From: Escherichia phage JY01
DNA: 64,000 nt
Sequence record: OR995200.1
Strand: one strand, 5' to 3'
The translations under genes were made by a program, and so were the position numbers. Below, piece after piece: positions 1 through 64,000 of this stretch. The notes beneath the pieces are model-generated. The model ran no database searches. It saw only the letters and a list, made by a program, of their open reading frames with translations, and had not been told where the DNA came from. Numbering within the stretch: the stretch's first letter is position 1; each line of letters begins with the position of its first letter.

Positions 1-2
1 CC

Positions 3-113
3 GCAATCCATGGCATCCTCAACATATTGAATCAATTCATAGAACTGTTCACGAGTCAATTGATTGACTTTATCTACGCAACGACGATCATCTCTTTTTC
101 GCATTGAACTCAT
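3..113 (-). CDS. Partial ORF (N-terminal 37 codons), continues past window start; product unknown
   Basis: ATG at 111-113 on minus strand, frame open to window edge; directly downstream of gene 42. Confidence 0.3.
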   Translation of the reverse strand, partial: MSSMRKRDDRRCVDKVNQLTREQFYELIQYVEDAMDC

Positions 114-364
114 ACGAATAGTAGTATCATCGTCAATCATCCAGATTCGTTGACCTGCATATATATCGGTAATTGCTTTACGAGTACCGGCAATTCCGTT
201 TACATCATCAGGAATAGTTATAATTTTAGCTCTAGACCCATAAGCGTCATGATAAGCTTTTTCTTCATGTTCACGCACTACAATATGGGGTTCATAATCA
301 GTCGGAAACATATCAAGGGCAGAAACTGCCCCGACACGCTGATAACTTGGAATTACGAATTGAA

Positions 365-1105
365 TCATTTCCACTCACCGTTATAATCTTTTTTCACAAT
401 ATGAGTTTCGCCAGTATTCCACCAATGATCAACCAAGTAAAAATGACGAGAATATACATGAAGACTTCCAACATTCCATATAATAGAACCTGCTTTATAC
501 TGACGAGTTGAATCGCCGGCATTCAAATCAGATACTAATTTATCTAATACGTATTTTTGCCATGCATAATCATTACGGAATCCGAAGACCACGTCATTTG
601 AGCGCATGCTTACTACTGCATTGACTTTCTTATCACGAATCAGATACTGTACGGTATTCGTACACATGAAATCTGACATACCATCTTTATTGTAGTCAAA
701 TTGCATGGATGGACGAGTATAAATCATGATACCACGTCGAGAATCAGGATTTTGACCAAGTTCAGCTAAACACATATCATACTGGGCATAGTTATCTTCT
801 GACCAGATAGCCCAACCATAATTCGAGTTAATTTCGCCTTTAGAAGATGCTACCTGCTGCCAAATCTTTGGTGTTTCACCTGGAATATCTTTAACAAACA
901 AGCTCTTAGATTTATACCATTCAAGTTCGCGCTGAATGTATTCATCATTAAGAGCGCCAAAAATAAACGGTTCATCTGCTACAAATGATGCGCCAATAAT
1001 TTCAATAGTTTTAACACCAGTTTTATCAACTACGAAATCTTTTTCTTTTAATGCAAGCCCCAAATGAAGACGGATTTCTTCAACTGTCATAGAGTCACTA
1101 ATCAT
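365..1105 (-). CDS. 42: dCMP hydroxymethylase
   Basis: 246 aa ORF; sequence recalled as near-identical to T4 gp42; thymidylate-synthase-like fold family. Confidence 0.85.
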   Translation of the reverse strand: MISDSMTVEEIRLHLGLALKEKDFVVDKTGVKTIEIIGASFVADEPFIFGALNDEYIQRELEWYKSKSLFVKDIPGETPKIWQQVASSKGEINSNYGWAIWSEDNYAQYDMCLAELGQNPDSRRGIMIYTRPSMQFDYNKDGMSDFMCTNTVQYLIRDKKVNAVVSMRSNDVVFGFRNDYAWQKYVLDKLVSDLNAGDSTRQYKAGSIIWNVGSLHVYSRHFYLVDHWWNTGETHIVKKDYNGEWK

Positions 1106-1258
1106 TTAAACCTCAATTGATACATTCATATTTAACTTGTAACAGTAATAAGCTCCAACCTAAAATAATAGTTGGAATCATAAGAGGAACCGTTACACTA
1201 TAGTATATACTTATTATAATCATCAAGATTAAAAGCAACACTGTTATAATTTTGCTTT

Positions 1259-1510
1259 TCATTCCTTCTCTCTGATGATAATTACCTGATTTGGTTGTGC
1301 AGACTTTTTAGTTTCACCCGCAATTGACCAAATAAATGTAATAAACCAACCAATAATTGACCAGTTAAACAGTAAAGATGTGAAAAAGATTCCTACTGTC
1401 GATTTTGACCCACGCATCAAAGCAATAAACCATGGAAGCATGTATATAATAATAGCCAACACACCTGAAACTAAAACCATAAAAATTGAACCTGCTACTA
1501 AAGTTTCCAT
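1259..1510 (-). CDS. imm: Immunity (superinfection exclusion) membrane protein
   Basis: 83 aa, two hydrophobic helices, sits between 42 and 43 as in T4. Confidence 0.6.
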   Translation of the reverse strand: METLVAGSIFMVLVSGVLAIIIYMLPWFIALMRGSKSTVGIFFTSLLFNWSIIGWFITFIWSIAGETKKSAQPNQVIIIREKE

Positions 1511-1516
1511 ATTTCC

Positions 1517-1897
1517 TCACTTAGTCAAATTTTTTACGCATGAATTATAAGAATTCACTACATACTCCATCGGAGCATTTTTACCAGTACGCCATTGGTA
1601 ATTATTAGCCCAATTAGCCCAAATTTCGGCGCAGTAGTTTTCAATTTTTTCTTCGCGTGTAATTACATCAGAATTACGATATGCTTGAGCAGATTCATCT
1701 GGACGAATAGCTTCGTCAAAATTTGCCTGCATTTGTTCTACTGTTTGCTTTGGAGCTTCTTTATAACACTTGACATTAGGATTATAAAACTTGCTTGAAC
1801 AGTTTACAATTTTTCCTACATCAGACTGATTTACTACCGGTCCTTGAGCCACACAACCAGTAAGACCTAATGCAATAACCAAAATAGCGATTTTCAT
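1517..1897 (-). CDS. Predicted lipoprotein
   Basis: N-terminal signal peptide ending in lipobox LTGC. Confidence 0.5.
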   Translation of the reverse strand: MKIAILVIALGLTGCVAQGPVVNQSDVGKIVNCSSKFYNPNVKCYKEAPKQTVEQMQANFDEAIRPDESAQAYRNSDVITREEKIENYCAEIWANWANNYQWRTGKNAPMEYVVNSYNSCVKNLTK

Positions 1898-1907
1898 AAT
1901 AATTTCC

Positions 1908-2144
1908 TCAAATGCAAGTAGTAATTACTCCAGTAGTGCTTATACAGGTATTACCCATTTGCACACCTAAAGATCCATTTGTATTCACATGAAGATTATC
2001 ATCAATTTTAACTGATATTTTACCATTAGTGTGAATAACGGTGCTAGATTTAATCACAGGTTGAGTATCATTTTCAACACTAACAAATGGAACTGCTACT
2101 AATGCAACTAAACAAACTGCTAAACATCCCATAACAATTTTCAT
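1908..2144 (-). CDS. Small secreted/membrane protein
   Basis: Start set at ATG 2142-2144 preceded by GGAG; hydrophobic N-terminus; directly downstream of early-promoter cassette. Confidence 0.5.
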   Translation of the reverse strand: MKIVMGCLAVCLVALVAVPFVSVENDTQPVIKSSTVIHTNGKISVKIDDNLHVNTNGSLGVQMGNTCISTTGVITTCI

Positions 2145-2232
2145 TTTATTCTCCAAATCTGTATCAGTAGTTGATAGTTGTATAGTACCACAGAAGAACA
2201 GTCTTGTAAACAGTTTTGTGAAAATTTTTTAG
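2145..2232 (-). promoter_or_regulatory. Early sigma70-type promoter/leader cassette copy 1
   Basis: -35 TTTACA (2205-2210), 17 nt spacer, -10 TACTAT (2182-2187), A/T-rich upstream, conserved leader with GGAG. Confidence 0.6.
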
Positions 2233-2298
2233 GGAATTCTAAAGGTCCAGAATCATCTGTTTTTCATAAGTATAGATTTATATTACTTGTATGAAAAA

Positions 2299-2316
2299 GG
2301 GACCCGGAGGTCCCTA
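2299..2316 (-). terminator. UNCG-tetraloop RNA hairpin after gene 43
   Basis: RNA-sense GGGACC-UCCG-GGUCCC. Confidence 0.45.
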
Positions 2317-2327
2317 GATTTATTCTA

Positions 2328-5024
2328 TCAGCCAAACAGGAAGTCTAACGAAGCTTTTTCTTCATAGTCCATACCAGCCGATTCACACATGCCTGCAAGC
2401 GGTTTAACAAACGATTTTTGGAACAAAGTTGAGTAGTCAATCCAAGACAGTACGTCAGAACGAATTTCTTTTGGAAGTTCTGTACCCGACGGCCAAGCAA
2501 TGCATTTGTCACCAAATGGATTTCCTTCACGCAATGGAAGAACCATTACTTTATTTCCATCCAAAATTGGAGCTACACCTAAACCGCTAACAGCTCGACG
2601 ATAAGTTAGCACACCACGAATATGGAACGGACATTTAAATCCTGGCCAACCTTTATCATCATATTTCGCTATATCGTTCGCAGTTTTTACTTCAGCAATA
2701 ACTTTATAGTCAAGTTGACGATATTCTTTCTCGAAGTTCTTGTAATATTCTTGGACAGACTCTTCACCTTCCTGAAGAATACGACGGATACTTTCTTCAA
2801 GAGCTTCTTGGACCGCTTTAGGCGTTGAACTTTGCTGAGTTTCCATACCCATGATTTTTAGATGCGGTTCAGCAAATCGCTTATCTTCCATATCATAAAC
2901 GTTCAGAGCATAACGTTTTTTCGCTTTCCAAAATCCACCAACACCCTTTGAACCAAGTGGAGGGCAAGAAATAGCTTCACGGTCCATATGCATCAGATGC
3001 TCGCGGTTATTCATATAATCACATAACTCACGATATGCAACATCAATCATAGGTTCCATCTTTTTCTTACCGAACTGATTCATGAATTCAACTAAATCGT
3101 TCTGCTCTTTGAATCGGTCAAGACCAACTTTTTCAATAACTTTATCTACACAAACATATACCGAATCAGTATCACCTGCTGCGATGAAATCTTCGCCATT
3201 AGTTCCACATACTTTATTCAGATACTCATTAATTTTACGAGCAATCCACTGAATACCGACTTGACCAAAAATTGTAATAGCAGTAGCATTTCGCAAATCA
3301 TAGTAGCGGAAATGAATATTACCAAGAGCACCGTAAAGGCTGTTAATAAGAATTTTACGGTTCAGCTGATTTGTATTAGCAAGTGTAGCCGCTTTTTCAC
3401 ATTCTTCAATCAAACTATTGAGAACAGATTCAGTATAATTCGATAGTTCATTTAAGAAATCATCACTGAACTTAACATATCGTTTAACTTCAGGTTTAGT
3501 TGAACAAGACCCTGCGCCTTTCATAATAATCTTTTTAATAGCTTCGGCATTCATTTCTTCAGCGAACATTTTCTTTTTCCAATCTTTACGCTGGAAAAAT
3601 ACTTTAGCGATTTCCTTTGGAATGATACCTTCTTGATGCTTATCATACATCCATCCATTCGGAGAACAAGAATATTCATCACTCGGTTTAGGAGCTGTTC
3701 CTGCGATATATTCATGAATTGGATGAACTTTAAACTGACCACGAATAGTCTCAGGACTAATGTTAACCTGACGAATAATGCTCGGATACAGAGACGTCAA
3801 GTCAAAACTCATAATATATCGACGAGCAATTGGTTTAGGTTCAAATACAAATGCACCCGGAAAACTTTGTTTAACGTGCGAACCTTGTTGAGGAATAACC
3901 TTATGTTCACCTTTCAATGAGTTAAAAATAATAGCATCCCAAGTTTTAATAGGACTCATTACACCAGAAAAAGGCATTTTAGCATAATAAGACATACTTA
4001 AAACTAGATCGATAAACCCGCGAATTTTATCAATTGCTTGAACTGATTCTACGTCAATGATGTTATAACTAATGTATCGTTGATGATTAGTCTCACGAAG
4101 TTTATTAATAGGACCGTCGTATGGTAATTTACCTTTTTTGGTTTCATGCTGAGCAACTGATTCCAAAGAGAATGACGGCAAATTAGTAAATGCGAATTTC
4201 TTATACAAATCTAAATAATCAAGAATAGATACGCCATCAATAGAATAAATTTCTTTGCTACCGTACATATTTTGGATAAGTTTAGATTTTACTCGACCGA
4301 TTGGAGAGAAGCGTTTCATACTGCGTTCACCAAGAACCATTTTAACACGATTCATGATATACGGAACGTCAAATCCCTCAATATTCCAACCAGTAAAAAT
4401 AGCAGGTCGTTTCTGTTCCCAAAGATTAATATATTCCATGAGCATATCACGCTCATTATCGAATGGCATATAAATTACTCGGTCAAGAATTTCTTGAGGA
4501 ACTTCATCACCACCTTCACAGTCAAGCTTAGCAGCTAACTTTGCATCCCATTTTGATACTGAACCGTACATTGAATTCAAAAGGTCGAAAACATAAAAAC
4601 GATCATCAATTGAATCGTAATGAGTGATAGCATCAATTTCATATTCAGCTTTCATTGGGTCAGGAAATTTATCACCAGTAACCTCAATGTCACAGTTAGC
4701 TACACGAACAAATTTTCGGTCATAAACAATTTCTGAACCATATGTATCACTGATATAAGCGAGTTTAAAATCGTTCATACCGAGAGCTTCGAGACCGATG
4801 TCTTCCATTCGTTTCATCCAATCTCGAGCATCTTTCATTGATGGAAATTTTTGAGGAGCACAGTTTTTACCATAGATGTCTTTGTACTTTGACTCTTCCT
4901 TACAATGTCTAAACATAGTTGGAAGATATTCTACTTCACGAGTACGTTCCTTTCCGTTTTCATCAATATAACGTTCAACAATGTTATTTCCGACTGTTTC
5001 AATAGAGATATAAAATTCTTTCAT
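2328..5024 (-). CDS. 43: DNA polymerase (family B, with 3-5 exonuclease)
   Basis: 898 aa ORF; sequence matches T4 gp43 as recalled, including the DTDS polymerase motif. Confidence 0.95.
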   Translation of the reverse strand: MKEFYISIETVGNNIVERYIDENGKERTREVEYLPTMFRHCKEESKYKDIYGKNCAPQKFPSMKDARDWMKRMEDIGLEALGMNDFKLAYISDTYGSEIVYDRKFVRVANCDIEVTGDKFPDPMKAEYEIDAITHYDSIDDRFYVFDLLNSMYGSVSKWDAKLAAKLDCEGGDEVPQEILDRVIYMPFDNERDMLMEYINLWEQKRPAIFTGWNIEGFDVPYIMNRVKMVLGERSMKRFSPIGRVKSKLIQNMYGSKEIYSIDGVSILDYLDLYKKFAFTNLPSFSLESVAQHETKKGKLPYDGPINKLRETNHQRYISYNIIDVESVQAIDKIRGFIDLVLSMSYYAKMPFSGVMSPIKTWDAIIFNSLKGEHKVIPQQGSHVKQSFPGAFVFEPKPIARRYIMSFDLTSLYPSIIRQVNISPETIRGQFKVHPIHEYIAGTAPKPSDEYSCSPNGWMYDKHQEGIIPKEIAKVFFQRKDWKKKMFAEEMNAEAIKKIIMKGAGSCSTKPEVKRYVKFSDDFLNELSNYTESVLNSLIEECEKAATLANTNQLNRKILINSLYGALGNIHFRYYDLRNATAITIFGQVGIQWIARKINEYLNKVCGTNGEDFIAAGDTDSVYVCVDKVIEKVGLDRFKEQNDLVEFMNQFGKKKMEPMIDVAYRELCDYMNNREHLMHMDREAISCPPLGSKGVGGFWKAKKRYALNVYDMEDKRFAEPHLKIMGMETQQSSTPKAVQEALEESIRRILQEGEESVQEYYKNFEKEYRQLDYKVIAEVKTANDIAKYDDKGWPGFKCPFHIRGVLTYRRAVSGLGVAPILDGNKVMVLPLREGNPFGDKCIAWPSGTELPKEIRSDVLSWIDYSTLFQKSFVKPLAGMCESAGMDYEEKASLDFLFG

Positions 5025-5062
5025 AGATATTCCTTAGTTTATAGCCCGAGTTATTAGGCTCT
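5025..5062 (-). promoter_or_regulatory. Gene 43 translational operator region (hairpin plus Shine-Dalgarno)
   Basis: RNA-sense AGCC-UAAUAACUC-GGGCU hairpin followed by AAGGA and AUG. Confidence 0.45.
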
Positions 5063-5082
5063 TGATATATTATACTCCAAAT

Positions 5083-5098
5083 AAGGGGCCGAAGCCCC
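5083..5098 (-). terminator. UUCG-tetraloop RNA hairpin
   Basis: RNA-sense AGGGGC-UUCG-GCCCCU. Confidence 0.45.
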
Positions 5099-5104
5099 TT
5101 TGCT

Positions 5105-5341
5105 TTAAATTTCTATTGTACGACGCGATATAACGGACTTGCCATCTTTATTTGTGGTTTTGATAATCGCATGAAATACGCGTTGGCGTGGGTAAACTAA
5201 TCGTTGGAATTCTTTTTGGAATTCTATTTGTTTATCTTCCGGGAGGTCAAAAACTAGTTGGGTAGAAGACAGACCATATGTTTGTTTTAGATTTTCGAAT
5301 ATTAGAAAAGCTTCGGTAAACTGAATCTCTGATTGTGTCAT
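5105..5341 (-). CDS. Hypothetical protein
   Basis: ORF between regA and 43; start set at internal ATG with AAGG upstream. Confidence 0.4.
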   Translation of the reverse strand: MTQSEIQFTEAFLIFENLKQTYGLSSTQLVFDLPEDKQIEFQKEFQRLVYPRQRVFHAIIKTTNKDGKSVISRRTIEI

Positions 5342-5351
5342 ATAATTTACC

Positions 5352-5720
5352 TTAATTACCAATCGTATATTTAGGAACGAGTTTCCATTCGTGCTTTTGT
5401 TTAAAAGAAATAACTCGGAAGTTATTAGTTAAATCTTTCATAAAAGTTCTTTGTCCAGGAACGATTTCAATTAGTCCCCAATCTTCTAACAGCCATGCAA
5501 TCGAATCACGACGAACTTCATCTTCTTCTGTCATTTCAACTTGGCGACCATCCATACGAAGCATTTCTTTAAAATGAACGATATAGTATAGTCCTTTTTT
5601 CTGAAGAATATGACAGGACTGATACAGAACTTTATCTTTATTATTAGCAATTCCCATACGAGTCAAAGTTTCTTTTACTTTCAGAAAATCTTCAGGTTTT
5701 TTAAGAGTAATTTCAATCAT
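5352..5720 (-). CDS. regA: Translational repressor RegA
   Basis: 122 aa, position and sequence consistent with T4 RegA. Confidence 0.8.
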   Translation of the reverse strand: MIEITLKKPEDFLKVKETLTRMGIANNKDKVLYQSCHILQKKGLYYIVHFKEMLRMDGRQVEMTEEDEVRRDSIAWLLEDWGLIEIVPGQRTFMKDLTNNFRVISFKQKHEWKLVPKYTIGN

Positions 5721-5721
5721 T

Positions 5722-6285
5722 TTACCATTCCAATGCTAGTTTTTTGAGTTGTTTCTGTTCTTTTACGTTCTTAGTCACTTCTTTCAAAAAATCATCCGTG
5801 ACTAAACCTTTTAGTTCTTTTAATACTAAAGGAAGTTTTCCATTTTTAGTAAGAATTGATTTATAGTTAATTGCATCATTTGTGTTAACTTGATACCGCT
5901 TAGCAAGTAACTTAATAATCAATACTTCGGTGGAATCTTCAACTAGTTTTGCCCATTTACCATATCTTTTACCACGAGGAACTGCAGCCATTAGATAATT
6001 AAAATGAGCTTCATCGCTTAAGCCTGATCCAATTAAATTCATAGCATATACAGCTGGCATGCACTCTGGAAATTGTGATAATGCATTTTCAACCATGAAT
6101 TTTGAATAATCTTTTTGAGCAATAGAGCATTTAGTTTTATTATTAATAGCTCCAATTATTTCAAAAAATTCATTTTCAGCTTTTTCTTTAAAAGAATCAG
6201 CAGCGGATTGGACAGCTGTCCAATCTTTTGAATACCAAGCAACTTGATGCTCGTTTAATTGAATATCATCTTCAAATAAGCTCAT
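5722..6285 (-). CDS. 62: Clamp loader small subunit
   Basis: 187 aa from internal ATG; position between regA and 44. Confidence 0.8.
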
Positions 6286-6286
6286 A

Positions 6287-7246
6287 TCACTTCCACTGCA
6301 TTTCACATGCTAACTGAATGAAAAGATAAACTAGATGCAATTCAGTATTAGCTGCAATACCATGATACTGATTATTTTCGCCGACAATTTCGTACATACG
6401 AATAATACTCTGTGGAGTTACACGTGAATAGATTTCTTCGGCAAGTTTACCCACGAACCACGAATAATCGGCTGCATATTTTGGTGCTAAAGCTCTGAGT
6501 TGTTTAACATCTTTATTTTTGAGAGACTCAAGAACATCATCAATAGCACCACGATCGTTAGTAACCAGTGATAAAATACCAGCATCCAAAACACCTTTAG
6601 ATGAATAACTATCGAGCTCGCCAATAGTTTTACGAAAATCAGGAAAATTCTTTTTAACCAAAGCTGCTACAACTTTCATATCAGCTATAGCAATTCCTTC
6701 ATGCTTACAGATTTCAGTCAATCGACGAATCATCTGCTTCATCATTTCAATTTTATCTTCATCGGTCGGTTGACCGAATGTGATAACTCGGCAGCGTGAC
6801 TGAAGCGGTTTAATAATACCATCAATATTGTTAGCAGTAATAATAATACTACAGTTCGAACTATAAGCTTCCATAAAGGAACGAAGATGTCGCTGAGACT
6901 CTGCTAATCCTGAACGGTCAAATTCATCAATAACGATTACTTTTTGACGACCGTCAAATGAAGCGGCGCTGGCAAAATTAGTCAAAGGACCGCGAACGAA
7001 ATCAATTTTACAATCTGATCCATTCACAAACATCATATCAGCATTTACATCATGACACAATGCTTTTGCTACAGTTGTTTTACCTGTTCCTGGAGAAGGA
7101 GAATGAAGAATAATATGTGGAATCTTACCTTTACTTGTAATAGATTTAAAGGTTTCTTTATCAAAGGCGGGAAGAATACATTCATCGATAGTAGATGGAC
7201 GATATTTCTGTTCAAGAATGTGTTCTTTTTCATTTACGGTAATCAT
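6287..7246 (-). CDS. 44: Clamp loader ATPase subunit
   Basis: Walker [11 protein letters not shown], Walker [12 protein letters not shown] motif; 319 aa from MITVNEK. Confidence 0.9.
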
Positions 7247-7280
7247 AATTTCCTCATTCAAGTTTTAGTGTAAATTATAA

Positions 7281-7294
7281 AGGGCCGAAGCCCT
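7281..7294 (-). terminator. UUCG-tetraloop RNA hairpin between genes 45 and 44
   Basis: RNA-sense AGGGC-UUCG-GCCCU immediately after gene 45 stop. Confidence 0.45.
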
Positions 7295-7297
7295 CTA

Positions 7298-7984
7298 TTA
7301 AAAATCGTGGGTAGAATCAGCTTCAAGAGCTACTACATAATTCGCGTGTTCACCTTCAAATTTAGCAGCACCTTGTTTACCTTTTGCCCAGAGCAGAAGT
7401 TTATAATTTCCTGGTTGCATTTTCATATTTGCCATATTGATAATGAAATTAAATGTATTTTCACCATCATAATCACCAAGAGTCAAAGAATATTTAACAC
7501 GGGTCAGAGCAGAATCTTCTACTTTATTAAAACCGTTAATTACGATTTTACCTTCTTTTACCGTGATAGCAATTGTATCAATCTGCAGACCACGAGATAC
7601 ACGCAACAGCTGTTGAAGGTCTTCAGCTTTAATTTCAGTAACAACAGATGCTACTGGGAATGGAATTGGTTTATTAGGAGCAACTACTGTACTCGGATCG
7701 GCTGCTGGCCAAAAAATTGTTGAACGGGCATCAGCAATTTTAATATTTCCATCTTCTGACTGGGAAATTTCTGCATCATCATTAACTAAAGACAGAATAC
7801 CGAGAAAACCATTCAAATCGTAAATTGCTACATCAAAATCAATAGTGTCAGAAATATTTGCTTCCGCATAAGTTGTACCATTAACTGCACGAGTCATAAT
7901 AAATTGACCGGATTTAAGCATAATACCAGAGTTAATAGTAGCGAAATTTTTAAGCAGAGCAGTAGTATCTTTAGACAGTTTCAT
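7298..7984 (-). CDS. 45: Sliding clamp
   Basis: 228 aa, matches T4 gp45 length and sequence as recalled. Confidence 0.9.
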   Translation of the reverse strand: MKLSKDTTALLKNFATINSGIMLKSGQFIMTRAVNGTTYAEANISDTIDFDVAIYDLNGFLGILSLVNDDAEISQSEDGNIKIADARSTIFWPAADPSTVVAPNKPIPFPVASVVTEIKAEDLQQLLRVSRGLQIDTIAITVKEGKIVINGFNKVEDSALTRVKYSLTLGDYDGENTFNFIINMANMKMQPGNYKLLLWAKGKQGAAKFEGEHANYVVALEADSTHDF

Positions 7985-8012
7985 GTAATTTCCTTCAATT
8001 CAAATGAGATTT

Positions 8013-8039
8013 AATTTTATAACTAATTTAATAAAGCAA
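8013..8039 (-). promoter_or_regulatory. Candidate MotA-dependent middle promoter for gene 45
   Basis: MotA-box-like ATTGCTTTA (RC of 8031-8039), 12 nt spacer, -10 TAAAAT (RC of 8013-8018). Confidence 0.45.
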
Positions 8040-8429
8040 TTAACGATTAAAATCAGCAGCAATTGTTTCCGCAACAATTTGAGCAGCAACAATTAGACGT
8101 TCATCTGCATTACCGCAATAATCATCTTCAAGGCGTTCACCGCATGAAGTCATAATAAATTTAGCACCAGCATTTAGAGATTCTGTCGTATGTTTGCGCA
8201 TTAGTTCAATCCATTTATTACTTACTTCACGATCGATAGCTTCATAATATGCATGACGAGCAGGTGCAGATTTAATTTTGTTCTGAATAACTTCCATTGC
8301 GTTATCAGAAAGAGACAAAACCCATGCGCGACGAATTTTATTTTGGTTTTGCGGATTTGAGTCAGAACGCACGTGTTTTGGCTGAATATCTTTTACATCA
8401 ACAGTATAATTCACAGTAATTTTAGTCAT
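8040..8429 (-). CDS. rpbA: RNA polymerase binding protein A
   Basis: 129 aa ORF immediately downstream of gene 45 as in T4. Confidence 0.6.
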
Positions 8430-8438
8430 AATACACCT

Positions 8439-8627
8439 TTAGTCATAATAATCAGTAACAGTCCAAGCTTCATTTCTATTGGACATTATTTTTGTATATT
8501 CTGCTTTAAATGCATTCCTAAGCATAGATTCAGTAACTATATGCTCTTCATTAGAAAAATTATTTCTCAGAATATATCGTTTTATTTCAGGAATAGTTAA
8601 TAGATGCTGTCCAGTTGAATATTCCAT
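8439..8627 (-). CDS. Hypothetical small protein
   Basis: 62 aa ORF between rpbA and 46. Confidence 0.4.
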   Translation of the reverse strand: MEYSTGQHLLTIPEIKRYILRNNFSNEEHIVTESMLRNAFKAEYTKIMSNRNEAWTVTDYYD

Positions 8628-8642
8628 GTTTTTCCTCCATAG

Positions 8643-8678
8643 AGATTATACTCTAATAAATTAAAGCATAATCTCTTA
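8643..8678 (-). other. 9 bp inverted repeat with 18 nt loop between 46 and upstream gene
   Basis: AGAGATTAT ... ATAATCTCT. Confidence 0.35.
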
Positions 8679-8682
8679 TAAA

Positions 8683-10365
8683 TTAAACCATTACAGTAAA
8701 TCGACCAACTTTCTTCATTTGAAGATGCTGACCGTATGCTTGCGGGTCATGGTCTCTATGCGAAATAACAAAAACATTAGTATTTTTTAAACTATCTAAA
8801 ATAGTTGAAATAGCTTTTACACCTTCAACGTCGGTCGCTGAATCAAAAACTTCATCAAGAATTAGTGTGTTTATTTTAACGCCTGAAACTTTTTCAGCAA
8901 TATCACGCCAAGTAAATAAAAGAGCAATATCAATTCGCGCTTTTTCACCTTGACTGAATGAAGCATAACTAAAATCTTCACGACCACGTGATTTAATTGT
9001 CTCATTAAATTCTTCATCTAATGTAAACACATAATCCGCTTCCATTATTTTAAGATAATGGTTAATCTGCTTATTAAATAATGGAATGTACTTTTTAATA
9101 ATAGCACCTTTAATACCAGAATCTTTGAGCATATCAGTCAAAATTCCTCGGTGGTATTTTTCCATTACTAAATTAGTTTTTGTCTTAACAATTTTATCAA
9201 GTTCTTCTTGAAGCAGTGCTATTTCATCAGCATGGTCAATAAACTCAGAAGATGCTTTTTCTATAGCCGCTTTAACCTTTTTAGCTTTATCTACTGCTGC
9301 GATCAGAGATTGCTTTTTATTGCGAATATCATTTGCCAACGACTGCTGGGTTTTAATATTATCTCGGTATTCATCAACAAGAACTTTTAAATTATCACGA
9401 TGTGTTGAAAGCTGTTCAAACGAATGCGTACATTCAGAAACTTTATCTTTAATTTTAGAAACAACTTTATCACCTGAACTTAATTGTGACAAGCAGGTTG
9501 GGCATAATCCACCTTCGTGATACATATTAATGACTTTATTATACGAGTCAATTTTTGATTTAATTAAAACTGCTTCTTGACCGATTTTATTAAATGCATC
9601 AGTCGGGTCTTCATCTAAAACAATATTAACTAATCTTTCATTAGCTTCTTCTATTTCCGATTTTAGCGTTCTAGCTTCTTTTGCCAAATCATCATACATA
9701 TTTTGAAGACGAGTAAGGTTGTCACCCGTTAATTTTTTCTGGCGTTCAACGTTATCATTATATATTTTAATTTGTTGGATAATACTATCTTTTTTAACAT
9801 CAAGCACTTGGTTTTGTGAATTTAATTCACGTATTAGTGCTTTATTAAGCTTATCCATTTCAGCTAATGTTCCTACCTCAAGCAGGTCTTCCACAAGCTT
9901 TCTTCGCGCAGGGGTCGACAAACCCATGAAAGGGGTATACCCTGCTGTACCAAGGACAACAATCTGCTTGAAACTGGCATATGACATTCCGATAAGCTGT
10001 TCAAATTCTGCTTGGAAATCTTTACTGCTGGCAGATTCATTAAGACGTGTACCGTTAACGGTGATTTCGAAAACGTTTGGTTTTTGTCCTCTTTTGATAT
10101 AGTACTTTTTCTCATCATATTCCATCCACAGTTCAACTAAAAGTTCTTTCTTATTTGTGCTGTTTATTAATTGACCTTTCTTTACATCACGAAATGGCTT
10201 GCCAAAAAGCCCAAATGTGATGGCTTCTAACATAGTAGACTTACCACCGCCATTTCGTCCAGTAATAAGAGTTTTTTGAACCTTATCTAATTGAATGCCA
10301 ATAGGATTTCCACCTACTGACATTATATTTTGATACCTAACTCGGTTTAGTTTAAAATTCTTCAC
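8683..10365 (-). CDS. 46: Recombination endonuclease subunit (SbcC/Rad50-like ATPase)
   Basis: 560 aa; N-terminal Walker A GRNGGGKST, coiled-coil with CPTC zinc hook, C-terminal Walker B LILDEVFD. Confidence 0.9.
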   Translation of the reverse strand: MKNFKLNRVRYQNIMSVGGNPIGIQLDKVQKTLITGRNGGGKSTMLEAITFGLFGKPFRDVKKGQLINSTNKKELLVELWMEYDEKKYYIKRGQKPNVFEITVNGTRLNESASSKDFQAEFEQLIGMSYASFKQIVVLGTAGYTPFMGLSTPARRKLVEDLLEVGTLAEMDKLNKALIRELNSQNQVLDVKKDSIIQQIKIYNDNVERQKKLTGDNLTRLQNMYDDLAKEARTLKSEIEEANERLVNIVLDEDPTDAFNKIGQEAVLIKSKIDSYNKVINMYHEGGLCPTCLSQLSSGDKVVSKIKDKVSECTHSFEQLSTHRDNLKVLVDEYRDNIKTQQSLANDIRNKKQSLIAAVDKAKKVKAAIEKASSEFIDHADEIALLQEELDKIVKTKTNLVMEKYHRGILTDMLKDSGIKGAIIKKYIPLFNKQINHYLKIMEADYVFTLDEEFNETIKSRGREDFSYASFSQGEKARIDIALLFTWRDIAEKVSGVKINTLILDEVFDSATDVEGVKAISTILDSLKNTNVFVISHRDHDPQAYGQHLQMKKVGRFTVMV

Positions 10366-10577
10366 AAAAGATTCCTTTTAATGTATCTTTTAGACCATTC
10401 TATCATATCATCATAATCTAAAAAGTATTCATCAAATTCAGCCATGCAAACAACACCTTGTGCTACTTTTGATGTGATATAAATTATTCCAACATATCTA
10501 GAATCTTCTTCGGTATAATCAATATTTGCTATGAATTCATCATTAATGTCAAATGTCGAAAACTTCACAGTATGCAT
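10362..10577 (-). CDS. Hypothetical protein
   Basis: ORF overlapping gene 46 start; start uncertain (internal ATG chosen). Confidence 0.35.
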   Translation of the reverse strand: MHTVKFSTFDINDEFIANIDYTEEDSRYVGIIYITSKVAQGVVCMAEFDEYFLDYDDMIEWSKRYIKRNLL

Positions 10578-10812
10578 CCTTAATACAAGATACAGCCATA
10601 TCTTGTAATGATTTAGGTGTATCATTATCTAAAATGTTGAAGTTAAAAGATACGGCCCAATCAGTGCATACCGTAACCTTTTTAATACAATTATCTTCAA
10701 CCTCTAACGGTTCAAACCAATATTCAATAATTTCTTTATGCCCAATATCATCTTTTACTTCGCATTCAAAATGCTGACTCATCATAACATTTTTAAATTC
10801 ATCAAAAGTCAT
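10549..10812 (-). CDS. Hypothetical protein
   Basis: 87 aa ORF between 46 and 47. Confidence 0.45.
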   Translation of the reverse strand: MTFDEFKNVMMSQHFECEVKDDIGHKEIIEYWFEPLEVEDNCIKKVTVCTDWAVSFNFNILDNDTPKSLQDMAVSCIKDAYCEVFDI

Positions 10813-11828
10813 TGTGTTGCCTCTACATATAACTGATTTGCATATTGAATAAGTGCTTCGCGATCAGAATCAGTGATGTCTGGAATTGCATTAATGTATT
10901 CTTCCATCAATGTCTGAAGAGATTGAACTTCAACTTCTTCACTATCATCTGACTCAACAGAGTTATCAATCTTTGACACAACTCGTAATGAATGCACAAC
11001 TTTTTCTAGTTCAGATTCGAACTTCGTTAAATTTTTGTCTACTTCAGTTACTATAACACGCACTGATAGATTTGTAAAATCTTTATAGTCAATTTTTCCT
11101 TTAAATGGATAATGAATTCTACGATGCCAGGTAGTATTGTTTGGAATAAATTCCATTCGTTCTGTTTCTGTATCAAACATCCAGAACCCACGAGGGTCAT
11201 TCTCGTCACCTGCAGTTAGTGTCCATGGTGTCCCAATATATCTAACGTTAGCAGCCTCAGAGATAGTATGGAAGTGACCAGACCACACTTCTTTATAAGT
11301 CTTAAGGAAATCAGGTTCAAGACCATGAGATTTCATTCCTTTATAAAAATAAAATCCATTCAGTTCCCAGTGACCAACACAAAAAGAAGCAGATGAAGTT
11401 TTGATGTGTTCAAGAATTTCACCAGTATTTTCTTCACACATCCAAGGAATCAAATCAATCAAACACCCGTCAAAATCTACTGTAGTAGGCTTATCATATA
11501 CTTTAACATTAGGATATTTAGCCAAAAGCTCAGTAGAAGCATTTGGATGCATTACATTTTTGTAGTGAAGATCGTGATTTCCTACAATAGTATGTAGGGT
11601 AATACCAGCATCATCAAGCATTTGAACTATTTCACGAGCAAACTCCATAGTTTTATGCGTGATCGCTTTTCGCACATCAAAAATATCACCGTATTGAATC
11701 CATACCGTAATTCCATTTTTCTTAGAATATTCTATCGCTTGCTTAATTCCATCAATTTGAATACCGCGAATCCACTCATCATCAGCTTTAACGCCTAAAT
11801 GCCAATCACCTAAATTTAAAATTTTCAT
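10809..11828 (-). CDS. 47: Recombination endonuclease subunit (SbcD/Mre11-like phosphoesterase)
   Basis: 339 aa; metallophosphatase motifs DWH, GDIFD, GNHD, GHFH. Confidence 0.9.
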   Translation of the reverse strand: MKILNLGDWHLGVKADDEWIRGIQIDGIKQAIEYSKKNGITVWIQYGDIFDVRKAITHKTMEFAREIVQMLDDAGITLHTIVGNHDLHYKNVMHPNASTELLAKYPNVKVYDKPTTVDFDGCLIDLIPWMCEENTGEILEHIKTSSASFCVGHWELNGFYFYKGMKSHGLEPDFLKTYKEVWSGHFHTISEAANVRYIGTPWTLTAGDENDPRGFWMFDTETERMEFIPNNTTWHRRIHYPFKGKIDYKDFTNLSVRVIVTEVDKNLTKFESELEKVVHSLRVVSKIDNSVESDDSEEVEVQSLQTLMEEYINAIPDITDSDREALIQYANQLYVEATQ

Positions 11829-11963
11829 ATATCAAGAACCGTCATTGAAATGCAAAATAAAATTATTGAAATAAACCCATCTGGTGTGCTAAAGAACCCA
11901 ATCCAACATGCTCTAGTGAATAGATAAAATGCGAGAAAAAGTATCACATATCCAAGAAATATC
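11823..11963 (-). CDS. Small hydrophobic protein
   Basis: 46 codon ORF found by manual translation, two hydrophobic stretches, stop overlaps gene 47 start. Confidence 0.3.
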
Positions 11964-11987
11964 ATTATATCAAACTCCGTATAAAGC

Positions 11988-12006
11988 TAAAGGGCCGAAG
12001 CCCTTT
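11988..12006 (-). terminator. UUCG-tetraloop RNA hairpin at a-gt stop
   Basis: RNA-sense AAAGGGC-UUCG-GCCCUUU overlapping stop codon. Confidence 0.45.
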
Positions 12007-13207
12007 ATTTTGTAATAATGTCAAACTGTTCTTTAAAACAGAAGCTTGAATCTTGATGCTGATACAAAAATTCATAAGCTTTTTCACGTTCGCGGTCATA
12101 AAGAGCTCGGTCAGATGACAGTTCTTTAATACGTTCAAATGTTGATTCCATATCATTTTCATCAAACCAAATGATACCGCTATCATGCGAGGTCAAAGGA
12201 GTATTATCAACACGGAATTTTAAATTTTCGCCAGTAGATTTCCAAAATACCGGAATTGTTCCACATGCACCAAGCTCGAGATGAGTATATTCTAAAGAAC
12301 GTTGTAGATATTTTTTATCCAACTTACTCAACTGATAACCAAAACCGGATTTACTCATACGTTCAAGCATTTCGCTATTTACATAACGGTCAAGAATTTG
12401 CGTTGGCAAATTAGGAGCAATTTTAATTTGGTCTACTTGATGAAGACGATAATACTCGTATGGAATTCCTTTTTCTTTAATAGGAATGAACGCTGGAGAA
12501 CGTTCCAGACCTTCCATAATAGTACTTAGTCCTGCAGGTTTAAGATGTTTTTCATGAAAATCAAACATCTGATAAAAACCTTTCCATGTAGTCGTACGAC
12601 CAATCCAACGGTTAACATTCATGTTAACTTCAGAAACATCTTTCCAGTAGGTTGACCGAACCTTCGCAATATCCATAGGAGGCTGAAAGTTATATACTGT
12701 CGGTGCTTCTTCAATATCATCAAACAGAGAAACAGTTTCTGGATACCATTCTTTCATCAGAACTTTATTAAAATCGCCATTATCAGAATGGCTAAAAATA
12801 ACATCAGCTCGACGAACAGTTTCTTCTAATCCCAAATTTCGACGCAAAGAAAGAGAAGAATGGTCATGCTGATAAACTACAACACGAACAGAAGGTTTAA
12901 TGTTATCAATAATTTTTTTATAGTTATTAATAGTGTCTTCTTCAACCGAAGTAGCAGGAACTGAATTGATAATTAGAATATCACAATCATTTACCAGCTT
13001 AAGTGTTTTATCGTATTCTTTTGCCAATAAAACCGGAATTGAAAATGATTTATAATCATGCGCACAATTACGAGTAAATGATTTATCTTTAGCATAAACC
13101 AAAGTTACTTCATGACCATTTTTAATAAACCAATCACGTTGCTCAAGAGAAAATTTAGTTACACCACAACCTTCAAGACCTCGAGCCATAAAAATACATA
13201 CTTTCAT
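12005..13207 (-). CDS. a-gt: DNA alpha-glucosyltransferase
   Basis: 400 aa, position downstream of 47 region and length match T4 a-gt. Confidence 0.8.
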   Translation of the reverse strand: MKVCIFMARGLEGCGVTKFSLEQRDWFIKNGHEVTLVYAKDKSFTRNCAHDYKSFSIPVLLAKEYDKTLKLVNDCDILIINSVPATSVEEDTINNYKKIIDNIKPSVRVVVYQHDHSSLSLRRNLGLEETVRRADVIFSHSDNGDFNKVLMKEWYPETVSLFDDIEEAPTVYNFQPPMDIAKVRSTYWKDVSEVNMNVNRWIGRTTTWKGFYQMFDFHEKHLKPAGLSTIMEGLERSPAFIPIKEKGIPYEYYRLHQVDQIKIAPNLPTQILDRYVNSEMLERMSKSGFGYQLSKLDKKYLQRSLEYTHLELGACGTIPVFWKSTGENLKFRVDNTPLTSHDSGIIWFDENDMESTFERIKELSSDRALYDREREKAYEFLYQHQDSSFCFKEQFDIITK

Positions 13208-13231
13208 TTAATATCCTCTTTGTTTTGGTTT

Positions 13232-13257
13232 ATTTTACCAAAAATTTATAAAGCAAT
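13232..13257 (-). promoter_or_regulatory. Candidate middle promoter upstream of a-gt
   Basis: ATTGCTTTAT box (RC of 13249-13257), 11 nt spacer, TAAAAT. Confidence 0.35.
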
Positions 13258-13277
13258 ATAGGAGCCGAAGCTCCTAT
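13258..13277 (-). terminator. UUCG-tetraloop RNA hairpin upstream of a-gt
   Basis: RNA-sense GGAGC-UUCG-GCUCC. Confidence 0.4.
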
Positions 13278-13450
13278 CCGCATAATACACCGTATAGAGG
13301 CTCATTAGAGCTTCTAAATTTTATACGCTTATATGTTATAGTTCCTTCTGCTTTAGCTTTATCATGAGACTCTTTAAAGCGTCTCATCATTTCCTTTTTA
13401 GAGGAACGAATTTTATTATAATCTATTTCAGAAGTCTGGATGTTCATCTT

Positions 13451-13657
13451 TCATAACTGCCACCATTTTTTGACTTGATAAGAATCAACCCACACTTTCA
13501 TATTAGGGTCTGCTCTTACAATAGGAGGATTAACTTCTTTAATTGAACTATCATGGTATTCTTTTTCAGAAATTTTCACACAAAGATGACCATTCAAAGA
13601 TTCAGTAAATCCTGCATTAATTTTAAGACGCTTGAATTTTACATGTGTAAGCATCAA
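13451..13657 (-). CDS. Hypothetical small protein
   Basis: 68 aa ORF, overlaps upstream ORF end. Confidence 0.3.
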   Translation of the reverse strand: MMLTHVKFKRLKINAGFTESLNGHLCVKISEKEYHDSSIKEVNPPIVRADPNMKVWVDSYQVKKWWQL

Positions 13658-13940
13658 TCATATCCTCAATCTGCGATCTAGTAGTCTTCCAAAGAATACT
13701 AATAAGTTCATCGTTATATGGCTGTTTTAGAATATCCCGACTTTTCTTGATAGCATATTCGTATTGAGCAAAATTATTATTTTCAGCTGCAATCTGAGCG
13801 TGCTTATAAAGACGATTCAGTTCGCGTTTGTTTTTAGACAATAACTTATTTGCTTTTCTTTCTGCTTCAAGACGGTTCTTTTCTTCAATAGAAGAAATAA
13901 GCTTTTCCACTTCATCATTAATTTCGGGTTTATCAGTCAT
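13623..13940 (-). CDS. Hypothetical protein
   Basis: 105 aa ORF. Confidence 0.45.
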   Translation of the reverse strand: MTDKPEINDEVEKLISSIEEKNRLEAERKANKLLSKNKRELNRLYKHAQIAAENNNFAQYEYAIKKSRDILKQPYNDELISILWKTTRSQIEDMIDAYTCKIQAS

Positions 13941-13941
13941 A

Positions 13942-14160
13942 TTATTTCTCTAATATAAAATAAAAATCATCATCTGTTAAATGATACCGATAGTTTAATT
14001 CTACACCATTAGATTTAAAAGCGGTATCATACGGATTTTCTGGATCAATATCAATGTCAAGAGCTAAAACTTCCCTGAGATACATTTTAAGTAAATAGGG
14101 AATAGCTTCAACTTCAGGTATTTCTTCCAAGAATCCGGAGAGGTTAATCGTTAGCCTCAT
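13942..14160 (-). CDS. Hypothetical protein
   Basis: 72 aa ORF immediately downstream of gene 55. Confidence 0.45.
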
Positions 14161-14701
14161 ATAAAAAATCCAAACTAGGAGAATCGTCTACAACACTTTT
14201 CTTTTCAGCCCCCGGTGTTCTATAGGTTGATTCTTCGTAATGCGTCATTTTATCATAGATGTCTTGAATAAAAGTTTCATCTACTAACGCAACCATATCG
14301 TCGTCACGGCTGTCATAGACATTGTGAACGAAGTAACTATATTTCTTTGCAACTTCCTTACGTTCTTTTTTAATACGCTGGACGAATGCATTAAAACAAG
14401 CTTGAGTTATATATGCATGTGGGTTTTTATATTTCGTTTCATCAAAATTATGAAGCCCCTTAATAGAAGCTTCTATACCATCTGCAATCATTTCTTGTTT
14501 CCAAGACTGGGTGTATCCTGAAAAGTTGAAACGTTTAGATAAGCCTTCTGCAATAAGCATAATGGCTAATCCGATAGTATCATTCTGACGAACTACTTTA
14601 TTTGGGTCTTTATTATTTGCTAATTCTGTTTTCCAATCAATAATAGCTTGTAAAAGCTCTTTATTGTTTACGTAATTATATTTAGGCTTAGTTTCTGACA
14701 T
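14144..14701 (-). CDS. 55: Late-transcription sigma factor
   Basis: 185 aa from [17 protein letters not shown], matches T4 gp55 as recalled. Confidence 0.85.
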
Positions 14702-14779
14702 TTTCACCTCTTAGCTCAATTCATAGATCTATTATATCATAATATTTGAAGATCTATCTTAAAGCATAGAGGATATCAG

Positions 14780-15049
14780 TTATCTAAGTAAACAGTATGC
14801 TTGGAACACTTTCTCCATCATCTTTTTAAATTCATGAATATCTATGTAATGATCATTAATATCAGCGCGATATAAAAAGTCTAAAAACTTTTTATGGGTA
14901 TTAGAATATTTACTTCCAGTTAATTCAGAAACATGGCTTTCCCAATATCCAACACCAGTTTTATTTGGGAAAAATGAAATTTTCATGTATTGGTCAACAT
15001 AGAAAATACCAAAATTTTCAATAGCAATAGAAATATTAATTAATTTCAT
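14780..15049 (-). CDS. Hypothetical protein
   Basis: 89 aa ORF. Confidence 0.45.
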   Translation of the reverse strand: MKLINISIAIENFGIFYVDQYMKISFFPNKTGVGYWESHVSELTGSKYSNTHKKFLDFLYRADINDHYIDIHEFKKMMEKVFQAYCLLR

Positions 15050-15267
15050 ACATTCATCAACTTAGCCGCTTCAAGAGCTGCATCTAGTGAATCAAATTGG
15101 TCAACATATTCAATTAATTCGCCGTAATTAGCGTATAACCACCATTGGCTAAATTCATACTCAAGGATGAATCCGTTTCCTTCAATTTGAGTTAAACCAA
15201 TGCCATTTGTATTTACTTCGTATCCGGCAAGACGCAAATCGTTAATAAGAGATTCGTTCATATTCAT
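15046..15267 (-). CDS. Hypothetical protein
   Basis: 73 aa ORF, start/stop overlap with neighbours. Confidence 0.45.
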   Translation of the reverse strand: MNMNESLINDLRLAGYEVNTNGIGLTQIEGNGFILEYEFSQWWLYANYGELIEYVDQFDSLDAALEAAKLMNV

Positions 15268-15590
15268 ACCTTAGCAATTTTCAGGTCAGCAAATTTTTTC
15301 TTGCGTTGATTTTTCATGCGACGAATAGTTTTATCGGAAATTTCATGCTTTTGATAAGCTTTAGATTCTACACCAAAAGCTTTAACATCAAATTCTGACA
15401 AGATATATTGAACCAACAATTCACGGACAGTATTGCGTCCAATTTTCTGATCATTCTGTTTCATCGTCTGATGAAGTTCTTTTTCCCATTTATCCAAAAT
15501 TTGAGGAGTTACAATATCGCCTTTTTCTAGCAAAGAAACTACTTTATCATATGCGTAAGAATTGATGGCGTTTTTAATTTGAATAGTCAT
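15264..15590 (-). CDS. Hypothetical protein
   Basis: 108 aa ORF. Confidence 0.45.
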   Translation of the reverse strand: MTIQIKNAINSYAYDKVVSLLEKGDIVTPQILDKWEKELHQTMKQNDQKIGRNTVRELLVQYILSEFDVKAFGVESKAYQKHEISDKTIRRMKNQRKKKFADLKIAKV

Positions 15591-15629
15591 ACATTATCCT
15601 CAATTGCATTAAAAATTTATTATCCAAAA

Positions 15630-15645
15630 AAGGGCCGAAGCCCTT
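15630..15645 (-). terminator. UUCG-tetraloop RNA hairpin
   Basis: RNA-sense AAGGGC-UUCG-GCCCUU. Confidence 0.4.
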
Positions 15646-15844
15646 AGCTAAACTTTTTGGCACCCTTCCAGCCTTCATACATCATTGCGGCTGATATTAA
15701 TATTGCTCCTGAGCAACTTGAATATTTGTGATTCCAAAACCAGTTTAGAAAAACTTCGTCATCAATACCTTGTGCTATCATATTTTCAAAGAACTGACGA
15801 CGAGCTTCTGCAATTCGCTGCGATAATTTAGATTCAGGATTCAT
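15644..15844 (-). CDS. Hypothetical protein
   Basis: 66 aa ORF, stop inside a UUCG hairpin. Confidence 0.4.
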   Translation of the reverse strand: MNPESKLSQRIAEARRQFFENMIAQGIDDEVFLNWFWNHKYSSCSGAILISAAMMYEGWKGAKKFS

Positions 15845-15976
15845 TTAAATTTTCCAATTACCGTTTTCATCAATGAATTTAATCCAGTCATTTACTGACC
15901 ACTTAGTTGTATCGCCTTTTGGAGTAACATTTAAAGTATATAGCCCTTGCTTAAAAAGCATTCGTTTGATATTCAT
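15845..15976 (-). CDS. Hypothetical small protein
   Basis: ORF trimmed to internal ATG to avoid 77 nt overlap. Confidence 0.3.
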   Translation of the reverse strand: MNIKRMLFKQGLYTLNVTPKGDTTKWSVNDWIKFIDENGNWKI

Positions 15977-15983
15977 ATTTTCC

Positions 15984-16276
15984 TCAGCTGTAACGATAAC
16001 ACTCGTTTGATTTACGTTTAGCAACTCGTTGAGAAGTATTATAATCAAAATCATCGTCAATGTAAACTGATTTTTTCAACTTTCTTACTTCACCGCGTAA
16101 TTGACGATTTAACTCATCTTTAACTTCTGAATCAATGCCTTTCATTCTACGCCATTTATCTGAGCGAAAAATGTTTTCAACCATATCTTTATGACTTACA
16201 CCGTCTGGAGCTTTACGCTTTCCAAAATAGTCATAATCACGCACTTTTAAGTCTTTACGACGATACGTTTTACCCA
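15984..16276 (-). CDS. Basic small protein
   Basis: Start set at ATG 16274-16276 (MGKTYRRKD), Lys/Arg rich. Confidence 0.4.
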
Positions 16277-16446
16277 TGGAGTTTAATTTCCTTAGCAACT
16301 GAACTAAATACAGCACGATCACAAATCATACGTTTGTTCCATTTAATCACAGTATAATGAACATCTAAATCATCGACTGCTGTAACAATAACGATATGTC
16401 CGTTAACACGATAGTACTGGTCAATTTTAATCTCTTTATCAACCAT
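16270..16446 (-). CDS. Small hypothetical protein
   Basis: 58 codon ORF found by manual translation just downstream of early promoter cassette. Confidence 0.3.
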   Translation of the reverse strand: MVDKEIKIDQYYRVNGHIVIVTAVDDLDVHYTVIKWNKRMICDRAVFSSVAKEIKLHG

Positions 16447-16530
16447 ATCAATTCCTCAAAGGTAATTCATATGTTAATAATACCACGGTTTGAACTTCTT
16501 GTAAACAACTTTGTGAAAATTATTTTAGGG
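16447..16530 (-). promoter_or_regulatory. Early promoter cassette copy 2
   Basis: -35 TTTACA (16500-16505), 17 nt spacer, -10 TATTAT (16477-16482); upstream block matches other copies. Confidence 0.55.
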
Positions 16531-16604
16531 AATGATAAGAAGGGAACGATAGCTTAGAATGGTAATATACAGAATGTAAGAAAGAAAGGCCCAGAGGGCC
16601 CGTC

Positions 16605-16900
16605 TTAGTCTTCTATGATATCTCTATCATATCCAAGTGAAATGAGAGTTTCTTTGAAGTGTTTAATGTTCTTTTGTCTAGAATCATTAATGAAAATGAC
16701 TGGATAACGAATGTTAAGAGATGTGAATCCAGCGCGTTTAGCAAGAGATACAATCAGCGGACGATCATACTCAATCTTACCATTATTTGTAAGAACTTTA
16801 TAGAAAGTAAAAGGAGCATTGAGCTCCTTTAGAAGTTTTGTAACTGATTGACATCCAGGACAACGACCAACTTCATCTGGAATTCCGTAGACTTCAATCT
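16605..16900 (-). CDS. Glutaredoxin/NrdH-like redoxin, start codon unresolved
   Basis: KIEVYGIPDEVGRCPGCQS with CPGC redox motif; no in-frame ATG at the domain start. Confidence 0.5.
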
Positions 16901-17211
16901 TATTCTTTAAGTTCGAGTTTTGTTCCACGAGAAATAATTCCTTGGTAAGCCCAATAAGGAGGATTAACAGAATCCTCACCAGAGTTTTCTTCAGGAAAAT
17001 AAACCTGGATAACGAAGCCGGATTCATCAAAGGTGAAATAAGTAGTAGGCAGTTCACCTAACAAATCGGCACGAGCGTTGATTTCTTCGAGGTCTTGTTC
17101 ACGTCCAGCCCAGAAGCTTGGGTTCAGACTACATTCATAGAAATAATAGTCATTACCGAACATATCAAAACCATTCCAACTCTCTACTACATACCGCTCA
17201 AAACTAATCAT
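16900..17211 (-). CDS. Hypothetical protein
   Basis: 103 aa ORF. Confidence 0.45.
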   Translation of the reverse strand: MISFERYVVESWNGFDMFGNDYYFYECSLNPSFWAGREQDLEEINARADLLGELPTTYFTFDESGFVIQVYFPEENSGEDSVNPPYWAYQGIISRGTKLELKE

Positions 17212-17213
17212 AA

Positions 17214-17429
17214 TTAAGCCTTTTTATCAAGAACAGCATTCAGCTTGTTAGTAATTTTATCCAGACGCTCATTGAACTCACTAGAAGATAAGCCTTTTTC
17301 TGGAGAAATTAAGCTAATCACGAAAAATACAACAATAAAAGGAATAAGGAAAATAGCTCCAACTGCCATAAACAGAAAGAATGTTACAGTTGTAAGAAAA
17401 TCAGCTAAACCTTTACGAAATTTATACAT
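17214..17429 (-). CDS. Small membrane protein
   Basis: 71 aa with one long hydrophobic segment. Confidence 0.45.
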   Translation of the reverse strand: MYKFRKGLADFLTTVTFFLFMAVGAIFLIPFIVVFFVISLISPEKGLSSSEFNERLDKITNKLNAVLDKKA

Positions 17430-17549
17430 ATTTTACCCTTAATTGATTAACCAAGCATTGATAAGCACTAAACTATATTGGGAATAAAATTCTGGACCAA
17501 AATGAAAAATCATATCATTTATAGTATCCATAATATAATATAATTCAAT

Positions 17550-18020
17550 TTAATCATGTTTCCACACCCCATCGGTATTTGACCAAAGTCGCTGATTGTC
17601 TGATCCTCGCCACAGCTTTTTGGTCGGAAGATTTTTCTCATACTTCCCATCAATAATAACATCAACATATTTAAGCATTTCTAGTTGTTTAATATCTTCA
17701 AACTTATATCCTGTCCACAACCAAATGCTTTTATTGGGATAAAGATTTTTTACTGTTTGAACGATGCAATGAATAACATCTCGGTTATCAGGATAGAGAG
17801 GGTCACCTCCGGTTATAGTCAATCCTTCTATATAATCATTATTCAAACATTCAATCAATTGTTCTAGTGTTTCACCAGTGAATGGAATACCATTTCTAGC
17901 ATTCCATGTTGATTTATTATAACACCCTTCGCATTTATGCAAACAACCTGTGACGAAAAGAACGACCCTGCATCCAGGGCCATTCACAAAATCACAGGGA
18001 TAAAATCTATCATAATTCAT
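17550..18020 (-). CDS. nrdG: Anaerobic ribonucleotide reductase activating protein (radical SAM)
   Basis: 156 aa; cysteine cluster CLHKCEGC near N-terminus. Confidence 0.85.
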   Translation of the reverse strand: MNYDRFYPCDFVNGPGCRVVLFVTGCLHKCEGCYNKSTWNARNGIPFTGETLEQLIECLNNDYIEGLTITGGDPLYPDNRDVIHCIVQTVKNLYPNKSIWLWTGYKFEDIKQLEMLKYVDVIIDGKYEKNLPTKKLWRGSDNQRLWSNTDGVWKHD

Positions 18021-19834
18021 TGGTGTTTAACCCTATGCATGATTTCTTTATTTTTACCGAGATTAAATCCGCGTTCGTTCGGATTTCCCAAATAACCACA
18101 TGTTCTTCTTATGGTATTCATCTTTTTAGGATCAGTTTCTCCGCAAATAGAACAAACAAATCCGTTTTCAGTAGGAGTCATTTCATGGGTACTTCCACAT
18201 GTAAAACATTTATCTACTGGCATATTAACACCAAAATAATCTAAATGTTGTGCGGCATAATCCCATACAGCCTCAAGACCTTTTAAGTTATTTTTCATAT
18301 CAGGAAGTTCAACATAAGAAATGTGACCACCTGTCGCAATGAAATGATATGGCGCTTCACGAGAAATCTTTTCAAACGGAGTAACATTTTCTTCTACTGA
18401 AACGTGGAAACTGTTAGTGTACCAGCCTTTATCAGTAACATCCTTTACACTTCCATATTTTTCTGTATCAAGTTTACAGAAGCGATAGCAAAGGTTTTCA
18501 GCAGGAGTAGAATACAAGCTAAAAGCAAATCCAGTTCTTTCAGTCCACTGTTTAAGATGAGCATTCATTTTAGTTAAAATTTCTTGCCCAATATCACGAC
18601 CGACAAGAATATTCAATTCGTGAATACCAATGTATCCTAAAGACACTGAACTTCTACCGTTTTTAAATAACTCAATTATGTCGTCATCAGGTTTAAGACG
18701 AACCCCGAATGCACCTTCTTGGTAAAGAATAGGAGCAACAGTCGCTTTAACTCCTTTTAAGGAACTAATTCTACACATCAAAGCTTCAAAACATAAATCC
18801 ATTCGCTCATTGAACAATTCAGTAAATTTCTGTTCATTGAACTGTGTTCCAATATAAGAATCTAACGCAATACGAGGAAGATTCAGTGTTACAACACCAA
18901 GATTATTACGTCCATCAAGAATTTCATTGCCAGTCGAATCTTTCCATACGCTCAAGAAACTACGGCATCCCATCGGGGAAACAGGAACAGATGAACCAGT
19001 GATAGCTTTATTGTTCTTAGCTGAAATAATATCAGGATACATCCTTTTGCTTGCACACTCTAAAGCAAGCTGCTTAATATCATAGTTCGGATCGTCTTTA
19101 TAAAGATTAACACCTTCTTCAACAAACATAACAAGCTTAGGGAAAATAGGAGTTATCCCATCACGACCAAGACCTTTAATACGATTTTTCAAAATTGCTT
19201 TCTGAATCATTCGTTCAGTCCAGTCAGTTCCTGTACCAAATGTAATTGTTACAAAAGGAGTCTGTCCGTTTGAACTAAAGAGAGTATTTACTTCATATTC
19301 ATAAGCTTGGAATGCATCGTATACGTCTTTTTCTGTTTTAGATTGGGCATAATTCAGTGCATCGGCGATTTGCCATTTTTCTGCGTCTTCGATATGTTTT
19401 GCATAGGTGCGTTTAACATAAGGAGAAAGTACTTTATCTACATTAGCAAAAGTCGTTCCGCCATATTGATGGGAAGCAACTTGCGCAGTAATTTGTGCCA
19501 TAATTGCAGTAGCAACACCGATTGATTTAGGAGTTTCAATCTGCGCATTACCAAGCTTAAATCCGTTCTCAAGCATTCCTTTTAAATCTACTAAACAACA
19601 ATTAGTAAATGGAAGAGCAGGGGAATAATCAATATCATGAAAATGAATAATTCCGCTTTCATGCGCTTTCATAATAAAAGACGGGACCATATTTTTGGCA
19701 ATGTGTTTAGACACAATACCAGCCATAAGGTCCCGTTGAGTTGGAAAAACACGAGAATCTTTATTAGCATTCTCGTTTAAAAGGTCTTTATTAGTTTTAT
19801 GAATCAATCCTTCAATTTCTTTTTCAATTGTCAT
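18017..19834 (-). CDS. nrdD: Anaerobic ribonucleoside-triphosphate reductase, uninterrupted
   Basis: 605 aa; C-terminal glycyl-radical region RTCGYLG and Zn cysteines CFTCGS..CSICG. Confidence 0.9.
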   Translation of the reverse strand: MTIEKEIEGLIHKTNKDLLNENANKDSRVFPTQRDLMAGIVSKHIAKNMVPSFIMKAHESGIIHFHDIDYSPALPFTNCCLVDLKGMLENGFKLGNAQIETPKSIGVATAIMAQITAQVASHQYGGTTFANVDKVLSPYVKRTYAKHIEDAEKWQIADALNYAQSKTEKDVYDAFQAYEYEVNTLFSSNGQTPFVTITFGTGTDWTERMIQKAILKNRIKGLGRDGITPIFPKLVMFVEEGVNLYKDDPNYDIKQLALECASKRMYPDIISAKNNKAITGSSVPVSPMGCRSFLSVWKDSTGNEILDGRNNLGVVTLNLPRIALDSYIGTQFNEQKFTELFNERMDLCFEALMCRISSLKGVKATVAPILYQEGAFGVRLKPDDDIIELFKNGRSSVSLGYIGIHELNILVGRDIGQEILTKMNAHLKQWTERTGFAFSLYSTPAENLCYRFCKLDTEKYGSVKDVTDKGWYTNSFHVSVEENVTPFEKISREAPYHFIATGGHISYVELPDMKNNLKGLEAVWDYAAQHLDYFGVNMPVDKCFTCGSTHEMTPTENGFVCSICGETDPKKMNTIRRTCGYLGNPNERGFNLGKNKEIMHRVKHQ

Positions 19835-20304
19835 TTTAAACTCTTTCTAAGCTGCTTCTTAAATGAAGCTATTAATTGTGTTTTAGTGTCAGATTCATTA
19901 TATTCAAATCCTCTTTGAAGCATCTCGGCCATCATTTCCTCTTTTCCTAAACGAGAAAATTCCTTTGATTTATCTCCAACAAAGTTAGGGTGAATATTAT
20001 TTTGGGTGTAATCGGATTTTAAATAAGTAAGTAAATTTTCTAACCATTCAAGATAATCAACACCTTGTCCCTTTAAGCCAGAACGATTAAATTTATGCTT
20101 CATTTGACCTTCTGCGGCATTGCATAGATTACAAAGCAATCCACGTACCTTTCCTGCTTTTGGTCCATTTAATTCATGGTCATGATCAAGATGATTAGCT
20201 TGAACATCAGGATTTAGTTCTCGTTGGCAAATTAAGCATTTACCGTTTTGTGCATTATAAAATTTTTGTTTTTCTTCTTTGTATAATTTGCCAGTCAATA
20301 ACAT
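19831..20304 (-). CDS. 49: Endonuclease VII (Holliday junction resolvase)
   Basis: 157 aa; CLICQ..HLDHDH..CNLCN zinc/HNH-type motif. Confidence 0.9.
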   Translation of the reverse strand: MLLTGKLYKEEKQKFYNAQNGKCLICQRELNPDVQANHLDHDHELNGPKAGKVRGLLCNLCNAAEGQMKHKFNRSGLKGQGVDYLEWLENLLTYLKSDYTQNNIHPNFVGDKSKEFSRLGKEEMMAEMLQRGFEYNESDTKTQLIASFKKQLRKSLK

Positions 20305-20344
20305 AATAAAACCCTTACCTTAAATAGATAAGGGTATTTATTAT

Positions 20345-20520
20345 TTTTAAGTATTGTAAAACATTCGATGCAATCGTTTATACTGTCGAATCATCTTTTT
20401 AGTAGGACGAGAATAGGTTCCTACGCAAGTGGTCATATGAGGGTCCGTAGAATGTCCTTTAATAAAAAGTTTCCAAACCTTACCGCCATTTAACTTTTCA
20501 GTATAAACCAATTCGGTTTT
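20345..20520 (-). CDS. Small ORF sharing its C-terminal 14 residues with the adjacent pin-like gene
   Basis: Manual translation MKTELVYTEK...IRQYKRLHRMFYNT; 3-prime end is a diverged copy of 20558-20606. Confidence 0.3.
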
Positions 20521-20606
20521 CATTAAAATGTCCTGTCAGAAAAAGAATTTTGAGTTTTTTCAAGTATTGTAAAACATTTGATGCAATCGCTTATATTGCC
20601 GAATCT
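20347..20606 (-). repeat. Pair of about 45 bp direct repeats (about 89 percent identical) flanking a small ORF
   Basis: 20347-20395 and 20558-20606 differ at about 5 positions. Confidence 0.6.
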
Positions 20607-21045
20607 TTTGGTCAGAAAAAGAAATTTGAGTTTCAAGCCATTCAATGTACTCTGCGGCAGCTTGCATCAGGTTACCTTCATAGCCATCGTTATTTTCTTG
20701 CGCAGCTAATTTAGCTAATGCGTATGAAATACGTTCACCTTGAAAAGCGGCTTTAGGATTCTGAACATCTTGGCTAGTTCTCTCTACAACTTCTTCAATT
20801 TCGCCATTTTCAACGGATTCAGTATTCCACAAACACCAGTATGTAATTGGCTTATCATAGATGTTAATAATCTTTCCGTCGGAAAGTTCAATTTCAATAA
20901 TTCCAGTATCAGGTTCTATATCATCTTCGCATTCTTTTGCAAGTTCACGAACTTTAAAGACAGTACCTGCACTAAGTTCCGGCCAGTAATTACATAGCCC
21001 TGTATCAACACGATTAATTCTAAACCACTTATCTACTGTAATCAT
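20560..21045 (-). CDS. pin: Pin-like protein (protease inhibitor position)
   Basis: 161 aa from MITVDKW; downstream of gene 49 as in T4. Confidence 0.5.
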   Translation of the reverse strand: MITVDKWFRINRVDTGLCNYWPELSAGTVFKVRELAKECEDDIEPDTGIIEIELSDGKIINIYDKPITYWCLWNTESVENGEIEEVVERTSQDVQNPKAAFQGERISYALAKLAAQENNDGYEGNLMQAAAEYIEWLETQISFSDQKIRQYKRLHQMFYNT

Positions 21046-21167
21046 GTCCCATCTCCATATCAATTAAGTCATTTATCGTTGGTTCATTATATACTGTTTC
21101 TTCATCAGTGTAAACCGGTTCTTCCGGCTCTGGCTCTACAGTTTCCCATCTAGCCGCCCACCAAGGT

Positions 21168-21338
21168 TTAACCCCGAAGCTTATTAAGTTCTTCATAATC
21201 AATCCAGGATTCTAATCCTGATGGCAGGTCACATTCAATTTCCCAAAGAAGTTCTTCAATTTTATGAAGACGATCTAATTCTTCAACAGGAATAGTAACC
21301 ATTGATGGAGCTCTTGCTGCACTAATATCGTATATCAT
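21168..21338 (-). CDS. Hypothetical small protein
   Basis: ORF trimmed to internal ATG. Confidence 0.3.
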   Translation of the reverse strand: MIYDISAARAPSMVTIPVEELDRLHKIEELLWEIECDLPSGLESWIDYEELNKLRG

Positions 21339-21340
21339 AT

Positions 21341-21556
21341 TTACCCCAGTTTGACCATGCAATCGCCGTATTTCCACTTAGAAATAGACTTTTCACCATT
21401 AGAATAATAAACTTCGAGTTTAGCACGATTATTTTTAATTTGAATAACCTTGGCTGTCATCAAAGTTCCATACCCATAATAAACTGCAACTTCATCACCT
21501 ACATATACCGCGCTTCCGCGGTAATCATGAATATAGTCAGTTCCTTCGAGCATCAT
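21341..21556 (-). CDS. Hypothetical protein
   Basis: 71 aa ORF. Confidence 0.45.
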   Translation of the reverse strand: MMLEGTDYIHDYRGSAVYVGDEVAVYYGYGTLMTAKVIQIKNNRAKLEVYYSNGEKSISKWKYGDCMVKLG

Positions 21557-21816
21557 TTAAAATATTCTCGCAGTTGGTCAAATCCACCAATATGACTTCC
21601 ATCAGGAGCAAATACCTGAGGCATTGTCAAGCCGATTTGAGTATCACGACCTAGTTTAGTCAGAAGCTCAGCGATTTTCTCATCATCAAAAACACCTTTT
21701 TCCGGCATAATGTTGATAAATTCAAACGGCTGTTTCTTCACAGTCAAAAGACGTTTTGCATTATCGCAATACACGCATTTATGAATGTTGCTATCATAAC
21801 CATATACTTTAAACAT
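21553..21816 (-). CDS. nrdC: Thioredoxin/glutaredoxin
   Basis: 87 aa; CVYC redox motif. Confidence 0.8.
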   Translation of the reverse strand: MFKVYGYDSNIHKCVYCDNAKRLLTVKKQPFEFINIMPEKGVFDDEKIAELLTKLGRDTQIGLTMPQVFAPDGSHIGGFDQLREYFK

Positions 21817-21817
21817 A

Positions 21818-22060
21818 TTATTCCTTAATTCCTAGTACTTGTTTAAAAGTCTCGTCGTAATCAAGACTTTGGCCCGTTTGTTCTTTATGTTTGTATATAA
21901 TATCACTTACTTCTGATAGCATATTTTTATATGAACGAGTTAAAGCAGATTTAAGCACGCTGTATCTATCAGGAAATTTACCGTGTTCATTATAATAAGC
22001 TATTGCTAATTCACGGACTGCCTTTTCAGCAGCCTCCATATATTCTTTACGCTTGGTCAT
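21818..22060 (-). CDS. Hypothetical protein
   Basis: 80 aa ORF. Confidence 0.45.
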
Positions 22061-22062
22061 TT

Positions 22063-22452
22063 TTAATCCAAAATATTATTAGGCATTGGTTGAACACTCA
22101 CAAGTTCTTTAAAGAACTCAGTAGAGTCAGGCAATTTAACCATTTCCGGAGCATGCTTACTGAATTTATGTTTACATTGACGGCATTTATATTCAAGCTC
22201 TGGTTTACGCCAGTTAATCAACTGAACTTGTTCAGTACCGCATTCAGGGCAATTAGGAACGTTTTTAGAAGCTCTTTCACGTCGTTCAACCATAGCCATA
22301 ATAGCATCCCATGCTGGAGGTTTAAAATCTAAATCGTCGCAGCCGTGAATCTTTCCACGCATTTCCATATCATCTTCCTCACCAGCCATAATAATTTTAA
22401 TTAAACTGGAATTACTTGAAGCTGCAATGTCTTCTAATAAACGCTTTTTCAT
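22063..22452 (-). CDS. Zinc-ribbon protein
   Basis: CPECG..(17)..CRQCKHKF four-cysteine motif. Confidence 0.45.
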
Positions 22453-23378
22453 TTCAATACCTCAATAGCATTACGTAAACCATTTGCTTTTGCATTAAGA
22501 GCTTTTAACAATTTGGTGTGTTCTGCAATTTGGGCTTCAACTTCAATCAAACGGGCATTGAGATATTCACGTTCTTCACTCAGATTATCAACCTTTTCTA
22601 CTTTAGGCTCTTTTACAACTGTCTTATATGTATTAGGGTTCTTCAGTTTAATTAGAATGCGTGAACTGTATAACATTGAACCATTATCTTCGGTTTCGTC
22701 ATACATTTCCACTACGTCCATAATTTTTAACATCATGCGGAGTTTATAAGACAACGAACGAATAGTTTTGTTGTGCTTATTAATTTCTTTAGCTGTCATG
22801 GTGCCAAGATTACGTGAGTAATAATAAGGAACCTGGATATTAATTAATACTGATGAACCACCTGGCTTGTGTGTTACTTCATCAGCAATAACCCAGTCCT
22901 TAACATGAACTGTATTTGTACGGTCATCGCCCGCGGTAAATAGTTTGCGAGCATGCTTAAAAAGCATATTCACTTGGTCATTGAATTGACAAGCAAATTT
23001 ATCAGCAAATTTAGTTTCAGGAATGGTAGAAAACCAATCAGCCAAATGAGTCTTTTTAACATCATTAACAATAGTAAATTCAACCAAATCGGTTATAGAT
23101 GTCTCAGATTTAATGAAGCTTGGCTTCATAAAGTTTTTAATGTTCTCATGAGCTACAGTAGAAGATAACATACGAGAACGTTTAAACCATTCAAGCAAAT
23201 TTCCTAACGAATGAGAATAAGCATTCTGAGTATCTTTACAGATATGATTTTCCTGCCCAACATATTGAAGAAAATCACGAAGAATATTATTAACTACTGC
23301 TCTGTGCCCTATCTGATAATTACGATGTTTAGTAATAAGACTGTCAAAATAATCAATATAATGTTTACGAGTTTTCAT
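22449..23378 (-). CDS. Paralog family member A with C-terminal coiled coil
   Basis: 309 aa; N-terminus MKTRKHYIDYF, C-terminal heptad-rich 40 aa. Confidence 0.5.
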   Translation of the reverse strand: MKTRKHYIDYFDSLITKHRNYQIGHRAVVNNILRDFLQYVGQENHICKDTQNAYSHSLGNLLEWFKRSRMLSSTVAHENIKNFMKPSFIKSETSITDLVEFTIVNDVKKTHLADWFSTIPETKFADKFACQFNDQVNMLFKHARKLFTAGDDRTNTVHVKDWVIADEVTHKPGGSSVLINIQVPYYYSRNLGTMTAKEINKHNKTIRSLSYKLRMMLKIMDVVEMYDETEDNGSMLYSSRILIKLKNPNTYKTVVKEPKVEKVDNLSEEREYLNARLIEVEAQIAEHTKLLKALNAKANGLRNAIEVLK

Positions 23379-23430
23379 ATTCTTCTCACTTGGTTAATGA
23401 TTTATGCTCCAAGCCATCCTTGGCTTTAAA

Positions 23431-24432
23431 TTACTTAATTAACTGTAAAGCTTGTTCAAGACGATCTAGGCGATTAACAGATTCTTCCCAAATCCTTTTA
23501 GCCTGTTCATATTCTTTTTGCGCTTTATTAGAAATTTCTAGAACTTCTTTATAAGCTTTTTCCAGTGCAATAACTTCTGGACGAATTTCTACCGGTTCAG
23601 GTGAATCGTCAAGATTATCCATTAGTTCCTCAAGGGTAGTTTCTTCTTTAGGAGTATTCACAATTTCCTCACATTTTTGTTGGTAAATTTCTTTATCAGT
23701 CGGTGAGTACGCACACTTTACTTCACGAAGGCTAATTATAATTTTATATCCTTCCCAACCGCATATATTCTTAAAAGGATAAGTATGAATATTTTCTACT
23801 GTTTCCATACAAAGTAATGCGGTCTCTAATTGACGAGTTATAGTGCTAGCAATTGAGAAAAATTTATTAATGTTCTTTTGGTTAGTTTCTGGTGTAAAAA
23901 ATCCATAATTCACAAAAATAGCTACTTTATTTTTATCAAGCTCATATTCTTTTACGATAATCATATCAGAAGCTAAAGGATGAATTTGACGATAATCACC
24001 ATAACATAATTTAGAAGCTGATTTTAAAATTTGTCCTTTAAAAAGTCTGAAATTACTAATCCAACGACGAGTAAAAATATTCTCAGGGTCTTCTTTATTA
24101 TTAAGATGATAAGAATTAACATCACCGAACCAATTATATCCTACTACATCTTTGGTTCGTTTAATTTCTTTCCCAAAATTACCAAGAATATCCCGATTAA
24201 CCAAATATGAAAGAAGACGAGACTCTTTAAAGGTTTTCTTGATAACATCTTTATCTACACGGCTAGAAATTTTACGAATTTCATGAATAAATTTAGTAGA
24301 AGAAACAATACTTGCATCAACACTATTGAGCCATTGATTGATAATAGAAAGAACGATATTTTGACCAAACATCGGTATAGCTTTATCATCAATAACGCTA
24401 TTGAATGATTTGATATATTCGTTACGAGTCAT
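23431..24432 (-). CDS. Paralog family member B with C-terminal coiled coil
   Basis: Start set at MTRNEYIKSF; C-terminal coiled coil. Confidence 0.5.
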   Translation of the reverse strand: MTRNEYIKSFNSVIDDKAIPMFGQNIVLSIINQWLNSVDASIVSSTKFIHEIRKISSRVDKDVIKKTFKESRLLSYLVNRDILGNFGKEIKRTKDVVGYNWFGDVNSYHLNNKEDPENIFTRRWISNFRLFKGQILKSASKLCYGDYRQIHPLASDMIIVKEYELDKNKVAIFVNYGFFTPETNQKNINKFFSIASTITRQLETALLCMETVENIHTYPFKNICGWEGYKIIISLREVKCAYSPTDKEIYQQKCEEIVNTPKEETTLEELMDNLDDSPEPVEIRPEVIALEKAYKEVLEISNKAQKEYEQAKRIWEESVNRLDRLEQALQLIK

Positions 24433-24489
24433 AATAATCTCCTCAGTAGAAAGTAAGAACATTATACCACATCCTTGTGGCGAAGTAAA

Positions 24490-25494
24490 CTAGTTCAGTG
24501 CATTTAGTGCGTTGTTCAGTTTAGAACGTTGCTTTGTCAGATTTTGAACTCTTGACTGCGCTTGTTCTAGCACCTTTTCAGCTTCTAGCATTTCATTGGT
24601 TGCTTTAACGAGTTCATCATCTACTGCTTTAAGAGACTTCTCAATCGCATCGGCGTGCCATTTTTCTACAGGTTTAAAATTTGAATTTTCAGTAGGAAGA
24701 AAACTCACTTTATTAAGTTTCCATGCATCTGTACTACTTGAACTGTACATCCAACATTTAGGATCGTTGGATGAGCAATTAGTTTGAGGTTCAGGTTTTT
24801 TCTCTTGCGTAACTTCGTCCTTTCTCAAAAAATCGTATTTAAATGAAACGATCATATCAAGTTCATATGTTGTCGTATCTAACTTAAATCGTTCAAAACG
24901 AGGTAAAATCTTAGATTGAACAGCAGAAACAACATCCATATACTTAAATGCTTCTGTCAACTGTGATTTAAGGCATTCACAAATTGAAAGAGAATTTTTT
25001 GTATTAGGTTTAAAGCTAATTCGTGCAGTTCTGTTATTTTCTTTTAATGGTCTTACTTCCATCTGAAGAGTATAACCATCAAATTTCAGATTCTTTAAGT
25101 TAATGTCAGAGCCTTTTAATCGACTAGCTGTGGACAAAATTTGCTTTAATTGTCTACGGAACAGAGCAATAAATCTCCATTCAATACGATAATGATTTGG
25201 ATTGAAAAATCCAGATGATAAATCGACCTTACTTTGACCAACGCCTTGAACAAATAGAGGATTTTTATAATCAATAGTTTTACAGAAATCGGTGAGCTGT
25301 TCACGAGCAGTCATTTGTGTAATATACCCCGCTTTACTAAAATGACGTAACCATTCACTGCTATTCATATATTTAAAGTGAATATCACGATTAACTTTAT
25401 CAGGGTCTAAATTATTTTGGCACAAAAATGTCATAACATCACGAGTATAGCTGGCATTACGAACCATATCTTCAATTTGAGAACGAGTTTTCAT
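24490..25494 (-). CDS. Paralog family member C with C-terminal coiled coil
   Basis: 334 aa; N-terminus MKTRSQIEDM; C-terminal coiled coil. Confidence 0.5.
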   Translation of the reverse strand: MKTRSQIEDMVRNASYTRDVMTFLCQNNLDPDKVNRDIHFKYMNSSEWLRHFSKAGYITQMTAREQLTDFCKTIDYKNPLFVQGVGQSKVDLSSGFFNPNHYRIEWRFIALFRRQLKQILSTASRLKGSDINLKNLKFDGYTLQMEVRPLKENNRTARISFKPNTKNSLSICECLKSQLTEAFKYMDVVSAVQSKILPRFERFKLDTTTYELDMIVSFKYDFLRKDEVTQEKKPEPQTNCSSNDPKCWMYSSSSTDAWKLNKVSFLPTENSNFKPVEKWHADAIEKSLKAVDDELVKATNEMLEAEKVLEQAQSRVQNLTKQRSKLNNALNALN

Positions 25495-25502
25495 GGTGTT
25501 CC

Positions 25503-26390
25503 TTAAGATTTAAGTAAATCAACAATTTTAATTAATTTTTCACGCTCAGATTTAGCTTTACTACTCAATCCAGATAGTCTAAAAATTTCATCATCATATT
25601 GTTGAATAGAAATATTCAGCTCTTCAATCTGCTTATTAAAATAATCAATTTGTTCAGAATGTTTTTCGTTACTACGAACTGGTACAGGTTTTGTAGGCAA
25701 TTTAGTTGAACTGGATTCATCCGGGCGATAAATTAAAATACAACTTGAACCAATTGGACATTTTGCACCAGATGAATATTCTAATGTTCCAGATTCTTTT
25801 AAAACTTCAAAAGCTAAACAGAGATGATGACCCATATTGACATAATCAGTAGAGCGAGCTCTGATGTAATAATCATCTCCACGAGTACTAAATTTAAAGC
25901 ATTTAAGGTCTTCTGTATTATTGGTCTTAAAAATCATTTGTTTATCTAGACCTTTAGCTAATCGAGCGCCTAATGCTAATAATCGTCGTTGATTTTCCCA
26001 CAAATCTGCAATCATTTGGTCAAATGATAATTTTGGCATTAGTCGACCATAAAGGTCATATCCTTTATTATAATTACGAAGAATTTCACTCGCATTAATA
26101 CGAGACAATGCTCCAATTTTATTAAGGGCTTTCATGATGCGATTAGATAAACTCATTCCAGATCCGTTTGTTCGCTGTAAATGTTTTTCTAATCCAAATC
26201 CAATATCAACTTTAAATTTATCTAAAATTTCAGCATGAACATCTCTGTCAATAACATTCAAATCCAAAGTTGGGTTAAATCTATGAAAAAATTTATCTGG
26301 CTCTCCACGACGAAGTACAGTCCATTCATTCAATTTTTTATTAACTAAAGATTTAATTACTGTATTGACATTATTAATTACTACTGACAT
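25503..26390 (-). CDS. Paralog family member D with C-terminal coiled coil
   Basis: Start set at internal ATG; C-terminal coiled coil. Confidence 0.45.
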   Translation of the reverse strand: MSVVINNVNTVIKSLVNKKLNEWTVLRRGEPDKFFHRFNPTLDLNVIDRDVHAEILDKFKVDIGFGLEKHLQRTNGSGMSLSNRIMKALNKIGALSRINASEILRNYNKGYDLYGRLMPKLSFDQMIADLWENQRRLLALGARLAKGLDKQMIFKTNNTEDLKCFKFSTRGDDYYIRARSTDYVNMGHHLCLAFEVLKESGTLEYSSGAKCPIGSSCILIYRPDESSSTKLPTKPVPVRSNEKHSEQIDYFNKQIEELNISIQQYDDEIFRLSGLSSKAKSEREKLIKIVDLLKS

Positions 26391-26397
26391 ATTTTCC

Positions 26398-26805
26398 TCA
26401 CTCAATTTCAATTTTACTAAATACACAGAATATGATGGAAAAGACTATATAAGCACCGCATACAGATTGAACTAATACCATTCCAAAGAACCAAACGATA
26501 TTATCAAACAATGTCTGTTTTACGTCGAAAGGACGTAAACTTACAGTAATATTATCACCTTTTTCTATTGAAGAATACATCTCTGGGGAAATATATTCAC
26601 TAAATCTATAACCGTCTTTGAGTTCATATACGGCAATAAACGATAAACTAGACCCCTTTCCTTGAGTTCCTGTAATGGTATTAACTACAGTAACATCATA
26701 ATCTTTATAATGCATATAATCATTAATAGCATAATAACCATATGCAATTACTATACATAAACAACATATCAATAAATTCAATCTTTTAATTATCAACTGT
26801 TTCAT
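26398..26805 (-). CDS. Membrane protein
   Basis: 135 aa, N- and C-terminal hydrophobic helices. Confidence 0.45.
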   Translation of the reverse strand: MKQLIIKRLNLLICCLCIVIAYGYYAINDYMHYKDYDVTVVNTITGTQGKGSSLSFIAVYELKDGYRFSEYISPEMYSSIEKGDNITVSLRPFDVKQTLFDNIVWFFGMVLVQSVCGAYIVFSIIFCVFSKIEIE

Positions 26806-26860
26806 AATAATCTCAATTAAAAGGGCTTAGAACCATTATACCATCCTTGGTATAAAGCGG

Positions 26861-27388
26861 TTATGCGAGTACCGTCTTTAACCGTTCTTCAAATTTCCGA
26901 AGAGTGTTCTGGCGTTCAGCTCTTTGCTTTTTGTAAGTTTCAATACGCTCTGAAATGAGAGTGTATCGTTCATTTACTGATTCTTTCATAAAATCAGGAA
27001 TTTCACGAGAAGCTTTAATCTCATCAAATTTATCAATAACAGCTTGCTCTTCAGCAATTAAGTTATCATACATTAAAATATCTTTCTTGATGAACTCAAT
27101 ATCTTCTTGAGTTACACGAGATAATTTAGATGCTTTATCCTTTTTGTACTGTTCGTTAGTATCACGAGACCAGTGTAATGTACGATTTTTATTCGTATTT
27201 TTGTAAATTTCTACAATACCAATTTCATCAATAATAACGATCCAATTCCAACGGGATTTGTAAATTTGTCCTCCATCAACAGTGATTTCACCTCCGATTG
27301 AGATGTCGTTAAAGAACTTGCTTTGTGCTTCAGATTTAAATTTACCATCGTTGTAATTTACCAAGTTGAAAATATCTTTAGCGTTCAT
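26861..27388 (-). CDS. Hypothetical protein
   Basis: Start ATG 27386-27388 with GGAGG 8 nt upstream, downstream of promoter cassette. Confidence 0.5.
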   Translation of the reverse strand: MNAKDIFNLVNYNDGKFKSEAQSKFFNDISIGGEITVDGGQIYKSRWNWIVIIDEIGIVEIYKNTNKNRTLHWSRDTNEQYKKDKASKLSRVTQEDIEFIKKDILMYDNLIAEEQAVIDKFDEIKASREIPDFMKESVNERYTLISERIETYKKQRAERQNTLRKFEERLKTVLA

Positions 27389-27468
27389 TTTCTGTTCCTC
27401 CGTAGTTGATAGTTGTATAGTACCACAGAGGAACAGTCTTGTAAACAACTAAAAGAAACTTCTTTCAC
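27389..27468 (-). promoter_or_regulatory. Early promoter cassette copy 3
   Basis: -35 TTTACA (27440-27445), -10 TACTAT (27417-27422), GGAGG leader. Confidence 0.6.
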
Positions 27469-27763
27469 AATTTTTTCCACTGAACCAAGCGCTCACTGCT
27501 TTCTTAGTCTCAGGAGCAGTGTTATCCATAAACCATTCAAAGGCAGCCTTTTTATGATTCTGGAGGGCTTCTCGGGCTTTAATCTGCTCACGGTCTATTA
27601 ACACTAACATATGAGCCTTTCTTGTCACCAAGGGCTTCTTATGATTCTTGGAGTATTCCCAGTCATTTGTCCAACGCATTGTCGTTGCGAACTGAAATAC
27701 TGCTTCTTTAATTTTAGTTTCGTAAATTTCACGAGCCTTTGAGTATAACATCATTACCTCCAT
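27449..27763 (-). CDS. Hypothetical protein
   Basis: 104 aa ORF. Confidence 0.45.
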   Translation of the reverse strand: MEVMMLYSKAREIYETKIKEAVFQFATTMRWTNDWEYSKNHKKPLVTRKAHMLVLIDREQIKAREALQNHKKAAFEWFMDNTAPETKKAVSAWFSGKNCERSFF

Positions 27764-27852
27764 TTACCAGTTTAATTCTAGTCATCTTTTTGATGGCAGT
27801 CCATATAATCTATTTCTGAACTGCCTTTTTGTCATAGAAGGCCTCTTATGAA

Positions 27853-28821
27853 TTATTTCAGAAGAGTAACCTCAGCAATTTCTTCCCAACCGTTTTTGTC
27901 GGTCATAATAAAGTCAGCAAGATAAAGAGCAGTACGCAGTGAAACATTGCGTAAACGATTAACATTGACTTTCATCCATGATAATGCTTTATAAGTTTCT
28001 TCATCAGAAAGACCGCGCTTTTGCATCATGTCAGTTGAAAGAATAACATCTTCAACCCTGACCATAATTTCTTCATTAGTGTGAACACCCAAATCCAAAT
28101 AAACTGAGCGGGACACTAATGCTTGTAAATGTGGAGCAAGTTTAGTACCACGGTCTAATTCGCGGTCAATGTCAACGTTTGTGATAAAAACAATCGTTCC
28201 TTTAAATTCAAACTCACGCTCAATGCCTTTTTCTTCTAAGTAAGAAGATGCAGTGCTCCAGCAGACTTTACGGGTCTCTCCAGTGTCCAGAGCGGCTTTT
28301 AGAAGATTAAGAATATCCATATCAGAGAAAACATCCACATCATCAATCAAAAGGACAGAATTCTCTTCACGATTATTCCAAAGCTGCTCATAAAGACCGA
28401 TACCGGAGATTTTACCGTTAATGCTTTTATATTCAATGTATCCAATATCATTTGCTTTATTTAAAGCTTTATCTAAAGAATACGTTTTACCAATACCTGC
28501 TGCACCAGAGATAATTAATGAACGAATGTTTCCGTTAATAATACCATTCGTCATCATTCCCATAACATTAAATCTTTTATTAATGCGGGTTTTCATATCT
28601 TCATACGATTCTTTAACTTCTTCAACTTTTACACCATCATATGAAATGTCTGATTTGTAAACCCAAACACCGCGACGTTTACCGTCAATTTCAACAAAAA
28701 CTTTACCATCTCCTTGTGCATCTACCGGAGCATTATCTGGGAACCATTCGCCTAAGAGCTCAAAAGTTCCAGAGATTTCTTTACCGAAGTAGATACCCTT
28801 ATTGATAGTTACAGTTTTCAT
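27853..28821 (-). CDS. P-loop ATPase (AAA-like)
   Basis: Walker A SGAAGIGKT, Walker B VLLIDDVD; start ATG 28819-28821 with GGAG. Confidence 0.6.
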   Translation of the reverse strand: MKTVTINKGIYFGKEISGTFELLGEWFPDNAPVDAQGDGKVFVEIDGKRRGVWVYKSDISYDGVKVEEVKESYEDMKTRINKRFNVMGMMTNGIINGNIRSLIISGAAGIGKTYSLDKALNKANDIGYIEYKSINGKISGIGLYEQLWNNREENSVLLIDDVDVFSDMDILNLLKAALDTGETRKVCWSTASSYLEEKGIEREFEFKGTIVFITNVDIDRELDRGTKLAPHLQALVSRSVYLDLGVHTNEEIMVRVEDVILSTDMMQKRGLSDEETYKALSWMKVNVNRLRNVSLRTALYLADFIMTDKNGWEEIAEVTLLK

Positions 28822-28910
28822 TTTATTCTCCAAATCTGTATCAGTAGTTGATAGTTGTATAGTACCATAAAGCTTTATGATTGTAAACCGTTTTGTGAAA
28901 AATTTTTGAA
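28822..28910 (-). promoter_or_regulatory. Early promoter cassette copy 4
   Basis: -35 TTTACA (28882-28887), -10 TACTAT (28859-28864); leader identical to copy 1. Confidence 0.6.
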
Positions 28911-28926
28911 ATAAAAAAGGGAGCCC
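28903..28926 (-). terminator. Terminator-like UUCG hairpin after nucleotidyltransferase gene
   Basis: RNA-sense GGGAGCC-UUCG-GGCUCCC followed by U-run. Confidence 0.55.
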
Positions 28927-28938
28927 GAAGGCTCCCTA

Positions 28939-29952
28939 TCATTTATAATAACTTCGGTGGTTTTCAAGATAGACCTTCTCAAGGAAGTCATCCCAGAAAC
29001 TCATGTCTACTGTTTTAGGCATACCGTTCTTAGAAGCTTCAGTAGATGCTGCTTCTACTTGATCGACCACATCTTCTAAAAACTCTTGAACCGTTTTAAA
29101 TGGATGCTTACCCAACTTCACGTCGAGAATAAATGGAGCGTCTTGAAGTGGATAAATCAAGTCGCCAGTTTTGTAAATTTCCAATAGTTGAAGTCCACCA
29201 CGACAGGCATGACTCAGAGCTTTCCAGTCAATGCCTTCATTGGCTTCGGCCTTACGAGCACGTTCACCATATTCAGCATCTAATTTGTTCAGTGACTGCT
29301 TAAGCTCAATAAGAGAAAGCGTTGTCTGATATTTACGACCCAATACAGTGTAGAACGTTTGTGGACCTGTTTTCTCATGATTATGGAATACCCATTCACA
29401 GAACTCGTTTTCTGGAAGACGATGCTTAATATCTTCAATTTTAGTGCGACGTTGTCCTTGTGTTCCATCTTCTCGGTAGACATTCCGTTGATCAGGAATT
29501 TGATTAACTACTTTCAATACATCACGTAATGCAGCCAAACGAGAACCCTTGACACCGTATTTAGAAGCTTGCTTGCGGACATATCCTAAATAGGATTTCA
29601 TGTTAGTCGTATAAAAACGAGAACGGTTGTCTTGAATAAACTTCCACACATCAGGCAAATCGGATTTAACCACTAGTTCAGGTGGAGTGTGAAGCATATC
29701 CAATGCTACAGTTTCACCATCTGCTGCTAATTTAAAGAAATATTTAAGACTGTATAGTTCATGGTCAATATCATCTTTAGTGTTTTTAGATGATGTGTTG
29801 TTAGTGTTTTTACTCATATGCTCTTTAACATTTCCGATAAGAATATCGCGAGCACGAGGAACAAAGATTTCTTTAAAATCTACATCAGATTCTGGAGTAG
29901 AAGTTCCATAAAGATGACTACCAAAATAGCTTTTCATTACTGTTTTCATCAT
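28939..29952 (-). CDS. Pol-beta-superfamily nucleotidyltransferase
   Basis: N-terminal GSHLYGTSTPESDVD (GS-x10-DxD) motif. Confidence 0.55.
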   Translation of the reverse strand: MMKTVMKSYFGSHLYGTSTPESDVDFKEIFVPRARDILIGNVKEHMSKNTNNTSSKNTKDDIDHELYSLKYFFKLAADGETVALDMLHTPPELVVKSDLPDVWKFIQDNRSRFYTTNMKSYLGYVRKQASKYGVKGSRLAALRDVLKVVNQIPDQRNVYREDGTQGQRRTKIEDIKHRLPENEFCEWVFHNHEKTGPQTFYTVLGRKYQTTLSLIELKQSLNKLDAEYGERARKAEANEGIDWKALSHACRGGLQLLEIYKTGDLIYPLQDAPFILDVKLGKHPFKTVQEFLEDVVDQVEAASTEASKNGMPKTVDMSFWDDFLEKVYLENHRSYYK

Positions 29953-30410
29953 TCAGCCTTATATTCAATAACAGGACATACTTTAGCTTTACGGGCTTTT
30001 AAAAATTCGACGATAATAGATTTCTTGGGTTGAATAGGAGGTAAACCTTTATACGCCCTATCAATATTTTCTACATGTAAAGCATAATCCTTTTTCCATT
30101 TATAATCTTTATATTTTTCATGCAGTTGTGCAGGAATAACAAATGAACCAATAATAAGTAAAACAAGCAAAATGGCAAGTATAAATGCTGATGGAATAAG
30201 AGTCCATAAACTACCAAAAATAAGCCATTTCTGCATGATTTCTGCACAGATAATAGTTAGACCTGCGAGTATAGTACATCCGAAAAAAGAAACGAAAAAT
30301 GTAGGAATAACAACAGACCAAAAATACGCGCATAGTGTCTTAGGTCGTTGCCATTCATCGTTAAACAATTTGAATAATTTATAGTGCCAAGAGTTTTCAT
30401 TAATAATCAT
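29949..30410 (-). CDS. Multi-pass membrane protein
   Basis: 153 aa, three or more hydrophobic helices; stop overlaps downstream start (ATGATGA). Confidence 0.45.
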   Translation of the reverse strand: MIINENSWHYKLFKLFNDEWQRPKTLCAYFWSVVIPTFFVSFFGCTILAGLTIICAEIMQKWLIFGSLWTLIPSAFILAILLVLLIIGSFVIPAQLHEKYKDYKWKKDYALHVENIDRAYKGLPPIQPKKSIIVEFLKARKAKVCPVIEYKAE

Positions 30411-30412
30411 AA

Positions 30413-30934
30413 TTATCCTTTCATTGAAGGCGTAACGGTTGTTAAATACTTAATCATAGCTTCAGCTTCTGATTTTGATAATGAAATTTCTTCATTGTTT
30501 TGACGAATAGAAATAAAATCCGGATGACGGTCACCACCAGCTTTTAAAACACACATATAAGTATCGACTTCGCCTTCAATATTTGAAATGATTGAAGCAG
30601 TTCCGCATGAATGTGGTTTTTGATAAATCAATACAGCTTTTCTTCCACCGTTTGACTGTTCATAGGCTTTTAATACATCAAGCAAATCAGTTCTTTTATC
30701 AATAGCTAAAATGTTATTTTCATCTTCAATGTTAAATCCTTCGGATACTTCATAAAGTGTTACCCATAAATCACCGATGTCAATAACAGCATTTACTTTT
30801 CCACGACTTTCAAGAGTATGACAAATTTTCTTGATTTCGTCATAACTCATTTTAATAATATCATCTCCTTGACTAAGGAAGATGTCATTTTTAAATTCAA
30901 CACGAATTAAACCGCTTCCACTTGAAATAAACAT
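30413..30934 (-). CDS. Paralog pair member 1
   Basis: 173 aa; C-terminus SEAEAMIKYLTTVTPSMKG resembles neighbour. Confidence 0.45.
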   Translation of the reverse strand: MFISSGSGLIRVEFKNDIFLSQGDDIIKMSYDEIKKICHTLESRGKVNAVIDIGDLWVTLYEVSEGFNIEDENNILAIDKRTDLLDVLKAYEQSNGGRKAVLIYQKPHSCGTASIISNIEGEVDTYMCVLKAGGDRHPDFISIRQNNEEISLSKSEAEAMIKYLTTVTPSMKG

Positions 30935-30940
30935 ATTTCC

Positions 30941-31495
30941 TCACTTTGAAATCATAGTTGGAATGACAGAATCAAGATAAGTCTTTAGTGCAATAGCTTC
31001 GTCTTTGGTAAATGTGACAATATGTGATCGAAAATCGTCAATTTGACGAATAGATACTATATCTCCCTCTTCATAGCATTTTGAAACATTTAAAATAGTT
31101 TCATCATTCTGATTACAGGAGTTAGTAATAATAGCATTACATTTTTTAAACCATTTTAAATTATGTTTTCTTTTAGTAGAATCATAAAAATATTTAATGT
31201 TAGTTATAAAATTATCCCAATTATTAATTGATAAGCACATTGACTCGCTTTTAATATTAAATCCTGGGCATGAAGAATAAAAATGAATTTTATGCTCATC
31301 ATTAATGCTTACAATTTTATCAGTGTAAGCATATTCAATTTGGGTTAAATGAACAATTTCACTAGACGTAAAATATAACATATCATCTTCTTGCGTCAAA
31401 CGATACATGTTATTTACTTTTTCTATAGCCAATTCACCAAAAAGCACACTATCTTCTAATACTAATCGTTTCATATTAATCCTTTTTATTGGCAT
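30941..31495 (-). CDS. Paralog pair member 2
   Basis: 184 aa; C-terminus KDEAIALKTYLDSVIPTMISK. Confidence 0.45.
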   Translation of the reverse strand: MPIKRINMKRLVLEDSVLFGELAIEKVNNMYRLTQEDDMLYFTSSEIVHLTQIEYAYTDKIVSINDEHKIHFYSSCPGFNIKSESMCLSINNWDNFITNIKYFYDSTKRKHNLKWFKKCNAIITNSCNQNDETILNVSKCYEEGDIVSIRQIDDFRSHIVTFTKDEAIALKTYLDSVIPTMISK

Positions 31496-31754
31496 GAATT
31501 TGTTCTAAAATTTTAGAGTATTCCTTTGTATCAGATTTACGTACAATCGATACACTATACGGCATACTATCGGTGTCTTTTATAAAGCGTTCCAAATGAC
31601 ATTCTAATAAAATTTCTGGATTATAAATCGTGTACATCAAATTACCTGTTGCTCCACGATATTGACAGATTTCTACTGATTGAACACCATTCCATAATTT
31701 TGTTAAGACCAAATCACCTACTTCTAATTTAGGAAAGCCCATGTTATTCACCAA
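31476..31754 (-). CDS. Hypothetical protein
   Basis: 92 aa ORF. Confidence 0.4.
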   Translation of the reverse strand: MVNNMGFPKLEVGDLVLTKLWNGVQSVEICQYRGATGNLMYTIYNPEILLECHLERFIKDTDSMPYSVSIVRKSDTKEYSKILEQIHANKKD

Positions 31755-31929
31755 TTAAAGTTTCAATATAAGAATCAAGATTTACTTTAGCTTCTTCCAT
31801 AAGAGTTTTGTATTTAATCTTGTTGGCATGTCCGGAGAAAGCTGATTCATCAATAATTGTTGATGTATGAACAGCTTTACTATACGTCTCAATTAATTCT
31901 CTTAATTTAAAAGCCTGCTCACTTGTCAT
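31744..31929 (-). CDS. Hypothetical small protein
   Basis: 61 aa ORF. Confidence 0.35.
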   Translation of the reverse strand: MTSEQAFKLRELIETYSKAVHTSTIIDESAFSGHANKIKYKTLMEEAKVNLDSYIETLIGE

Positions 31930-32256
31930 TACATACTCCTTTGAATAATATCAATAATGTTGTTCACCAAATTATAAGTAAACATTGGGTAATTATATTG
32001 AATCATCACATACACAACAAACAAAACTTTCATTCTCTTCTCCTTGACAGTTGGCAAGATTACTATACCATAATCTTGCCAACTTGTAAACCATTAAATG
32101 ACGTTTTCGATAAAATTCTGAAGCTTTGTATGAGCATCAACCATGATTTTCAATTCTTCTTTAGCGAAAGCTGTGCCTCTTTCACGAGAAGAGCATTCAT
32201 AGTCAGAAACTGCATTAGCATATTCTTCAATTAGTTTCATTAAAAACATCTGCTTT

Positions 32257-32451
32257 TCAGTTTTCATTATTCCACCTAATCATTTCAAGATATTGAACTA
32301 ACTTAGCTTTAGATTTATCCAAATCCTTTTTAGCTGTTTCTATACCGTCGTATGAATATCCTTCACAATGCTCAACTGCTAATTGATATGAATCTATTTC
32401 AATATCACGTGCTAATTTAATGATTTTTTCAAACTGTTCATGTGTTAGCAT
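32257..32451 (-). CDS. Hypothetical small protein
   Basis: 64 aa ORF. Confidence 0.4.
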   Translation of the reverse strand: MLTHEQFEKIIKLARDIEIDSYQLAVEHCEGYSYDGIETAKKDLDKSKAKLVQYLEMIRWNNEN

Positions 32452-32453
32452 AC

Positions 32454-32693
32454 TTAAACTCTCGTATTATGATCGATAATTTCATCAAGAAACATATCTA
32501 ACGCTTCTAAAGCATTATCAACTTTAGTTTCAAAGTCTTTAATGCCTTTATTCGAAATACCCGATGAATACCAAGCAAAGTCAATCAGCTCTTCATCTGC
32601 TTTACGAATTGAAGTCACTAATTCCTTGATTTTATCTGCTTGCTCTATACTAATCATTATTCCACCACATATGACAGAGAGAATATTGCACAC
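32454..32693 (-). CDS. Hypothetical small protein
   Basis: 79 aa ORF; start may be internal. Confidence 0.35.
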
Positions 32694-32845
32694 GCCATGT
32701 GAGTTGCAACTTCATCACACATATTATAACGTTTCTTAAGAAGTTCTACAAGTTCTTCACTAGTAACTTCATCCATGTCGACGAAAAAATCACCATTAAT
32801 GATGACGTAGATATTTCCTTCTTGATTAAGTGCTTCAATTTTCAT
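32657..32845 (-). CDS. Hypothetical small protein
   Basis: Start ATG 32843-32845 downstream of promoter cassette. Confidence 0.4.
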
Positions 32846-32925
32846 GATGTTCTCCTCTTTATCCGATAGTTGTATAGTATCACAGCTCAAACGGAAAGTA
32901 AACCGGTAAAATGAAAAAAGTCTCC
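32846..32925 (-). promoter_or_regulatory. Early promoter cassette copy 5 (diverged)
   Basis: -35 TTTACT (32897-32902), -10 TACTAT (32874-32879). Confidence 0.45.
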
Positions 32926-32935
32926 CGAAGGAGAC
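32915..32935 (-). terminator. Terminator-like UUCG hairpin
   Basis: RNA-sense GUCUCC-UUCG-GGAGAC followed by U-run. Confidence 0.55.
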
Positions 32936-32940
32936 TAATG

Positions 32941-33327
32941 TTATTCGAGGGAAAGAAGATACTTACTCTGGTAAAACATTCCAGTAATATCATCTATCGT
33001 GCTTTGAATGGCTGGAGGCATTTCTTTATAAATGCTGTTAGATTGGTCTAGTATGCGATCAATCATTTTAATTGTGTCGGTAGGAAGTTTACTGGCATCT
33101 GGAATTGAAGGCGTGTATTTTCTACCAGAATACCCCAAATATTGCTCACCAAATTTATCAATCAAATCTGGCAATTCGGAGAAAATAAAATCGTATGCTT
33201 TGTGTCTAGCATAACTTTTAGTTTCAAAATGCGCAGAATGAAAATAAGCTTGTGCAGCCATTAATAAACCTAAGTATTCATCTGCCTTTGAAGGTTTTCC
33301 ACTTTGTGAAAAGTCGCTGAATTTCAT
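32941..33327 (-). CDS. Hypothetical protein
   Basis: 128 aa ORF upstream of rI. Confidence 0.45.
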
Positions 33328-33617
33328 TCAGTCTCCAATTTAATGTTCATAATTCTAGCGTATGATTGTGCCATCTCCGCGCCTCGTTCTATACATTCAA
33401 AATCAGAAGAGCACGGGTCATTTTTATAGGTCGTTCTCATAAAACTATAGAACTGTTCAGATGATTCTACGCTTTTATTTTCAAAAAGCATATAAACATG
33501 TCTAATACCAGATTCCATAAATTTATCAAAATGAGGATCGACATTCGCTTCAATCGATGGTGATAAAGCAAATGACAATCCTAGCATGGCAAATAGTGCC
33601 GTTGCTTTTAAGGCCAT
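33324..33617 (-). CDS. rI: Lysis inhibition regulator (antiholin)
   Basis: 97 aa with N-terminal signal-anchor; sequence recalled as T4 RI-like; adjacent to tk. Confidence 0.75.
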   Translation of the reverse strand: MALKATALFAMLGLSFALSPSIEANVDPHFDKFMESGIRHVYMLFENKSVESSEQFYSFMRTTYKNDPCSSDFECIERGAEMAQSYARIMNIKLETE

Positions 33618-33629
33618 AAAGGCCTCCTA

Positions 33630-33842
33630 TCATTTTTGTCCTGTATTTACTTTATGCCGATGCACGGCCTTAACTTTATCAAGGTATTTTTCAAAATTTC
33701 GCAATCTAGTATAGTCTGCCGGAGATTGGTTGAGTGATACTTCTCGACGCAAAGCTGAAATGATATTTCCAACTTCCCTACGAATTTCATCTAATTGAAG
33801 CACAGTAAGATTGCGAAGTTGCTTTTCAGTTAATTGTAGCAT
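33630..33842 (-). CDS. Hypothetical protein
   Basis: 70 aa ORF between tk and rI. Confidence 0.45.
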
Positions 33843-33884
33843 ATATACCCCTTTAGTTAGATAAACCTATTTATAACTTTTGCA

Positions 33885-34466
33885 CTAACCGAGCTTTTTA
33901 GTTAATTCGTTCCAGTGTTTTCTACACAAAGAAACATAAATTTCATCACCAATACAGATTTGATTACCTTCTTTAACTGGTGTTCCATCTTCCATTAATC
34001 GAGCTGTCATAATCGCTTTTTTGCCGCAATGACAAACTGCCTTTAGTTCAATAAGTTTATCTGCAATCGCCAAAAGTTCTTTAGAACCTTCAAACAATTT
34101 TCCAGCGAAATCAGTCCTTAATCCATAAGCCATAACAGGAACATTATATGTATCAACAATTCGGCTTAATTGGTGCACCTGTTCAGTTTTTAAAAACTGA
34201 GCTTCATCTACAAATACGCAATGAATATCTTTTTGTGCTTCAGCCCATTTATAGAACTCGAAAATATCCATATCATCTGTAATAATATTCGCTTCCTGCT
34301 TAATTCCAATGCGAGAAACAACTTCACAGACAGAATCGCGAGTATCAATAGCAGGCTTAAGAACTAATACACCCATTCCACGTTCTTTATAATTATGTGC
34401 AGCAGTCAAAAGAGAAGCAGATTTTCCAGCATTCATTGCTGCATAAGTAAAAATTAAACTCGCCAT
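33885..34466 (-). CDS. tk: Thymidine kinase
   Basis: 193 aa; P-loop MNAGKSASLL and C-terminal zinc cysteines. Confidence 0.9.
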   Translation of the reverse strand: MASLIFTYAAMNAGKSASLLTAAHNYKERGMGVLVLKPAIDTRDSVCEVVSRIGIKQEANIITDDMDIFEFYKWAEAQKDIHCVFVDEAQFLKTEQVHQLSRIVDTYNVPVMAYGLRTDFAGKLFEGSKELLAIADKLIELKAVCHCGKKAIMTARLMEDGTPVKEGNQICIGDEIYVSLCRKHWNELTKKLG

Positions 34467-34475
34467 ATCACCTTC

Positions 34476-34661
34476 TTAAAGCGTATTCACATAAGCTATT
34501 AATTCATTTTCTTTCTTATCAAACCGATCAGCAAATTCTTCCTGCTGTTCGGGAGATAGCGGGCCGTATTCATCATAAAAGGTGTTTGCTTCTGTATGCT
34601 CATCTAGAAGTTCATGGATAAGCTCAAACAATTTATCTTTTTGTTCTTTGCTTAGGCTCAC
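34476..34661 (-). CDS. Hypothetical acidic small protein
   Basis: 61 aa ORF. Confidence 0.4.
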   Translation of the reverse strand: MSLSKEQKDKLFELIHELLDEHTEANTFYDEYGPLSPEQQEEFADRFDKKENELIAYVNTL

Positions 34662-34830
34662 AGTATGTCAATCCCCAAAAGTTTTAAAATGACTCGTTTC
34701 TGATTCATAACCGCTACGATTGAATGACCGTTGGGGTCTTTTTGACCTGATCCAATTATAAATCCTTTTTGCGCAGAAAGTTTAATCAAAACATCAAGTT
34801 CACGTAATAATTGATATTTTAAATCATCAT

Positions 34831-35058
34831 TCATTTTGGTTTACCTTCTTTAACGAAATCTGGATAAGGATAAAATCCCGAATAAAATCCTTCACCTTTA
34901 TGATTGATACATCCTTTATTAGAACAATAGCACCAATAATCGAAATCACAAGCCATTTCATCGTTGCATAAAGCAAAAACAACCGGCCACTTACACTTTT
35001 CACAGTGGGCATTTTTAAGAATACTAGTTTGGCTCATAACCATGTAACCTTTAAGCAA
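34831..35058 (-). CDS. Cysteine-rich small protein
   Basis: 75 aa with 8 Cys and one His in CxxC-like spacing. Confidence 0.4.
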   Translation of the reverse strand: MLKGYMVMSQTSILKNAHCEKCKWPVVFALCNDEMACDFDYWCYCSNKGCINHKGEGFYSGFYPYPDFVKEGKPK

Positions 35059-35246
35059 TATTCTTCTACATGTTGTTTACGACCTTTCTTATCAATAAAG
35101 GTATATTCAACGAATGCCCCAATGTAGTCTTTATCTACATCATGTGGACTATTAATTGGACATTTAGTACGGCAAATGCGTTCCCATTGACGAATAATTA
35201 CTGCTTTGTTTTTAGGATCAAACGGATGTGGGTAATGCACTTTCAT
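35034..35246 (-). CDS. Hypothetical protein
   Basis: 70 aa ORF. Confidence 0.4.
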   Translation of the reverse strand: MKVHYPHPFDPKNKAVIIRQWERICRTKCPINSPHDVDKDYIGAFVEYTFIDKKGRKQHVEEYCLKVTWL

Positions 35247-35697
35247 AATCCACCACTATTAAATCAATATCAGGAGTAAACATGTCGATTAATTTAGAAA
35301 CCTTATCCCAATCGCCGCCAGCAATACCACAACCTATGCGTGGAATGTAAATTACCGGTTTAAACAAAAGGGTTTCTGCCTGTAGATTTAATTCTATCAT
35401 GCAGTTTACTAAAGCACCATAATCAAGATTAGGACCTGGTTCGTATTGCGTATACAGGTTATAGCATATACCAAATCCCGTAGGACTATGTTTAAAAACA
35501 ATAGACATATCGCCTAATTTATCGCGAGAACCGTACTCAGTAGTGGTTTTATCTATTTCTAAAATTTTGGGATAGGCTCTGGCTAATTGACCCGCTACAC
35601 CTGAACCCATAGTATGAAAACAATTGCACCCGTGCGCAATAATATTACCTTCAAGAAAGAGGGCGACAATATCGCCCTTGATATATTTTACAATCAT
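35218..35697 (-). CDS. Macro-domain-like protein
   Basis: GDIVALF..IAHGCNCF..MGSGVAGQLARAYP resembles macro domain nucleotide-binding loops. Confidence 0.5.
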   Translation of the reverse strand: MIVKYIKGDIVALFLEGNIIAHGCNCFHTMGSGVAGQLARAYPKILEIDKTTTEYGSRDKLGDMSIVFKHSPTGFGICYNLYTQYEPGPNLDYGALVNCMIELNLQAETLLFKPVIYIPRIGCGIAGGDWDKVSKLIDMFTPDIDLIVVDYESALPTSV

Positions 35698-36035
35698 CTA
35701 GTACTCAATCCTCGATTATAAGAATCTACCAAACGGTCAACCATTGAATGACAAGCGGCTTTATCTTTCTCCTCCGCAACTGAACATTCTAAGGTATTCC
35801 ACTTTTTAGCATATCGTTTTAACAATGTATCATTTTTGTATCTGCTTGATTTATCTCTTTCTCCGTCTTTATATGCATATATTAATTTCTGCGCAAATTC
35901 AGCTTGGCATGCTTTATTTTTCCCGCAATAATCCGCTGCAGTACGGTTTACATACTCTCTAATTTCAGTATATGATGTATCTGCTAACGCAGAAAATGAA
36001 ATTAATCCTATACATAAAACCAAAATTTTAGTCAT
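35694..36035 (-). CDS. Secreted cysteine-containing protein
   Basis: Signal peptide MTKILVLCIGLISFSALA. Confidence 0.45.
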   Translation of the reverse strand: MTKILVLCIGLISFSALADTSYTEIREYVNRTAADYCGKNKACQAEFAQKLIYAYKDGERDKSSRYKNDTLLKRYAKKWNTLECSVAEEKDKAACHSMVDRLVDSYNRGLSTR

Positions 36036-36573
36036 TTACTATTTCCAAAAGTTTATTATTTTTAAGGTAATTAGCCTTTTCTAGGACTTCAGAAGCATAT
36101 TTAGAACCTGCTTTAACATTCCATCCCGAATTATAAGAGGATATTGCTTTTCTTATATCGCCCTTATGTATATTTAACCAATAAGAAAGTTCAATGTACG
36201 CCCAGGAAGCTGAATTGGACCGTTTATTCAACATTCTTTTTATTTCAGCATCGGTCATATTATAACCAAGTTCCTTAACTCTTGCTCGCATAGTAGGCAA
36301 ATAATTTTGGAACATTCCGTAGGCGTGATGCTTTGGTTTAGATTTTAAATTAACTCCGCCAGAGCTTTCTTGCCATAAAATGGCTGCCATTATATGACCT
36401 AATCCGCTCTTGTGGATATTTTTGTGTGTTTTATATTTTCCATCCTTAGAAAATTGTTCCCCGAATTGATACGCGTAACGCATGTTATCGAGTTGGACAT
36501 TACTGAAAGTATGCTCGGAGCTATGTGCCATCATTGAAATGGCCAATAGACCAGCGAGTAGTGCTTTTCTCAT
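36028..36573 (-). CDS. Lytic transglycosylase-like protein with signal peptide
   Basis: QESSGG..AYGMFQ catalytic-region motif; N-terminal signal peptide. Confidence 0.5.
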   Translation of the reverse strand: MRKALLAGLLAISMMAHSSEHTFSNVQLDNMRYAYQFGEQFSKDGKYKTHKNIHKSGLGHIMAAILWQESSGGVNLKSKPKHHAYGMFQNYLPTMRARVKELGYNMTDAEIKRMLNKRSNSASWAYIELSYWLNIHKGDIRKAISSYNSGWNVKAGSKYASEVLEKANYLKNNKLLEIVND

Positions 36574-36580
36574 GCTTACC

Positions 36581-37042
36581 TCATTGAGTTTTAATTACTG
36601 CTTTAGAAGCCTTTCCTGGTAAACGACGACTGTTGATAATTGCCATCCTGCATTGGAGTGACGGGTCTTTGAACTTCTCATTAGGTTTACAAACTGTAAA
36701 TCCAAGCCAAAGATTTCCATCTGTGATTTCTAAACGTCCAGGACGATATTCAACCCCATCAATAAAATCCTCGTCAATGTCAGGACGCGGAGGCATACTC
36801 AGGAATTCATTAACTTCTAAAACATGGTCTTTTATTTTGTGGAATAATTCAAAAACATATGTCTCATCAATCTCCCGTTGAATTGCACGATCAAGAAGAT
36901 GTTGAGAATATTTTAGATGAAACGATGAGACTCCTGCTGCTTTTGATGCCTCACGAATCTCATTGTTAATTTGACGAAACTCCGACTCAAAATGACGACG
37001 AAGCTTATTTCGACGGATAAAAACTTCTGTATTGATAGTCAT
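36581..37042 (-). CDS. regB: Endoribonuclease RegB
   Basis: 153 aa; sequence and position recalled as T4 RegB. Confidence 0.75.
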   Translation of the reverse strand: MTINTEVFIRRNKLRRHFESEFRQINNEIREASKAAGVSSFHLKYSQHLLDRAIQREIDETYVFELFHKIKDHVLEVNEFLSMPPRPDIDEDFIDGVEYRPGRLEITDGNLWLGFTVCKPNEKFKDPSLQCRMAIINSRRLPGKASKAVIKTQ

Positions 37043-37101
37043 GTTGTTCTCCTCTTAACTGATAGAAAAATTATACCACAGTCAAGAGGAAAAGTAAACA
37101 G

Positions 37102-37422
37102 TTATTCTTTAAATCTAATCAATTTATTCATAGACTTTGAAACTTCTGCACGAACCTCATGTAAGTTTTTAAGCTGTTCAAGACGCTGCTCATAGTAAGC
37201 AATTTCATCTTCTTCGAGACAGTCCTGTGAATCTTCTTTAAGATAACGTGCATAGTCCTGAAAAGCTTTACGGACTACTTCCTGGAAGTCATCAAGACTT
37301 TGAATTTTCTTAGGAGCGACAGATACACGACGAGGTGCAGTATAATACTCATAACCAAACCCTGCACTTAATTGAGCCATTAGTATTTTTCCTCTGGTTT
37401 GAACACTGCACGACAAGCCCAC
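37102..37422 (-). CDS. Hypothetical protein
   Basis: 106 aa ORF. Confidence 0.45.
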
Positions 37423-37646
37423 ATACTGGCTTCTTTGAGTTTCGTTTTAGCAATAGTTAACTGATCGAGGCTTTCAGCATAATTCTTCGCGAGTTCATAG
37501 TCTTCACAGCTATCAAATGCTTCCCAAAATTCATCGTATAAAGCATCAAAGATAAGTCCTAAACGAACTTCAGCGTCTTTGATAGCATTCACTTTACCGA
37601 TTTTCTCTTCAGTATGCGGCTTATAACCTTTAATGTCTTCAATCAT
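37380..37646 (-). CDS. Hypothetical protein
   Basis: Start set at internal ATG; overlaps neighbour. Confidence 0.4.
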
Positions 37647-37860
37647 ATTTGACTTCCTCACCAGTACATAAATCATATTCAACTAAACGAATAGGTTCAT
37701 GAATGCCATATCCCTGAACAGAAATTTCTGTAGTAGGATAAATTCCATCAATATCACCCATATTCCACGCTTCGTTAAATTGCTGTTCGCCTGAATTACT
37801 AAACCACTCGGCGAAAGCATTTAGCACATCTTTAGAACCTTCAATAATTATCTTTGCCAT
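37639..37860 (-). CDS. Hypothetical protein
   Basis: 73 aa ORF. Confidence 0.4.
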   Translation of the reverse strand: MAKIIIEGSKDVLNAFAEWFSNSGEQQFNEAWNMGDIDGIYPTTEISVQGYGIHEPIRLVEYDLCTGEEVKYD

Positions 37861-38222
37861 TACAAACTCTCGGTGAAGGTACGAGCGATAACGTCGCGCT
37901 GCTGTTCCGGAGTCAGAGAGTTAAAGCGAACTGCATAACCGGATACACGGATGGTCAGCTGCGGATATTTTTCCGGATGCTTAACTGCATCTTCCAGAGT
38001 TTCACGACGCAGAACGTTAACGTTCAGGTGTTGACCACCTTCAATTTTAACTGTAGGCTGTGGCTCAATTTCAATTTCACGGGCATGCAAACCGTAGAAA
38101 ATTTCTGGGTCTACAAAAGAGTCCTCTTTAAAGGTTTTAGAGACAATAATTCGTGCTTGAATACCATCTTCAAAATAAATAGTGCCTTTATGTGTGCCTT
38201 CAAGAATTTGATATGCTTTCAT
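37860..38222 (-). CDS. Autonomous glycyl-radical cofactor (GrcA/YfiD-like)
   Basis: C-terminal [29 protein letters not shown] glycyl-radical motif, recalled as near-identical to E. coli GrcA. Confidence 0.8.
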
Positions 38223-38229
38223 ATAAACC

Positions 38230-38559
38230 TCAATTAGAAAATAAATTTATCCAAGATTGTTCTTTAATTAAAAATGGCTCAGCATCATATGCCATTAAAC
38301 TTTGGGTAATTAATCCTTTAAAAGGTCCATCAATAAATTCCATGGTAAAATATGGAATTTTATTCATTAGCCGTGCATTAGGAGCAGTACACAAAACTCT
38401 GCATCCTTTGAATACACCTTTTTGTAATTTGTATTGCTTGGGATAAAATTCGCTCAAAATGTTATTATTTGCCAAAATTTCAAAATGATTCACCAATTTA
38501 TTTTTAATAGTTTTTGGCGAAAAATAAAGATATTCGAAAAGCTGTGTGTCTGTCATCAT
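38230..38559 (-). CDS. Hypothetical protein
   Basis: 109 aa ORF. Confidence 0.45.
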
Positions 38560-39098
38560 TGCATTCCAATCACAAAAAATTGAGGACGAACTGTTTCACC
38601 TGTTTCAGCATTATAGCTTCGACAACAGTGTTGTACCGTTTTAATATGGATATTGTAAATCTTATCCATATCAGGAGCTTTAATAGGTTCGTCAATTATG
38701 TACAAGATACGAGAAAGCGATAACCCACGGAATTTATGACCTTCATTACCGATAAAACTACGGACAGAATCAGTAAATAAACGAAAACGTATATCATCAT
38801 TAGAATAACGCGAAAATTCCTTTTTAATGTTATTTGCAGAAATTTTAGCGTAAGCTGAAGTATTAGAAAGAACAATAACTGTTCCGCCATCATACAGCCA
38901 ATTAGCAGCAAAGTTAGTCACAGCAATTGATTTACCGGATTGACGTCCACCATCTATACGAAGTGTGCAGTACTGTTTGAGCACATCTTCCATTGGTGGA
39001 AGATAATCATTCTTACAAATTTCTTCTACTCTAGCATCAGAATGGTGTGTAAAAGCATTCATCAGGGATAGATAAGGACCAGTTAAAAATGTTCTCAT
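38556..39098 (-). CDS. P-loop NTPase
   Basis: Walker A GGRQSGKS, Walker B-like LYIIDEP; start uncertain. Confidence 0.45.
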   Translation of the reverse strand: MRTFLTGPYLSLMNAFTHHSDARVEEICKNDYLPPMEDVLKQYCTLRIDGGRQSGKSIAVTNFAANWLYDGGTVIVLSNTSAYAKISANNIKKEFSRYSNDDIRFRLFTDSVRSFIGNEGHKFRGLSLSRILYIIDEPIKAPDMDKIYNIHIKTVQHCCRSYNAETGETVRPQFFVIGMQ

Positions 39099-39239
39099 TT
39101 TATTCTCTCTAAGTTTGGGCCATTCCGTGGCGCATGAATTGTCCATTTCTGTATTTACCCATTACCGCACTTGGGCTCGACCTTATCACAGGTTGGCGGG
39201 AATCCCTCACAGAATCATGAGGTCCAGGTTGTTCCCATA

Positions 39240-39713
39240 TTATTTGAACGATTTAACGTACTGAATAGAACCCTTACTATTCACAAAGGCAATTTTACCA
39301 TTTTTATTATACATGGTAGCAGTACGCTGATAACCATAGGTTTGTTTACCAGATTGATAACCAACTAATGCAAAATTATCTTCACCCATTTTATTCTGTT
39401 TAGCGCGAATGCGTTCATGACCATGTGCCATAAGAACCTTAGCATCACCAGTTGCAATGGATCGACGAGTTTTTTCATCTTCAACTGCATTAACAAAGTC
39501 GTCAAATGAATCAAATTTAGCATGAGATTTATTATACAATTTTCCATCTACTGCATAATTATATCCCTGTACATCCATCTCAACTTCTGTACCATCATCC
39601 AATACAGCAGTAATTTTTTGACCTTTTTTAAATTTCAAAAGATCAGTAAAAGATTCAGCAATAATTTGAGAATTAATAGCTGCTTCAGTGATAAATTCTT
39701 GATATGTTTTCAT
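39240..39713 (-). CDS. Internal-protein-like protein with capsid targeting sequence
   Basis: N-terminus MKTYQEFITE followed by A (LxE-type prohead protease site). Confidence 0.55.
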   Translation of the reverse strand: MKTYQEFITEAAINSQIIAESFTDLLKFKKGQKITAVLDDGTEVEMDVQGYNYAVDGKLYNKSHAKFDSFDDFVNAVEDEKTRRSIATGDAKVLMAHGHERIRAKQNKMGEDNFALVGYQSGKQTYGYQRTATMYNKNGKIAFVNSKGSIQYVKSFK

Positions 39714-39722
39714 GTGTTTCCT

Positions 39723-40139
39723 TTAAATGTAAATATTTTTACCGTAGTATTTATACCAGTGTGGCTTCATTAAAATTTTTTCATCGAGTCGTTGTTGACT
39801 CAATTTAATAGCTGATTTGCATGGATTATAATCATTTTTCCATTCTGCTGGAATATCGCTGATGTCAGGAACTTCAGTATCTTTTATATTGAACCCACGT
39901 TTTAAGCATTCCGTTATAATGTCTGATTGACGCTTTCGCAAAAATTCTAACTTATCGTAAAAGAACGTAACATGACCAGAGCCTAAAATAAACTCGGAAG
40001 ATATTTTAAAATCTTTAACCCGCTTACCATTTGCCACATGTTTACGAACTATACCAAAAACGCGTGGCAATTCACGGTATTCTGCGATTAAATGTTGATC
40101 AGCAAGTTCAGATACTAAAGTCAAATTAATACGAGTCAT
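39723..40139 (-). CDS. denV: Endonuclease V (pyrimidine dimer glycosylase)
   Basis: 138 aa, [17 protein letters not shown] matches T4 DenV as recalled. Confidence 0.9.
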
Positions 40140-40198
40140 TTTATCCCTCCAAGTAACTGTGAATATACTATCACAATTCTAGAAGAAAGTAAACAACT

Positions 40199-41167
<969 letters not shown>

Positions 41168-41186
<19 letters not shown>

Positions 41187-41656
41187 TCAGTGATAAAATT
41201 ATTTAAATTTTGAGTATATTTCTTTTCATCAAAAATCTTTTGCTGCCTACGTAACCGCCATGGCATTTCAATGAACACGCACCATATTCCTGATAGTACT
41301 GCTGCTGTAAAAATATTAACAAGTATAATTAAAAGAATCCAATCTTCCGTTCTGCCTACTGGACTTTCTCCAAAGAAGCAAAATACAAATGATGTCACAG
41401 GAAAACTAATAATATACCACAGAATAACCTTCTTATCTGTGAACCAATCAGCGTTCGTTAACTTAGCGCGACCATTATGAATACACACGAATTTATCATC
41501 TGTTATAATAGATGGCTTAGCTGCTTGATATCCCATTCTAAACTCCCTAATCAACAAATTTTTCATATCTTCAGAACAACCATTCCAGTCAACTCTATCA
41601 ACTGAAATGCCATCATCCCCATCATCTAAATCATACCAGCGAGTTTTTAAAATCAT
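41168..41656 (-). CDS. Membrane protein, C-terminal FITECRK motif
   Basis: Two hydrophobic helices; C-terminal FITECRKLK. Confidence 0.45.
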
Positions 41657-42027
41657 TTAATTTTCCTACAATCACTCACAAACTCTTCCATTGATTCTTT
41701 TTCAATATAAGACATGTAGCTATTATATTCCTTTAATTGTATTTTGTAATCTTTTTTTCTTTGCCAATTTATTTTAAAATTATCATAATGAAAATATAAC
41801 ATGGTACCAAAGAATGAAAATAATGAAATCGCTATAGTATAATGAAGTTCACTCCAAACTTCTATTATATCTATTATACCGCTGACGTTACTACGGATGT
41901 TTAAAATAAGACAGTCAATTAACAATCCAAAAAGACTACCCGCAAGAGCTGCAGCCAACGCTACAGCAAAAATTAAAAATGACTCAGGAAGAGAATATTT
42001 GACTTTATTTAGTTTTGGCTTTTGCAT
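41653..42027 (-). CDS. Membrane protein, C-terminal FVSDCRK motif
   Basis: Hydrophobic helices; C-terminal FVSDCRKIK. Confidence 0.45.
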   Translation of the reverse strand: MQKPKLNKVKYSLPESFLIFAVALAAALAGSLFGLLIDCLILNIRSNVSGIIDIIEVWSELHYTIAISLFSFFGTMLYFHYDNFKINWQRKKDYKIQLKEYNSYMSYIEKESMEEFVSDCRKIK

Positions 42028-42422
42028 CGTGATTCCTTAACAAATTTCATAATTTCATCAAATTCATGCGCAGCAAGTTTAAGCTGATGTTCCTTTTTAA
42101 TCTTTTTACACTGAGCTTTCCAATCACGTACACGTTTACGATAGTGTCTTCCTTGATACCAATATCCTATCCAATTTATAGGTACTAATAAAAGCGGAAC
42201 TACCAACGGAAGAATTAGTGTTGCTCCAAATATTGCACCAGATTCAATATCAGTCATAACGTCTATAACCATTCCAGCAATCACCAGAATCACAAATGAT
42301 ACAACTACCACAGGACCTATTAACACATCAGTAGAAATTATCTGACGCTTTAATTCATACTTCAACGGTTTACTTGGAAGGTATAGTGATGGTTTTGACA
42401 TATTCTCTACATTCCTTAACAA
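42009..42422 (-). CDS. Membrane protein, C-terminal FVKESRCK motif
   Basis: Hydrophobic helices; C-terminal FVKESRCKSQN. Confidence 0.45.
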   Translation of the reverse strand: MLRNVENMSKPSLYLPSKPLKYELKRQIISTDVLIGPVVVVSFVILVIAGMVIDVMTDIESGAIFGATLILPLVVPLLLVPINWIGYWYQGRHYRKRVRDWKAQCKKIKKEHQLKLAAHEFDEIMKFVKESRCKSQN

Positions 42423-42978
42423 ATTTTTCTAATAATAAATCGCTTTCAAAATTGGGATTTTCTACGAATTTATCAAAAAGATCATCGACAATAGTTAAGA
42501 TATTCTTTTTACTAAGAATACGTTTATTTTCATATTTTGTTTCAGAGTCAACTATAAGAGTAAAGAAATATTTCTTGCCCTGAAATTTTACAGTAGTATC
42601 AATATAGAATAAATTTGACTTTTGTAAATTACGTTTAAACCATGCATCACTTAAACTATAAACGCCAAGATAATCATAATCGTCGTTTAAATAACAGACC
42701 GTCCATTCAGGAGAAACAAAATCAGTAAATTCAACGTCAAAATCGCATGTTAATAAATGAATTGATTCAATACTGTTAATAAGTATTCCAGGACGTATTA
42801 AAGACTTTTTACCTCTAGAAAATCTTCCAGAAAGATTTTCAACAGTTTCATATGAAGAACCCCAATAATAATTACGTCCTTCTGCCATACGTTTAAGAGC
42901 ATTTAATAATTGGTCTGGAACATCAACCTGTCTTTGGAACTCTTCAAACATTGAATTGAAATCACTTTGCATTTTCAT
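42370..42978 (-). CDS. Hypothetical protein with FVKECREY motif
   Basis: 202 aa; C-terminal FVKECREYVK. Confidence 0.45.
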   Translation of the reverse strand: MKMQSDFNSMFEEFQRQVDVPDQLLNALKRMAEGRNYYWGSSYETVENLSGRFSRGKKSLIRPGILINSIESIHLLTCDFDVEFTDFVSPEWTVCYLNDDYDYLGVYSLSDAWFKRNLQKSNLFYIDTTVKFQGKKYFFTLIVDSETKYENKRILSKKNILTIVDDLFDKFVENPNFESDLLLEKFVKECREYVKTITIPSK

Positions 42979-42996
42979 TCCTACTTACTCCAAGTA

Positions 42997-43016
42997 ATAG
43001 GGGCCGAAGCCCCTTA
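42997..43016 (-). terminator. UUCG-tetraloop RNA hairpin
   Basis: RNA-sense AGGGGC-UUCG-GCCCCU after stop of 43020-43613 gene. Confidence 0.45.
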
Positions 43017-43019
43017 TCA

Positions 43020-43613
43020 TTATTTCAGAGAATTAATATATTCCTGAACATCGGCAGAGGTAGTTTCAACCCCAGAAATATTACCATTAAAGGTTTCAAC
43101 TCGAGCAAGAGTATCTTCAATATCAACCTTAGTCAGTGCTGCAATTTCAACTACATCATCAGCAGTACTAATTCCAAGGGCATTCGCGGCGCGAGTTTCA
43201 CGGATATATTCCAATTTAACTGCAAGTTCTTGGCGAGCATCATCTAACTCAACTACTTTCTTGGCGATTTCAATTCGCATTTCAGCATAACCATCAGCTT
43301 TAGTAGTCAACTGCTCAGCTGTTCGACGATATAGTAAACCAAGTTTAGCATGCATTGTTACATCTTGACCTTCCGAAAGGAGCTTGCGAATTTCACGCTC
43401 TTTTGATTCGGCCTGCTTATTCTTTTCGACAATAAGTTCACGAATACGCTTTTCTTCATTAATAGATTTAACAGAAGCAGTTTTTAGATCTTTAATTTTA
43501 TCAAGCAATTTTGCTGCTGCGGCAGTATACTGCTCTTCAACAGATAGATTTTTAGCCATAGCAGAACCAAGTTTAGTGCGAATAAACTCAACAATTTTCT
43601 TCAGTGTGTTCAT
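43020..43613 (-). CDS. Coiled-coil protein, possibly PspA/IM30-like
   Basis: All-helical heptad-rich 197 aa; [15 protein letters not shown] resembles a PspA segment as recalled. Confidence 0.4.
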
Positions 43614-43656
43614 AGTATTTCCTTAGGTTGATTAGAAATTAAAATCTGCAGAAGAA

Positions 43657-44172
43657 TTATATCATGCTACTTAAGAGATGTAAACTATTTTTAATTTTAC
43701 AAATTCGTTCAGCTTCTTCAACAGCGGCAGTGATAATGCTTTTAGCTATAGGAGTACTAATACTAGTAGCTTTTACACTTAACACGATTTCTTTATCTTT
43801 ACCAGGCCAACCCCACGATTTTTCACCATGGGTGCCTTTAATTACAGCAGACACCTCAAGTGAGCATCCATTATCGCATGTTTTTACATTAACAACCCAA
43901 GTGTCACTTTTCTCAACCGGTTTATCCCAGTAAATATTAAGAATACGTGGAACATCAAATTTAGCAGGGCAAATCTTAACCGTAAGACCTTCGCTTTCTA
44001 GCCAATTAATAAGAGGGCGTTCATACATGCGGCGATGTGGGCTTTGAACTCGACAAGCTTTGTACCCATTGCTTGCGGCTTCACTAAGCTCTTCTAATAC
44101 CTGCTTTTGCATTATTGATAAGATACCATCAAAAGATTTTTCGGAAGTTTCATTCAGTTCGGTATAAAGAGA
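43657..44172 (-). CDS. Hypothetical protein
   Basis: Start set at MSLYTELNET. Confidence 0.45.
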   Translation of the reverse strand, partial: SLYTELNETSEKSFDGILSIMQKQVLEELSEAASNGYKACRVQSPHRRMYERPLINWLESEGLTVKICPAKFDVPRILNIYWDKPVEKSDTWVVNVKTCDNGCSLEVSAVIKGTHGEKSWGWPGKDKEIVLSVKATSISTPIAKSIITAAVEEAERICKIKNSLHLLSSMI

Positions 44173-44231
44173 CATAACAGTTTTCCTCAAATTATAGGCT
44201 CATAATATCTCAATCATGAGCCTATGTAAAC

Positions 44232-44495
44232 TTATTTCATATTATTGAAATATTCTTCTGCGATTTCGTCGTTATCATGGTAAACTTTAGAAGACAGTTT
44301 AACATAACCTTCAGCAGTGAACATGTTAATCACAACCTTTACAGTATACCACTGACCATCTTCATTACCCATTACTGCATAGGTTTCAAACATCGGATGA
44401 TCAGGACCGATAACTTTAATATCATTCACCGTACGACCGAAATCTTCTGAAACACATTTCATAAAGAAGTTGAACAGTTCACCGTAATTATCCAT
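44232..44495 (-). CDS. Hypothetical protein
   Basis: Start ATG 44493-44495 with GGAG, downstream of promoter cassette. Confidence 0.45.
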   Translation of the reverse strand: MDNYGELFNFFMKCVSEDFGRTVNDIKVIGPDHPMFETYAVMGNEDGQWYTVKVVINMFTAEGYVKLSSKVYHDNDEIAEEYFNNMK

Positions 44496-44610
44496 TTCAT
44501 TCTCCAAGTTGTTTTCTGTATCAGTAGTTGATAGTTGTATAGTACCATAGAAGAACAGGGATGTAAACAGTTTTGTGAAAAATTTTTAAAAAGTTTTGGG
44601 GAATTCTAGG
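44496..44610 (-). promoter_or_regulatory. Early promoter cassette copy 6
   Basis: -35 TTTACA (44562-44567), -10 TACTAT (44539-44544); GGAATTC upstream block as in copy 1. Confidence 0.6.
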
Positions 44611-44700
44611 GCAGGGAGGGGAAATCAAAGGATAGGATAATATATTATAAAGGGTAGAAACTAAATGATGTCTAGAGAGGCCTGGAAAGGCCTAGATACC

Positions 44701-44728
44701 AAAAAGCCCCAACCTTTCGGCTAGGGCT
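44701..44728 (-). terminator. Rho-independent terminator (GAAA loop) after internal-protein-like gene
   Basis: RNA-sense AGCCCUAGCC-GAAA-GGUUGGGGCU followed by UUUUU. Confidence 0.6.
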
Positions 44729-44735
44729 AAGAATG

Positions 44736-45209
44736 TTATTTGATTTGTTTAGCAGACCAAATGCGGTCTTTAATAATTTTTTGGATATCTTCAACATACT
44801 CAAGAGAGTGAGCATGTGGGTTATCTTTGAAACTATAAGCACGAGCTAGTTTTTGGCCTTCAGTTTTGATTACTAAAAGCTCTTTAAGGATAGCTTCATA
44901 TTTGGAGATAATTCCTTTAACAATATTTTTCTCTTGTGCGACTTTAGGATCTGCTTTAGGAGCAGGTTTACCCGAAGCCTTTGCAAAAGCAGCGCCAGTA
45001 GCAACTAAACTTTTCCAGGCCATACTAACTGCATTTCCCGTAAATCCTTCCGCTTTCATGTCGCGTGCGAACTGGAATCGTGATTCATCAGAAGCATCTT
45101 TGTAAGAATATTTACCCGCTGCAATGGCTGCTTTTGCGACAGCTTGAATTTCGGTGCTAGATGCTTCATTTAACACCGCTTCATTTAAAAATTGAGTATA
45201 TGATTTCAT
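44736..45209 (-). CDS. Internal-protein-like protein with capsid targeting sequence
   Basis: N-terminus MKSYTQFLNE followed by A; Ala/Lys-rich; late promoter TATAAATA upstream. Confidence 0.5.
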   Translation of the reverse strand: MKSYTQFLNEAVLNEASSTEIQAVAKAAIAAGKYSYKDASDESRFQFARDMKAEGFTGNAVSMAWKSLVATGAAFAKASGKPAPKADPKVAQEKNIVKGIISKYEAILKELLVIKTEGQKLARAYSFKDNPHAHSLEYVEDIQKIIKDRIWSAKQIK

Positions 45210-45249
45210 CTTATTTCCTGTTTTAATTCGTGGATTTAATATACTACTA

Positions 45250-45257
45250 TATTTATA
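45250..45257 (-). promoter_or_regulatory. Late promoter (TATAAATA) upstream of internal-protein-like gene
   Basis: RC of tatttata gives TATAAATA about 40 nt upstream of ATG at 45209. Confidence 0.5.
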
Positions 45258-45259
45258 CC

Positions 45260-45285
45260 AAAAAGCCCCAACCTTTCGGTCGGGG
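45260..45285 (-). terminator. Rho-independent terminator (GAAA loop) after RNA gene cluster
   Basis: RNA-sense CCCCGACC-GAAA-GGUUGGGG followed by CUUUUU. Confidence 0.6.
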
Positions 45286-45290
45286 CTAAG

Positions 45291-45596
45291 CCTTGCGGCA
45301 ACCTTGTCGGGGTTCCACCTGCTAAGGCAAGTGTTTGTACGAAACGCCGGGATTCGAACCCGGTTATTAAGCAGTTGACGCTACTCAATATTTTTAAAAG
45401 GCCATATCTCGACCATATCCGAACGTTCCGTCAAAAACGCTACTCGGCTTACGGCAAAGATATTTCCTCGAATCGATAATTCGGTGCGCCGTTTCTGCTG
45501 TGATGTAAGAGGGCATCAATAAACGCAAAGATTATTAACGCAATTCCTTACTCAGGGAACATCAGTCCGACGACTTACCGGTAGCGACCCGGTTTC
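45291..45596 (-). ncRNA. Candidate small stable RNA region with tRNA-like T-arm
   Basis: No ORF; perfect T-arm-like hairpin CCGGG-TTCGAAT-CCCGG (RNA sense) at 45349-45365; bounded by terminator-like hairpin at 45260-45285. Confidence 0.3.
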
Positions 45597-45947
45597 TTAA
45601 TATTCTTTTAAAGCATCAATCTGTTTACGGCGTTCACGCCATAAATCAATTGCTTCATACGCGGATTCAACATTTCGAATTGGACGGCATTTATATAAAG
45701 ATTTGTGATTTTGATATTGCGTAGATAACGGAATTTTATCTAAAAGGTCTTTACGTTCAAAGTATTCGTAACCATCTAAGCCAAATGAACGATTTTTGAG
45801 AAATTGCCAATGACCAAATTCGTTTTGAATATAAATATAATCCGCATGTTGATAAAGTAAATTAATTTCACGAAATGAGATATGTTTTTCATATTCATTG
45901 AAGTAAAATGTTAAATCATGAACTACTAAATAAACATTACCTTTCAT
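45597..45947 (-). CDS. Hypothetical protein embedded in RNA gene cluster
   Basis: 116 aa ORF between candidate stable RNA region and tRNA-Arg; no nuclease motif seen. Confidence 0.45.
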   Translation of the reverse strand: MKGNVYLVVHDLTFYFNEYEKHISFREINLLYQHADYIYIQNEFGHWQFLKNRSFGLDGYEYFERKDLLDKIPLSTQYQNHKSLYKCRPIRNVESAYEAIDLWRERRKQIDALKEY

Positions 45948-45965
45948 ATTTTCCTCACTTATAAT

Positions 45966-46041
45966 TGGTCGAGGCAGTAGGGATCGAACCTACGACCTAG
46001 GACTTAGAAGGTCCTTGCTCTTCCTTCTGAGCTATGCCCCG
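45966..46041 (-). tRNA. tRNA-Arg (anticodon UCU)
   Basis: Manual cloverleaf: acceptor 7 bp, D-stem GCTC/GAGC, anticodon loop CUUCUAA, T-loop, CCA encoded. Confidence 0.8.
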
Positions 46042-46045
46042 TAAT

Positions 46046-46121
46046 TGGGGTGACCGATGGGAGTCGAACCCATGACTACGAGAATCACAATCTCGAGTTC
46101 TACCAACTGAACTACGGCCAC
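46046..46121 (-). tRNA. tRNA-His (anticodon GUG)
   Basis: Manual cloverleaf; anticodon loop UUGUGAU, discriminator C73, CCA encoded. Confidence 0.7.
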
Positions 46122-46235
46122 ATTAATACCTACTCCAACAATCAAGATGTCTTCACACGAAATTAAGAGAAGAGTGATCAGTTCAACCCCTATAATCGCG
46201 TCAAGTAGATATTAATGTGACAGTTGTCACAAATT

Positions 46236-46310
46236 TGGCGGACGTGATAGGATTCGAACCTATAACCAATCGCTTAACAGGCGATCGCTCTGCCATTGAG
46301 CTACACATCC
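46236..46310 (-). tRNA. tRNA-Asn (anticodon GUU)
   Basis: Manual cloverleaf; anticodon loop CUGUUAA, discriminator G73, CCA encoded. Confidence 0.7.
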
Positions 46311-46314
46311 AAAT

Positions 46315-46401
46315 TGGTGGGGAGTGATGGAGTCGAACCACCCGAGTCGCAATGACAATGAATTTACAGTCCACACCGCTACCTCTACGGGATAACTCCC
46401 C
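46315..46401 (-). tRNA. tRNA-Tyr (anticodon GUA), long variable arm
   Basis: 87 nt; anticodon loop CUGUAAA; acceptor GGGGAGU/ACUCCCC. Confidence 0.65.
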
Positions 46402-46414
46402 TTAATTCATAATT

Positions 46415-46489
46415 TGGTGGCCCTGGGTGGAATTGAACCACCATCTGGCGATTATGAGTCGCTTGCTTGAACCTTCCAGCTACAGGGCC
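46415..46489 (-). tRNA. tRNA with CAU anticodon (Ile-lysidine or Met)
   Basis: Manual cloverleaf; anticodon loop CUCAUAA; CCA encoded. Confidence 0.7.
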
Positions 46490-46490
46490 T

Positions 46491-46566
46491 TGGTGCTGAT
46501 TGACGGAATCGAACCGCCGACCTTCTCATTACAAGTGAGTTGCTCTACCTACTGAGCTAAATCAGC
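46491..46566 (-). tRNA. tRNA-Thr (anticodon UGU)
   Basis: Manual cloverleaf; anticodon loop CUUGUAA. Confidence 0.75.
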
Positions 46567-46571
46567 AAAAC

Positions 46572-46661
46572 TGGCGGAGGTGATAGGATTCGAACCTATG
46601 AATCGCCGGAGCGACTGCCGGTTTTCAAGACCGGTGCATTCAACCACTCTGCCACACCTCC
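46572..46661 (-). tRNA. tRNA-Ser (anticodon UGA), long variable arm
   Basis: 90 nt; anticodon stem CCGGU/ACCGG, loop CUUGAAA. Confidence 0.75.
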
Positions 46662-46663
46662 AG

Positions 46664-46737
46664 TCTCCATACAAGGATTTGAACCTTGGACCTCCTGATC
46701 CCAAATCAGGCGCTCTACCAAACTGAGCTACACGGAG
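46664..46737 (-). tRNA. tRNA-Pro (anticodon UGG), CCA not encoded
   Basis: Anticodon stem CCUGA/UCAGG, loop UUUGGGA; T-loop UUCAAAU. Confidence 0.75.
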
Positions 46738-46747
46738 TAAATTAAAT

Positions 46748-46821
<74 letters not shown>

Positions 46822-46826
46822 AAATT

Positions 46827-46913
46827 TGGTGCGAGAAGTGGGACTCGAACCCACAAGGAAATCATTCCGCAGCATTTTAAGTGCTGTGCCTTTACCAATT
46901 TGACCATTCTCGC
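46827..46913 (-). tRNA. tRNA-Leu (anticodon UAA), long variable arm
   Basis: 87 nt; anticodon stem CAGCA/UGCUG, loop CUUAAAA. Confidence 0.8.
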
Positions 46914-46914
46914 G

Positions 46915-46987
46915 CTGGGAATAAAGGACTCGAACCTTTGCATCCTGGAATCAAAATCCAGTGCCTTACCAACTTGGCTAATTCCCA
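46915..46987 (-). tRNA. tRNA-Gln (anticodon UUG), CCA not encoded
   Basis: Anticodon stem CUGGA/UCCAG, loop UUUUGAU; acceptor complement exact. Confidence 0.75.
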
Positions 46988-47073
46988 ATTATTAACAAAG
47001 GCTCTCAAGCAAGAACCCTTGATGATAGAGGGTATTAATCAGTGCGGTATGAGTTAATAATAACAAATAATTC

Positions 47074-47598
47074 TTAAAGCAAATTAAACATTTTAACGGT
47101 CGGCAAAACAATTTCTTCTTCTATATAAGAGTATTTAACACTCTCAACTACACGCAAGAAATCATAGTCATAATATTCAGAAGCATGACCAAGAATATCA
47201 ATAAGGCCTTCAAATATCTTATTACCATTCACAAAGAATAAGTCAAATACACGTTCTTCATCTTCTTCGGATTTATTACCAAGGTCAACTTCTATATCAA
47301 AGACCTTTTTAATGAATTCTGGATAAAGTTGTTCTGAGAACAGTCCTTCAACCAAGTATTCATAAATAAAAAGCGATTGCTCGCTGAACAAGCCATTACC
47401 ACAATAACGTTCAGCTTTAGTACTAGAATGTCTGCTTTTAAACTTCTTTAAAAGATATTGGAACTGTAAGATTTCATGCTCTTCTACGCCAAACAGTGTT
47501 TTAGTTTTATAGTTGTCACCATCATTTTCCCAGGTAGTGACATCAATTACGTAACCCTGCGGAATTGTAGTACCTAAACAAATATTCATTTTCACCAC
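47074..47598 (-). CDS. Hypothetical protein
   Basis: 174 aa ORF. Confidence 0.45.
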   Translation of the reverse strand: MVKMNICLGTTIPQGYVIDVTTWENDGDNYKTKTLFGVEEHEILQFQYLLKKFKSRHSSTKAERYCGNGLFSEQSLFIYEYLVEGLFSEQLYPEFIKKVFDIEVDLGNKSEEDEERVFDLFFVNGNKIFEGLIDILGHASEYYDYDFLRVVESVKYSYIEEEIVLPTVKMFNLL

Positions 47599-47882
47599 GC
47601 TGCATTAATATAAGTATATTTAATACATTCAAGACTTAAAGGATTCTTGAAAATATCATATTCAAGAGGACCTTTTTCTGTTTCAATAAAGAAATCAAAA
47701 TTTACTGTATTAAATTTACGGTCTTCCTTCACTAATTTAACCTGAGAAGATGAACGGTCAATGTAAACCTTTTCAACTTCAAAACATGTTAAAATGCCAT
47801 AATCATCAATCAAGGCTTTAGCTGCTTCTTGATCATATTTATATCCATTTTCAATGGACGATACTTTAGCATAAAGAATCAT
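47592..47882 (-). CDS. Hypothetical protein
   Basis: 96 aa ORF. Confidence 0.45.
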   Translation of the reverse strand: MILYAKVSSIENGYKYDQEAAKALIDDYGILTCFEVEKVYIDRSSSQVKLVKEDRKFNTVNFDFFIETEKGPLEYDIFKNPLSLECIKYTYINAAW

Positions 47883-47884
47883 TA

Positions 47885-48304
47885 TTACCCTTCATCAACA
47901 ATAGTATGAGTGTGGGCATTTACAATTTGCCACCAATCAAAGCGATTAGAACCATACATTGGTTTGTTCTCATTTTCTTTGATAATGTCACGGAGTTCAT
48001 CTTCGGTAGCGGCTTTCGCGATTAAATCAGCATATCCACCGCGAGGATAATAATTATCACCTGCAAAAAGTAAAAAGTTTGGTTTAATGTTATTGAACTC
48101 TTCAAGAGTAATAACTGTTCCACCAGGTTGAACAATATCTACATAACTATATCCTAATTTTTGAGCAGCATCTACTGCTTCAAGCAAGGTATCATGAGCC
48201 CATCCAATTTGGCAATCTGGCTTTTCAGATGGATTAGCCTGATAATCTGCATATACTTTATACATTTTACTCACCTTTAGAAATTTTATCCATAACGATA
48301 GCAA
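47885..48304 (-). CDS. Hypothetical protein
   Basis: 139 aa ORF; start may be an internal ATG. Confidence 0.45.
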   Translation of the reverse strand: MLSLWIKFLKVSKMYKVYADYQANPSEKPDCQIGWAHDTLLEAVDAAQKLGYSYVDIVQPGGTVITLEEFNNIKPNFLLFAGDNYYPRGGYADLIAKAATEDELRDIIKENENKPMYGSNRFDWWQIVNAHTHTIVDEG

Positions 48305-48452
48305 TTAAACCAATTAAAAATGCTACTACAAGTGAAAATACATTTTCTGCTGTAGTTAATAATCCGCATATAAATCCAACAAACATTGAAAAACTAAAAG
48401 CGGAAGCAGAAATTGCAATAGCAACATTTCGAATTAATTCACAGCGTTTCAT
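48267..48452 (-). CDS. Small two-helix membrane protein
   Basis: Start ATG 48450-48452 with GGAG; two hydrophobic segments. Confidence 0.45.
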   Translation of the reverse strand: MKRCELIRNVAIAISASAFSFSMFVGFICGLLTTAENVFSLVVAFLIGLIAIVMDKISKGE

Positions 48453-48530
48453 TTTATTCTCCTCAGTAGTTGATAGGGTAATAGTATCACTACTAAAACC
48501 CCGTGTAAACAACTTTGTGAAATTATTTTA
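48453..48530 (-). promoter_or_regulatory. Early promoter cassette copy 7 (variant with inverted repeat around -10)
   Basis: -35 TTTACA (48504-48509), -10 TACTAT (48481-48486); imperfect inverted repeat 48465-48493. Confidence 0.55.
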
Positions 48531-48780
48531 AATCTTCTAATCGTTTCTTCATCTTAGAACCATTTTTAGCGATTTCTCCTGCGTCAGAGCATAATGCTAA
48601 AAGTGCTTTAACTTTAGTTTGGTCTCCTTTAAAAGACGAAGGATCGACTGCAGCAGCAAGTTCTTTAATACGAGAGAAAAGACGCTCAGCTTCAGCTAAA
48701 GCCATTCCAAGCTTTACTTCCATACCATGAGAAGATTCAGTGATAATAGTTTCTGTAGCAAACTCTTTATAAGTTTTCAT
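48523..48780 (-). CDS. Internal-protein-like protein with capsid targeting sequence
   Basis: N-terminus MKTYKEFATETIITE followed by S; adjacent to 57B (ipI position in T4 as recalled). Confidence 0.5.
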   Translation of the reverse strand: MKTYKEFATETIITESSHGMEVKLGMALAEAERLFSRIKELAAAVDPSSFKGDQTKVKALLALCSDAGEIAKNGSKMKKRLEDLK

Positions 48781-49550
<770 letters not shown>

Positions 49551-49551
<1 letters not shown>

Positions 49552-50276
49552 TATAGTACCTTTAGTGTATTTTTAATTTTAGAAAAAAGTTCTTCAAGAG
49601 AACCATCGTTTGTAATTACTAAATCACCATCACGAATTGGCAATCCAGCTTCTGTAATATGTGTATCATTGGATTTTTGACCAGGACGAACTACATGAAT
49701 TACTGTAGCACCCATCGCCCTAGCCGCATCCATTTCATGATCTTGACGAGTATCAGGAACGATATAATAATCATAACCTGAGTTAAATTTATCAAGATAA
49801 TCTAAAGCAAATAATTTTACCCAGTACATGCGGTCGAAGTTATTAACAATCAAATCCGTACCTAGGGCTTGCATCAGACGACGGACTGACCATTGATCTT
49901 CAATATTATTTATAACGTCAATAATCTTGTTAAATGCTACGGAATTAACTGATTCTTTTCCTTCGTCATCAAAAACAAACACACCTTTAATTGGGCTTTT
50001 ACCATTAAGATAGCAAAATGCTTGTTCCATAATTGTGATTACTTCTAATTTAGTCAGATTTAAATTAGTCTCACGATCATAGTCAATTCCTTCAAACTCT
50101 TTACGAGTTAAGCAAGGATAGTCAGTGTTTGCTGCAAATACTCCCCATGCATAAGCCAATGCATCCTTAATAGGACCAGCAAGTTGGTATTTAACTGCAG
50201 AATAATTGCTCATGATAAAATCAGCAGTAGTATCTTTTCCACTACGCTTTACACCGCTTAAAAAGATTAGTTTCAT
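49551..50276 (-). CDS. 1: Deoxynucleoside monophosphate kinase
   Basis: P-loop GVKRSGKDT; 241 aa from MKLIFLSG. Confidence 0.85.
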
Positions 50277-50325
50277 GTGTTTCTCCTCAAATTTAATTAA
50301 GATTATAACACACAAAACTGAAGCA

Positions 50326-50856
50326 TTAAACTTCTGCTATAATTTTTCCATCTTTTTCTACTTGAAAATAGGTGTAAGGAATCGTTGCAGTACATACTAA
50401 AGCCGGGTCTGAATCTTCTGTGTAGCTAAATTCTACTTCAGATAGGTCAGAAACCCACGGCTTATAAAAATTTATTGACATCACGATTTCAGTTTTGCTA
50501 TTATCTAAGATGTAAAGCGTAATGTACTCAGGACCTGTTTTTTGGGCAGTATTTTCACCTGTAAGATAGTTGCTAGTTCCTAGCATCCATTCATACATTC
50601 CTATCCACGACTTAAGTTCTTCATCAACTATAAATCTCACAATGAGTGGATCATACTCAAATGTAACACCTGGACGTTGTGCTCGGCCCAGTCCAAACGG
50701 CCCAGTCACGGTATCAGTAACAGGTATTCTAATTCCTGGAATAGGAACTGACTGAGCATTTAAAGTAAAAGCAGATGTAGTATTACTATGTGGTATTGAT
50801 ACTACAAAGTTAGTTGTATTTGCTTGGTTAAAAATTTGTTGCAGAGCTTGCGACAT
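50326..50856 (-). CDS. 3: Tail sheath stabilizer/tail completion protein
   Basis: 176 aa from internal ATG; gene order 1-3-2-4. Confidence 0.7.
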   Translation of the reverse strand: MSQALQQIFNQANTTNFVVSIPHSNTTSAFTLNAQSVPIPGIRIPVTDTVTGPFGLGRAQRPGVTFEYDPLIVRFIVDEELKSWIGMYEWMLGTSNYLTGENTAQKTGPEYITLYILDNSKTEIVMSINFYKPWVSDLSEVEFSYTEDSDPALVCTATIPYTYFQVEKDGKIIAEV

Positions 50857-50962
50857 ATATTCCTCATAATGCTTTATAACTGTTGGTGGTATAATGGGTC
50901 TAAGTCCCTTCCATTCAATTCCATTTAGAACAAACAACAGAAAAGAATGGAAGATAATAGAA

Positions 50963-51787
50963 TTAGATATTTGACCAGACTTTGTTTGCAGAGAAACGTT
51001 TTCCTTTTGAAACGAACTGCTGAAGTGGCATTAACACAACGTTCGCCCAGTCTTTCGGGGCGATTTCAACGAGGCTACCCATAATATTACCAGGTATATA
51101 TGCCTTAATCATTTGGTCTGCACCCCTAAATCCTTTCACTTGACTCCAATCAATTTTTAATTTCGTTTTATTAGTAATAGTAGGTGTATTTGAATATTGC
51201 TTTAAAAGCTCTTCTAGAAATTGCTGACGAGCTTTAGGTGGAATATAGTGCAAGTTCAATCCGTACATTAAATTATGTTTACCTAAACCAAGGTAAATTA
51301 TCAAAGGAAATTTATCCCAATAAGGAAGAGTTTCCTTGTGTTTAGCATCATAAGCAAAAGCATATATTCGTCCCGGCTGCGGGCGAACAACTTTATGTCC
51401 TTTTACTTGCTTAATAGTTTCGGCAAACCATTTTCTGGTTTTATTATTAATTGCTGCACCTTCATTACGAATTTTATCGCGCAATGTTTGTCTGAATGAA
51501 TTTATCATAAGCAGTTGTCTTTCTTGCTTATTGAGCTTATTCATTGGTTTTGATTCAAGCTTTTGAATCTTTTCAGCCGTTTTAATTCCTGAAGCATATT
51601 TTGACATTGCCGAAGTAAACGTAGAGTATTTGATTCCTCTTTCTTCAGCAAATTGCTTTCCTGTCATTCCTTTTGCTTTGGCCTTTTTATATTCAAGACC
51701 TATTTGAATCCATTTCTTTTCGTTTAATGATTGCTTAACCTTTGGAACTTGGGGAGTGCTTTCATTAATTATTTGAAAAATAGCCAT
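50963..51787 (-). CDS. 2: DNA end protector protein
   Basis: 274 aa, matches T4 gp2 length and position. Confidence 0.8.
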
Positions 51788-52239
51788 TATGCCCCCTTAA
51801 AGCCAAGAGCTCGTAATCCATCTTCTGTTAGAATTCTAAATTTTATTCCACGCTTTTCAGCTAAAGCTTGCGCTGCTTTCCATTTGTCGGTATTAACAGA
51901 ATATGTATAAATTTCATTCATAAATCTTTTCTTCGCTGCGGTTGTTAGATGTGCTGGTTTAACTGGTGGTTGTGTTTCTTTTTTAGGTTTTATTTCAATA
52001 AAAAATTCTTGTCCAGAAGAATCTTTCATCCAAATATCCATGAAGTATCTACGTTTTTTCCCTTCGGCATTACAAAAATAAGGAATTACTGCTGTTTCAC
52101 TACCCCATGCAATAATTTCTGGATTTTTATCTAACCATTCAAAAAAGAATTTTTCCCAATTTGATCTATACGTAATTTTTTTAGGGTCACCTCTATACTT
52201 TGATATATTTTTAGGAACCCATTTTCCAGAATATGCCAT
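51787..52239 (-). CDS. 4: Head completion protein
   Basis: 150 aa, position adjacent to gene 53. Confidence 0.8.
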
Positions 52240-52250
52240 TGGATTCTCCT

Positions 52251-52258
52251 TATAAATA
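52251..52258 (+). promoter_or_regulatory. Late promoter (TATAAATA) for gene 53
   Basis: TATAAATA about 29 nt upstream of gene 53 ATG; divergent from the gene 4 promoter. Confidence 0.55.
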
Positions 52259-52266
52259 GATAATAT

Positions 52267-52274
52267 ATTTATAA
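52267..52274 (-). promoter_or_regulatory. Late promoter (TATAAATA) for gene 4
   Basis: RC TATAAATA about 28 nt upstream of gene 4 ATG. Confidence 0.5.
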
Positions 52275-52286
52275 ACAGGAGGGCCC

Positions 52287-52877
52287 ATGCTCTTTACATT
52301 TTTTGATCCGATTGAATATGCGGCCAAAACGGTGAATAAAAACGCGCCGACTATTCCTATGACAGATATTTTTAGAAACTATAAAGACTATTTTAAACGC
52401 GCTCTTGCGGGATACCGCTTACGTACTTATTATATCAAAGGTTCACCACGTCCGGAAGAATTAGCAAATACTATATATGGAAATCCACAGCTGTATTGGG
52501 TTTTATTGATGTGTAATGATAATTATGATCCATATTATGGATGGATTACTTCACAAGAAGCTGCTTATCAAGCATCTATACAAAAATACAAAAATGTGGG
52601 TGGAGACCAAATAGTATATCATGTGAATGAGAACGGTGAAAAATTTTATAATTTAATATCATACGATGATAATCCATATGTTTGGTATGATAAAGGCGAT
52701 AAAGCTAGAAAATATCCTCAATATGAAGGAGCACTTGCTGCGGTCGATACGTATGAAGCGGTTGTTCTTGAAAATGAAAAACTTCGTCAAATAAAAATAA
52801 TAGCAAAATCAGACATTAATTCATTTATGAACGACCTTATACGTATAATGGAGAAATCTTATGGAAATGATAAGTAA
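52287..52877 (+). CDS. 53: Baseplate wedge protein
   Basis: 196 aa, first plus-strand late gene, precedes gene 5. Confidence 0.85.
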   Translation: MLFTFFDPIEYAAKTVNKNAPTIPMTDIFRNYKDYFKRALAGYRLRTYYIKGSPRPEELANTIYGNPQLYWVLLMCNDNYDPYYGWITSQEAAYQASIQKYKNVGGDQIVYHVNENGEKFYNLISYDDNPYVWYDKGDKARKYPQYEGALAAVDTYEAVVLENEKLRQIKIIAKSDINSFMNDLIRIMEKSYGNDK

Positions 52878-54588
52878 TAACCTTAATTGGTTTGTTGGTG
52901 TTGTTGAAGATAGAATGGACCCATTAAAATTAGGTCGTGTTCGTGTTCGTGTTGTTGGTCTGCATCCACCTCAAAGAGCACAAGGTGATGTAATGGGTAT
53001 TCCAACTGAAAAATTACCATGGATGTCAGTTATTCAACCTATAACTTCTGCAGCAATGTCTGGAATTGGAGGCTCCGTTACTGGACCGGTAGAAGGAACT
53101 AGAGTTTATGGTCATTTTTTAGACAAATGGAAAACTAACGGAATTGTCCTTGGTACATATGGCGGAATAGTTCGCGAAAAACCTAATAGACTTGAAGGAT
53201 TTTCTGACCCAACTGGACAGTATCCTAGACGTCTAGGAAATGATACTAACGTATTAAACCAAGGCGGAGAAGTAGGATATGATTCGTCTTCTAATATTAT
53301 CCAAGATAGCAATCTAGACACTGCGATAAATCCTGATGATAGACCATTATCAGAAATTCCAACTGATGATAATCCAAATATGTCAATGGCTGAAATGCTT
53401 CGCCGCGATGAAGGATTAAGACTAAAAGTTTATTGGGATACCGAAGGATATCCGACAATTGGTATTGGTCATCTTATCATGAAGCAGCCAGTTCGTGATA
53501 TGGCCCAAATTAATAAAGTTTTATCAAAACAGGTTGGTCGTGAAATTACCGGAAATCCAGGTTCTATTACAATGGAAGAAGCGGTAACTTTATTTGAACG
53601 TGATTTAGCTGATATGCAACGTGACATTAAATCACATTCTAAAGTTGGCCCAGTTTGGCAAGCAGTTAATCGTTCTCGTCAAATGGCATTAGAAAATATG
53701 GCATTTCAGATGGGTGTTGGCGGTGTAGCTAAATTTAACACAATGTTAACTGCTATGTTAGCAGGAGATTGGGAAAAAGCATATAAAGCCGGTCGTGATT
53801 CATTGTGGTATCAACAAACAAAAGGCCGTGCATCCCGTGTTACCATGATTATTCTTACGGGGAATTTGGAATCATATGGTGTTGAAGTGAAAACTCCAGC
53901 TAGGTCTTTATCGGCAATGGCTGCTACTGTAGCAAAGTCTTCTGACCCGGCTGACCCTCCTATTCCAAATGACTCGAGAATTTTATTCAAAGAACCAGTT
54001 TCTTCATATAAAGGTGAATATCCTTATGTACATACAATGGAAACTGAAAGCGGTCATATTCAGGAATTTGATGATACCCCTGGGCAAGAACGATATAGAT
54101 TAGTTCATCCAACTGGAACTTATGAAGAAGTATCACCGTCAGGAAGAAGAACAAGAAAAACTGTCGATAATTTGTATGATATAACCAACGCTGATGGTAA
54201 TTTTTTGGTAGCCGGCGATAAAAAGACTAACGTCGGTGGATCAGAAATTTATTACAACATGGATAATCGTCTTCACCAAATAGATGGAAGCAATACAATA
54301 TTTGTACGTGGCGATGAAACTAAGACGGTTGAAGGTAATGGAACTATCCTAGTTAAAGGTAATGTTACTATTGTAGTTGAAGGTAATGCTGACATTACAG
54401 TTAAAGGAGATGCTACCACTTTAGTTGAAGGAAATCAGACTAATACAGTAAATGGAAATCTTTCTTGGAAAGTTGCTGGGACAGTTGATTGGGACGTTGG
54501 TGGTGATTGGACAGAAAAAATGGCATCTATGAGTTCTATTTCATCTGGTCAATACACAATTGATGGATCGAGGATTGACATTGGCTAA
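52861..54588 (+). CDS. 5: Baseplate central spike with lysozyme domain
   Basis: 575 aa; internal lysozyme domain MAEMLRRDEGLRLKVYWDTEGYPTIGIGHLI paralogous to gene e; C-terminal VEGN-type beta-helix repeats. Confidence 0.95.
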   Translation: MEMISNNLNWFVGVVEDRMDPLKLGRVRVRVVGLHPPQRAQGDVMGIPTEKLPWMSVIQPITSAAMSGIGGSVTGPVEGTRVYGHFLDKWKTNGIVLGTYGGIVREKPNRLEGFSDPTGQYPRRLGNDTNVLNQGGEVGYDSSSNIIQDSNLDTAINPDDRPLSEIPTDDNPNMSMAEMLRRDEGLRLKVYWDTEGYPTIGIGHLIMKQPVRDMAQINKVLSKQVGREITGNPGSITMEEAVTLFERDLADMQRDIKSHSKVGPVWQAVNRSRQMALENMAFQMGVGGVAKFNTMLTAMLAGDWEKAYKAGRDSLWYQQTKGRASRVTMIILTGNLESYGVEVKTPARSLSAMAATVAKSSDPADPPIPNDSRILFKEPVSSYKGEYPYVHTMETESGHIQEFDDTPGQERYRLVHPTGTYEEVSPSGRRTRKTVDNLYDITNADGNFLVAGDKKTNVGGSEIYYNMDNRLHQIDGSNTIFVRGDETKTVEGNGTILVKGNVTIVVEGNADITVKGDATTLVEGNQTNTVNGNLSWKVAGTVDWDVGGDWTEKMASMSSISSGQYTIDGSRIDIG

Positions 54589-54622
54589 TATACTTCCAAT
54601 GAGCGCTGATTTAGGAGAATCC

Positions 54623-55117
54623 ATGGAAGGTTCTTCTATCGACGTCACCTTTACCGCTCAATTAGAAACAGGTGAAACGTTAGTATCTATAAATATAACT
54701 AGTTACGAAGAAACTCCTGGGGTTTTAGTAGAAGAAAATCGTTTATATGGAACGTATGAATCTGTATTTGGATTTGGAAATGATGCGTTGAAATATCGTT
54801 TAGATAATGAATTTAAAACCGCTGCTTCATGGGAAGACCTTCCAACTGATTCTAATACTCAGTTATATTTATGGAAAGCTCCTCAAAACCTCCAGAAGAC
54901 ATTCACTTACGAAGTAACATTAATATATGACTATCAAGAACAAAGTGAATCTGGAGGTTCTGGCAGTAATTCTAGGTCATCTTCTGATACTACTGAACCG
55001 ACAGATCCTCCTGCTCCAGTAAGAAAAACTCTCGTTAAAAATTATACTAAAACTATAGTTGGAAATTGGAGTCGTTGGGCTAATAAGCTGAGAAGCTATG
55101 TGTATGAGAGGCCATAA
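54623..55117 (+). CDS. Hypothetical late protein (5.1 position)
   Basis: Start set at ATG with AGGAG upstream; Ser/Gly-rich segment. Confidence 0.5.
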
Positions 55118-55411
55118 ATGTCAGGATTAAGTTATGATAAGTGTGTTACTGCTGGCCATGAAGCGTGGCCTCCAACAGTTGTGAATGCTACACAAAGTAA
55201 AGTATTCACTGGAGGAATTGCTGTTCTAGTAGCAGGCGATCCAATTACAGAACATACAGAAATTAAAAAGCCATATGAAACACATGGCGGAGTGACACAA
55301 CCTAGAACTTCTAAGGTATATGTCACTGGAAAGAAAGCTGTTCAAATGGCTGATCCAATATCATGCGGTGATACTGTGGCTCAGGCATCATCTAAAGTAT
55401 TCATTAAATAG
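55118..55411 (+). CDS. 5.4: PAAR-repeat spike tip protein
   Basis: 97 aa, matches T4 gp5.4 length and position. Confidence 0.8.
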
Positions 55412-55419
55412 GATTTAAA

Positions 55420-57402
55420 ATGGCAAATACCCCTGTAAATTATCAATTAACAAGAACAGCAAATGCTATTCCCGAGATATTCGTCGGGGGTACATTTGCT
55501 GAAATAAAACAAAACCTCATTGAATGGCTTAATGGCCAAAATGAATTTTTGGATTATGATTTTGAAGGCTCAAGATTAAACGTTCTATGTGACCTTTTGG
55601 CTTATAATACATTATACATTCAGCAGTTTGGTAATGCTGCCGTGTATGAAAGCTTTATGCGTACTGCTAACTTACGTAGTTCAGTAGTTCAAGCTGCACA
55701 AGATAATGGATATTTACCTACTTCAAAATCAGCTGCTCAAACTGAAATTATGCTAACTTGTACAGACGCATTGAATAGGAATTACATCACAATTCCTCGC
55801 GGTACTCGCTTTTTAGCATATGCAAAGGATACTTCTGTTAATCCTTATAACTTTGTATCTACCGAAGATGTTATTGCTATTCGTGATAAAAATAACCAGT
55901 ATTTTCCACGTTTAAAATTAGCCCAAGGACGTATAGTAAGAACTGAAATCATTTATGATAAATTAACACCTATTATCATTTATGACAAAAACATAGATAG
56001 AAACCAAGTTAAACTATACGTTGATGGAGCAGAATGGATTAACTGGACAAGAAAGTCAATGGTTCATGCTGGTTCTACATCAACAATTTACTACATGCGT
56101 GAAACTATTGATGGAAATACTGAATTTTATTTTGGTGAAGGTGAGATTTCCGTTAATGCGGCAGAAGGAGCATTGACTGCTAATTATATTGGAGGTCTTA
56201 AACCTACCCAGAATTCTACGATTGTTATTGAGTACATCAGTACTAACGGTGCAGATGCGAATGGTGCAGTCGGATTTTCATACGCAGATACATTAACAAA
56301 TATAACTGTCATCAATATTAACGAAAATCCAAATGATGACCCAGATTTTGTCGGAGCAGATGGCGGCGGTGATCCAGAAGATATTGAGCGTATTCGCGAA
56401 TTAGGTACTATTAAACGCGAAACCCAGCAACGCTGCGTAACCGCAACTGATTATGATACATTTGTCTCAGAAAGATTTGGTTCTATTATTCAAGCTGTTC
56501 AGACTTTCACTGATTCTACTAAACCTGGGTATGCATTTATTGCTGCTAAACCTAAATCAGGATTGTATTTAACTACTGTACAGCGTGAAGATATTAAAAA
56601 TTATCTCAAAGATTATAATTTAGCGCCTATTACACCGTCAATTATTTCTCCTAATTATCTTTTTATTAAGACTAATTTAAAAGTCACATATGCTTTAAAT
56701 AAACTACAAGAATCCGAACAGTGGCTTGAAGGTCAAATAATTGATAAAATTGATCGTTATTATACAGAAGATGTAGAAATTTTTAACTCATCTTTTGCCA
56801 AGTCTAAGATGTTAACTTACGTAGATGATGCAGATCATTCTATCATTGGTTCATCAGCAACTATTCAAATTGTTCGTGAAGTACAAAACTTCTATAAAAC
56901 GCCTGAAGCAGGTATTAAATACAATAATCAAATAAAAGATCGTTCTATGGAATCTAATACGTTTTCATTTAATTCTGGACGAAAGGTTGTAAATCCTGAT
57001 ACTGGTTTAGAAGAAGATGTATTATATGACGTTCGTATAGTATCAACAGACCGAGATTCTAAAGGAATTGGTAAAGTTATTATTGGTCCATTTGCTTCTG
57101 GCGATGTTACAGAAAATGAAAACATTCAGCCGTATACAGGCAACGATTTTAACAAATTAATAAACTCCACCGGACGTGACAAATACTATGTTATCGGTGA
57201 AATAAATTATCCAGCCGATACAATTTATTGGAATATCGCTAAAATTAATTTAACATCTGAAAAATTTGAAGTTCAGACTATTGAATTATATTCTGACCCA
57301 ACCGATGATGTTATCTTTACTCGCGATGGTTCACTGATTGTATTTGAAAATGACTTACGTCCACAATACTTAACTATCGATTTGGAGCCTATATCACAAT
57401 GA
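55420..57402 (+). CDS. 6: Baseplate wedge protein
   Basis: 660 aa, matches T4 gp6 length and order. Confidence 0.9.
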   Translation: MANTPVNYQLTRTANAIPEIFVGGTFAEIKQNLIEWLNGQNEFLDYDFEGSRLNVLCDLLAYNTLYIQQFGNAAVYESFMRTANLRSSVVQAAQDNGYLPTSKSAAQTEIMLTCTDALNRNYITIPRGTRFLAYAKDTSVNPYNFVSTEDVIAIRDKNNQYFPRLKLAQGRIVRTEIIYDKLTPIIIYDKNIDRNQVKLYVDGAEWINWTRKSMVHAGSTSTIYYMRETIDGNTEFYFGEGEISVNAAEGALTANYIGGLKPTQNSTIVIEYISTNGADANGAVGFSYADTLTNITVININENPNDDPDFVGADGGGDPEDIERIRELGTIKRETQQRCVTATDYDTFVSERFGSIIQAVQTFTDSTKPGYAFIAAKPKSGLYLTTVQREDIKNYLKDYNLAPITPSIISPNYLFIKTNLKVTYALNKLQESEQWLEGQIIDKIDRYYTEDVEIFNSSFAKSKMLTYVDDADHSIIGSSATIQIVREVQNFYKTPEAGIKYNNQIKDRSMESNTFSFNSGRKVVNPDTGLEEDVLYDVRIVSTDRDSKGIGKVIIGPFASGDVTENENIQPYTGNDFNKLINSTGRDKYYVIGEINYPADTIYWNIAKINLTSEKFEVQTIELYSDPTDDVIFTRDGSLIVFENDLRPQYLTIDLEPISQ

Positions 57403-60400
57403 CAGTAAAAGCGCCTTCAGTCACTAGTCTCAGAATTTCCAAGTTATCCGCTAATCAGGTGCAAGTACGCTGGGATGACGTTGGTGCTAATTTCTACTAC
57501 TTTGTAGAAATCGCTGAGACAAAATCAAACTCGGGAGAAAATCTCCCGAGTAATCAATATCGTTGGATTAATTTAGGATATACAGCAAATAATAGTTTCT
57601 TTTTTGATGATGCTGATCCACTGACATCATATGTTATTAGAGTAGCTACAGCTGCGCAAGATTTTGAGCAGTCTGATTGGATTTATACAGAAGAGTTTGA
57701 AACTTTTGCTACGAATGCTTACACATTTCAAAATATGATTGAAATGCAATTAGCTAATAAATTCATTCAGGAAAAGTTCACTCTTAATAATTCTAATTAT
57801 GTCAATTTCAATAATGACACAATAATGGCTGCGTTGATGAATGAATCATTTCAGTTCAGCCCATCGTATGCTGATGTCTCATCAATCAGTAATTTTATTA
57901 TTGGTGAAAACGAGTATCATGAAATACAAGGTTCTATTCAGCAAGTATGTAAGGATATTAACCGAGCTTATTTGATGGAATCAGAAGGGATTCTATATCT
58001 TTTTGAGCGTTATCAACCCGTAGTTAAAGTATCCAATGATAAAGGACAAACCTGGAAAGCTGTAAAGCTCTTCAATGACCGTGTAGGATATCCTTTATCT
58101 AAGACTGTATATTACCAATCTGCAAACACAACATACGTTCTAGGATACGATAAGATTTTCTATGGCCGTAAATCGACTGACGTTAGATGGTCAGCAGATG
58201 ATGTCAGATTCAGTTCACAGGATATAACATTTGCTAAATTAGGAGACCAACTTCATTTAGGATTCGATGTTGAAATCTTCGCTACTTATGCGACTTTACC
58301 AGCGAATGTATACCGTATAGCTGAAGCCATTACTTGTACGGATGATTATATCTATGTTGTTGCCAGAGATAAAGTTAGATATATAAAAACGAGTAATGCA
58401 CCTATAGATTCTGACCCGTTATCACCAACATACTCGGAAAGACTTTTTGAACCTGATACAATGACTATAACTGGAAATCCTAAAGCTGTATGCTATAAAA
58501 TGGATTCTATTGGTGATAAAGTTTTTGCTCTTATTATTGGTGAAGTTGAAACATTAAATGCTAATCCTAGAACATCAAAAATAATTGATTCCGCTGATAA
58601 AGGAATATATGTTTTAAATCATGATGAAAAAACATGGAAAAGAGTTTTTGGTAATACCGAAGAAGAAAGAAGACGTATTCAACCCGGATATGCGAATATG
58701 TCAACTGATGGTAAATTAGTTTCTCTGTCTTCGAGTAATTTTAAATTTTTAAGTGATAACGTTGTTAATGACCCTGAAACTGCTGTAAAATACCAGTTAA
58801 TCGGTGCTGTTAAATATGAATTTCCTCGCGAATGGTTAGCTGATAAACATTATCATATGATGGCGTTTATAGCGGATGAAAAATCTGATTGGGAGACTTT
58901 TACTCCTCAACCGATGAAATACTACGCAGAACCGTTCTTTAATTGGTCTAAAAAATCTAACACTCGATGTTGGATAAACAACTCTGATAAAGCTGTTGTA
59001 GTTTATGCAGATTTGAAATACACCAAAGTTATTGAAAATATTCCAGAAACGTCACCAGATAGATTAGTGCATGAATACTGGGATGATGGCGATTGCACTA
59101 TAGTAATGCCAAATGTTAAATTCACCGGATTTAAAAAATACGCATCAGGAATGCTTTTCTACAAATCTTCTGGCGAAATAATTTCTTATTATGATTTTAA
59201 CTATCGTGTGAGAGATACAGTAGAAATTATTTGGAAGCCAACTGAAGTATTTTTAAAAGCATTTTTACAAAACCAAGAGCGCGAAACTCCTTGGTCACCA
59301 GAAGAAGAACGTGGATTAGCTGACCCTGATTTAAGACCATTGATTGGCACAATGATGCCTGATTCTTATTTGTTACAAGATTCTAATTTTGAGGCATTTT
59401 GTGAAGCATATATTCAATATCTTTCTGACGGATATGGAACTCAGTATAACAATTTACGAAATTTAATTCGTAACCAATATCCACGAGAAGAGCATGCGTG
59501 GGAATATTTATGGTCAGAAATATATAAAAGAAACATTTATTTAAATGCTGACAAACGCGATGCTGTTGCAAGATTTTTTGAATCACGTAGCTATGATTTT
59601 TATTCTACTAAAGGAATTGAAGCATCATATAAATTTCTTTTTAAAGTTCTTTATAATGAAGAAGTTGAAATTGAAATTGAATCGGGAGCAGGTACTGAAT
59701 ATGATGTAATCATTCAATCTGATTCTCTTACAGAAGATTTAGTAGGACAAACTATCTATACTGCAACCGGAAGATGTAATGTTACTTATATAGAAAGAAG
59801 TTATTCTAATGGTAAATTGCAATGGACCGTGACTATACATAATCTTTTGGGGCGGTTAATAGCAGGACAAGAAGTTAAAGCAGAAAGACTTCCGGGCTTT
59901 GAAGGCGAAATTATTCGTGGGGTTAAAGGAAAAGATTTGCTTCAAAATAATATAGACTATATTAATAGAAGTAGATCATATTATGTAATGAAAATTAAAT
60001 CCAATTTACCTTCTTCTCGTTGGAAATCTGACGTTATTCGTTTTGTTCATCCAGTAGGATTTGGATTTATAGCAATTACCCTTTTAACGATGTTTATTAA
60101 TGTTGGTTTAACTCTTAAACACACAGAGACTATAATTAATAAATACAAAAACTATAAATGGGATTCTGGATTGCCTACTGAATATGCTGATAGAGTAGCT
60201 AAATTGACTCCAACTGGTGAAATTGAGCATGATTCGGTAACAGGCGAAGCAATTTATGAGCCTGGCCCAATGGCTGGTGTAGAATATCCTCTTCCTGATG
60301 ACTATAATGCTGAAAATAACAATTCAATATTTCAAGGTCAATTGCCGTCTGAACGACGTAAATTAATGAGTCCTTTATTTGATGCATCTGGAACAACATT

Positions 60401-60497
60401 TGCGCAATTTAGAGATTTAGTTAATAAACGTCTAAAAGATAATATAGGAAATCCAAGAGACCCTGAAAATCCAACACAGGTTAAAATAGATGAATGA
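57399..60497 (+). CDS. 7: Baseplate wedge protein
   Basis: 1032 aa, matches T4 gp7 length and order. Confidence 0.9.
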   Translation: MTVKAPSVTSLRISKLSANQVQVRWDDVGANFYYFVEIAETKSNSGENLPSNQYRWINLGYTANNSFFFDDADPLTSYVIRVATAAQDFEQSDWIYTEEFETFATNAYTFQNMIEMQLANKFIQEKFTLNNSNYVNFNNDTIMAALMNESFQFSPSYADVSSISNFIIGENEYHEIQGSIQQVCKDINRAYLMESEGILYLFERYQPVVKVSNDKGQTWKAVKLFNDRVGYPLSKTVYYQSANTTYVLGYDKIFYGRKSTDVRWSADDVRFSSQDITFAKLGDQLHLGFDVEIFATYATLPANVYRIAEAITCTDDYIYVVARDKVRYIKTSNAPIDSDPLSPTYSERLFEPDTMTITGNPKAVCYKMDSIGDKVFALIIGEVETLNANPRTSKIIDSADKGIYVLNHDEKTWKRVFGNTEEERRRIQPGYANMSTDGKLVSLSSSNFKFLSDNVVNDPETAVKYQLIGAVKYEFPREWLADKHYHMMAFIADEKSDWETFTPQPMKYYAEPFFNWSKKSNTRCWINNSDKAVVVYADLKYTKVIENIPETSPDRLVHEYWDDGDCTIVMPNVKFTGFKKYASGMLFYKSSGEIISYYDFNYRVRDTVEIIWKPTEVFLKAFLQNQERETPWSPEEERGLADPDLRPLIGTMMPDSYLLQDSNFEAFCEAYIQYLSDGYGTQYNNLRNLIRNQYPREEHAWEYLWSEIYKRNIYLNADKRDAVARFFESRSYDFYSTKGIEASYKFLFKVLYNEEVEIEIESGAGTEYDVIIQSDSLTEDLVGQTIYTATGRCNVTYIERSYSNGKLQWTVTIHNLLGRLIAGQEVKAERLPGFEGEIIRGVKGKDLLQNNIDYINRSRSYYVMKIKSNLPSSRWKSDVIRFVHPVGFGFIAITLLTMFINVGLTLKHTETIINKYKNYKWDSGLPTEYADRVAKLTPTGEIEHDSVTGEAIYEPGPMAGVEYPLPDDYNAENNNSIFQGQLPSERRKLMSPLFDASGTTFAQFRDLVNKRLKDNIGNPRDPENPTQVKIDE

Positions 60498-61494
60498 TTC
60501 AAGTGTTATCTATCGTGCGATAGTTACTTCAAAATTTAGAACAGAAAAAATGTTGAATTTTTATAATTCAATTGGAAGTGGTCCGGATAAAAACACTATC
60601 TTTATCACATTTGGAAGATCAGAACCGTGGTCATCAAATGAAAATGAGGTGGGCTTTGCCCCACCTTATCCTACCGATTCTGTATTAGGTGTAACTGACA
60701 TGTGGACGCATATGATGGGAACAGTAAAAGTTCTTCCATCAATGCTTGATGCAGTTATTCCTCGTCGAGATTGGGGAGATACTAGATATCCGGATCCATA
60801 CACATTTAGAATTAATGATATTGTAGTGTGTAACTCAGCTCCTTACAATGCTACTGAATCAGGCGCAGGCTGGTTAGTATATCGTTGTTTAGATGTTCCT
60901 GATACTGGAATGTGTTCAATCGCATCTTTAACTGATAAGGATGAATGCCTCAAATTAGGTGGAAAATGGACTCCTTCTGCTAGGTCAATGACTCCTCCTG
61001 AAGGCCGAGGAGATGCTGAAGGAACAATTGAACCTGGCGATGGATATGTATGGGAATATCTTTTTGAGATTCCGCCTGATGTATCTATAAATAGATGCAC
61101 GAATGAGTATATTGTAGTTCCTTGGCCTGAGGAATTAAAAGAAGACCCGGCTAGATGGGGGTATGAAGATAATCTCACTTGGCAGCAAGATGATTTTGGG
61201 TTAATTTATCGTGTTAAAGCTAATACAATTCGTTTTAAAGCATATTTAGATTCAGTTTATTTTCCTGAAGCTGCATTGCCGGGAAATAAAGGATTTAGAC
61301 AAATATCGATAATTACAAATCCTCTTGAAGCTAAAGTTCATCCAAATGATCCAAACGTTAAAGCTGAAAAGGATTATTATGATCCTGAAGATTTAATGAG
61401 GCATTCGGGTGAAATGATTTATATGGAAAATAGGCCACCTATTATTATGGCAATGGATCAGACAGAAGAAATCAATATTCTGTTTACATTTTAA
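60490..61494 (+). CDS. 8: Baseplate wedge protein
   Basis: 334 aa, matches T4 gp8. Confidence 0.9.
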   Translation: MNDSSVIYRAIVTSKFRTEKMLNFYNSIGSGPDKNTIFITFGRSEPWSSNENEVGFAPPYPTDSVLGVTDMWTHMMGTVKVLPSMLDAVIPRRDWGDTRYPDPYTFRINDIVVCNSAPYNATESGAGWLVYRCLDVPDTGMCSIASLTDKDECLKLGGKWTPSARSMTPPEGRGDAEGTIEPGDGYVWEYLFEIPPDVSINRCTNEYIVVPWPEELKEDPARWGYEDNLTWQQDDFGLIYRVKANTIRFKAYLDSVYFPEAALPGNKGFRQISIITNPLEAKVHPNDPNVKAEKDYYDPEDLMRHSGEMIYMENRPPIIMAMDQTEEINILFTF

Positions 61495-61499
61495 ATTAA

Positions 61500-61522
61500 G
61501 GGAGCCCATGGGCTCCCTTTTT
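61500..61522 (+). terminator. Rho-independent terminator after gene 8
   Basis: GGGAGCC-CATG-GGCTCCC hairpin followed by TTTTT. Confidence 0.65.
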
Positions 61523-61525
61523 CTT

Positions 61526-61533
61526 TATAAATA
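61526..61533 (+). promoter_or_regulatory. Late promoter (TATAAATA) for gene 9
   Basis: TATAAATA about 25 nt upstream of gene 9 ATG, just after terminator hairpin. Confidence 0.6.
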
Positions 61534-61557
61534 CTATAAACTCATAAGGAAACCGCT

Positions 61558-62424
61558 ATGTTCATTCAAGAACCAAAGAAATTGATTGATACCGGCGAAA
61601 TTGGTAACGCTTCTACTGGTGATATCTTATTCGACGGTGGTAATAAAATTAATAGTGATTTTAACGCAATTTATAATGCGTTTGGCGATCAACGTAAAAT
61701 GGCAGTAGCAAATGGCACCGGAGCAGATGGTCAAATTATCCATGCTACTGGGTATTATCAAAAACACTCTATTGCAGAGTATGCAACTCCAGTAAAAGTT
61801 GGCACTAGACATGATATTGATACTTCTACCGTAGGTGTTAAAGTTATCATTGAAAGAGGCGAACTTGGCGACTGCGTTGAATTTATTAACTCGAATGGAT
61901 CAATATCAGTTACTAATCCTTTAACGATTCAAGCTATTGATTCAATTAAAGGCGTTTCAGGTAATTTAGTAGTAACTAGTCCATATAGTAAAGTTACTTT
62001 ACGTTGTATTTCATCTGATAATTCTACGTCGGTTTGGAATTATTCTATTGAAAGTATGTTTGGGCAAAAGGAATCACCAGCTGAAGGTACATGGAATATT
62101 TCTACATCTGGATCAGTTGACATTCCACTATTTCATCGCACTGAATACAATATGGCTAAATTGCTAGTTACGTGCCAATCAGTAGATGGAAGAAAAATTA
62201 AAACAGCAGAAATAAATATTCTTGTGGATACTGTTAATTCAGAGGTCATTTCTTCTGAATATGCTGTCATGCGAGTTGGGAATGAAACCGAAGAAGACGA
62301 AATCGCTAATATTGCATTTAGTATTAAAGAAAATTACGTAACGGCGACTATAAGTTCTTCAACTGTCGGTATGAGAGCAGCAGTTAAAGTTATCGCTACG
62401 CAGAAAATCGGGGTGGCTCAATAA
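61558..62424 (+). CDS. 9: Baseplate wedge/tail fiber socket protein
   Basis: 288 aa, matches T4 gp9; late promoter upstream. Confidence 0.9.
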   Translation: MFIQEPKKLIDTGEIGNASTGDILFDGGNKINSDFNAIYNAFGDQRKMAVANGTGADGQIIHATGYYQKHSIAEYATPVKVGTRHDIDTSTVGVKVIIERGELGDCVEFINSNGSISVTNPLTIQAIDSIKGVSGNLVVTSPYSKVTLRCISSDNSTSVWNYSIESMFGQKESPAEGTWNISTSGSVDIPLFHRTEYNMAKLLVTCQSVDGRKIKTAEINILVDTVNSEVISSEYAVMRVGNETEEDEIANIAFSIKENYVTATISSSTVGMRAAVKVIATQKIGVAQ

Positions 62425-64000
62425 TGAAACAAAATATTAATATCGGTAATGTTGTAGATGATGGTACCGGTGACTACCTGCGTAAAGGTGGTATAAAAAT
62501 AAATGAAAACTTTGATGAGCTTTATTATGAACTCGGTGATGGTAATGTTCCATATTCAGCCGGTGCTTGGAAAACTTATAATGCTTCATCTGGGCAAACA
62601 TTAAAAGCTGAATGGGGAAAATCATACGCTATTAATACTTCGTCTGGAAGAGTAACACTGCAACTTCCTAAAGGAACTGTTAATGATTATAATAAAGTAA
62701 TTAGAGCTAGGGATGTATTTGCAACATGGAATGTTAATCCAGTTACTTTAGTAGCCGCTTCTGGTGATACTATCAAAGGATCATCGTCATCGGTTGAAAT
62801 TAACGTTCAATTTAGTGATTTAGAGCTAGTTTATTGCGCTCCGGGCCGTTGGGAATATGTCAAAAATAAACAAATTGACAAAATTATTAGTTCAGACATT
62901 AGCAATGTAGCTCGTAAAGAATTTTTAGTCGAAGTTCAAGGACAAACAGACTTTTTAGATATTTTCCGTGGAACTAGTTATAATGTTAATAACATCAGAG
63001 TAAAACACCGCGGTAATGAATTGTATTACGGCGATGTTTTTAGCGAAAATAGCGACTTTGGTTCTCCTGGAGAAAATGAAGGCGAATTAGTTCCTCTTGA
63101 TGGATTTAATATTCGATTAAGACAGCCTTGTAATATTGGTGACACTGTTCAAATTGAAACATTTATGGATGGTGTATCACAATGGAGAAGTTCATATACA
63201 AGACGCCAAATAAAAGTATTAGATTCAAAATTAACGTCAAAAACTTCTTTAGAAGGAAGTATTTACGTTACTGATTTATCAACAATGAAATCAATTCCAT
63301 TCTCTGCATTTGGATTAATTCCTGGAGAACCTATTAATCCTAATTCTCTTGAAGTTCGTTTTAATGGAATTTTACAACAACAAGCTGGAACAGCTGGATA
63401 TCCTCTGTTTTTGTGTGAAGGCGCTAGTTCAGATACGCAAGAAGGATGTATATCTCTTGGTGGTGAATGGAAAGAATCAAACACAGATTATTCTATAGAA
63501 TATGAAGATGGAAAACCTACCAGTCTTTTATTTGATAGAAAATTTGAATCAGGCGATATAATCGTTATAACGTGGTTCAATAATGATTTAGGAACTCTTT
63601 TAGAAAAAGATGACATCATTGAATTGACTGATGACCGTTATGTTAGCAAAGGATCATCTACCGAAGTTACTGGTGATGTAGCCTTAACTGATTTTGATAA
63701 AATCGGTTGGCCAAATGTTGAAAAAGTTGATTCTTATACTAGAACATATAATTCAATATCATCTATTTTCGATAGCATTTATCCCATTGGTTCAATTTAT
63801 GAAAATGCTATAAACCCAAATAATCCGGTGACTTATATGGGGTTTGGTTCATGGAAATTATTTGGTAAAGGACAAGTTTTAGTAGGATGGAATGATGATG
63901 TTACGGATCCAAACTTTGCATTAAATAACAATGATTTAGATTCTAGCGGAAATCCTTCGCATACTGCCGGTGGAACAGTTGGAACAACATCAGTGACACT
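62424..64000 (+). CDS. 10: Baseplate wedge/short tail fiber attachment protein, 3-prime truncated by window end
   Basis: ATG 62424-62426 overlapping gene 9 stop; frame open to window end. Confidence 0.8.
   Translation, partial: MKQNINIGNVVDDGTGDYLRKGGIKINENFDELYYELGDGNVPYSAGAWKTYNASSGQTLKAEWGKSYAINTSSGRVTLQLPKGTVNDYNKVIRARDVFATWNVNPVTLVAASGDTIKGSSSSVEINVQFSDLELVYCAPGRWEYVKNKQIDKIISSDISNVARKEFLVEVQGQTDFLDIFRGTSYNVNNIRVKHRGNELYYGDVFSENSDFGSPGENEGELVPLDGFNIRLRQPCNIGDTVQIETFMDGVSQWRSSYTRRQIKVLDSKLTSKTSLEGSIYVTDLSTMKSIPFSAFGLIPGEPINPNSLEVRFNGILQQQAGTAGYPLFLCEGASSDTQEGCISLGGEWKESNTDYSIEYEDGKPTSLLFDRKFESGDIIVITWFNNDLGTLLEKDDIIELTDDRYVSKGSSTEVTGDVALTDFDKIGWPNVEKVDSYTRTYNSISSIFDSIYPIGSIYENAINPNNPVTYMGFGSWKLFGKGQVLVGWNDDVTDPNFALNNNDLDSSGNPSHTAGGTVGTTSVT

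Follow-up and report, generated by a model that had tools for sequence, protein, structure and literature searches.

The overlapping genes e.2, e.3, e.4 and e.5 of a T4-like phage encode proteins whose C-termini share a helix of consensus L-E-x-F-I-x-E-C-R-K. As judged by sequence comparison, protein-level selection maintains the peptide, the DNA encoding it doubles as the Shine-Dalgarno region of the next overlapping gene, and this C-terminal tag is confined to the locus downstream of e.6, where it occurs on many otherwise unrelated proteins. T4 is the best-studied large lytic phage, and about half of its genes, e.2-e.6 included, have no known function; a tag under purifying selection provides a concrete handle on this block of ORFs. 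Its sharing suggests that the ORFs downstream of e.6 form one module and not a set of unrelated accessory genes. The tag further supplies a defined peptide for mutation, tagging or use as bait, and an annotation rule for fast-evolving ORFs that lie beyond the reach of sequence searches. A single stretch of 20-30 nt combines protein motif, ribosome-binding site and recombination microhomology.

Identity and layout of the locus

The window (the whole stretch of 64,000 nucleotides analysed here) belongs to a Tequatrovirus, with 98% identity to RB51, RB68 and wV7. Four minus-strand ORFs (Table 1) were assigned to T4 genes e.2, e.3, e.4 and e.5 by gene order and by PHROG profile matches covering the whole profile (2203 for e.2, E=2.5e-78; 2330 for e.3, 7.5e-63; 2604 for e.4, 1.8e-69; 2607 for e.5, 1.1e-108). 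The gene order e.6, e.5, e.4, e.3, e.2, nudE, e is that of RB51 and T4, as are the overlaps, and the T4 orthologues of e.3-e.5 (84-93% identity) agree in order, overlaps and C-termini. The sequence-only reading had named non-coding status as a finding that would undo it; retention of the four genes in more than 600 phage genomes, with a separate PHROG for each matched at E of about 1e-63 or better, marks them as coding. The start of e.4 is most likely the ATG at 42401 (MSKPSLY...), also present in RB69, and not the listed TTG at 42422. The e.2 gene is full-length here, the reference T4 copy being frameshifted to 102 aa. Together, e.2-e.5 are probably co-transcribed and translationally coupled, with a promoter-like site 5' of e.6 pointing to early expression.

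The T4 annotation of e.2-e.5 reads 'conserved hypothetical, predicted membrane protein', with no function recorded for any, and the GenBank L13089 deposits list e.2 as msp7, e.3 as msp6, e.4 as msp5 and e.5 as msp4. The literature retrieved by gene name is nearly empty, names such as 'e.5' being unsearchable alone. Neither the HIDEN-SEQ nor the CRISPRi-ART paper names e.2-e.6 in its main text; the genes appear in the CRISPRi-ART supplement only. Searches of e.2-e.6 against Pfam returned nothing meaningful, with no hit at E <=1 for e.2-e.5, and the PADLOC defence models gave no match to e.2-e.6 at E <=1.

Table 1. Coordinates of genes, junctions and other features discussed in the text
Feature	Position	Strand	Description
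Imm-like protein	1259-1480		window homologue of T4 Imm
Ip4	39240-39713		begins MKTYQEFITEA...
nudE (Nudix hydrolase)	40731..41171	minus	last translationally coupled gene in the string
e.2/nudE junction	41169..41197	minus	TTT ATC ACT GAA TGC AGG AAA TTA AAA TGA; R-K codons are the AGGAAA Shine-Dalgarno for nudE
e.2	41168..41656	minus	162 aa; stop overlaps nudE start (ATGA)
e.3/e.2 junction	41654..41682	minus	TTT GTG AGT GAT TGT AGG AAA ATT AAA TGA; R-K codons are the AGGAAA Shine-Dalgarno for e.2
e.3	41653..42027	minus	124 aa; ends ...EEFVSDCRKIK-stop / ...ESMEEFVSDCRKIK-stop; stop overlaps e.2 start (ATGA)
e.4/e.3 junction	42025..42047	minus	TTT GTT AAG GAA TCA CGA TGC; AAGGAA 7 nt upstream of e.3 ATG
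e.4	42009..42401	minus	130 aa from ATG; ends ...MKFVKESRCKSQN-stop / ...EIMKFVKESRCKSQN-stop; variant motif
e.5/e.4 junction	42401..42426	minus	TTT GTT AAG GAA TGT AGA GAA; Shine-Dalgarno-like AAGGAA and GAGAA upstream of ATG 42401
e.5	42370..42978	minus	202 aa, soluble; ends ...EKFVKECREYVKTITIPSK-stop; motif LLLEKFVKECREYVK
GC-rich stem-loop	42999-43014		between e.6 and e.5
e.6	43020..43613	minus	197 aa; conserved gene upstream; context to e.2-e.5
Early-type promoter-like site	43684-43656		upstream of e.6

A shared C-terminal motif on dissimilar proteins

The strict pattern F[VI].[ED]CR[KE] occurs three times in the 27,865 residues of six-frame ORFs of at least 50 aa in the window, where we estimate a chance expectation of ~0.002 from typical residue frequencies. 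All three matches lie in the e.2-e.5 array, at most 17 aa from the C-terminus (17 aa in e.5). The pattern F[IVL]..CR retrieves e.2, e.3 and e.5 only within the 64-kb window, and the looser [FW][IVL]..C[RK] matched no C-terminus elsewhere in the T4 genome (76,258 ORF residues). By these counts the motif is not a product of chance, and the shared ending from which the sequence-only reading started is real, e.4 carrying a variant in which the Cys is displaced by two residues and the R-C codons hold the e.3 ATG. Over 26 proteins, the consensus becomes [LI]-[EN]-x-F-[IV]-K-E-C-R-K, with the hydrophobic positions -3, 0, +1 and +4 on one face of an amphipathic helix. Cys is present in 21 of the 26 tails and Arg in 23; Cys gives way to S, I, V or M in e.4-like proteins and one other family, and R to K in Pseudotevenvirus. 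Because of these substitutions, the motif is looser than its four copies in the window suggest. A prohead-protease site (I-x-E, cut before C-R-K) was considered and rejected, as the Glu is not conserved in other genera.

Three of the four proteins do appear to be membrane proteins, as had been claimed. Kyte-Doolittle analysis places helices at residues 77-96 and 106-130 of e.2, which has a cytoplasmic N-terminal domain (1-76) and a basic tail; at 25-47 and 56-78 of e.4, followed by a basic 52-aa tail; and at 16-42 of e.3, with a weaker segment at 62-80 (mean KD 1.0) and a 44-aa tail. Acidic loops (net -2) between basic helix-flanking tails (+6, +2 and +9 for the three proteins) fit an N-in/C-in topology. 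The topology check proposed earlier thus predicts two-helix inner-membrane hairpins with all three tails in the cytoplasm and short periplasmic loops (9, 19 and 8 aa in e.2, e.3 and e.4). No membrane helix was found in e.5 by the same method. Its AlphaFold2 model, of low confidence (pLDDT 61.5, pTM 0.61), is an alpha/beta fold with two C-terminal helices, and the motif is predicted to sit in the terminal helix, 181-196. The e.5 family is phage-restricted: an exhaustive HMMER search of 1.84 billion representatives gave five matches, two of them substantial (a 201-aa protein, 95% identical, and a 138-aa fragment, 46% identical), and profile searches for e.3 and e.5 gave an equally narrow set of relatives. 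PDB sequence searches with e.5, e.6 and the e.6 profile found nothing.

The relationships among the four genes differ. Full-length Smith-Waterman comparison of e.3 with e.4 (z=4.0, p=0.002), an hhalign match over 38 tail columns (P=5e-5) and a common N-terminus, M-[QS]-K-P-x-L, indicate that these two are likely diverged paralogues. The C-terminal half of e.2 matches e.3 in the tail only (16 columns, P=9e-5), and its paralogy with e.3 and e.4 is possible. Paralogy of e.5 with the other three is not supported by the alignments, in which e.5 matches e.3 over ~14 columns confined to the tail (P=4e-3). The earlier description of a duplicated array is probably right for e.3 and e.4 and does not suit the unrelated, soluble e.5.

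Dual use of the motif DNA

The start/stop overlaps from which translational coupling had been proposed are present, at 32 nt for e.5/e.4, 19 nt for e.4/e.3 and 4 nt each (ATGA) for e.3/e.2 and e.2/nudE. The last 10 codons of e.5 overlap the start of e.4 in another frame, and a 16-nt stretch, AAATTTGTTAAGGAAT, is identical at the e.5/e.4 and e.4/e.3 junctions. In all four genes of the window, the motif begins 17-26 nt 5' of the next ATG, whatever the distance to its own stop. The Shine-Dalgarno sequence comes from the K-E codons (AAGGAA) in e.5, e.4, RB69 e.3 and a Dhakavirus e.2-like gene, from the R-K codons (AGGAAA) in Tequatrovirus e.3 and e.2, and from R-G-K codons (CGAGGAAAA) in RB69ORF133c. 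Different motif codons supply this element in different genes, and therefore the peptide is not fixed by one RNA register. The motif also occurs in the absence of an overlapping downstream gene, with gaps of ~30-80 nt after the Roth34 102-aa, PG7 117-aa, Aes012 288-aa and FB 109-aa proteins.

Polymorphism separates the tails from the rest of the membrane proteins. Among 14-16 Tequatrovirus alleles, pN/pS is 0.09 (e.2), 0.13 (e.3) and 0.15 (e.4) in the tails versus 0.57, 0.51 and 0.71 in the respective membrane segments. Since pS in the tails matches that of the membrane segments (0.16-0.20), the tails can accept synonymous changes freely. Across families, the motif codons vary among AGG, AGA, CGA and CGT for Arg, TTT and TTC for Phe, and TGT and TGC for Cys. 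At the overlaps, dual coding forces part of the conservation, as the pS of 0.054 in the e.5 tail shows. A RegA translational operator was entertained for the repeated AAAUUUGUUAAGGAAU, which we take to resemble the RegA SELEX consensus, and was dropped given the normal pS of the tails.

As a short repeat, the motif DNA also appears to have mediated loss and fusion of cassettes. T2 and the metagenomic locus L012 are without e.2 and have a chimeric e.3 ending in DCRKLK, with the crossover inside the shared TGCAGGAAA. UFV05 encodes a fusion in which residues 1-31 of e.4 precede the part of e.2 that begins at the first membrane helix. Some Mosigviruses have e.3 as a 25-aa remnant, which retains nothing but the tail and its coupling to the following gene.

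Distribution of the tag and its association with e.6

A search of other phages, one of the checks put forward with the sequence-only reading, found the tag 3' of e.6 in ten Straboviridae lineages, on ~30 proteins of which some are soluble and others membrane-bound. Its bearers come from Tequatro-, Mosig-, Dhaka-, Karam-, Moon-, Tulane- and Pseudotevenvirus and from unclassified Klebsiella and Pectobacterium phages. All strict matches in these loci read along the gene strand and fall 7-21 residues before the C-terminus; we estimate a chance expectation of ~0.03 per locus. Motif proteins elsewhere share only 13-20% identity or nothing but the motif. For e.5, hhalign detects a Dhakavirus FB protein of 178 aa (P=1e-5), alignments with Klebsiella, RB43 and Aeromonas proteins are limited to the tail, and Foldseek against BFVD links it to Klebsiella and Erwinia phage proteins (E ~1e-5). 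Scans with the e.4 profile retrieved 6 loci from IMG/VR and 10 from a metagenome collection, all close Tequatrovirus-like or ~50%-identical RB69-like sequences. A degenerate pattern encoding F-I-x-E-C-R-K-stop and an ATGA overlap, run against DNA, returned only Dhakavirus e.2-like genes, RB69-type (Mosigvirus-like) e.3 genes and ~11 chance hits, with no new phage group, and a combined hairpin-plus-tail profile found, among the matches listed, only existing members of the query families. Neither the role of the motif DNA as the ribosome-binding region of the next gene nor the reach of the motif far past four genes had been part of the earlier reading.

The gene e.6 is present in 1106 phage records, and in most lineages examined a soluble motif protein is the first or second gene 3' of it. 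Such synteny could mean a shared operon and nothing more. The predicted fold of e.6 is a long helical hairpin with a third helix, and its fold matches are ambiguous, being Vipp1/PspA or BAR-like. Six diverse e.6 homologues gave no match to the PspA_IM30 profile at E <=10, the PDB profile search with e.6 returned no PspA or Vipp1, and hhalign of e.6 against E. coli PspA, using what we take to be the PspA sequence, was not significant.

Proposed function and alternative explanations

We propose that the tag serves the coupled accessory proteins e.2-e.5 as a common cytoplasmic helix for docking or assembly, a reading to which we assign an even chance. Through the C-terminal helix, the tagged proteins would meet one common partner, or one another, on the cytoplasmic side of the inner membrane, and the fast-evolving membrane hairpins would serve as interchangeable anchors or specificity modules. 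Speculatively, e.6 could be the common partner, and the module could manage inner-membrane integrity in infection. Any function is conditional, because T4 knockdowns of e.2-e.6 were scored 'Not Fit', that is, with no fitness defect, by CRISPRi-ART (PMC11879866, supplementary file 25) and the reference T4 tolerates a frameshifted e.2. A more elaborate proposal, which we consider unlikely, casts e.6 as a peripheral-membrane scaffold of the PspA/Vipp1/ESCRT-III or BAR type, the L-E-x-F-I-x-E-C-R-K helix as its docking peptide and the whole as a Psp analogue with partner switching. A soluble, e.5-like holder and the changing hairpins (e.2, e.3, e.4 and their counterparts) would then compete for e.6 through their tails, and this competition would direct membrane stabilisation or repair in infection. 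One purpose could be to counter host abortive-infection effectors acting by depolarisation of the inner membrane, or to maintain the membrane in lysis inhibition, with the fast-evolving membrane segments as the arms-race interface. Should e.6 prove to be the partner and also a scaffold that remodels membranes, the locus would represent a novel type of membrane-maintenance system encoded by a phage.

Two alternatives locate the significance of the motif in its DNA. The peptide might be a functionless by-product of gene overlap and of tandem duplication of the translation-initiation region. This would accommodate the regular spacing to the next ATG, the Shine-Dalgarno-like sequence embedded every time and the 16 identical nt at two junctions; a tail-to-tail duplication unit would explain the same end on the unrelated e.5, and the Mosigvirus e.3 remnant retains just these parts. 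We nevertheless judge this origin improbable, as the tails combine low pN/pS with normal pS, Arg is kept by way of four codons, and the Shine-Dalgarno sequence moves between the K-E and R-K codons with F, I, C and R unchanged; moreover, the motif is kept where the next gene lies 30-80 nt off and in proteins with little or nothing else in common. Alternatively, the motif DNA may be a recombination linker for gain, loss and swap of cassettes in this hyperplastic region. The e.2 losses in T2 and L012, the UFV05 fusion and the presence of e.2 and e.3, which differs even among close relatives, speak for such a role, as does the precedent of modular shuffling by PeSL cassettes in T4-type phages (PMC2839356, PMC4122927). 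However, the repeats within a genome are just 9-16 nt long, the four junctions have neither promoter nor terminator, unlike PeSLs, it is the amino-acid sequence that stays conserved between genera with diverged DNA, and the UFV05 crossover is in the first membrane helix, outside the motif. Recombination hence looks like a consequence of the repeats and not their reason, and we hold the linker explanation to be quite unlikely.

Other alternatives concern the proteins themselves. The sequence-only reading had suggested superinfection exclusion, lysis timing or receptor interference, which would make e.2-e.4 factors like Imm or Sp and the motif incidental. Imm is expressed early, and Imm and Sp are dispensable in the laboratory; e.2-e.4 are likewise small two-helix inner-membrane proteins, probably early and dispensable in the laboratory, the lysozyme gene e is nearby, and the membrane and loop regions change rapidly (pN/pS 0.5-0.7), as at an arms-race interface. 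Yet these functions found no support: BLASTP of the Imm-like protein of the window against e.2-e.5, in a six-sequence database, gave a best E=4.7, the Pfam and PADLOC defence models are without a match, the predicted periplasmic loops span merely 8-19 aa, knockdown causes no fitness defect, though the same would be expected of Imm and Sp, and no phenotype is known. Such a role, which seems to us a poor prospect, would also leave the soluble e.5, the conserved cytoplasmic tail and the link to e.6 unexplained. Shared chemistry of the Cys-Arg pair, by metal binding, disulfide formation or modification (acylation, Arg ADP-ribosylation), is highly improbable. It would account for the frequency of both residues in the 26 tails, and T4 has Arg-specific ADP-ribosyltransferases, the next gene encoding an ADP-ribose-active Nudix enzyme. 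Against it, Cys is replaced in several families as at a small hydrophobic helix position, each motif has a single Cys, the cytoplasmic location disfavours disulfides, and there is no direct sign of any modification.

Comparison with known systems

The docking-helix reading has a mechanistic analogue in the bacterial Psp response. PspC, a small polytopic protein of the inner membrane, uses its C-terminal cytoplasmic domain to bind PspA, which is long, helical and peripheral to the membrane, and the soluble PspF competes for the same PspA (PMC5596341). The locus would resemble this arrangement in having membrane hairpins whose cytoplasmic tails are conserved, the soluble e.5 with the same tail and an adjacent long-helical e.6. 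The analogy is one of mechanism; there is no sequence relationship, no PspC or PspB Pfam hit was obtained at E <=1 for e.2-e.5, and the e.6 fold is ambiguous.

PeSLs are short repeats at gene boundaries of hyperplastic regions that mediate gain and loss of cassettes (PMC2839356, PMC4122927). The crossover within the motif repeat that removed e.2 in T2 is similar, whereas PeSLs are non-coding and consist of promoter and terminator, and the motif repeats are coding, lie in coupled genes and are conserved as protein. A PeSL-type promoter and stem-loop were not found at the four junctions, the only strong ones flanking e.6. Imm resembles e.2-e.4 in being a small protein of the inner membrane, with two hydrophobic segments, and dispensable in the laboratory, but it has neither the C-terminal tag nor a long cytoplasmic tail. 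The holin T and antiholin RI have a sizeable periplasmic domain, and no such domain was found in e.2-e.4.

The capsid-targeting sequence of T4 IPI, IPII, IPIII and Ip4 is an address tag of ~10 residues on unrelated accessory proteins; it is N-terminal, cut by the prohead protease and directs its bearers to the capsid. The e.2-e.5 tag is C-terminal and resides on membrane and cytoplasmic proteins, and the two are alike in being short tags common to otherwise unrelated, fast-evolving proteins of hyperplastic regions.

Locus layout and the common C-terminal motif

The array genes e.2 to e.5 are already known T4 ORFs of no assigned function, named msp7 to msp4, in that order, in an old T4 GenBank entry, with e.6 upstream and nudE, the lysozyme gene e and denV downstream; RB51, RB68 and wV7-type Tequatroviruses are ~98% identical to the window. 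Full-length PHROG matches were obtained for all four proteins, each to a separate family, and Pfam, PADLOC and PDB sequence searches gave no match. Precomputed annotations assign PF26876, PF26873 and PF26896, entries newer than the Pfam release scanned, to homologues of e.5, e.4 and e.2. No relatives of e.5 or e.3 outside T4-like phages were found among the billions of database proteins searched. In CRISPRi-ART, knocking down T4 e.2 to e.6 and nudE gave no fitness defect (the score 'Not Fit'), and the essentiality of these genes is listed as unknown (PMC11879866 supplement). Between e.6 and e.5 lies a GC-rich stem-loop (GGGGC-TTCG-GCCCC) with no clear coding-strand T-run; it may serve transcription attenuation or transcript stabilisation rather than termination.

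A sequence-only reading had described a common C-terminal motif of the F-V-x-E/D-C-R-K type, overlapping start and stop codons and three membrane proteins, and it was borne out on each point. The C-termini are exactly as read, and all four junctions overlap, by 32 nt (e.5/e.4), 19 nt (e.4/e.3) and 4 nt (ATGA; e.3/e.2 and e.2/nudE). Hydropathy analysis placed two membrane segments in e.2 and in e.4, one strong and one weaker segment in e.3, and none in e.5. Because e.2 to e.4 have acidic loops and strongly basic tails, they are predicted to be N-in/C-in hairpins with cytoplasmic tails. The common motif is real and highly non-random. Among all six-frame window ORFs, F[VI].[ED]CR[KE] gave just three matches, all close to the C-terminal ends of e.2, e.3 and e.5, and F[IVL]..CR again returned just these three; the remaining T4 genome (76,258 ORF residues) held no C-terminal match even when a looser pattern was used. 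The e.4 motif is a variant, F-V-K-E-S-R-C-K, with the e.3 start codon inside its R-C codons.

Positions of features in the window and at related loci (each L-numbered locus has its own coordinates)
Feature	Sequence	Position	Strand	Remark
e.2	window	41168-41656	-	T4 gene name via annotated relatives
e.3	window	41653-42027	-	T4 gene name via annotated relatives
e.4	window	42009-42401	-	T4 gene name via annotated relatives
e.5	window	42370-42978	-	T4 gene name via annotated relatives
Membrane/loop parts of e.2, e.3, e.4	window	41380-41940
Stem-loop	window	42999-43014
Promoter-like site	window	43684-43656		strong, early-type
Imm-like protein and overlapping ORF	window	1113-1480	-	adjoins gene 42
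Ip4	window	39240-39713	-
157-aa ORF	window	44736-45209	-
Reference T4 e.2	NC_000866	67479-67969		L004 (T4) 3480-3970
e.2 absent	L007 (T2)	2300-2420
e.2 absent	L012 (metagenomic)	4375-4737
e.3 25-aa remnant	L015	about 4393-4500
e.3 25-aa remnant	L043	2300-2323
e.3 25-aa remnant	L024
G-W-V-S-S-S-x-x-C ORFs	L003	4938-5585
G-W-V-S-S-S-x-x-C ORFs	L015	4492-5286
G-W-V-S-S-S-x-x-C ORFs	L027	6275-6828
G-W-V-S-S-S-x-x-C ORFs	L028	6523-7561
G-W-V-S-S-S-x-x-C ORFs	L055	6063-6846

Spread of the tag among T4-like phages

A search for the motif in other phages, with distant loci reached by tracing e.6 into remoter phages, recovered the same C-terminal peptide on many otherwise unrelated proteins, soluble as well as two-helix membrane proteins. 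Carriers include RB69ORF133c-type proteins, a Mosigvirus e.2-like protein, six proteins of Karamvirus PG7, five of Klebsiella phage Roth34, four of Moonvirus KM16 (two in looser form), three of Dhakavirus FB, and one each in Aeromonas phage Aes012, the Pseudotevenviruses RB43 and EBPL, and Pectobacterium phage POP12. All strict matches lie on the gene strand, 7-21 aa from the C-terminus. Taken together, 26 tails give the consensus [LI]-[EN]-x-F-[IV]-K-E-C-R-K (F/W 26/26, I/V 25/26, C 21/26, R/K 26/26), whose hydrophobic positions -3, 0, +1 and +4 fall on one helical face.

A soluble motif-bearing protein is encoded one or two genes after e.6 in most lineages; in PG7 this position holds an apparent frameshifted remnant. 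The proteins that thus take the place of e.5 have diverged almost past recognition: e.5 matches a Dhakavirus protein by hhalign (P=1e-5) and Klebsiella and Erwinia phage proteins by Foldseek (E ~1e-5), and its sequence alignment with Klebsiella Roth34, RB43 and Aeromonas proteins is confined to the tail. We also observed a second, distinct C-terminal motif family, small soluble ORFs (52-124 aa) ending in G-W-V-S-S-S-x-x-C, immediately following the tagged array in Mosig-, Dhaka-, Karam- and Moonvirus; it was not found in the window or in the T4 regions scanned (1-50 kb and 90-169 kb).

Selection on the peptide

The tag peptide could be a mere by-product of a duplicated translation-initiation region, since the motif DNA doubles as the ribosome-binding region of the gene that follows. 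In each of the four genes, the Phe codon sits 17-26 nt 5' of the next ATG, regardless of the distance to its own stop, and a Shine-Dalgarno-like sequence is embedded in the motif DNA (AAGGAA from the K-E codons of e.5 and e.4; AGGAAA from the R-K codons of e.3 and e.2); the e.5/e.4 and e.4/e.3 junctions have 16 identical nucleotides in common. Four results speak against a pure by-product and show selection acting on the peptide. Across 14-16 distinct Tequatrovirus alleles, pN/pS is 0.09, 0.13 and 0.15 in the tails of e.2, e.3 and e.4, against 0.57, 0.51 and 0.71 in their membrane segments, whereas pS is about equal in both (0.16-0.20); the tail nucleotides are thus free to drift and the amino acids are not. 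RB69 (Mosigvirus) keeps the motif with no more than 38-52% identity in e.3 to e.5, and so do the e.2-like proteins of Dhakavirus with 31-43%. Across families its Arg codon is AGG, AGA, CGA or CGT, and the Shine-Dalgarno sequence comes from differing motif codons. In other phages, several motif genes have no overlapping successor, and a gap of 30-80 nt comes after them instead.

For the roles first proposed for the array (superinfection exclusion, lysis timing or receptor interference), nothing was found either way. An Imm-like protein of 73 aa, with two membrane helices, is encoded in the window and overlapped by a hydrophobic ORF of 49 aa; e.2 to e.5 do not resemble the former, nor e.2 to e.4 the latter. 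The predicted periplasmic loops of e.2 to e.4 are tiny, and these proposals leave the soluble e.5 and the conserved cytoplasmic tail unaccounted for.

The membrane/loop parts of e.2, e.3 and e.4 lie four to six times above the tails in pN/pS and look mosaic between close phages. Dhakavirus e.2-like alleles also differ mainly in this segment.

Kinship and cassette turnover

Genes e.3 and e.4 are probably paralogues that have diverged: their products align over the entire length (z=4.0, p=0.002), have a common M-[QS]-K-P-x-L N-terminus and tail, and match by hhalign over 38 tail columns (P=5e-5). For the C-terminal half of e.2, the likeness to e.3 is limited to the tail, and e.5 has nothing but the motif in common with the other array genes.

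In T2 and in one metagenomic phage, e.2 is missing altogether. There, e.3 ends in DCRKLK-stop and runs directly into nudE, with e.3 joined to the end of e.2 within TGCAGGAAA, a clean deletion between the 9-nt repeats found at the ends of both genes. In some Mosigviruses, all that is left of e.3 is a 25-aa tail ORF (MISYNELLARRENETIENFIKECRK) that still overlaps the next gene's start. In Escherichia phage vB_EcoM-UFV05, the natural chimera P0068 consists of e.4 residues 1-31 followed by e.2 from the first membrane helix on, fused at similar P-V...S-F-V segments of that helix, and the remaining e.4, all of e.3 and the e.2 N-terminal domain are missing. Reference T4 e.2 is frameshifted and annotated as 102 aa, with remnants of the second membrane helix and tail in other frames; the gene is intact (162 aa) in the window phage and most relatives. 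PeSL cassettes, known mediators of gene shuffling, carry a promoter and terminator structure; the motif repeats have neither. The repeats have driven cassette turnover. We read this turnover as a by-effect of short coding repeats and not as what they are for, because they span only 9-16 nt, lack PeSL structure and are under selection as protein.

Mechanism and known parallels

The motif stretch has three roles at once: it encodes the protein motif, provides a ribosome-binding site and acts as microhomology for recombination. A gene-name literature search, itself weak, found no description of the common tag, its spread or this triple role, and prior mention is possible. The analysis establishes a conserved C-terminal helix, specific to this locus and under purifying selection, with predicted cytoplasmic placement, carried by fast-evolving membrane hairpins and a soluble protein that are all co-translated downstream of a conserved gene. 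This helix would be a common docking or assembly element, like short address peptides or partner-binding tails elsewhere. The nearest mechanistic precedent is PspC: this polytopic membrane protein binds PspA through its cytoplasmic C-terminal domain (PMC5596341).

The tag makes a block of function-unknown T4 genes directly testable. Within the window, Ip4 has the internal-protein capsid-targeting N-terminus MKTYQEFITEA, and a 157-aa ORF begins with the similar MKSYTQFLNEA; in the RB51 annotation, an imperfect direct repeat of 34 bp flanks the latter. T4 internal proteins are hypervariable and have a common capsid-targeting sequence, the nearest T4-internal precedent for a common tag on hypervariable proteins. 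We rate the tag as kin to a known principle, in which hypervariable accessory proteins of phages have an address or docking peptide in common.

What the first reader, a model, noticed from the sequence alone, without database searches (positions are those of the whole stretch)
45291..45596. ORF-free 300 nt region with an isolated tRNA-like T-arm
This stretch between two terminator-like hairpins and the 116 aa ORF has no credible ORF but carries a perfect T-arm-like hairpin (CCGGG-UUCGAAU-CCCGG in RNA sense) without a matching acceptor stem. T4 is recalled to encode two small stable RNAs of unknown function next to its tRNA genes; this may be the equivalent locus or a tRNA remnant.
Basis: partly seen in the sequence, partly recalled or inferred. 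Interest (0 to 1): 0.45.

Follow-up and report, generated by a model that had tools for sequence, protein, structure and literature searches.

The report
Phage T4 small stable RNAs
The gene-free stretch holds this T4-like phage's copies of two small stable RNAs known since the 1970s (rnaD and rnaC), and the "orphan" tRNA T-arm belongs to rnaC, a tRNA-shaped RNA whose function is still unknown.

Summary
The window comes from a Tequatrovirus. On the minus strand, 45600-45338 is about 98% identical to the annotated T4 genes rnaD (species 2 RNA) and rnaC (species 1 RNA). The T-arm (45363-45347) is the T-arm of rnaC. It does have an acceptor stem: 7 positions, 5 Watson-Crick pairs and two invariant U.U mismatches. 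Comparing 28 distinct rnaC sequences from at least 6 phage genera supports a tRNA-like four-way junction: 97.9% of cells paired and 23 compensatory pairs, against 2-4 in slid controls. Marfavirus copies encode U-CCA after the stem. Two invariant 6-nt loops (UUGACG and CGUCAA) are exact complements and change together in Marfavirus (UUGGCG/CGCCAA), which implies a loop-loop contact. rnaD is a separate covariation-supported family with a variable central hairpin. It also occurs in Vequintavirinae and Marfavirus, usually embedded in tRNA arrays. Neither RNA matches any Rfam family, and neither has a counterpart in E. coli genomes. Their function is unknown in the literature. My best guess is non-decoding tRNA mimics matured by the tRNA-processing enzymes, possibly acting as decoys.

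The parts
45483..45600 (-). rnaD (T4 species 2 RNA) homolog, 118 nt. Its first 4 nt overlap the last sense codon and stop codon of the 116-aa ORF.
   Evidence: About 98% identical to T4 rnaD. Covariance model R2 scores it at 55 bits, E=3.9e-11.
45577..45593 (-). rnaD P1 hairpin (ACCGG-GUCGCUA-CCGGU)
   Evidence: Covaries across lineages; 6 of 7 model pairs show a change on both sides. The same hairpin read on the plus strand is the terminator-like hit.
45486..45574 (-). rnaD main rod. P2 (G27, C29-G33 with C110-C115, U28 bulged), then P2b (U40-U43 with A102-A105), then the invariant internal loop UCCCUG / AUCAC, then the variable hairpin P3 (45552-45505). The 3' tail is ACC.
   Evidence: RNAalifold and pair counts. 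P2 has G-C to A-U and G-C to C-G changes. P2b has U-A in 17 and A-U in 7 sequences.
45477..45482 (-). 6-nt spacer GAAUUA (AAAUUA in T4), the leader of rnaC. It resembles the AU-rich spacers between the tRNAs.
45338..45476 (-). rnaC (T4 species 1 RNA) homolog, 139 nt by the T4 annotation
   Evidence: About 98% identical to T4 rnaC. MFE -50.2 kcal/mol, z=-4.55. Model R1 scores it at 166 bits.
45469..45475 (-). rnaC acceptor-stem 5' strand CGAUUCG (nt 2-8)
   Evidence: Pairs with 45346-45340. The third pair is A-U in 14 and G-C in 14 distinct sequences. The two U.U mismatches are invariant.
45399..45468 (-). rnaC long arm (nt 9-78) in the place of a D-arm. The apical loop UUGACG is at 45434-45429.
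   Evidence: Helices 2-5 carry 12 compensatory pairs. The alignment block that holds the arm plus one nt is exactly 71 nt in all 28 distinct sequences, although two unrelated sequence types exist.
45365..45390 (-). rnaC anticodon-like arm: a 10-bp stem and the 6-nt loop CGUCAA (45380-45375)
   Evidence: 8 of 10 pairs are compensatory. The loop is the exact reverse complement of the apical loop of the long arm, and the two change together in Marfavirus.
   Evidence: The middle pair is G-C in 15 and U-A in 13 sequences.
45340..45346 (-). rnaC acceptor-stem 3' strand CGUUUCG, followed by U (discriminator position) and ACAA
   Evidence: Marfavirus copies read G-U-CCA-A at this place.
45291..45337 (-). 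Conserved 3' trailer with three small hairpins. The same sequence follows rnaD directly in Dhakavirus phages, which lack rnaC.
45258..45287 (-). Intrinsic terminator AGCCCCGACC-GAAA-GGUUGGGGCU plus a U tract: the end of the tRNA / stable-RNA transcription unit

Best explanation
The minus strand of 45600-45338 encodes the homologs of T4 rnaD (species 2 RNA) and rnaC (species 1 RNA). They lie at the 3' end of the phage tRNA operon: 11 tRNAs, a 116-aa ORF, rnaD, rnaC, a trailer, then a terminator.

Shown: rnaC is a tRNA-shaped but non-decoding RNA. It has a 7-position acceptor stem with two invariant U.U mismatches. It has a canonical T-arm. A 71-nt arm sits where the D-arm would be. An anticodon-like arm carries a 6-nt loop that is complementary to the apical loop of the long arm. 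rnaD is a second, unrelated structured RNA: a 5' hairpin plus a long rod with an invariant internal loop and a swappable apical hairpin.

Inferred, about 0.8: both RNAs are cut out of the operon transcript by the tRNA-maturation enzymes. RNase P would cut just 5' of the rnaC acceptor stem, which also sets the rnaD 3' end. The rnaC 3' end would then be trimmed back to the discriminator U and receive CCA. The tRNA-like module would thus act as a built-in processing and stability handle.

Inferred, about 0.6: the two rnaC loops pair, locking the two arms into a closed shape, or joining two molecules.

Guess, about 0.25: the mature RNAs act in trans as tRNA mimics or decoys that bind a host or phage factor which recognises tRNA ends. 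Their function is unknown in the literature.
For: Identity: near-identity to the annotated T4 features, and 805 phage records carry the region.

rnaC structure: 46 pairs, 97.9% of cells paired against 38-44% in slid controls. 23 pairs have compensatory changes against 2-4 in slid controls, and 0 of 500 shuffles reach the observed value.

tRNA-likeness:
- The T-loop motif is not a chance match.
- The rnaC model gives weak hits (13-21 bits) to real tRNAs.
- ARAGORN and one GenBank record miscall a tRNA inside a homolog.
- Marfavirus copies encode U-CCA after the acceptor stem.
- The window's own tRNA-Gln and tRNA-Pro also lack an encoded CCA, so CCA addition is already needed for this operon.
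- The rnaC leader resembles the spacers between tRNAs.
- In other genera rnaC sits between two tRNAs.

Loop-loop contact: UUGACG/CGUCAA in 21 distinct sequences and UUGGCG/CGCCAA in 7, with no exception. Complementarity stops at the loop edges. Arm lengths are invariant although the arm sequence was replaced.

rnaD: 88% of cells paired against 31-42% slid, and 20 compensatory pairs against 5-11. It lies within a few nt of an upstream tRNA in T4, JS98, LTH01 and PG7.

Expression and relevance: T4 RNAC was validated by Northern blot, and both RNAs are classed as late RNAs (PMC9697503). A single convergent SNP in rnaD of phage BW1 arose in three lines and raised virulence on host ECOR34 from 0.17 to 0.98 (PMC12685909).
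Against: - No transcript data exist for this phage. The processing steps are inferred from structure and from what I recall of T4 tRNA biology.
- The annotated T4 rnaC 5' end is one nt upstream of the first base pair, and its annotated 3' end (…GUA) does not show a CCA.
- In this phage rnaD is preceded by an ORF, not a tRNA, so its 5' end needs another nuclease.
- The loop-loop covariation rests on one evolutionary event, the Marfavirus clade.
- The rnaD alignment was fitted to the model, which inflates its pairing figures.
- Nothing here tests any trans function.
- As I recall it (not checked here), T4 mutants deleted for the tRNA region are viable on laboratory hosts, so any role is conditional.
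Confidence: 0.9

Rival explanations
1. A decaying tRNA gene (pseudogene) that has kept only its T-arm and has no function.
For: No tRNA is called by ARAGORN or Rfam. There is no D-arm and no 7-nt anticodon loop.
Against: The whole 139-nt RNA is conserved in at least 6 genera, with 23 compensatory pairs and invariant loops. Arm lengths are fixed while the arm sequence was replaced. The T4 RNA is abundant and stable (PMC9697503).
Confidence: 0.02
2. The region encodes small proteins, as many GenBank records annotate it ('hypothetical protein').
For: ORFs of 50, 44 and 34 aa exist, and many deposited genomes annotate CDSs here.
Against: All three ORFs start with TTG. They straddle the RNA boundaries and the terminator. 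The substitutions are compensatory for RNA helices rather than synonymous. T4, RB3 and RB6 annotate the region as RNA.
Confidence: 0.02
3. The elements act only in cis. They would be processing or stability signals and a transcription end for the tRNA operon or the 116-aa ORF mRNA. The stable RNAs would then be by-products with no function in trans.
For: They always lie inside or at the end of tRNA arrays. rnaD abuts the stop codon of the ORF in this window. A terminator follows.
Against: The invariant loops and internal loop, the loop-loop complementarity and the strict arm lengths go far beyond what a processing signal needs. rnaC and rnaD occur independently of each other and of the ORF. 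The adaptive SNP in BW1 rnaD points to a host-specific effect.
Confidence: 0.12
4. They are base-pairing regulatory sRNAs that target host or phage mRNAs. One candidate site is the pyrimidine-rich UUCCCU(G/C) motif of rnaD, which resembles an anti-Shine-Dalgarno sequence.
For: rnaD carries the invariant GUUCCCUG, and many variants carry a second UUCC(C)UC in the P3 loop. The 2022 omics paper calls them small regulatory RNAs, while stating that their functions are unknown.
Against: No target has been identified. The conserved stretches are short and mostly lie inside structure. There is no similarity to E. coli genomes. The 2010 review states that no trans-acting T4 sRNA has been characterised (PMC3014915).
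Confidence: 0.1

Closest known systems
T4 rnaC (species 1 RNA) and rnaD (species 2 RNA)
   Same: About 98% identical sequence, same order (rnaD then rnaC), same strand as the tRNAs and downstream of them, same trailer and terminator.
   Different: In T4, rnaD starts one nt after tRNA-Arg. Here a 116-aa ORF (phrog_3355, unknown function) lies between them and its stop codon overlaps the rnaD start. There are a few point differences, including A to G at the nt after the rnaD ...ACC tail.
Canonical tRNA (Rfam RF00005)
   Same: rnaC has a 7-position acceptor stem stacked on a 5-bp T stem, the T-loop UUCGAAU, a discriminator base, CCA encoded in Marfavirus, and a position inside tRNA arrays.
   Different: There is no D-arm; a 71-nt arm takes its place. 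There is no 7-nt anticodon loop; the arm has a 10-bp stem and a 6-nt loop. Two U.U mismatches sit in the acceptor stem and the junction linkers differ. Rfam and ARAGORN do not call it.
tRNA-like domain of tmRNA
   Same: The 5' and 3' ends pair into an acceptor stem next to a T-arm, with a large non-tRNA body in between. Per my knowledge of tmRNA, it is processed like a tRNA.
   Different: ARAGORN finds no tmRNA and no tag reading frame. There is no G3.U70 alanine identity pair, and the body architecture differs.
Bacterial and phage Y RNA-like RNAs (YrlA, RF02553)
   Same: Non-coding RNAs that include a tRNA-like module, some of them phage-encoded (my knowledge of Chen et al. 2014).
   Different: In YrlA the termini form the Ro-binding stem and the tRNA-like part is internal. 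Rfam YrlA gives no hit on rnaC; the only hit is 17.7 bits against a 69-bit gathering score, and it lies over real tRNAs.
phi29 pRNA and other kissing-loop RNAs
   Same: Two complementary hairpin loops within one RNA, which could pair within or between molecules.
   Different: There is no sequence or fold relation. As I recall, T4 packages DNA without any RNA. The resemblance concerns only the loop-loop principle.
Engineered 'tRNA scaffold' RNAs
   Same: A foreign RNA body embedded in a tRNA frame, so that tRNA enzymes process it and it is stable in E. coli (concept cited in PMC3401473, listed).
   Different: Those are artificial and keep the D and T arms. rnaC is natural and replaces the D-arm.

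Membership tests
T4 rnaC (species 1 RNA) | Sequence homology to the annotated T4 rnaC | tested here: met
   Only 3 of the 139 aligned positions differ from T4. Model R1 scores the window at 166 bits.
T4 rnaC (species 1 RNA) | Location at the 3' end of the tRNA cluster, same strand, upstream of the operon terminator | tested here: met
T4 rnaC (species 1 RNA) | Accumulates as a small stable RNA in infected cells | not testable with these tools
   Shown for T4 by Northern blot (PMC9697503), not for this phage.
T4 rnaD (species 2 RNA) | Sequence homology to the annotated T4 rnaD and position immediately 5' of rnaC | tested here: met
   Model R2 scores the window at 55 bits, E=3.9e-11.
T4 rnaD (species 2 RNA) | Starts directly after tRNA-Arg, as in T4 | tested here: not met
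   A 116-aa ORF intervenes. The same arrangement is seen in T2 and RB69, and the ORF has homologs in 425 phage records. It is therefore a common variant of the locus, not evidence against homology.
tRNA (RF00005) | Acceptor stem plus T-arm with the T-loop consensus | tested here: met
tRNA (RF00005) | D-arm and a 5-bp anticodon stem with a 7-nt loop; detected by tRNA models | tested here: not met
   No ARAGORN or Rfam tRNA call. The best hit is tRNA-Sec at 16.6 bits, E=3.7. The covariation-supported structure has a 71-nt arm and a 10-bp/6-nt arm.
tRNA (RF00005) | Aminoacylation and decoding | not testable with these tools
   It needs acid-gel or periodate assays. The 6-nt loop engaged in loop-loop pairing argues against decoding (inference).
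tmRNA | tRNA-like domain plus tag-peptide reading frame and pseudoknots; detected by ARAGORN or Rfam | tested here: not met
YrlA / Y RNA-like | Match to RF02553 (Ro-binding stem plus internal tRNA-like module) | tested here: not met
   No hit on rnaC or rnaD.
Any Rfam 15 family | Score at or near the gathering threshold | tested here: not met
   Window and five distant homolog loci: only tRNAs are found.

The most novel reading that the evidence does not exclude
rnaC is a natural 'tRNA-scaffolded' RNA. Its two long arms are closed into a ring, or joined into dimers, by a conserved 6-bp kissing-loop contact. Together with rnaD it serves as a decoy or sponge for a host factor that targets tRNA ends or tRNA processing, for example an anti-phage tRNA-directed toxin. 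That would explain its spread in the tRNA arrays of unrelated large enterobacterial myoviruses and the host-specific adaptive SNP reported in rnaD.
Probability: 0.2. Interest if true: 0.7.

Novelty: already known. Interest (0 to 1): 0.3.

Why it matters
As a locus this is ordinary. It is the textbook T4 rnaD/rnaC pair, which many deposited phage genomes mis-annotate as hypothetical proteins or as a tRNA.

It matters for three reasons:
- The function of these abundant RNAs has been open for about 50 years.
- The comparison made here gives concrete handles for experiments. These are a covariation-backed tRNA-like fold with invariant U.U mismatches, a predicted loop-loop contact with a ready-made compensatory mutant design, an invariant internal loop in rnaD, and two covariance models.
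- The families turn out to reach beyond Straboviridae, into Marfavirus and Vequintavirinae. That argues for a general role in large enterobacterial phages that carry tRNA arrays.

Tried and rejected
- Rfam at gathering and at permissive thresholds, on the window and on five distant homolog loci: only tRNAs and noise.
- ARAGORN: no tRNA or tmRNA in the region.
- Ancestor tRNA: the rnaC T-arm plus acceptor 3' strand matches none of the window's tRNAs better than 15 of 27 nt. No donor tRNA can be named.
- E. coli complete genomes (5,426): no similarity.
The 80 loci listed were tested with model R2 and none is an rnaD, so they are chance matches. The test is inconclusive for bacteria as a whole.
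- Pairing between the rnaD 3' region (GAAACG) and the rnaC 3' strand (CGUUUC): considered, then dropped. rnaC copies in phages without that rnaD sequence carry CGUUCC with a matching change in their own 5' strand.
- rnaD 'CGUC' competing for the rnaC loop: no covariation in Marfavirus.
- Literature: four searches and several papers give no function. The original 1970s-80s papers are not held. My recollections of them are marked as memory only. These are that the species 1 sequence is about 140 nt, that RNase III cleaves it in vitro, and that some T4 precursors need RNase BN and CCA addition.
- Pfam and PHROGs on the two flanking ORFs: unknown function.

Full report
**What is there.** The window carries 11 tRNA genes on the minus strand between 46987 and 45966. 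No tRNA or tmRNA is called in 45291-45596. Rfam finds only those tRNAs at gathering thresholds. At E up to 10 it finds only noise in the region, the best hit being tRNA-Sec at 16.6 bits, E=3.7. The T-arm hairpin lies at 45363-45347 on the minus strand. The T-loop motif GGTTCRANYCC occurs 11 times in the window against 0.27 expected; ten sites are in tRNAs and the eleventh is this one. Only TTG-started ORFs of 50, 44 and 34 aa overlap the stretch.

**Identity.** The stretch is found in 805 phage records, almost all Tequatrovirus and relatives, with 100% identity to phages slur02/04 and Sa45lw. In T4 (NC_000866) the homologous DNA is annotated as rnaD (species 2 RNA, 71053-71171) and rnaC (species 1 RNA, 70908-71046), directly downstream of tRNA-Arg. 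The pairwise alignment is nearly identical over both RNAs, the 6-nt spacer and the trailer. Mapping gives rnaD = 45600-45483 and rnaC = 45476-45338 in the window.

**Difference from T4.** Here a 116-aa ORF (45947-45597; phrog_3355, unknown function; no Pfam family) lies between tRNA-Arg and rnaD, and its stop codon overlaps the rnaD start. The ORF has homologs in 425 phage records. T2 and RB69 show the same tRNA-Arg, ORF, rnaD arrangement.

**The T-arm belongs to a tRNA-like RNA with an acceptor stem.** rnaC alone folds into a four-way junction at -50.2 kcal/mol, z=-4.55. I collected homologs from:
- Kagamiyamavirus (EcS1);
- Moonvirus (KM16, Moon);
- Karamvirus-type Enterobacter and Cronobacter phages;
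- Kanagawavirus (CIP9, KLB31);
- the unrelated Klebsiella genus Marfavirus;
- viral and metagenome contigs.

On 28 distinct sequences the structure has 46 pairs with 97.9% of cells paired, against 38-44% when partners are slid. 23 pairs show changes on both sides, against 2-4 in slid controls, and 0 of 500 shuffles reach the observed value (first pass).

The helices of rnaC are as follows:
- **Acceptor stem.** C2-G8 pairs with C131-G137. The third pair is A-U in 14 and G-C in 14 sequences, and the two central U.U mismatches are invariant.
- **Long arm.** It replaces the D-arm.
- **Anticodon-like arm.** A 10-bp stem with an invariant 6-nt loop.
- **T-arm.** Canonical, with the middle pair G-C in 15 and U-A in 13 sequences.

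Several further observations point to tRNA-like maturation.
- After the acceptor stem the Tevenvirinae copies read U-ACAA, whereas the Marfavirus copies read U-CCA-A, an encoded tRNA 3' end.
- In the window itself tRNA-Gln and tRNA-Pro also lack an encoded CCA.
- The rnaC leader resembles the AU-rich spacers between tRNAs.
- In other genera rnaC sits between two tRNA genes, for example Phe/Trp in EcS1 and Trp/Gly in KM16.
- The rnaC model gives weak hits to genuine tRNAs.
- ARAGORN and one GenBank record miscall a 95-nt 'tRNA-Met' inside a homolog.

From this I infer, but have not shown, the following processing: RNase P cleavage at the 5' end of the acceptor stem, then 3' trimming and CCA addition.

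**A loop-loop contact.** The apical loop of the long arm (UUGACG, 45434-45429) is the exact reverse complement of the loop of the anticodon-like arm (CGUCAA, 45380-45375). Complementarity stops at the loop edges. All 21 distinct non-Marfavirus sequences have this pair. All 7 Marfavirus-type sequences have UUGGCG with CGCCAA, a double change that keeps the pair.

The long arm exists in two unrelated sequence versions, T4-type and Kanagawa/Marfa-type. Yet the aligned block that holds it is 71 nt in all 28 sequences and forms 24-26 bp in each of the four representatives folded. The other arm is always 26 nt. Only the single-stranded linker varies, from 6 to 9 nt. The path through the anticodon-like arm (10 bp), the kissing helix (6 bp) and the apical helix (6 bp) is about as long as the rest of the long arm (about 20-23 bp). 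An intramolecular closure with a bend at the 3-nt bulge is therefore geometrically plausible. A reciprocal dimer is the alternative. The weakness of this evidence is that the covariation rests on one clade.

**rnaD.** Its own fold energy is unremarkable (z=-1.64), but comparison shows a real family.

Its distribution is wide and partly independent of rnaC.
- It occurs without rnaC in Dhakavirus (MX01, JS98).
- It occurs with rnaC in Mosigvirus (RB69), Karamvirus (PG7), Moonvirus, Kanagawavirus and Marfavirus.
- It is found in Jiaodavirus.
- It is found in Vequintavirinae (LTH01, CR9).
- It is usually within a few nt of a tRNA.

Its structure, from 5' to 3', is:
- a 5' hairpin, P1;
- P2, with a bulged U and a 3' tail that reads ACC(A) in T4;
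- P2b;
- an invariant internal loop, UCCCUG opposite (A)UCAC;
- an apical hairpin, P3, that comes in at least four unrelated versions.

On 29 sequences aligned to model R2, 88% of cells are paired against 31-42% slid, and 20 pairs are compensatory against 5-11. The caveat is that this alignment was fitted to the model. In Dhakavirus the trailer that follows rnaC in this window follows rnaD directly, so rnaC behaves as a discrete insertion/deletion module.

**Function.** The literature held here says the roles of RNAC and RNAD are unknown (PMC3014915). They are classed as late RNAs, and RNAC was validated by Northern blot (PMC9697503). In the T4-like phage BW1, one SNP in rnaD arose in all three lines evolved on E. 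coli ECOR34 and raised virulence from 0.17 to 0.98 (PMC12685909). From the coordinates given there, the SNP would fall about 73 nt from the rnaD 5' end, inside P3. That placement is my inference, made without the BW1 sequence.

There is no similarity to 5,426 complete E. coli genomes and no Rfam family.

My committed reading has three parts.
- Both RNAs are matured by the tRNA machinery (about 0.8).
- rnaC is a non-decoding tRNA mimic whose tRNA module is a processing and stability handle.
- The conserved body acts in trans, most likely by binding a factor that recognises tRNAs, as a decoy or sponge (about 0.25).

Purely cis-acting roles (about 0.12) and base-pairing sRNA roles (about 0.1) remain open.

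**Comparison and novelty.** The locus is a member of the T4 rnaC/rnaD families by direct homology. It is not a tRNA, tmRNA or YrlA by their defining features (see the membership table). The locus is already known. To my knowledge the following are not described in the papers I could reach: the comparative structure, the invariant U.U pair of mismatches, the loop-loop complementarity, and the spread to Marfavirus and Vequintavirinae. I could not read the original 1970s-80s papers, so parts of this may have been noted before.

Noticed in passing
window 46122-46235 (minus strand): The 114-nt spacer between tRNA-His and tRNA-Asn has no tRNA or Rfam hit but folds with z=-4.36. It is conserved at 81-83% identity in Klebsiella and Enterobacter T4-like phages (355 records). 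It may be a third structured RNA in the tRNA array.
   Followed up: partly
window 44696-44731 and 45255-45290: Two 36-nt direct repeats (92% identical), each containing a terminator hairpin, bracket the 157-aa ORF 44736-45209 (phrog_2280, unknown). TATAAATA (T4 late-promoter consensus) follows the rnaC terminator on the minus strand. This looks like a promoter/terminator-flanked cassette of the PeSL type (PMC4122927, seen only as title and abstract). T4 lacks it at this place.
   Followed up: partly
window 45597-45947 (minus strand): A 116-aa ORF of unknown function (phrog_3355; no Pfam family) sits between tRNA-Arg and rnaD. It has homologs in 425 phage records but is absent at this place in T4. 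One GenBank record calls it 'endonuclease', which nothing here supports.
   Followed up: partly
related loci: L010 (T2), L020 (Klebsiella phage EI), L004 (Enterobacter phage id4496), and many records: Deposited genomes commonly annotate 'hypothetical protein' CDSs across rnaC and rnaD. One record annotates a 95-nt tRNA-Met inside rnaC, which ARAGORN reproduces. Only T4 and some RB-series records annotate the RNAs.
   Followed up: yes
window 46914-46987 and 46663-46737: tRNA-Gln and tRNA-Pro lack an encoded 3' CCA, while the other nine tRNAs have it.
   Followed up: yes
L023 512-660 (Enterobacter phage CIP9): This rnaC copy has a non-canonical T-loop (UGCAUGC instead of UUCGAAU) while keeping the stem and the rest of the RNA. 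The T-loop sequence is therefore not strictly required in every lineage.
   Followed up: no
window 45291-45337 (minus strand); L006, L007: The trailer between rnaC and the terminator forms three small hairpins, one with a GCAA tetraloop. It is conserved in Dhakavirus, where it follows rnaD directly. Its role is unknown.
   Followed up: no

Follow-up and report, generated by a model that had tools for sequence, protein, structure and literature searches.

The tRNA region of phage T4 has the order tRNA-Ile, segB, tRNA-Arg, rnaD, rnaC, with a single nucleotide between tRNA-Arg and rnaD, and T6 is arranged in the same way. Transcription of the T4 cluster begins at a middle promoter a short way upstream (PMC2330249, citing Broida and Abelson 1985). 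The corresponding region of T2L was sequenced by Brok-Volchanskaya et al. (NAR 2008; PMC2330249), who named two ORFs in it trna.1 and trna.2. In T4 × T2L crosses, homing by SegB replaces ~1250 bp of T2L, from tRNA-Ser to the stable RNA genes and including the trna.2 ORF; 99.6% of the progeny carried segB, while 0.4% carried the trna.1 or trna.2 ORFs, and recombinants that had lost the trna.2 ORF were viable (PMC2330249). The region is thus a site of active recombination, as had been supposed when the locus described here was first picked out.

We analysed 64,000 nucleotides of DNA from Escherichia phage JY01 (OR995200.1), a Tequatrovirus; this whole stretch is called the window below. An ORF of 116 aa, with an ATG start and a TAA stop, lies on its minus strand at 45597..45947 and is the sole ORF called at these coordinates. 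Its product is 14.4 kDa, with a pI of ~7, 18% aromatic residues and one Cys. Directly upstream lies a tRNA-Arg(UCU) with an encoded CCA (45966..46041, minus strand; ARAGORN, and 66.1 bits against the Rfam tRNA family). This is the last of a cluster of 11 tRNAs in the same orientation as the ORF (45966..46987, minus strand; Gln, Leu, Gly, Pro, Ser, Thr, Met/Ile2, Tyr, Asn, His and Arg; ARAGORN and Rfam). The spacer between the CCA end and the ATG, ATTATAAGTGAGGAAAAT, is 18 nt long and contains a Shine-Dalgarno GAGG (45953..45956, minus strand; read directly from the sequence), 5 nt before the start codon. This site is conserved, and an MKGN start is common to all close homologues of the ORF.

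The two stable RNA genes follow directly downstream, as shown by mapping the RNAs annotated in T4, RB68 and Aplg8. These place rnaD (species 2 stable RNA) at 45483..45600 with 98–100% identity and rnaC (species 1) at 45338..45476 with 98.6–100% identity, both on the minus strand. An intrinsic terminator on the same strand, with a 10-bp hairpin (7 G-C) and a T run, lies at 45264..45287, where Aplg8 also has one annotated. The original prediction that the ORF sits between tRNA-Arg and a stable-RNA region was therefore correct. The end of the ORF overlaps rnaD: Aplg8 rnaD is 100% identical to 45601-45483 of the window, and nt 4–119 of T4 rnaD align to 45597-45483 at 99% identity. By equivalence with T4, rnaD begins at 45600, on the third base of the final Tyr codon of the ORF, and the TAA stop (45599-45597) corresponds to rnaD nt 2–4. 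In the RB68 annotation, rnaD and the end of the ORF overlap by 4 nt. Rfam found only tRNAs in the region and has no family for rnaC or rnaD, and a predicted RNA structure spanning the end of the ORF together with rnaD was no more stable than those of shuffled sequences (z = −1.1).

The ORF has been described before. Primers #24 and #25, used in 2008 to make the trna.2 ORF probe (PMC2330249), each match the window with a single mismatch, at 45917-45945 and 45605-45629, respectively. The two sites lie at the ends of the ORF, which, by these matches, is therefore the T2L 'trna.2 ORF' (EMBL AJ880101). The T2L ORF has the same position, 18 nt past tRNA-Arg and directly ahead of rnaD, and the T2 genome likewise has a 116-aa ORF after tRNA-Arg, with a separate 133-aa ORF between tRNA-Ser and tRNA-Met. 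The window protein is 86% identical to that of T2, from which it differs mainly at residues 18–27, and 100% identical to bas42_0249. The two loci also differ in that the window has an extra tRNA-His and a 114-nt spacer but lacks the trna.1 ORF of T2. Besides bas42_0249, the gene appears under the names RB32ORF133c, RB69ORF150c, ar1_139 and phrog_3355; the last is a PHROG of unknown function, which the ORF matches with E=6.7e-52 (residues 1–115 against profile positions 1–116 of 117). The T2L name collides with that of a T4 gene: T4 trna.2 (NP_049746) was considered and rejected as the same gene (hhalign probability 0.07%), and its true homologue in the window is a 96-aa ORF at 47592-47882. A literature search found no paper that mentions RB69ORF150c and no functional study of the ORF.

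How is the ORF expressed? No promoter-like site was seen between tRNA-Arg and its ATG. A motif scan identified a MotA-box middle promoter at 47057..47083 on the minus strand, ~70 nt upstream of tRNA-Gln, with the MotA box TTTGCTTTA at 47083-47075, a 12-nt spacer and TATTAT at 47062-47057, and from the MotA box to tRNA-Gln the window is identical in sequence to T4. The ORF would be transcribed from this MotA-dependent promoter, with none of its own, as a segment of a precursor of ~1.8 kb that would also give the 11 tRNAs, rnaD and rnaC and would end at the terminator past rnaC. Ribosomes would load on the ORF's own GAGG after tRNA-Arg. Since the stop codon falls inside rnaD nt 1–4, the cut that generates the 5′ end of this RNA would sever the message just ahead of the stop, and output of the protein would hinge on translation outpacing RNA processing. 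On this analysis the tRNA-operon precursor most likely serves as the message for the ORF, whose product would be a small accessory protein.

A parallel to this arrangement is T4 segB. Both are protein genes inside a tRNA-operon precursor with no promoter nearby, and in each the 5′ processing site of the following RNA (tRNA-Arg for segB, rnaD for the ORF) overlaps the stop codon or would cut it off; the 2008 authors noted this relation of translation to processing for segB and tRNA-Arg (PMC2330249). The two genes have no sequence or fold relationship, however, and occupy different slots, and SegB is sporadic and mobile whereas the position of the ORF is kept across genera. Other short, co-oriented ORFs that lie between tRNAs and are presumably translated from the same precursor include the T2L trna.1 ORF and inter-tRNA ORFs in Kc304, EcS1 and PM2. 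These are unrelated in sequence to the ORF family, which alone is present in every lineage examined.

The distribution of the ORF was followed at several depths. An 851-bp query around it matched 770 phage records, nearly all of Tequatrovirus and its relatives, and was 100% identical to slur02, slur04, slur11, slur13, vB_EcoM-Sa45lw, teqhal and AndreasVesalius (BASEL Bas42). An apparent 504-bp insertion in slur02 and slur04 was rejected: a 36-bp terminator/late-promoter repeat had split the BLAST alignment in two, and the slur04 locus runs collinear with the window. In tblastn searches the ORF itself matched 425 phage records, with coverage of at least 80% in 419. Identity was 100–83% in Tequatrovirus (including T2, RB68, AR1 and HY01) and 66–70% in Mosigvirus, with alignments of 100–67% identity spanning at least 97% of the ORF across these two genera, and fell to 43% in Winklervirus Kc304 and 29% in Mosugukvirus PM2. 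Overall, homologues outside Tequatrovirus shared 28–72% identity, and the Karamvirus and Klebsiella-phage copies were detectable by profile only. Within Tequatrovirus the ORF has a dN/dS of 0.03–0.23 and against Mosigvirus of ~0.08 with synonymous sites saturated (Nei-Gojobori). On this substitution pattern, the ORF is a conserved protein gene under purifying selection.

In at least eight Tevenvirinae lineages, the homologue lies within or at the end of the tRNA cluster; those named are Tequatrovirus, Mosigvirus, Winklervirus, Mosugukvirus, Kagamiyamavirus, Karamvirus and a Klebsiella T4-like phage. The order tRNA-Arg, ORF, rnaD-rnaC is the same in T2, RB68, Aplg8, Bas42, IME537 and Mosigvirus Shf125875, an RB69-type phage with two tRNAs in which the homologue lies between tRNA-Arg and the rnaD-rnaC pair. 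Beyond Tequatrovirus and Mosigvirus, rnaC-like RNAs are not beside the ORF and rnaD is absent. In Kc304 the homologue follows the last tRNA (Thr), in PM2 it follows tRNA-Trp with one small ORF between them, and in EcS1 (Kagamiyamavirus) it lies between two tRNA sub-clusters. Weak tblastn matches fall between tRNA sub-clusters in Klebsiella phage RCIP0102 and in Karamvirus EnC07, where the match begins 22 nt after a tRNA-Met; the ORFs there score 33.8 bits (RCIP0102) and 39.6 bits (EnC07) against the family profile, which has no match at the T4 locus.

Foldseek comparison of the predicted structure with BFVD returned uncharacterised proteins of Serratia X20, EcS1, Klebsiella KPV15 and Enterobacter CIP9, with further matches to proteins of Erwinia Cronus, Shigella SP18, Bp7 and Vibrio nt-1, which supports a wider family. 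A word-indexed sequence search found 13 clusters. An exhaustive HMMER search of 1.84 billion representatives found eight proteins, phage-like except for one, P0010, a 650-aa eukaryote-like tandem-repeat protein in which a 26-residue stretch was matched ten times and which we regard as spurious. Residence in the tRNA cluster of so many lineages suggests an old resident rather than a recent insertion, and the gene looks like a long-standing part of the tRNA operon in Tevenvirinae, missing from the T4/T6 lineage. Taken together, it is very probably a genuine gene for a soluble, phage-specific accessory protein of 116 aa that has long resided in the tRNA operon and is expressed via the tRNA precursor.

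The gene is dispensable, because T4 and T6 do without it, the T4 × T2L recombinants that lose it are viable, and its counterpart in Bas37 is non-essential. The last point comes from a HIDEN-SEQ transposon study in which 33 of the 38 TA sites in bas37_0245 were hit (bioRxiv 10.1101/2025.11.20.689424), and bas37_0245 was assigned as the orthologue by position, length and the TA-site counts of its neighbours, not by sequence. It is 351 bp long, starts 18 nt after tRNA-Arg and has the same geometry of tRNA-His, 114-nt gap and tRNA-Asn as the window; the TA-site counts of the neighbouring Bas37 tRNAs and of a 474-bp ORF also agree with the window. Between K-12 and CFT073, CFE299, CFE303 and CFE331, the log2 fold changes for bas37_0245 were −0.20, −0.30, −0.31 and −0.02, respectively, with an adjusted p of 1 throughout (bioRxiv 10.1101/2025.11.20.689424). 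This comparison covers a small panel of four clinical (uropathogenic) E. coli isolates and a positional orthologue.

What might such a protein do? Our tentative guess is a niche host-interaction factor, in counter-defence or host takeover, that would act by binding a partner rather than by catalysis. The tRNA-Tyr of T6 overcomes Septu, a system that cleaves tRNA-Tyr (PMC13096335), and, as phage tRNAs from this same locus are thus known counter-defence cargo, a linked role for the ORF is a reasonable, though speculative, supposition. A more specific version, in which the phage tRNAs make up for host tRNAs lost to tRNA-targeting immunity and the protein is a counter-defence factor tied to the tRNA cluster that inhibits or decoys such a system, is possible but rather unlikely. 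The embedding of the homologue in the tRNA clusters of every lineage examined and the action of tRNAs of this locus against Septu (PMC13096335) are consistent with it. So are the patchy, accessory occurrence of the gene (~412–425 records, compared to 127 with the T4-type junction), the variable patch at residues 18–27 that separates alleles, and the small, domainless and phage-restricted nature of the protein, which it shares with many anti-defence proteins. Against this, it has no homology to known systems (PADLOC defence proteins; Pfam), T4 and T6 manage without it, and its positional orthologue bas37_0245 was neutral in K-12 and the four isolates, where other Bas37 genes did score. In addition, unrelated small ORFs also occur among the tRNAs of these phages, so the location may have no functional meaning.

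A role on the RNA side, in which the protein binds or chaperones the tRNA precursor or rnaD/rnaC, or modulates their processing, is less probable still. The family is kept within the tRNA operon across genera and the gene adjoins rnaD and rnaC in Tequatrovirus and Mosigvirus, while the invariant K51, R53 and R107, the near-invariant H46 and many conserved aromatic residues could form an RNA-binding surface. The pI of the family is close to neutral (5.8–7.8), however, no RNA-binding domain or fold was detected, and the same rnaD, rnaC and tRNAs are produced by T4 and T6, which do not have the gene. The absence of rnaD and the separate position of rnaC-like RNAs in other genera argue in the same direction. 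We give little credence to a more elaborate scheme that joins these ideas, in which output is gated by rnaD cleavage, such that full-length protein would come solely from precursors translated ahead of it and later messages would be non-stop, and the protein is a counter-defence or tRNA/rnaD-binding factor with an unseen fold conserved in Tevenvirinae.

The preferred reading, of an old resident of the operon, has also to be set against the suggestion in the original prediction that the ORF is cargo at a recombination hotspot, that is, mobile DNA recently acquired at a site opened by endonucleases and with no ancestral tie to the locus. SegB does cut tRNA genes and drive replacement of the segment, and close relatives vary both in the position of homing endonucleases and in tRNA content: in RB68 and Bas42 a homing endonuclease gene separates tRNA-Gly from tRNA-Ser, in Bas37 one lies beside tRNA-Leu, and all three phages keep the ORF (Bas37 as the 351-bp ORF 18 nt after tRNA-Arg), while no homing endonuclease gene lies within the 11-tRNA cluster of the window (45966..46987). 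The homology between T4 and the window also breaks precisely at the rnaD 5′ end, where it restarts, and on the other side within the tRNA-Thr/Ser part, in agreement with the replaced segment stated in 2008 (PMC2330249). Yet the same gene is found in the tRNA clusters of at least eight lineages, down to profile-only similarity. It is preceded by tRNA-Arg in both Tequatrovirus and Mosigvirus, even in RB69-type phages with two tRNAs. Moreover, divergence within the family follows the classification of the phages, a sign of vertical inheritance and of loss in the T4/T6 lineage. Recent acquisition is thus weakened as an explanation, and we consider it improbable.

Comparison with T4 corrects a further point. 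The original prediction was right that T4 carries the GIY-YIG gene segB in its tRNA region, but the ORF is not located where T4 has this endonuclease: segB is upstream of tRNA-Arg in T4, and the ORF is downstream of tRNA-Arg in the window. The order in IME537 is tRNA-Met, segB, tRNA-Arg, 116-aa ORF, rnaD/rnaC, so that both are present and the two genes are not alternatives. In the comparison of gene order with T2 and T4 that had been proposed, T2 has the ORF at the same position but T4 and T6 lack it, and there tRNA-Arg abuts rnaD. It is the T4 arrangement that is less frequent, with a contiguous rnaD/tRNA-Arg/segB segment of the T4 type (over at least 80% of its length) in 127 records and the ORF-type arrangement in 412–425. 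Nor did the ORF turn out to be homologous to a T4 tRNA-region ORF of established function, since the gene is absent from T4 and its homologues are functionally uncharacterised.

Could the ORF nevertheless be a decayed or divergent homing endonuclease, as was also proposed? GIY-YIG homing endonucleases have two domains in ~200–250 aa, a catalytic one with conserved Tyr, Arg and Glu residues and a C-terminal DNA-binding (NUMOD-type) region, and the HNH (beta-beta-alpha-metal) motif often has Cys or His metal ligands. Context alone speaks for such an origin, as T-even tRNA clusters often carry genes for homing endonucleases. Compared to the GIY-YIG enzymes (SegA-G, I-TevI), however, the ORF product lacks both the catalytic domain and the two-domain architecture, at 116 aa against 221 aa for SegB. 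Pfam searches with the ORF and 13 family members at E≤10 found no GIY-YIG (PF01541), HNH or other nuclease family, and hhalign of the family profile against T4 SegB gave a probability of 0.2% over 12 columns, in keeping with the initial impression that the ORF has no GIY-YIG or HNH motif. Unlike HNH (Mob-type) endonucleases, it gives no HNH match and has only one Cys, with no metal-binding motif. NCBIfam and PADLOC searches with the ORF were empty.

The predicted structure leads to the same conclusion. The best AlphaFold model, made with 13 sequences, has a pLDDT of 72 and a pTM of 0.64, and consists of a single compact alpha/beta unit, with four N-terminal strands and one helix, followed by an ill-defined middle and a long C-terminal helix (residues 93–115). 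A fold comparison of this model with the PDB found no neighbour and no match to a nuclease or beta-beta-alpha-Me fold; as the model is of moderate confidence and residues 55–59 and 73–85 have a pLDDT <50, a known fold may have been missed. The residues invariant in the family include N42, W47, F49, K51, R53, Y62, F63, W103 and R107, and H46, D36, D67 and P73 are nearly so.

Two weak similarities came to light in these searches. The lone match of the family profile in a PDB sequence search, to a fragment of a cGMP-dependent kinase (E=0.004, 20 bits), was judged to be due to chance. Pfam DUF2654 scored 14.8 bits on the ORF (E=0.035; the cut-off is 25 bits), with sub-threshold matches in six of 13 family members (best E=0.003). 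The likeness is confined to a 27-residue stretch (REINLLYQHADYIYIQNEF against RELNRLYKHAQIAAENNNF), the remainder is unalignable and hhalign against the window's own DUF2654 protein (13626-13949) gave 9.6%, so kinship was rejected in favour of chance or a short motif.

Decay is also hard to reconcile with purifying selection and with a length kept to at least 80% in 419 of the 425 records. The sporadic occurrence and decay of GIY-YIG endonucleases are not seen for the ORF, with its at least eight lineages and dN/dS of 0.03–0.23, and clusters that carry the ORF can also carry intact endonuclease genes. Judged from sequence and model comparisons, a homing endonuclease, or the relic of one, is effectively refuted and would be a most improbable identity for the ORF.

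The weakest alternative, that the ORF is no gene but arose by chance in the spacer RNA that separates tRNA-Arg from rnaD, can point to the Aplg8 annotation, which leaves the ORF out, but it is refuted by the substitution pattern (dN/dS far under 1, with synonymous sites saturated against Mosigvirus) and we put it at next to nothing, given also the kept Shine-Dalgarno site, the shared MKGN start and a protein family traceable to 28% identity. The stop-free run around the ORF is itself long, at 130 codons (45600..45989) in DNA of 29% G+C; we estimate the chance of such a run at P ~2e-5 per position, assuming that ~8% of random codons are stops.

The ORF is ordinary and already known: the 2008 study had mapped it in T2L, hundreds of genomes list it as a hypothetical protein, and its PHROG has no assigned function. 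The data above correct how the locus should be read. We reject a nuclease identity, decayed or otherwise, and regard the cargo idea as weakened. The ORF lies outside the segB slot and is not a nuclease relic, and T4 and T6 are the exceptions and not the rule. The ORF is among the few protein genes that stay inside the tRNA operon across T4-like genera, and it has its stop codon in common with a stable RNA. Finding a function for it might reveal the reason for co-expressing proteins with phage tRNAs, whose standing as counter-defence cargo is now recognised.

The position of the homing-endonuclease gene within the tRNA cluster varies among close relatives. In T4, T6 and IME537 the slot precedes tRNA-Arg, in RB68 and Bas42 it lies between tRNA-Gly and tRNA-Ser, and in Bas37 the endonuclease gene (143893-144510, coordinates from the supplement) adjoins tRNA-Leu. 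In four further loci compared here, such genes occupy L003, 2754-3419; L011, 1362-1970; L013, 1998-2663; and L015, 4069-4677. With each insertion, a tRNA next to it has been lost or replaced. The tRNA cluster of the window carries no endonuclease gene.

In the window, tRNA-His is separated from tRNA-Asn by a 114-nt spacer (46122-46235, minus strand) that received no tRNA, Rfam or ORF assignment; both this spacer and tRNA-His are missing from T2 and RB68, while the spacer is shared with Bas37 and Bas42. The place of tRNA-Ile in T4 is taken in the window by a tRNA with anticodon CAT (46415-46489, minus strand), which ARAGORN called as Met but which is annotated as tRNA-Ile (codon ATA) in both BASEL phages, Bas37 and Bas42. 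It is likely to be a lysidine-modified Ile2 tRNA. Upstream of tRNA-Gln, and following the homologue of T4 trna.2 (47592-47882), is a 174-aa ORF (47074-47598, minus strand) that had no match in a Pfam scan. This ORF occurs in T2, in Mosigvirus (RB69ORF151c type) and in Bas42 but not in T4 or T6, and the predicted middle promoter of the tRNA operon sits at its 3′ end.

Elsewhere in the window, a 108-aa ORF (13626-13949, minus strand) clearly belongs to Pfam DUF2654 (E = 7e-43). It surfaced when a weak similarity was tested and has no connection with the finding on the 116-aa ORF that lies between tRNA-Arg(UCU) and rnaD.

Rfam holds no family for either of the stable RNAs, rnaC (species 1) and rnaD (species 2). 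Unannotated rnaC-like sequences were found within the tRNA clusters of phages from further Tevenvirinae genera, namely EcS1 (L007, 1507-1663), Kc304 (L005, 1371-1533), RCIP0102 (L008, 2167-2333) and PM2 (L004, 2592-2669); most of these sequences lie directly 5′ of tRNA-Trp. The second RNA, rnaD, was detected only in Tequatrovirus and Mosigvirus.

A 157-aa ORF (44736-45209), present in RB68, IME537, Bas37 and Bas42 but not in T4 or T6, is enclosed by two copies of a ~36-bp repeat (44696-44731 and 45255-45290, minus strand). The repeat comprises a terminator hairpin and T run, and its upstream copy also has the late-promoter sequence TATAAATA. The ORF and repeats look like a cassette gained or lost via recombination between the copies.

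In the 116-aa ORF, the window allele differs from the T2/RB68 alleles at 15-16 amino acids, and 7 of these differences fall in residues 18-27 (codons at 45867-45896), the loop preceding the first helix in the predicted model. Over these residues the T2 allele is similar to its Mosigvirus counterpart. The clustering suggests allele mosaicism by recombination, or else local diversifying selection.

Follow-up and report, generated by a model that had tools for sequence, protein, structure and literature searches.

The 114 nt that separate tRNA-Asn from tRNA-His in the tRNA cluster of Escherichia phage JY01 very probably encode a real, structured RNA that is under selection. Judging from its sequence, this RNA is best read as a third, distinct structured RNA of T-even tRNA operons, beside RNA C and RNA D of phage T4. 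Its conservation, its strand, its fold, its covariation and its position are demonstrated by the observations described below. An earlier note on this DNA had proposed, among other things, a processing signal or a small RNA, and the category was the right one; the choice between a role in cis or in trans, like the excision and the stability of the RNA, is one that we infer, and we tentatively favor a cis role in the processing or folding of the tRNA precursor.

The window, that is, the whole stretch of 64,000 nt that was analyzed, belongs to a T4-type phage of the genus Tequatrovirus, and its tRNA region is 99.8% identical to that of Escherichia phage vB_EcoM-Sa45lw and about 99% identical to that of wV7. 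In this window, ARAGORN finds 11 tRNA genes on the minus strand (45966-46987), which are arranged in the order Gln, Leu, Gly, Pro, Ser, Thr, Met(CAT), Tyr, Asn, the 114-nt spacer, His, and Arg. The remaining gaps of the cluster measure 0-13 nt. According to the ARAGORN gene ends, the limits that had been given for the gap between tRNA-His and tRNA-Asn (46122-46235) are exact. The claim that the spacer is not a tRNA also stands, as ARAGORN makes no call within it and an Rfam cmscan of the spacer gives no match to tRNA or to any other family, even at E<=10. The features of the locus, in the direction of transcription, are the following:

46236-46310, minus strand: tRNA-Asn(GTT), called by ARAGORN; upstream neighbor of the spacer in the window's clade, its place being taken in other genera by tRNA-Gln, tRNA-Ser, or tRNA-Lys.
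46122-46235, minus strand: the whole non-tRNA spacer, 114 nt, transcribed together with the tRNA cluster.
46122-46224, minus strand: conserved core of the spacer, matched by covariance model R1 with 118 bits.
46216-46231, minus strand: palindrome or 5′ accessory hairpin, RNA nt 5-20, UGUGAC-AACU-GUCACA; lineage-specific.
46203-46216, minus strand: 5′ strand of P1, an AU-rich 14-bp helix; RNA nt 20-33, AUUAAUAUCUACUU.
46155-46201, minus strand: P2 arm, RNA nt 35-81; basal helix ACGCGA/UCGUGU, distal part variable between lineages.
46137-46151, minus strand: P3 hairpin, RNA nt 85-99; 4-bp stem with the 7-nt loop UCUUGAU.
46122-46135, minus strand: 3′ strand of P1, RNA nt 101-114, GAGUAGGUAUUAAU; ends on position -1 of tRNA-His.
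46046-46121, minus strand: tRNA-His(GTG), called by ARAGORN; adjoins P1 directly, with U at -1, A at -2, and C73-CCA encoded.

A scan of the transcribed strand for promoters and terminators finds none within the spacer, and promoter-like sites near it are not more numerous than in shuffled sequences. In particular, the spacer holds no intrinsic terminator, that is, no G+C-rich hairpin with a U run; the palindrome is followed by AUUAAUAU. A scan for small ORFs finds none within the spacer either, and the only ORF that reaches into it is a spurious frame of 57 aa that crosses tRNA-Tyr and tRNA-Asn. A host origin of the element was also considered and is rejected, as there is no match to it among 5,426 E. 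coli genomes, in which the tRNA-His part alone matches hisR. With respect to the cluster as a whole (45966-46987), nearly every tRNA is followed by the linker CCA-AAUU or AUU and most have a U at -1, which suggests a uniform processing context. Finally, the idea that the gene called as tRNA-Met(CAT) (46415-46489) is a close copy of the tRNA-Ile(CAT) of T4 does not hold.

Folding of the minus-strand transcript, which had been put forward as a check, gives a three-way junction. The spacer RNA of this strand reaches -32.7 kcal/mol (z = -4.36), and none of 200 shuffled sequences is equally stable; the fold of the plus strand is unremarkable (z = -1.81). The predicted structure consists of the palindrome hairpin and a three-way junction of P1, P2, and P3, which is closed by P1. 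The family as a whole has a constant P1 in a constant position and a nearly constant P3 (GCA-UC[A/U]UGAU-UGC), while P2 varies in both length and sequence. The P3 loop reads UCUUGAU in the window and UCAUGAU in most relatives and, like the junction nucleotides, it is kept in sequence beyond what pairing needs. In the closer relatives, P2 is found in two unrelated versions, A (GGGGUUGAACUGAUCAC...) and B (GGCAGAAGUCAUGAACCUGC), and these occur in all four combinations with two types of P1/P3. Thus, parts of an RNA of 100 nt have been exchanged by recombination.

Other features of the loops and the junction were also inspected. In the same columns of their P2 loops (alignment A3 29-65, approximately 46159-46195 in the window), version A holds the self-complementary hexamer UGAUCA and version B holds UCAUGA. 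Kissing between the P2 and P3 loops was discarded as a conserved feature, as complements of 4-7 nt occur at different registers in types A and B and none is found in phage CHI14 or in the L228-type element. A ribozyme, a riboswitch, or a T-box was likewise discarded, given that there is no Rfam match and that the junction sequences are unlike the hammerhead core.

The strongest support for the fold comes from the way in which it has changed. In an alignment of 20 distinct sequences, fitted to the structure of the model itself and covering a limited number of lineages, the 27 predicted pairs hold standard combinations in 95.9% of the cells, a value that falls to 35-50% if the 3′ partners are slid by 1-3 columns. 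Changes on both sides are seen in 14 of these pairs, and none of 500 shuffles matches the observed value on any of five measures, which include the two that are least liable to phylogenetic artefact. In P1, 98.6% of the cells of its 14 pairs are paired over the 20 distinct sequences, with UA/CG and AU/UA exchanges, and two-sided changes are present at all four pairs of P3. The base of P2 is fully compensated in CHI14 (GAGUG/CAUUC versus ACGCG/CGUGU). In addition, G.U combinations take up 41 of 294 P1 cells (14%). As these would be A.C on the opposite strand, P1 pairing is 98% on the tRNA strand versus 84% if it is read on the other, which indicates selection on the RNA of the tRNA strand. As a whole, the spacer is far beyond chance.

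Comparison with homologous spacers in related phages, which the earlier note had also suggested, confirms conservation: the spacer matches 355 phage records by BLAST, and divergent forms are recovered with a covariance model. Identity is at least 95% in 197 of these records (Tequatrovirus), 80-90% in about 150, and 75-80% in a few; the relatives in the two lower classes are phages of Klebsiella, Enterobacter, Salmonella, and Proteus. Divergent versions were found with tRNA-His as bait and then with R1, a model built on seven representatives. Loose pattern scans of IMG/VR and metagenomes gave mostly chance matches, out of which R1 picked the true homologues, leaving about 20 real loci after filtering. 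The element is thereby found in Tequatrovirus, Karamvirus, Jiaodavirus, Gelderlandvirus, and Winklervirus (for instance, in Serratia phage CHI14, with 51 bits by R1), with a reduced form in Gualtarvirus. Four IMG/VR phages of about 170 kb carry it as well, at 25-40 bits by R1. Morganella phage Rgz1 has a reduced form of 68 nt, in which P1 is placed around a short unrelated interior and which amounts to a plain hairpin of about 20 bp, and the element of locus L227 is devoid of P3.

By contrast to these phages, T4 is without the element: over its tRNA region R1 finds nothing, the best score being 10.5 bits (E=1.7) and lying outside rnaC and rnaD. The element has no feature annotation among the BLAST matches listed or in the GenBank records inspected, and it is absent from Rfam 15. 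Neither a description of it nor a Northern blot or RNA-seq record of its accumulation was found in the literature searched, and a screen from 2023 with some 10,000 unnamed viral RNA candidates (PMC10690425) could include it.

The emphasis of the earlier note was on a palindrome beside the 3′ end of tRNA-Asn. This palindrome is where it was said to be, and it is perfect and not merely near-perfect: on the plus strand, 46216-46231 reads TGTGACAGTTGTCACA, with 7-bp arms around a 2-nt center, and it begins 4 nt beyond the encoded CCA of tRNA-Asn. Nevertheless, the emphasis was misplaced, as the conserved unit is the three-way junction of about 95 nt that lies downstream of the palindrome. The palindrome is outside this core, and the more distant BLAST matches begin past it, at query positions 13-17. 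By itself, it is not significantly beyond chance. Perfect inverted repeats with 7-bp arms and a loop of 0-6 nt number 84 in the window versus 53 +/- 10 in first-order Markov simulations, and about 0.1 such repeats are expected by chance in 114 nt.

The two arms of the palindrome differ in their distribution. The 5′ arm is confined to the window's own clade and to Salmonella phage STP4-a, and is absent from Karamvirus, Jiaodavirus, and Winklervirus; the 3′ arm, UGUCACA, shares its end with the first base of P1 and is kept in five lineages. Where both are present, they are kept with three different loops, namely AC, GT (metagenome contig L159), and GAUUAU (STP4-a), which argues that the palindrome is a real but accessory hairpin. 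UGUCACA also copies the strand that forms the 3′ side of the tRNA-His acceptor stem (GGUCAC). In a joint fold of tRNA-Asn, the spacer, and tRNA-His, it pairs with the 5′ side of that stem, and P1 is thereby extended to about 20 bp.

In T4, rnaD and rnaC are sited after tRNA-Arg, and their products, RNA D and RNA C, are expressed and accumulate from the tRNA operon, their roles being unknown (PMC3014915, PMC9697503). The window has copies of both on its minus strand, rnaC at 45338-45476 (98.6% identical to T4) and rnaD at 45483-45597 (99%). Between tRNA-Arg and these copies there is a 116-aa ORF, and the copies are unannotated in the close relative wV7; a terminator-like hairpin is located beyond rnaC, at 45264-45287. 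The spacer was considered as a homologue of rnaC or rnaD and rejected, as BLAST gives only chance words of 6-7 nt, R1 is silent, and the true copies are found at 45338-45597.

The likeness is one of kind. With about 115-140 nt, RNA C and RNA D are encoded on the tRNA strand of the operon but are not tRNAs; they have no ORF, and their bounds are of the type seen in tRNA processing. Similarly, the spacer RNA is noncoding, is on the tRNA strand, is preceded by a CCA-AAUU linker, and has an RNase P site as its 3′ limit. In contrast, the spacer RNA has neither the T-arm-like hairpin (GGUUCGAAUCC) of T4 RNA C nor the terminal CCA of RNA D. Its 3′ end is set by the next tRNA, unlike those of RNA C and RNA D.

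Some other known systems also resemble the spacer in part. For instance, the leaders and spacers of polycistronic tRNA precursors, which are substrates of RNase P or RNase E, likewise lie between two tRNAs, and here too the 3′ end is the RNase P site and the 5′ end follows CCA-AAUU. However, ordinary spacers of the cluster have 0-13 nt and are unstructured, whereas this one has 114 nt, is folded, and covaries across genera. The stems cut by RNase III in the rRNA operon, in T7 (R1.1-type sites), and in T4 tRNA maturation share with the spacer a long helix around an internal domain of a stable-RNA precursor, but P1 has only 14 bp and it encloses the spacer instead of a mature RNA. With respect to the (quasi-)continuous double-stranded RNA of about 20 bp or more that is expected of an RNase III substrate, P1 together with the base of P2 would come to about 20-23 bp if the two are coaxially stacked. 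YrlA RNAs (RF02553) have a similarly long terminal stem that joins both ends, a domain with several helices, and often a phage or tRNA association. In contrast to them, the element lacks a tRNA-like module, the weak YrlA matches fall on tRNAs, and a Ro/Rsr context is not known here.

Additional spacers of these operons were noticed during the comparison. In Karamvirus and Gelderlandvirus (L004 1389-1499, and also L005 and L006), tRNA-Gln is separated from the element by another conserved spacer that is not a tRNA; it has about 110 nt and a predicted closing helix AGAGUG/CACUCU, and its three copies are too alike for covariation. The same clusters have a conserved spacer between tRNA-Asp and tRNA-Met. 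The tRNA-Gln leader of the T4-type cluster was examined as a possible analogue of the element after a closing helix had been suspected by eye, and it was rejected because folding gives z = -2.1 and another pairing.

The position of the element with respect to tRNA-His is its most constant trait of context. P1 ends at position -1 of tRNA-His in 24 of the 24 loci where this tRNA follows the element, and the upstream neighbor varies among Asn, Gln, and Ser. At three loci, there is no adjacent tRNA-His. In STP4-a and in contig L159 the tRNA gene has been deleted and the element stays, intact in the former and with signs of decay in the latter; in L213 it lies between tRNA-Lys, its upstream neighbor there, and tRNA-Asn. 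In an Aeromonas phage, position -1 of tRNA-His is the end of a small hairpin that is unrelated to the element.

In the alignment of tRNA-His genes, position -1 is G in E. coli hisR and U in the phage gene (46121-46122 in the window), which has A at -2 and keeps C73-CCA. All 24 element-linked tRNA-His genes have U-1. Nevertheless, U-1 and the element are not strictly coupled, as U-1 is also found without the element in the tRNA-His genes of Aeromonas phages (L221/L224), of a mycobacteriophage (L222), and of L225; G-1 occurs only in the tRNA-His of L230, an IMG/VR phage. The U at -1 bears on the function of the phage tRNA in its host, given the strong dependence of E. coli HisRS on G-1:C73 (PMC9976931, PMC5499578).

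The region around tRNA-His is variable in other ways too. At L233 7568-7650, a tRNA-His-like gene is apparently interrupted by an insert past the anticodon-stem region, which may reflect an intron or a disruption. Homing endonuclease genes are found at variable points: segB of T4 (L002 2754-3419) occupies the place of Tyr-Asn-spacer-His of the window, and in Enterobacter phage CW742 (L007 1729-2343) such a gene lies directly past tRNA-His, the encoded CCA of which is missing.

According to the explanation that we tentatively prefer, the spacer would be a structured module of the polycistronic tRNA precursor transcribed from the minus strand, and it would act in cis. RNase P generates the 5′ end of every tRNA. 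Since P1 ends at -1 of tRNA-His, the RNase P cut at +1 of this tRNA would at the same time create the 3′ end of the element, and 3′ maturation of the upstream tRNA within the AAUU linker would create its 5′ end. The product would have about 100-114 nt and both ends in helices, and for that reason it should be comparatively stable. It would be of the same kind as "species 1 and 2" of T4 (RNA C and RNA D), though not homologous to them. By folding autonomously, the module may keep tRNA-His apart from the upstream tRNAs and give its 5′ end a defined context. The palindrome hairpin, for its part, would tie up UGUCACA, which could otherwise mispair with the 5′ strand of tRNA-His. In addition, P1 stacked on the base of P2 would form a helix of about 20 bp and thus a possible entry site for RNase III, an enzyme that takes part in T4 tRNA maturation according to a passage of PMC4810235 that cites McClain 1979.

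A role in cis is favored over one in trans because P1 and its junction with the tRNA are universal, and because Rgz1 keeps nothing else of the element. Nevertheless, several observations are at odds with it. RNase P normally acts poorly on leaders whose pairing extends as far as the cleavage site, and the P1 helix could hinder this enzyme rather than help it. P1 would suffice for processing, yet the P3 loop and two old P2 "alleles" are kept, which hints at a specific partner and hence at action in trans. The element also survives at the three loci without tRNA-His, P1, with its 14 bp, is short for RNase III, and the tRNA-Gln leader of T4 has no analogous closing helix when folded.

A trans-acting role is the strongest competitor, although we consider it rather unlikely. 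In this case, the element would be excised as a stable small RNA that binds a host or phage factor through its P3 loop and its exchangeable P2 arm. For example, it may sequester, as a decoy or sponge, an enzyme of RNA processing or a defense nuclease that is directed at tRNAs, with the adjacency to tRNA-His serving only for processing. The conservation of the P3 loop and the junction nucleotides beyond the demands of pairing fits such a partner, and the presence of two unrelated P2 "alleles" in all four combinations suggests that functional variants are being maintained. Moreover, the element remains intact in STP4-a, where tRNA-His has been lost, and in L213, where the two were never neighbors, both of its ends are helical, as in nuclease-resistant RNA, and T4 RNA C and RNA D do accumulate from the same operon (PMC9697503, PMC3014915). 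By contrast, no target complementarity or loop-loop contact common to all variants was found when these were looked for, and the parts that would presumably be functional are dispensable in some lineages, as Rgz1 keeps only P1 and L227 lacks P3. T4, in turn, manages without the element.

A neutral remnant or recombination scar, left by the gain or loss of tRNAs (for instance, if driven by homing endonucleases) and carried along between useful tRNAs, is improbable. The earlier note had raised this idea, which finds no support for the spacer as a whole, as selection at the level of RNA is evident from pairing that is compensatory and rich in G.U: the 14 compensated pairs, the 96% pairing, and the strand-specific G.U over at least six genera need selection on the fold. 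The region is nonetheless mosaic, with segB of T4 replacing Tyr-Asn-spacer-His and a homing endonuclease past tRNA-His in CW742, and tRNA-His has been deleted beside the element in L159 and STP4-a. For the palindrome, an origin as a scar is possible, given that its arms resemble the acceptor-stem strands of tRNA-His and that, taken alone, it is compatible with chance. The palindrome might then be what is left of a deleted copy of tRNA-His whose acceptor stem has collapsed, although this variant shares the low probability of the scar idea in general. The arms, GUGAC/GUCAC, match the outer acceptor pairs of tRNA-His, a likeness that covers 5-6 nt.

It is far less probable that the palindrome acts as a signal at the level of DNA, as a site for a binding protein, a nuclease, or a recombinase. 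The stretch at 46216-46231 is a perfect TGTGA-N6-TCACA, which is the core of the consensus for CRP sites in E. coli, and L159 has the same core with its center inverted from AC to GT. However, this motif is the 7-bp palindrome itself and is thus not independently significant; the arms are 10 nt apart in STP4-a, and not 6, and the motif is absent from most of the genera that bear the element. None of the nearby sites is convincing as a promoter, their number being no higher than in shuffled sequences, and the modified cytosines of T-even DNA make the binding of a host factor doubtful. The resemblance to a CRP site is probably coincidental.

Least credible of all is a degenerate or unusual tRNA, or a tRNA-like pseudogene: although the element sits in a tRNA cluster, has a closing stem and hairpins, and carries in P3 a 7-nt loop like an anticodon loop (UCUUGAU versus UUUUGAU in the phage tRNA-Gln), ARAGORN is silent, RF00005 has no match in the spacer at E<=10, the homologous elements of L004, L005, L218, and L228 have none at gathering thresholds (Rfam returns only tRNAs there), the junction is three-way and not four-way, the 14-bp closing stem runs into G+1 of tRNA-His, and discriminator, CCA, T-loop, and D-loop motifs are all missing.

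Stable RNAs embedded in the tRNA operon of T4 have been known for decades, and reviews give their roles as unknown (PMC3014915). What is new here is a third, unrelated RNA of this kind, which is widespread in Tevenvirinae, has clear covariation, and is tied to one particular tRNA. A bolder proposal, which we regard as unlikely, is that the element is a dedicated device coupled to tRNA-His, either controlling how a 5′ end without an encoded G-1 is made or recognized, or serving after excision as a decoy in trans, with P2 "alleles" that would stem from an arms race. If true, this would be the first function for the stable RNAs of T-even tRNA operons. The natural variants, that is, the two P2 "alleles", the form with P1 only, and the copies without tRNA-His, make the question experimentally approachable. 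In the meantime, hundreds of genomes of therapeutic phages carry an RNA gene that is unannotated in the records inspected.
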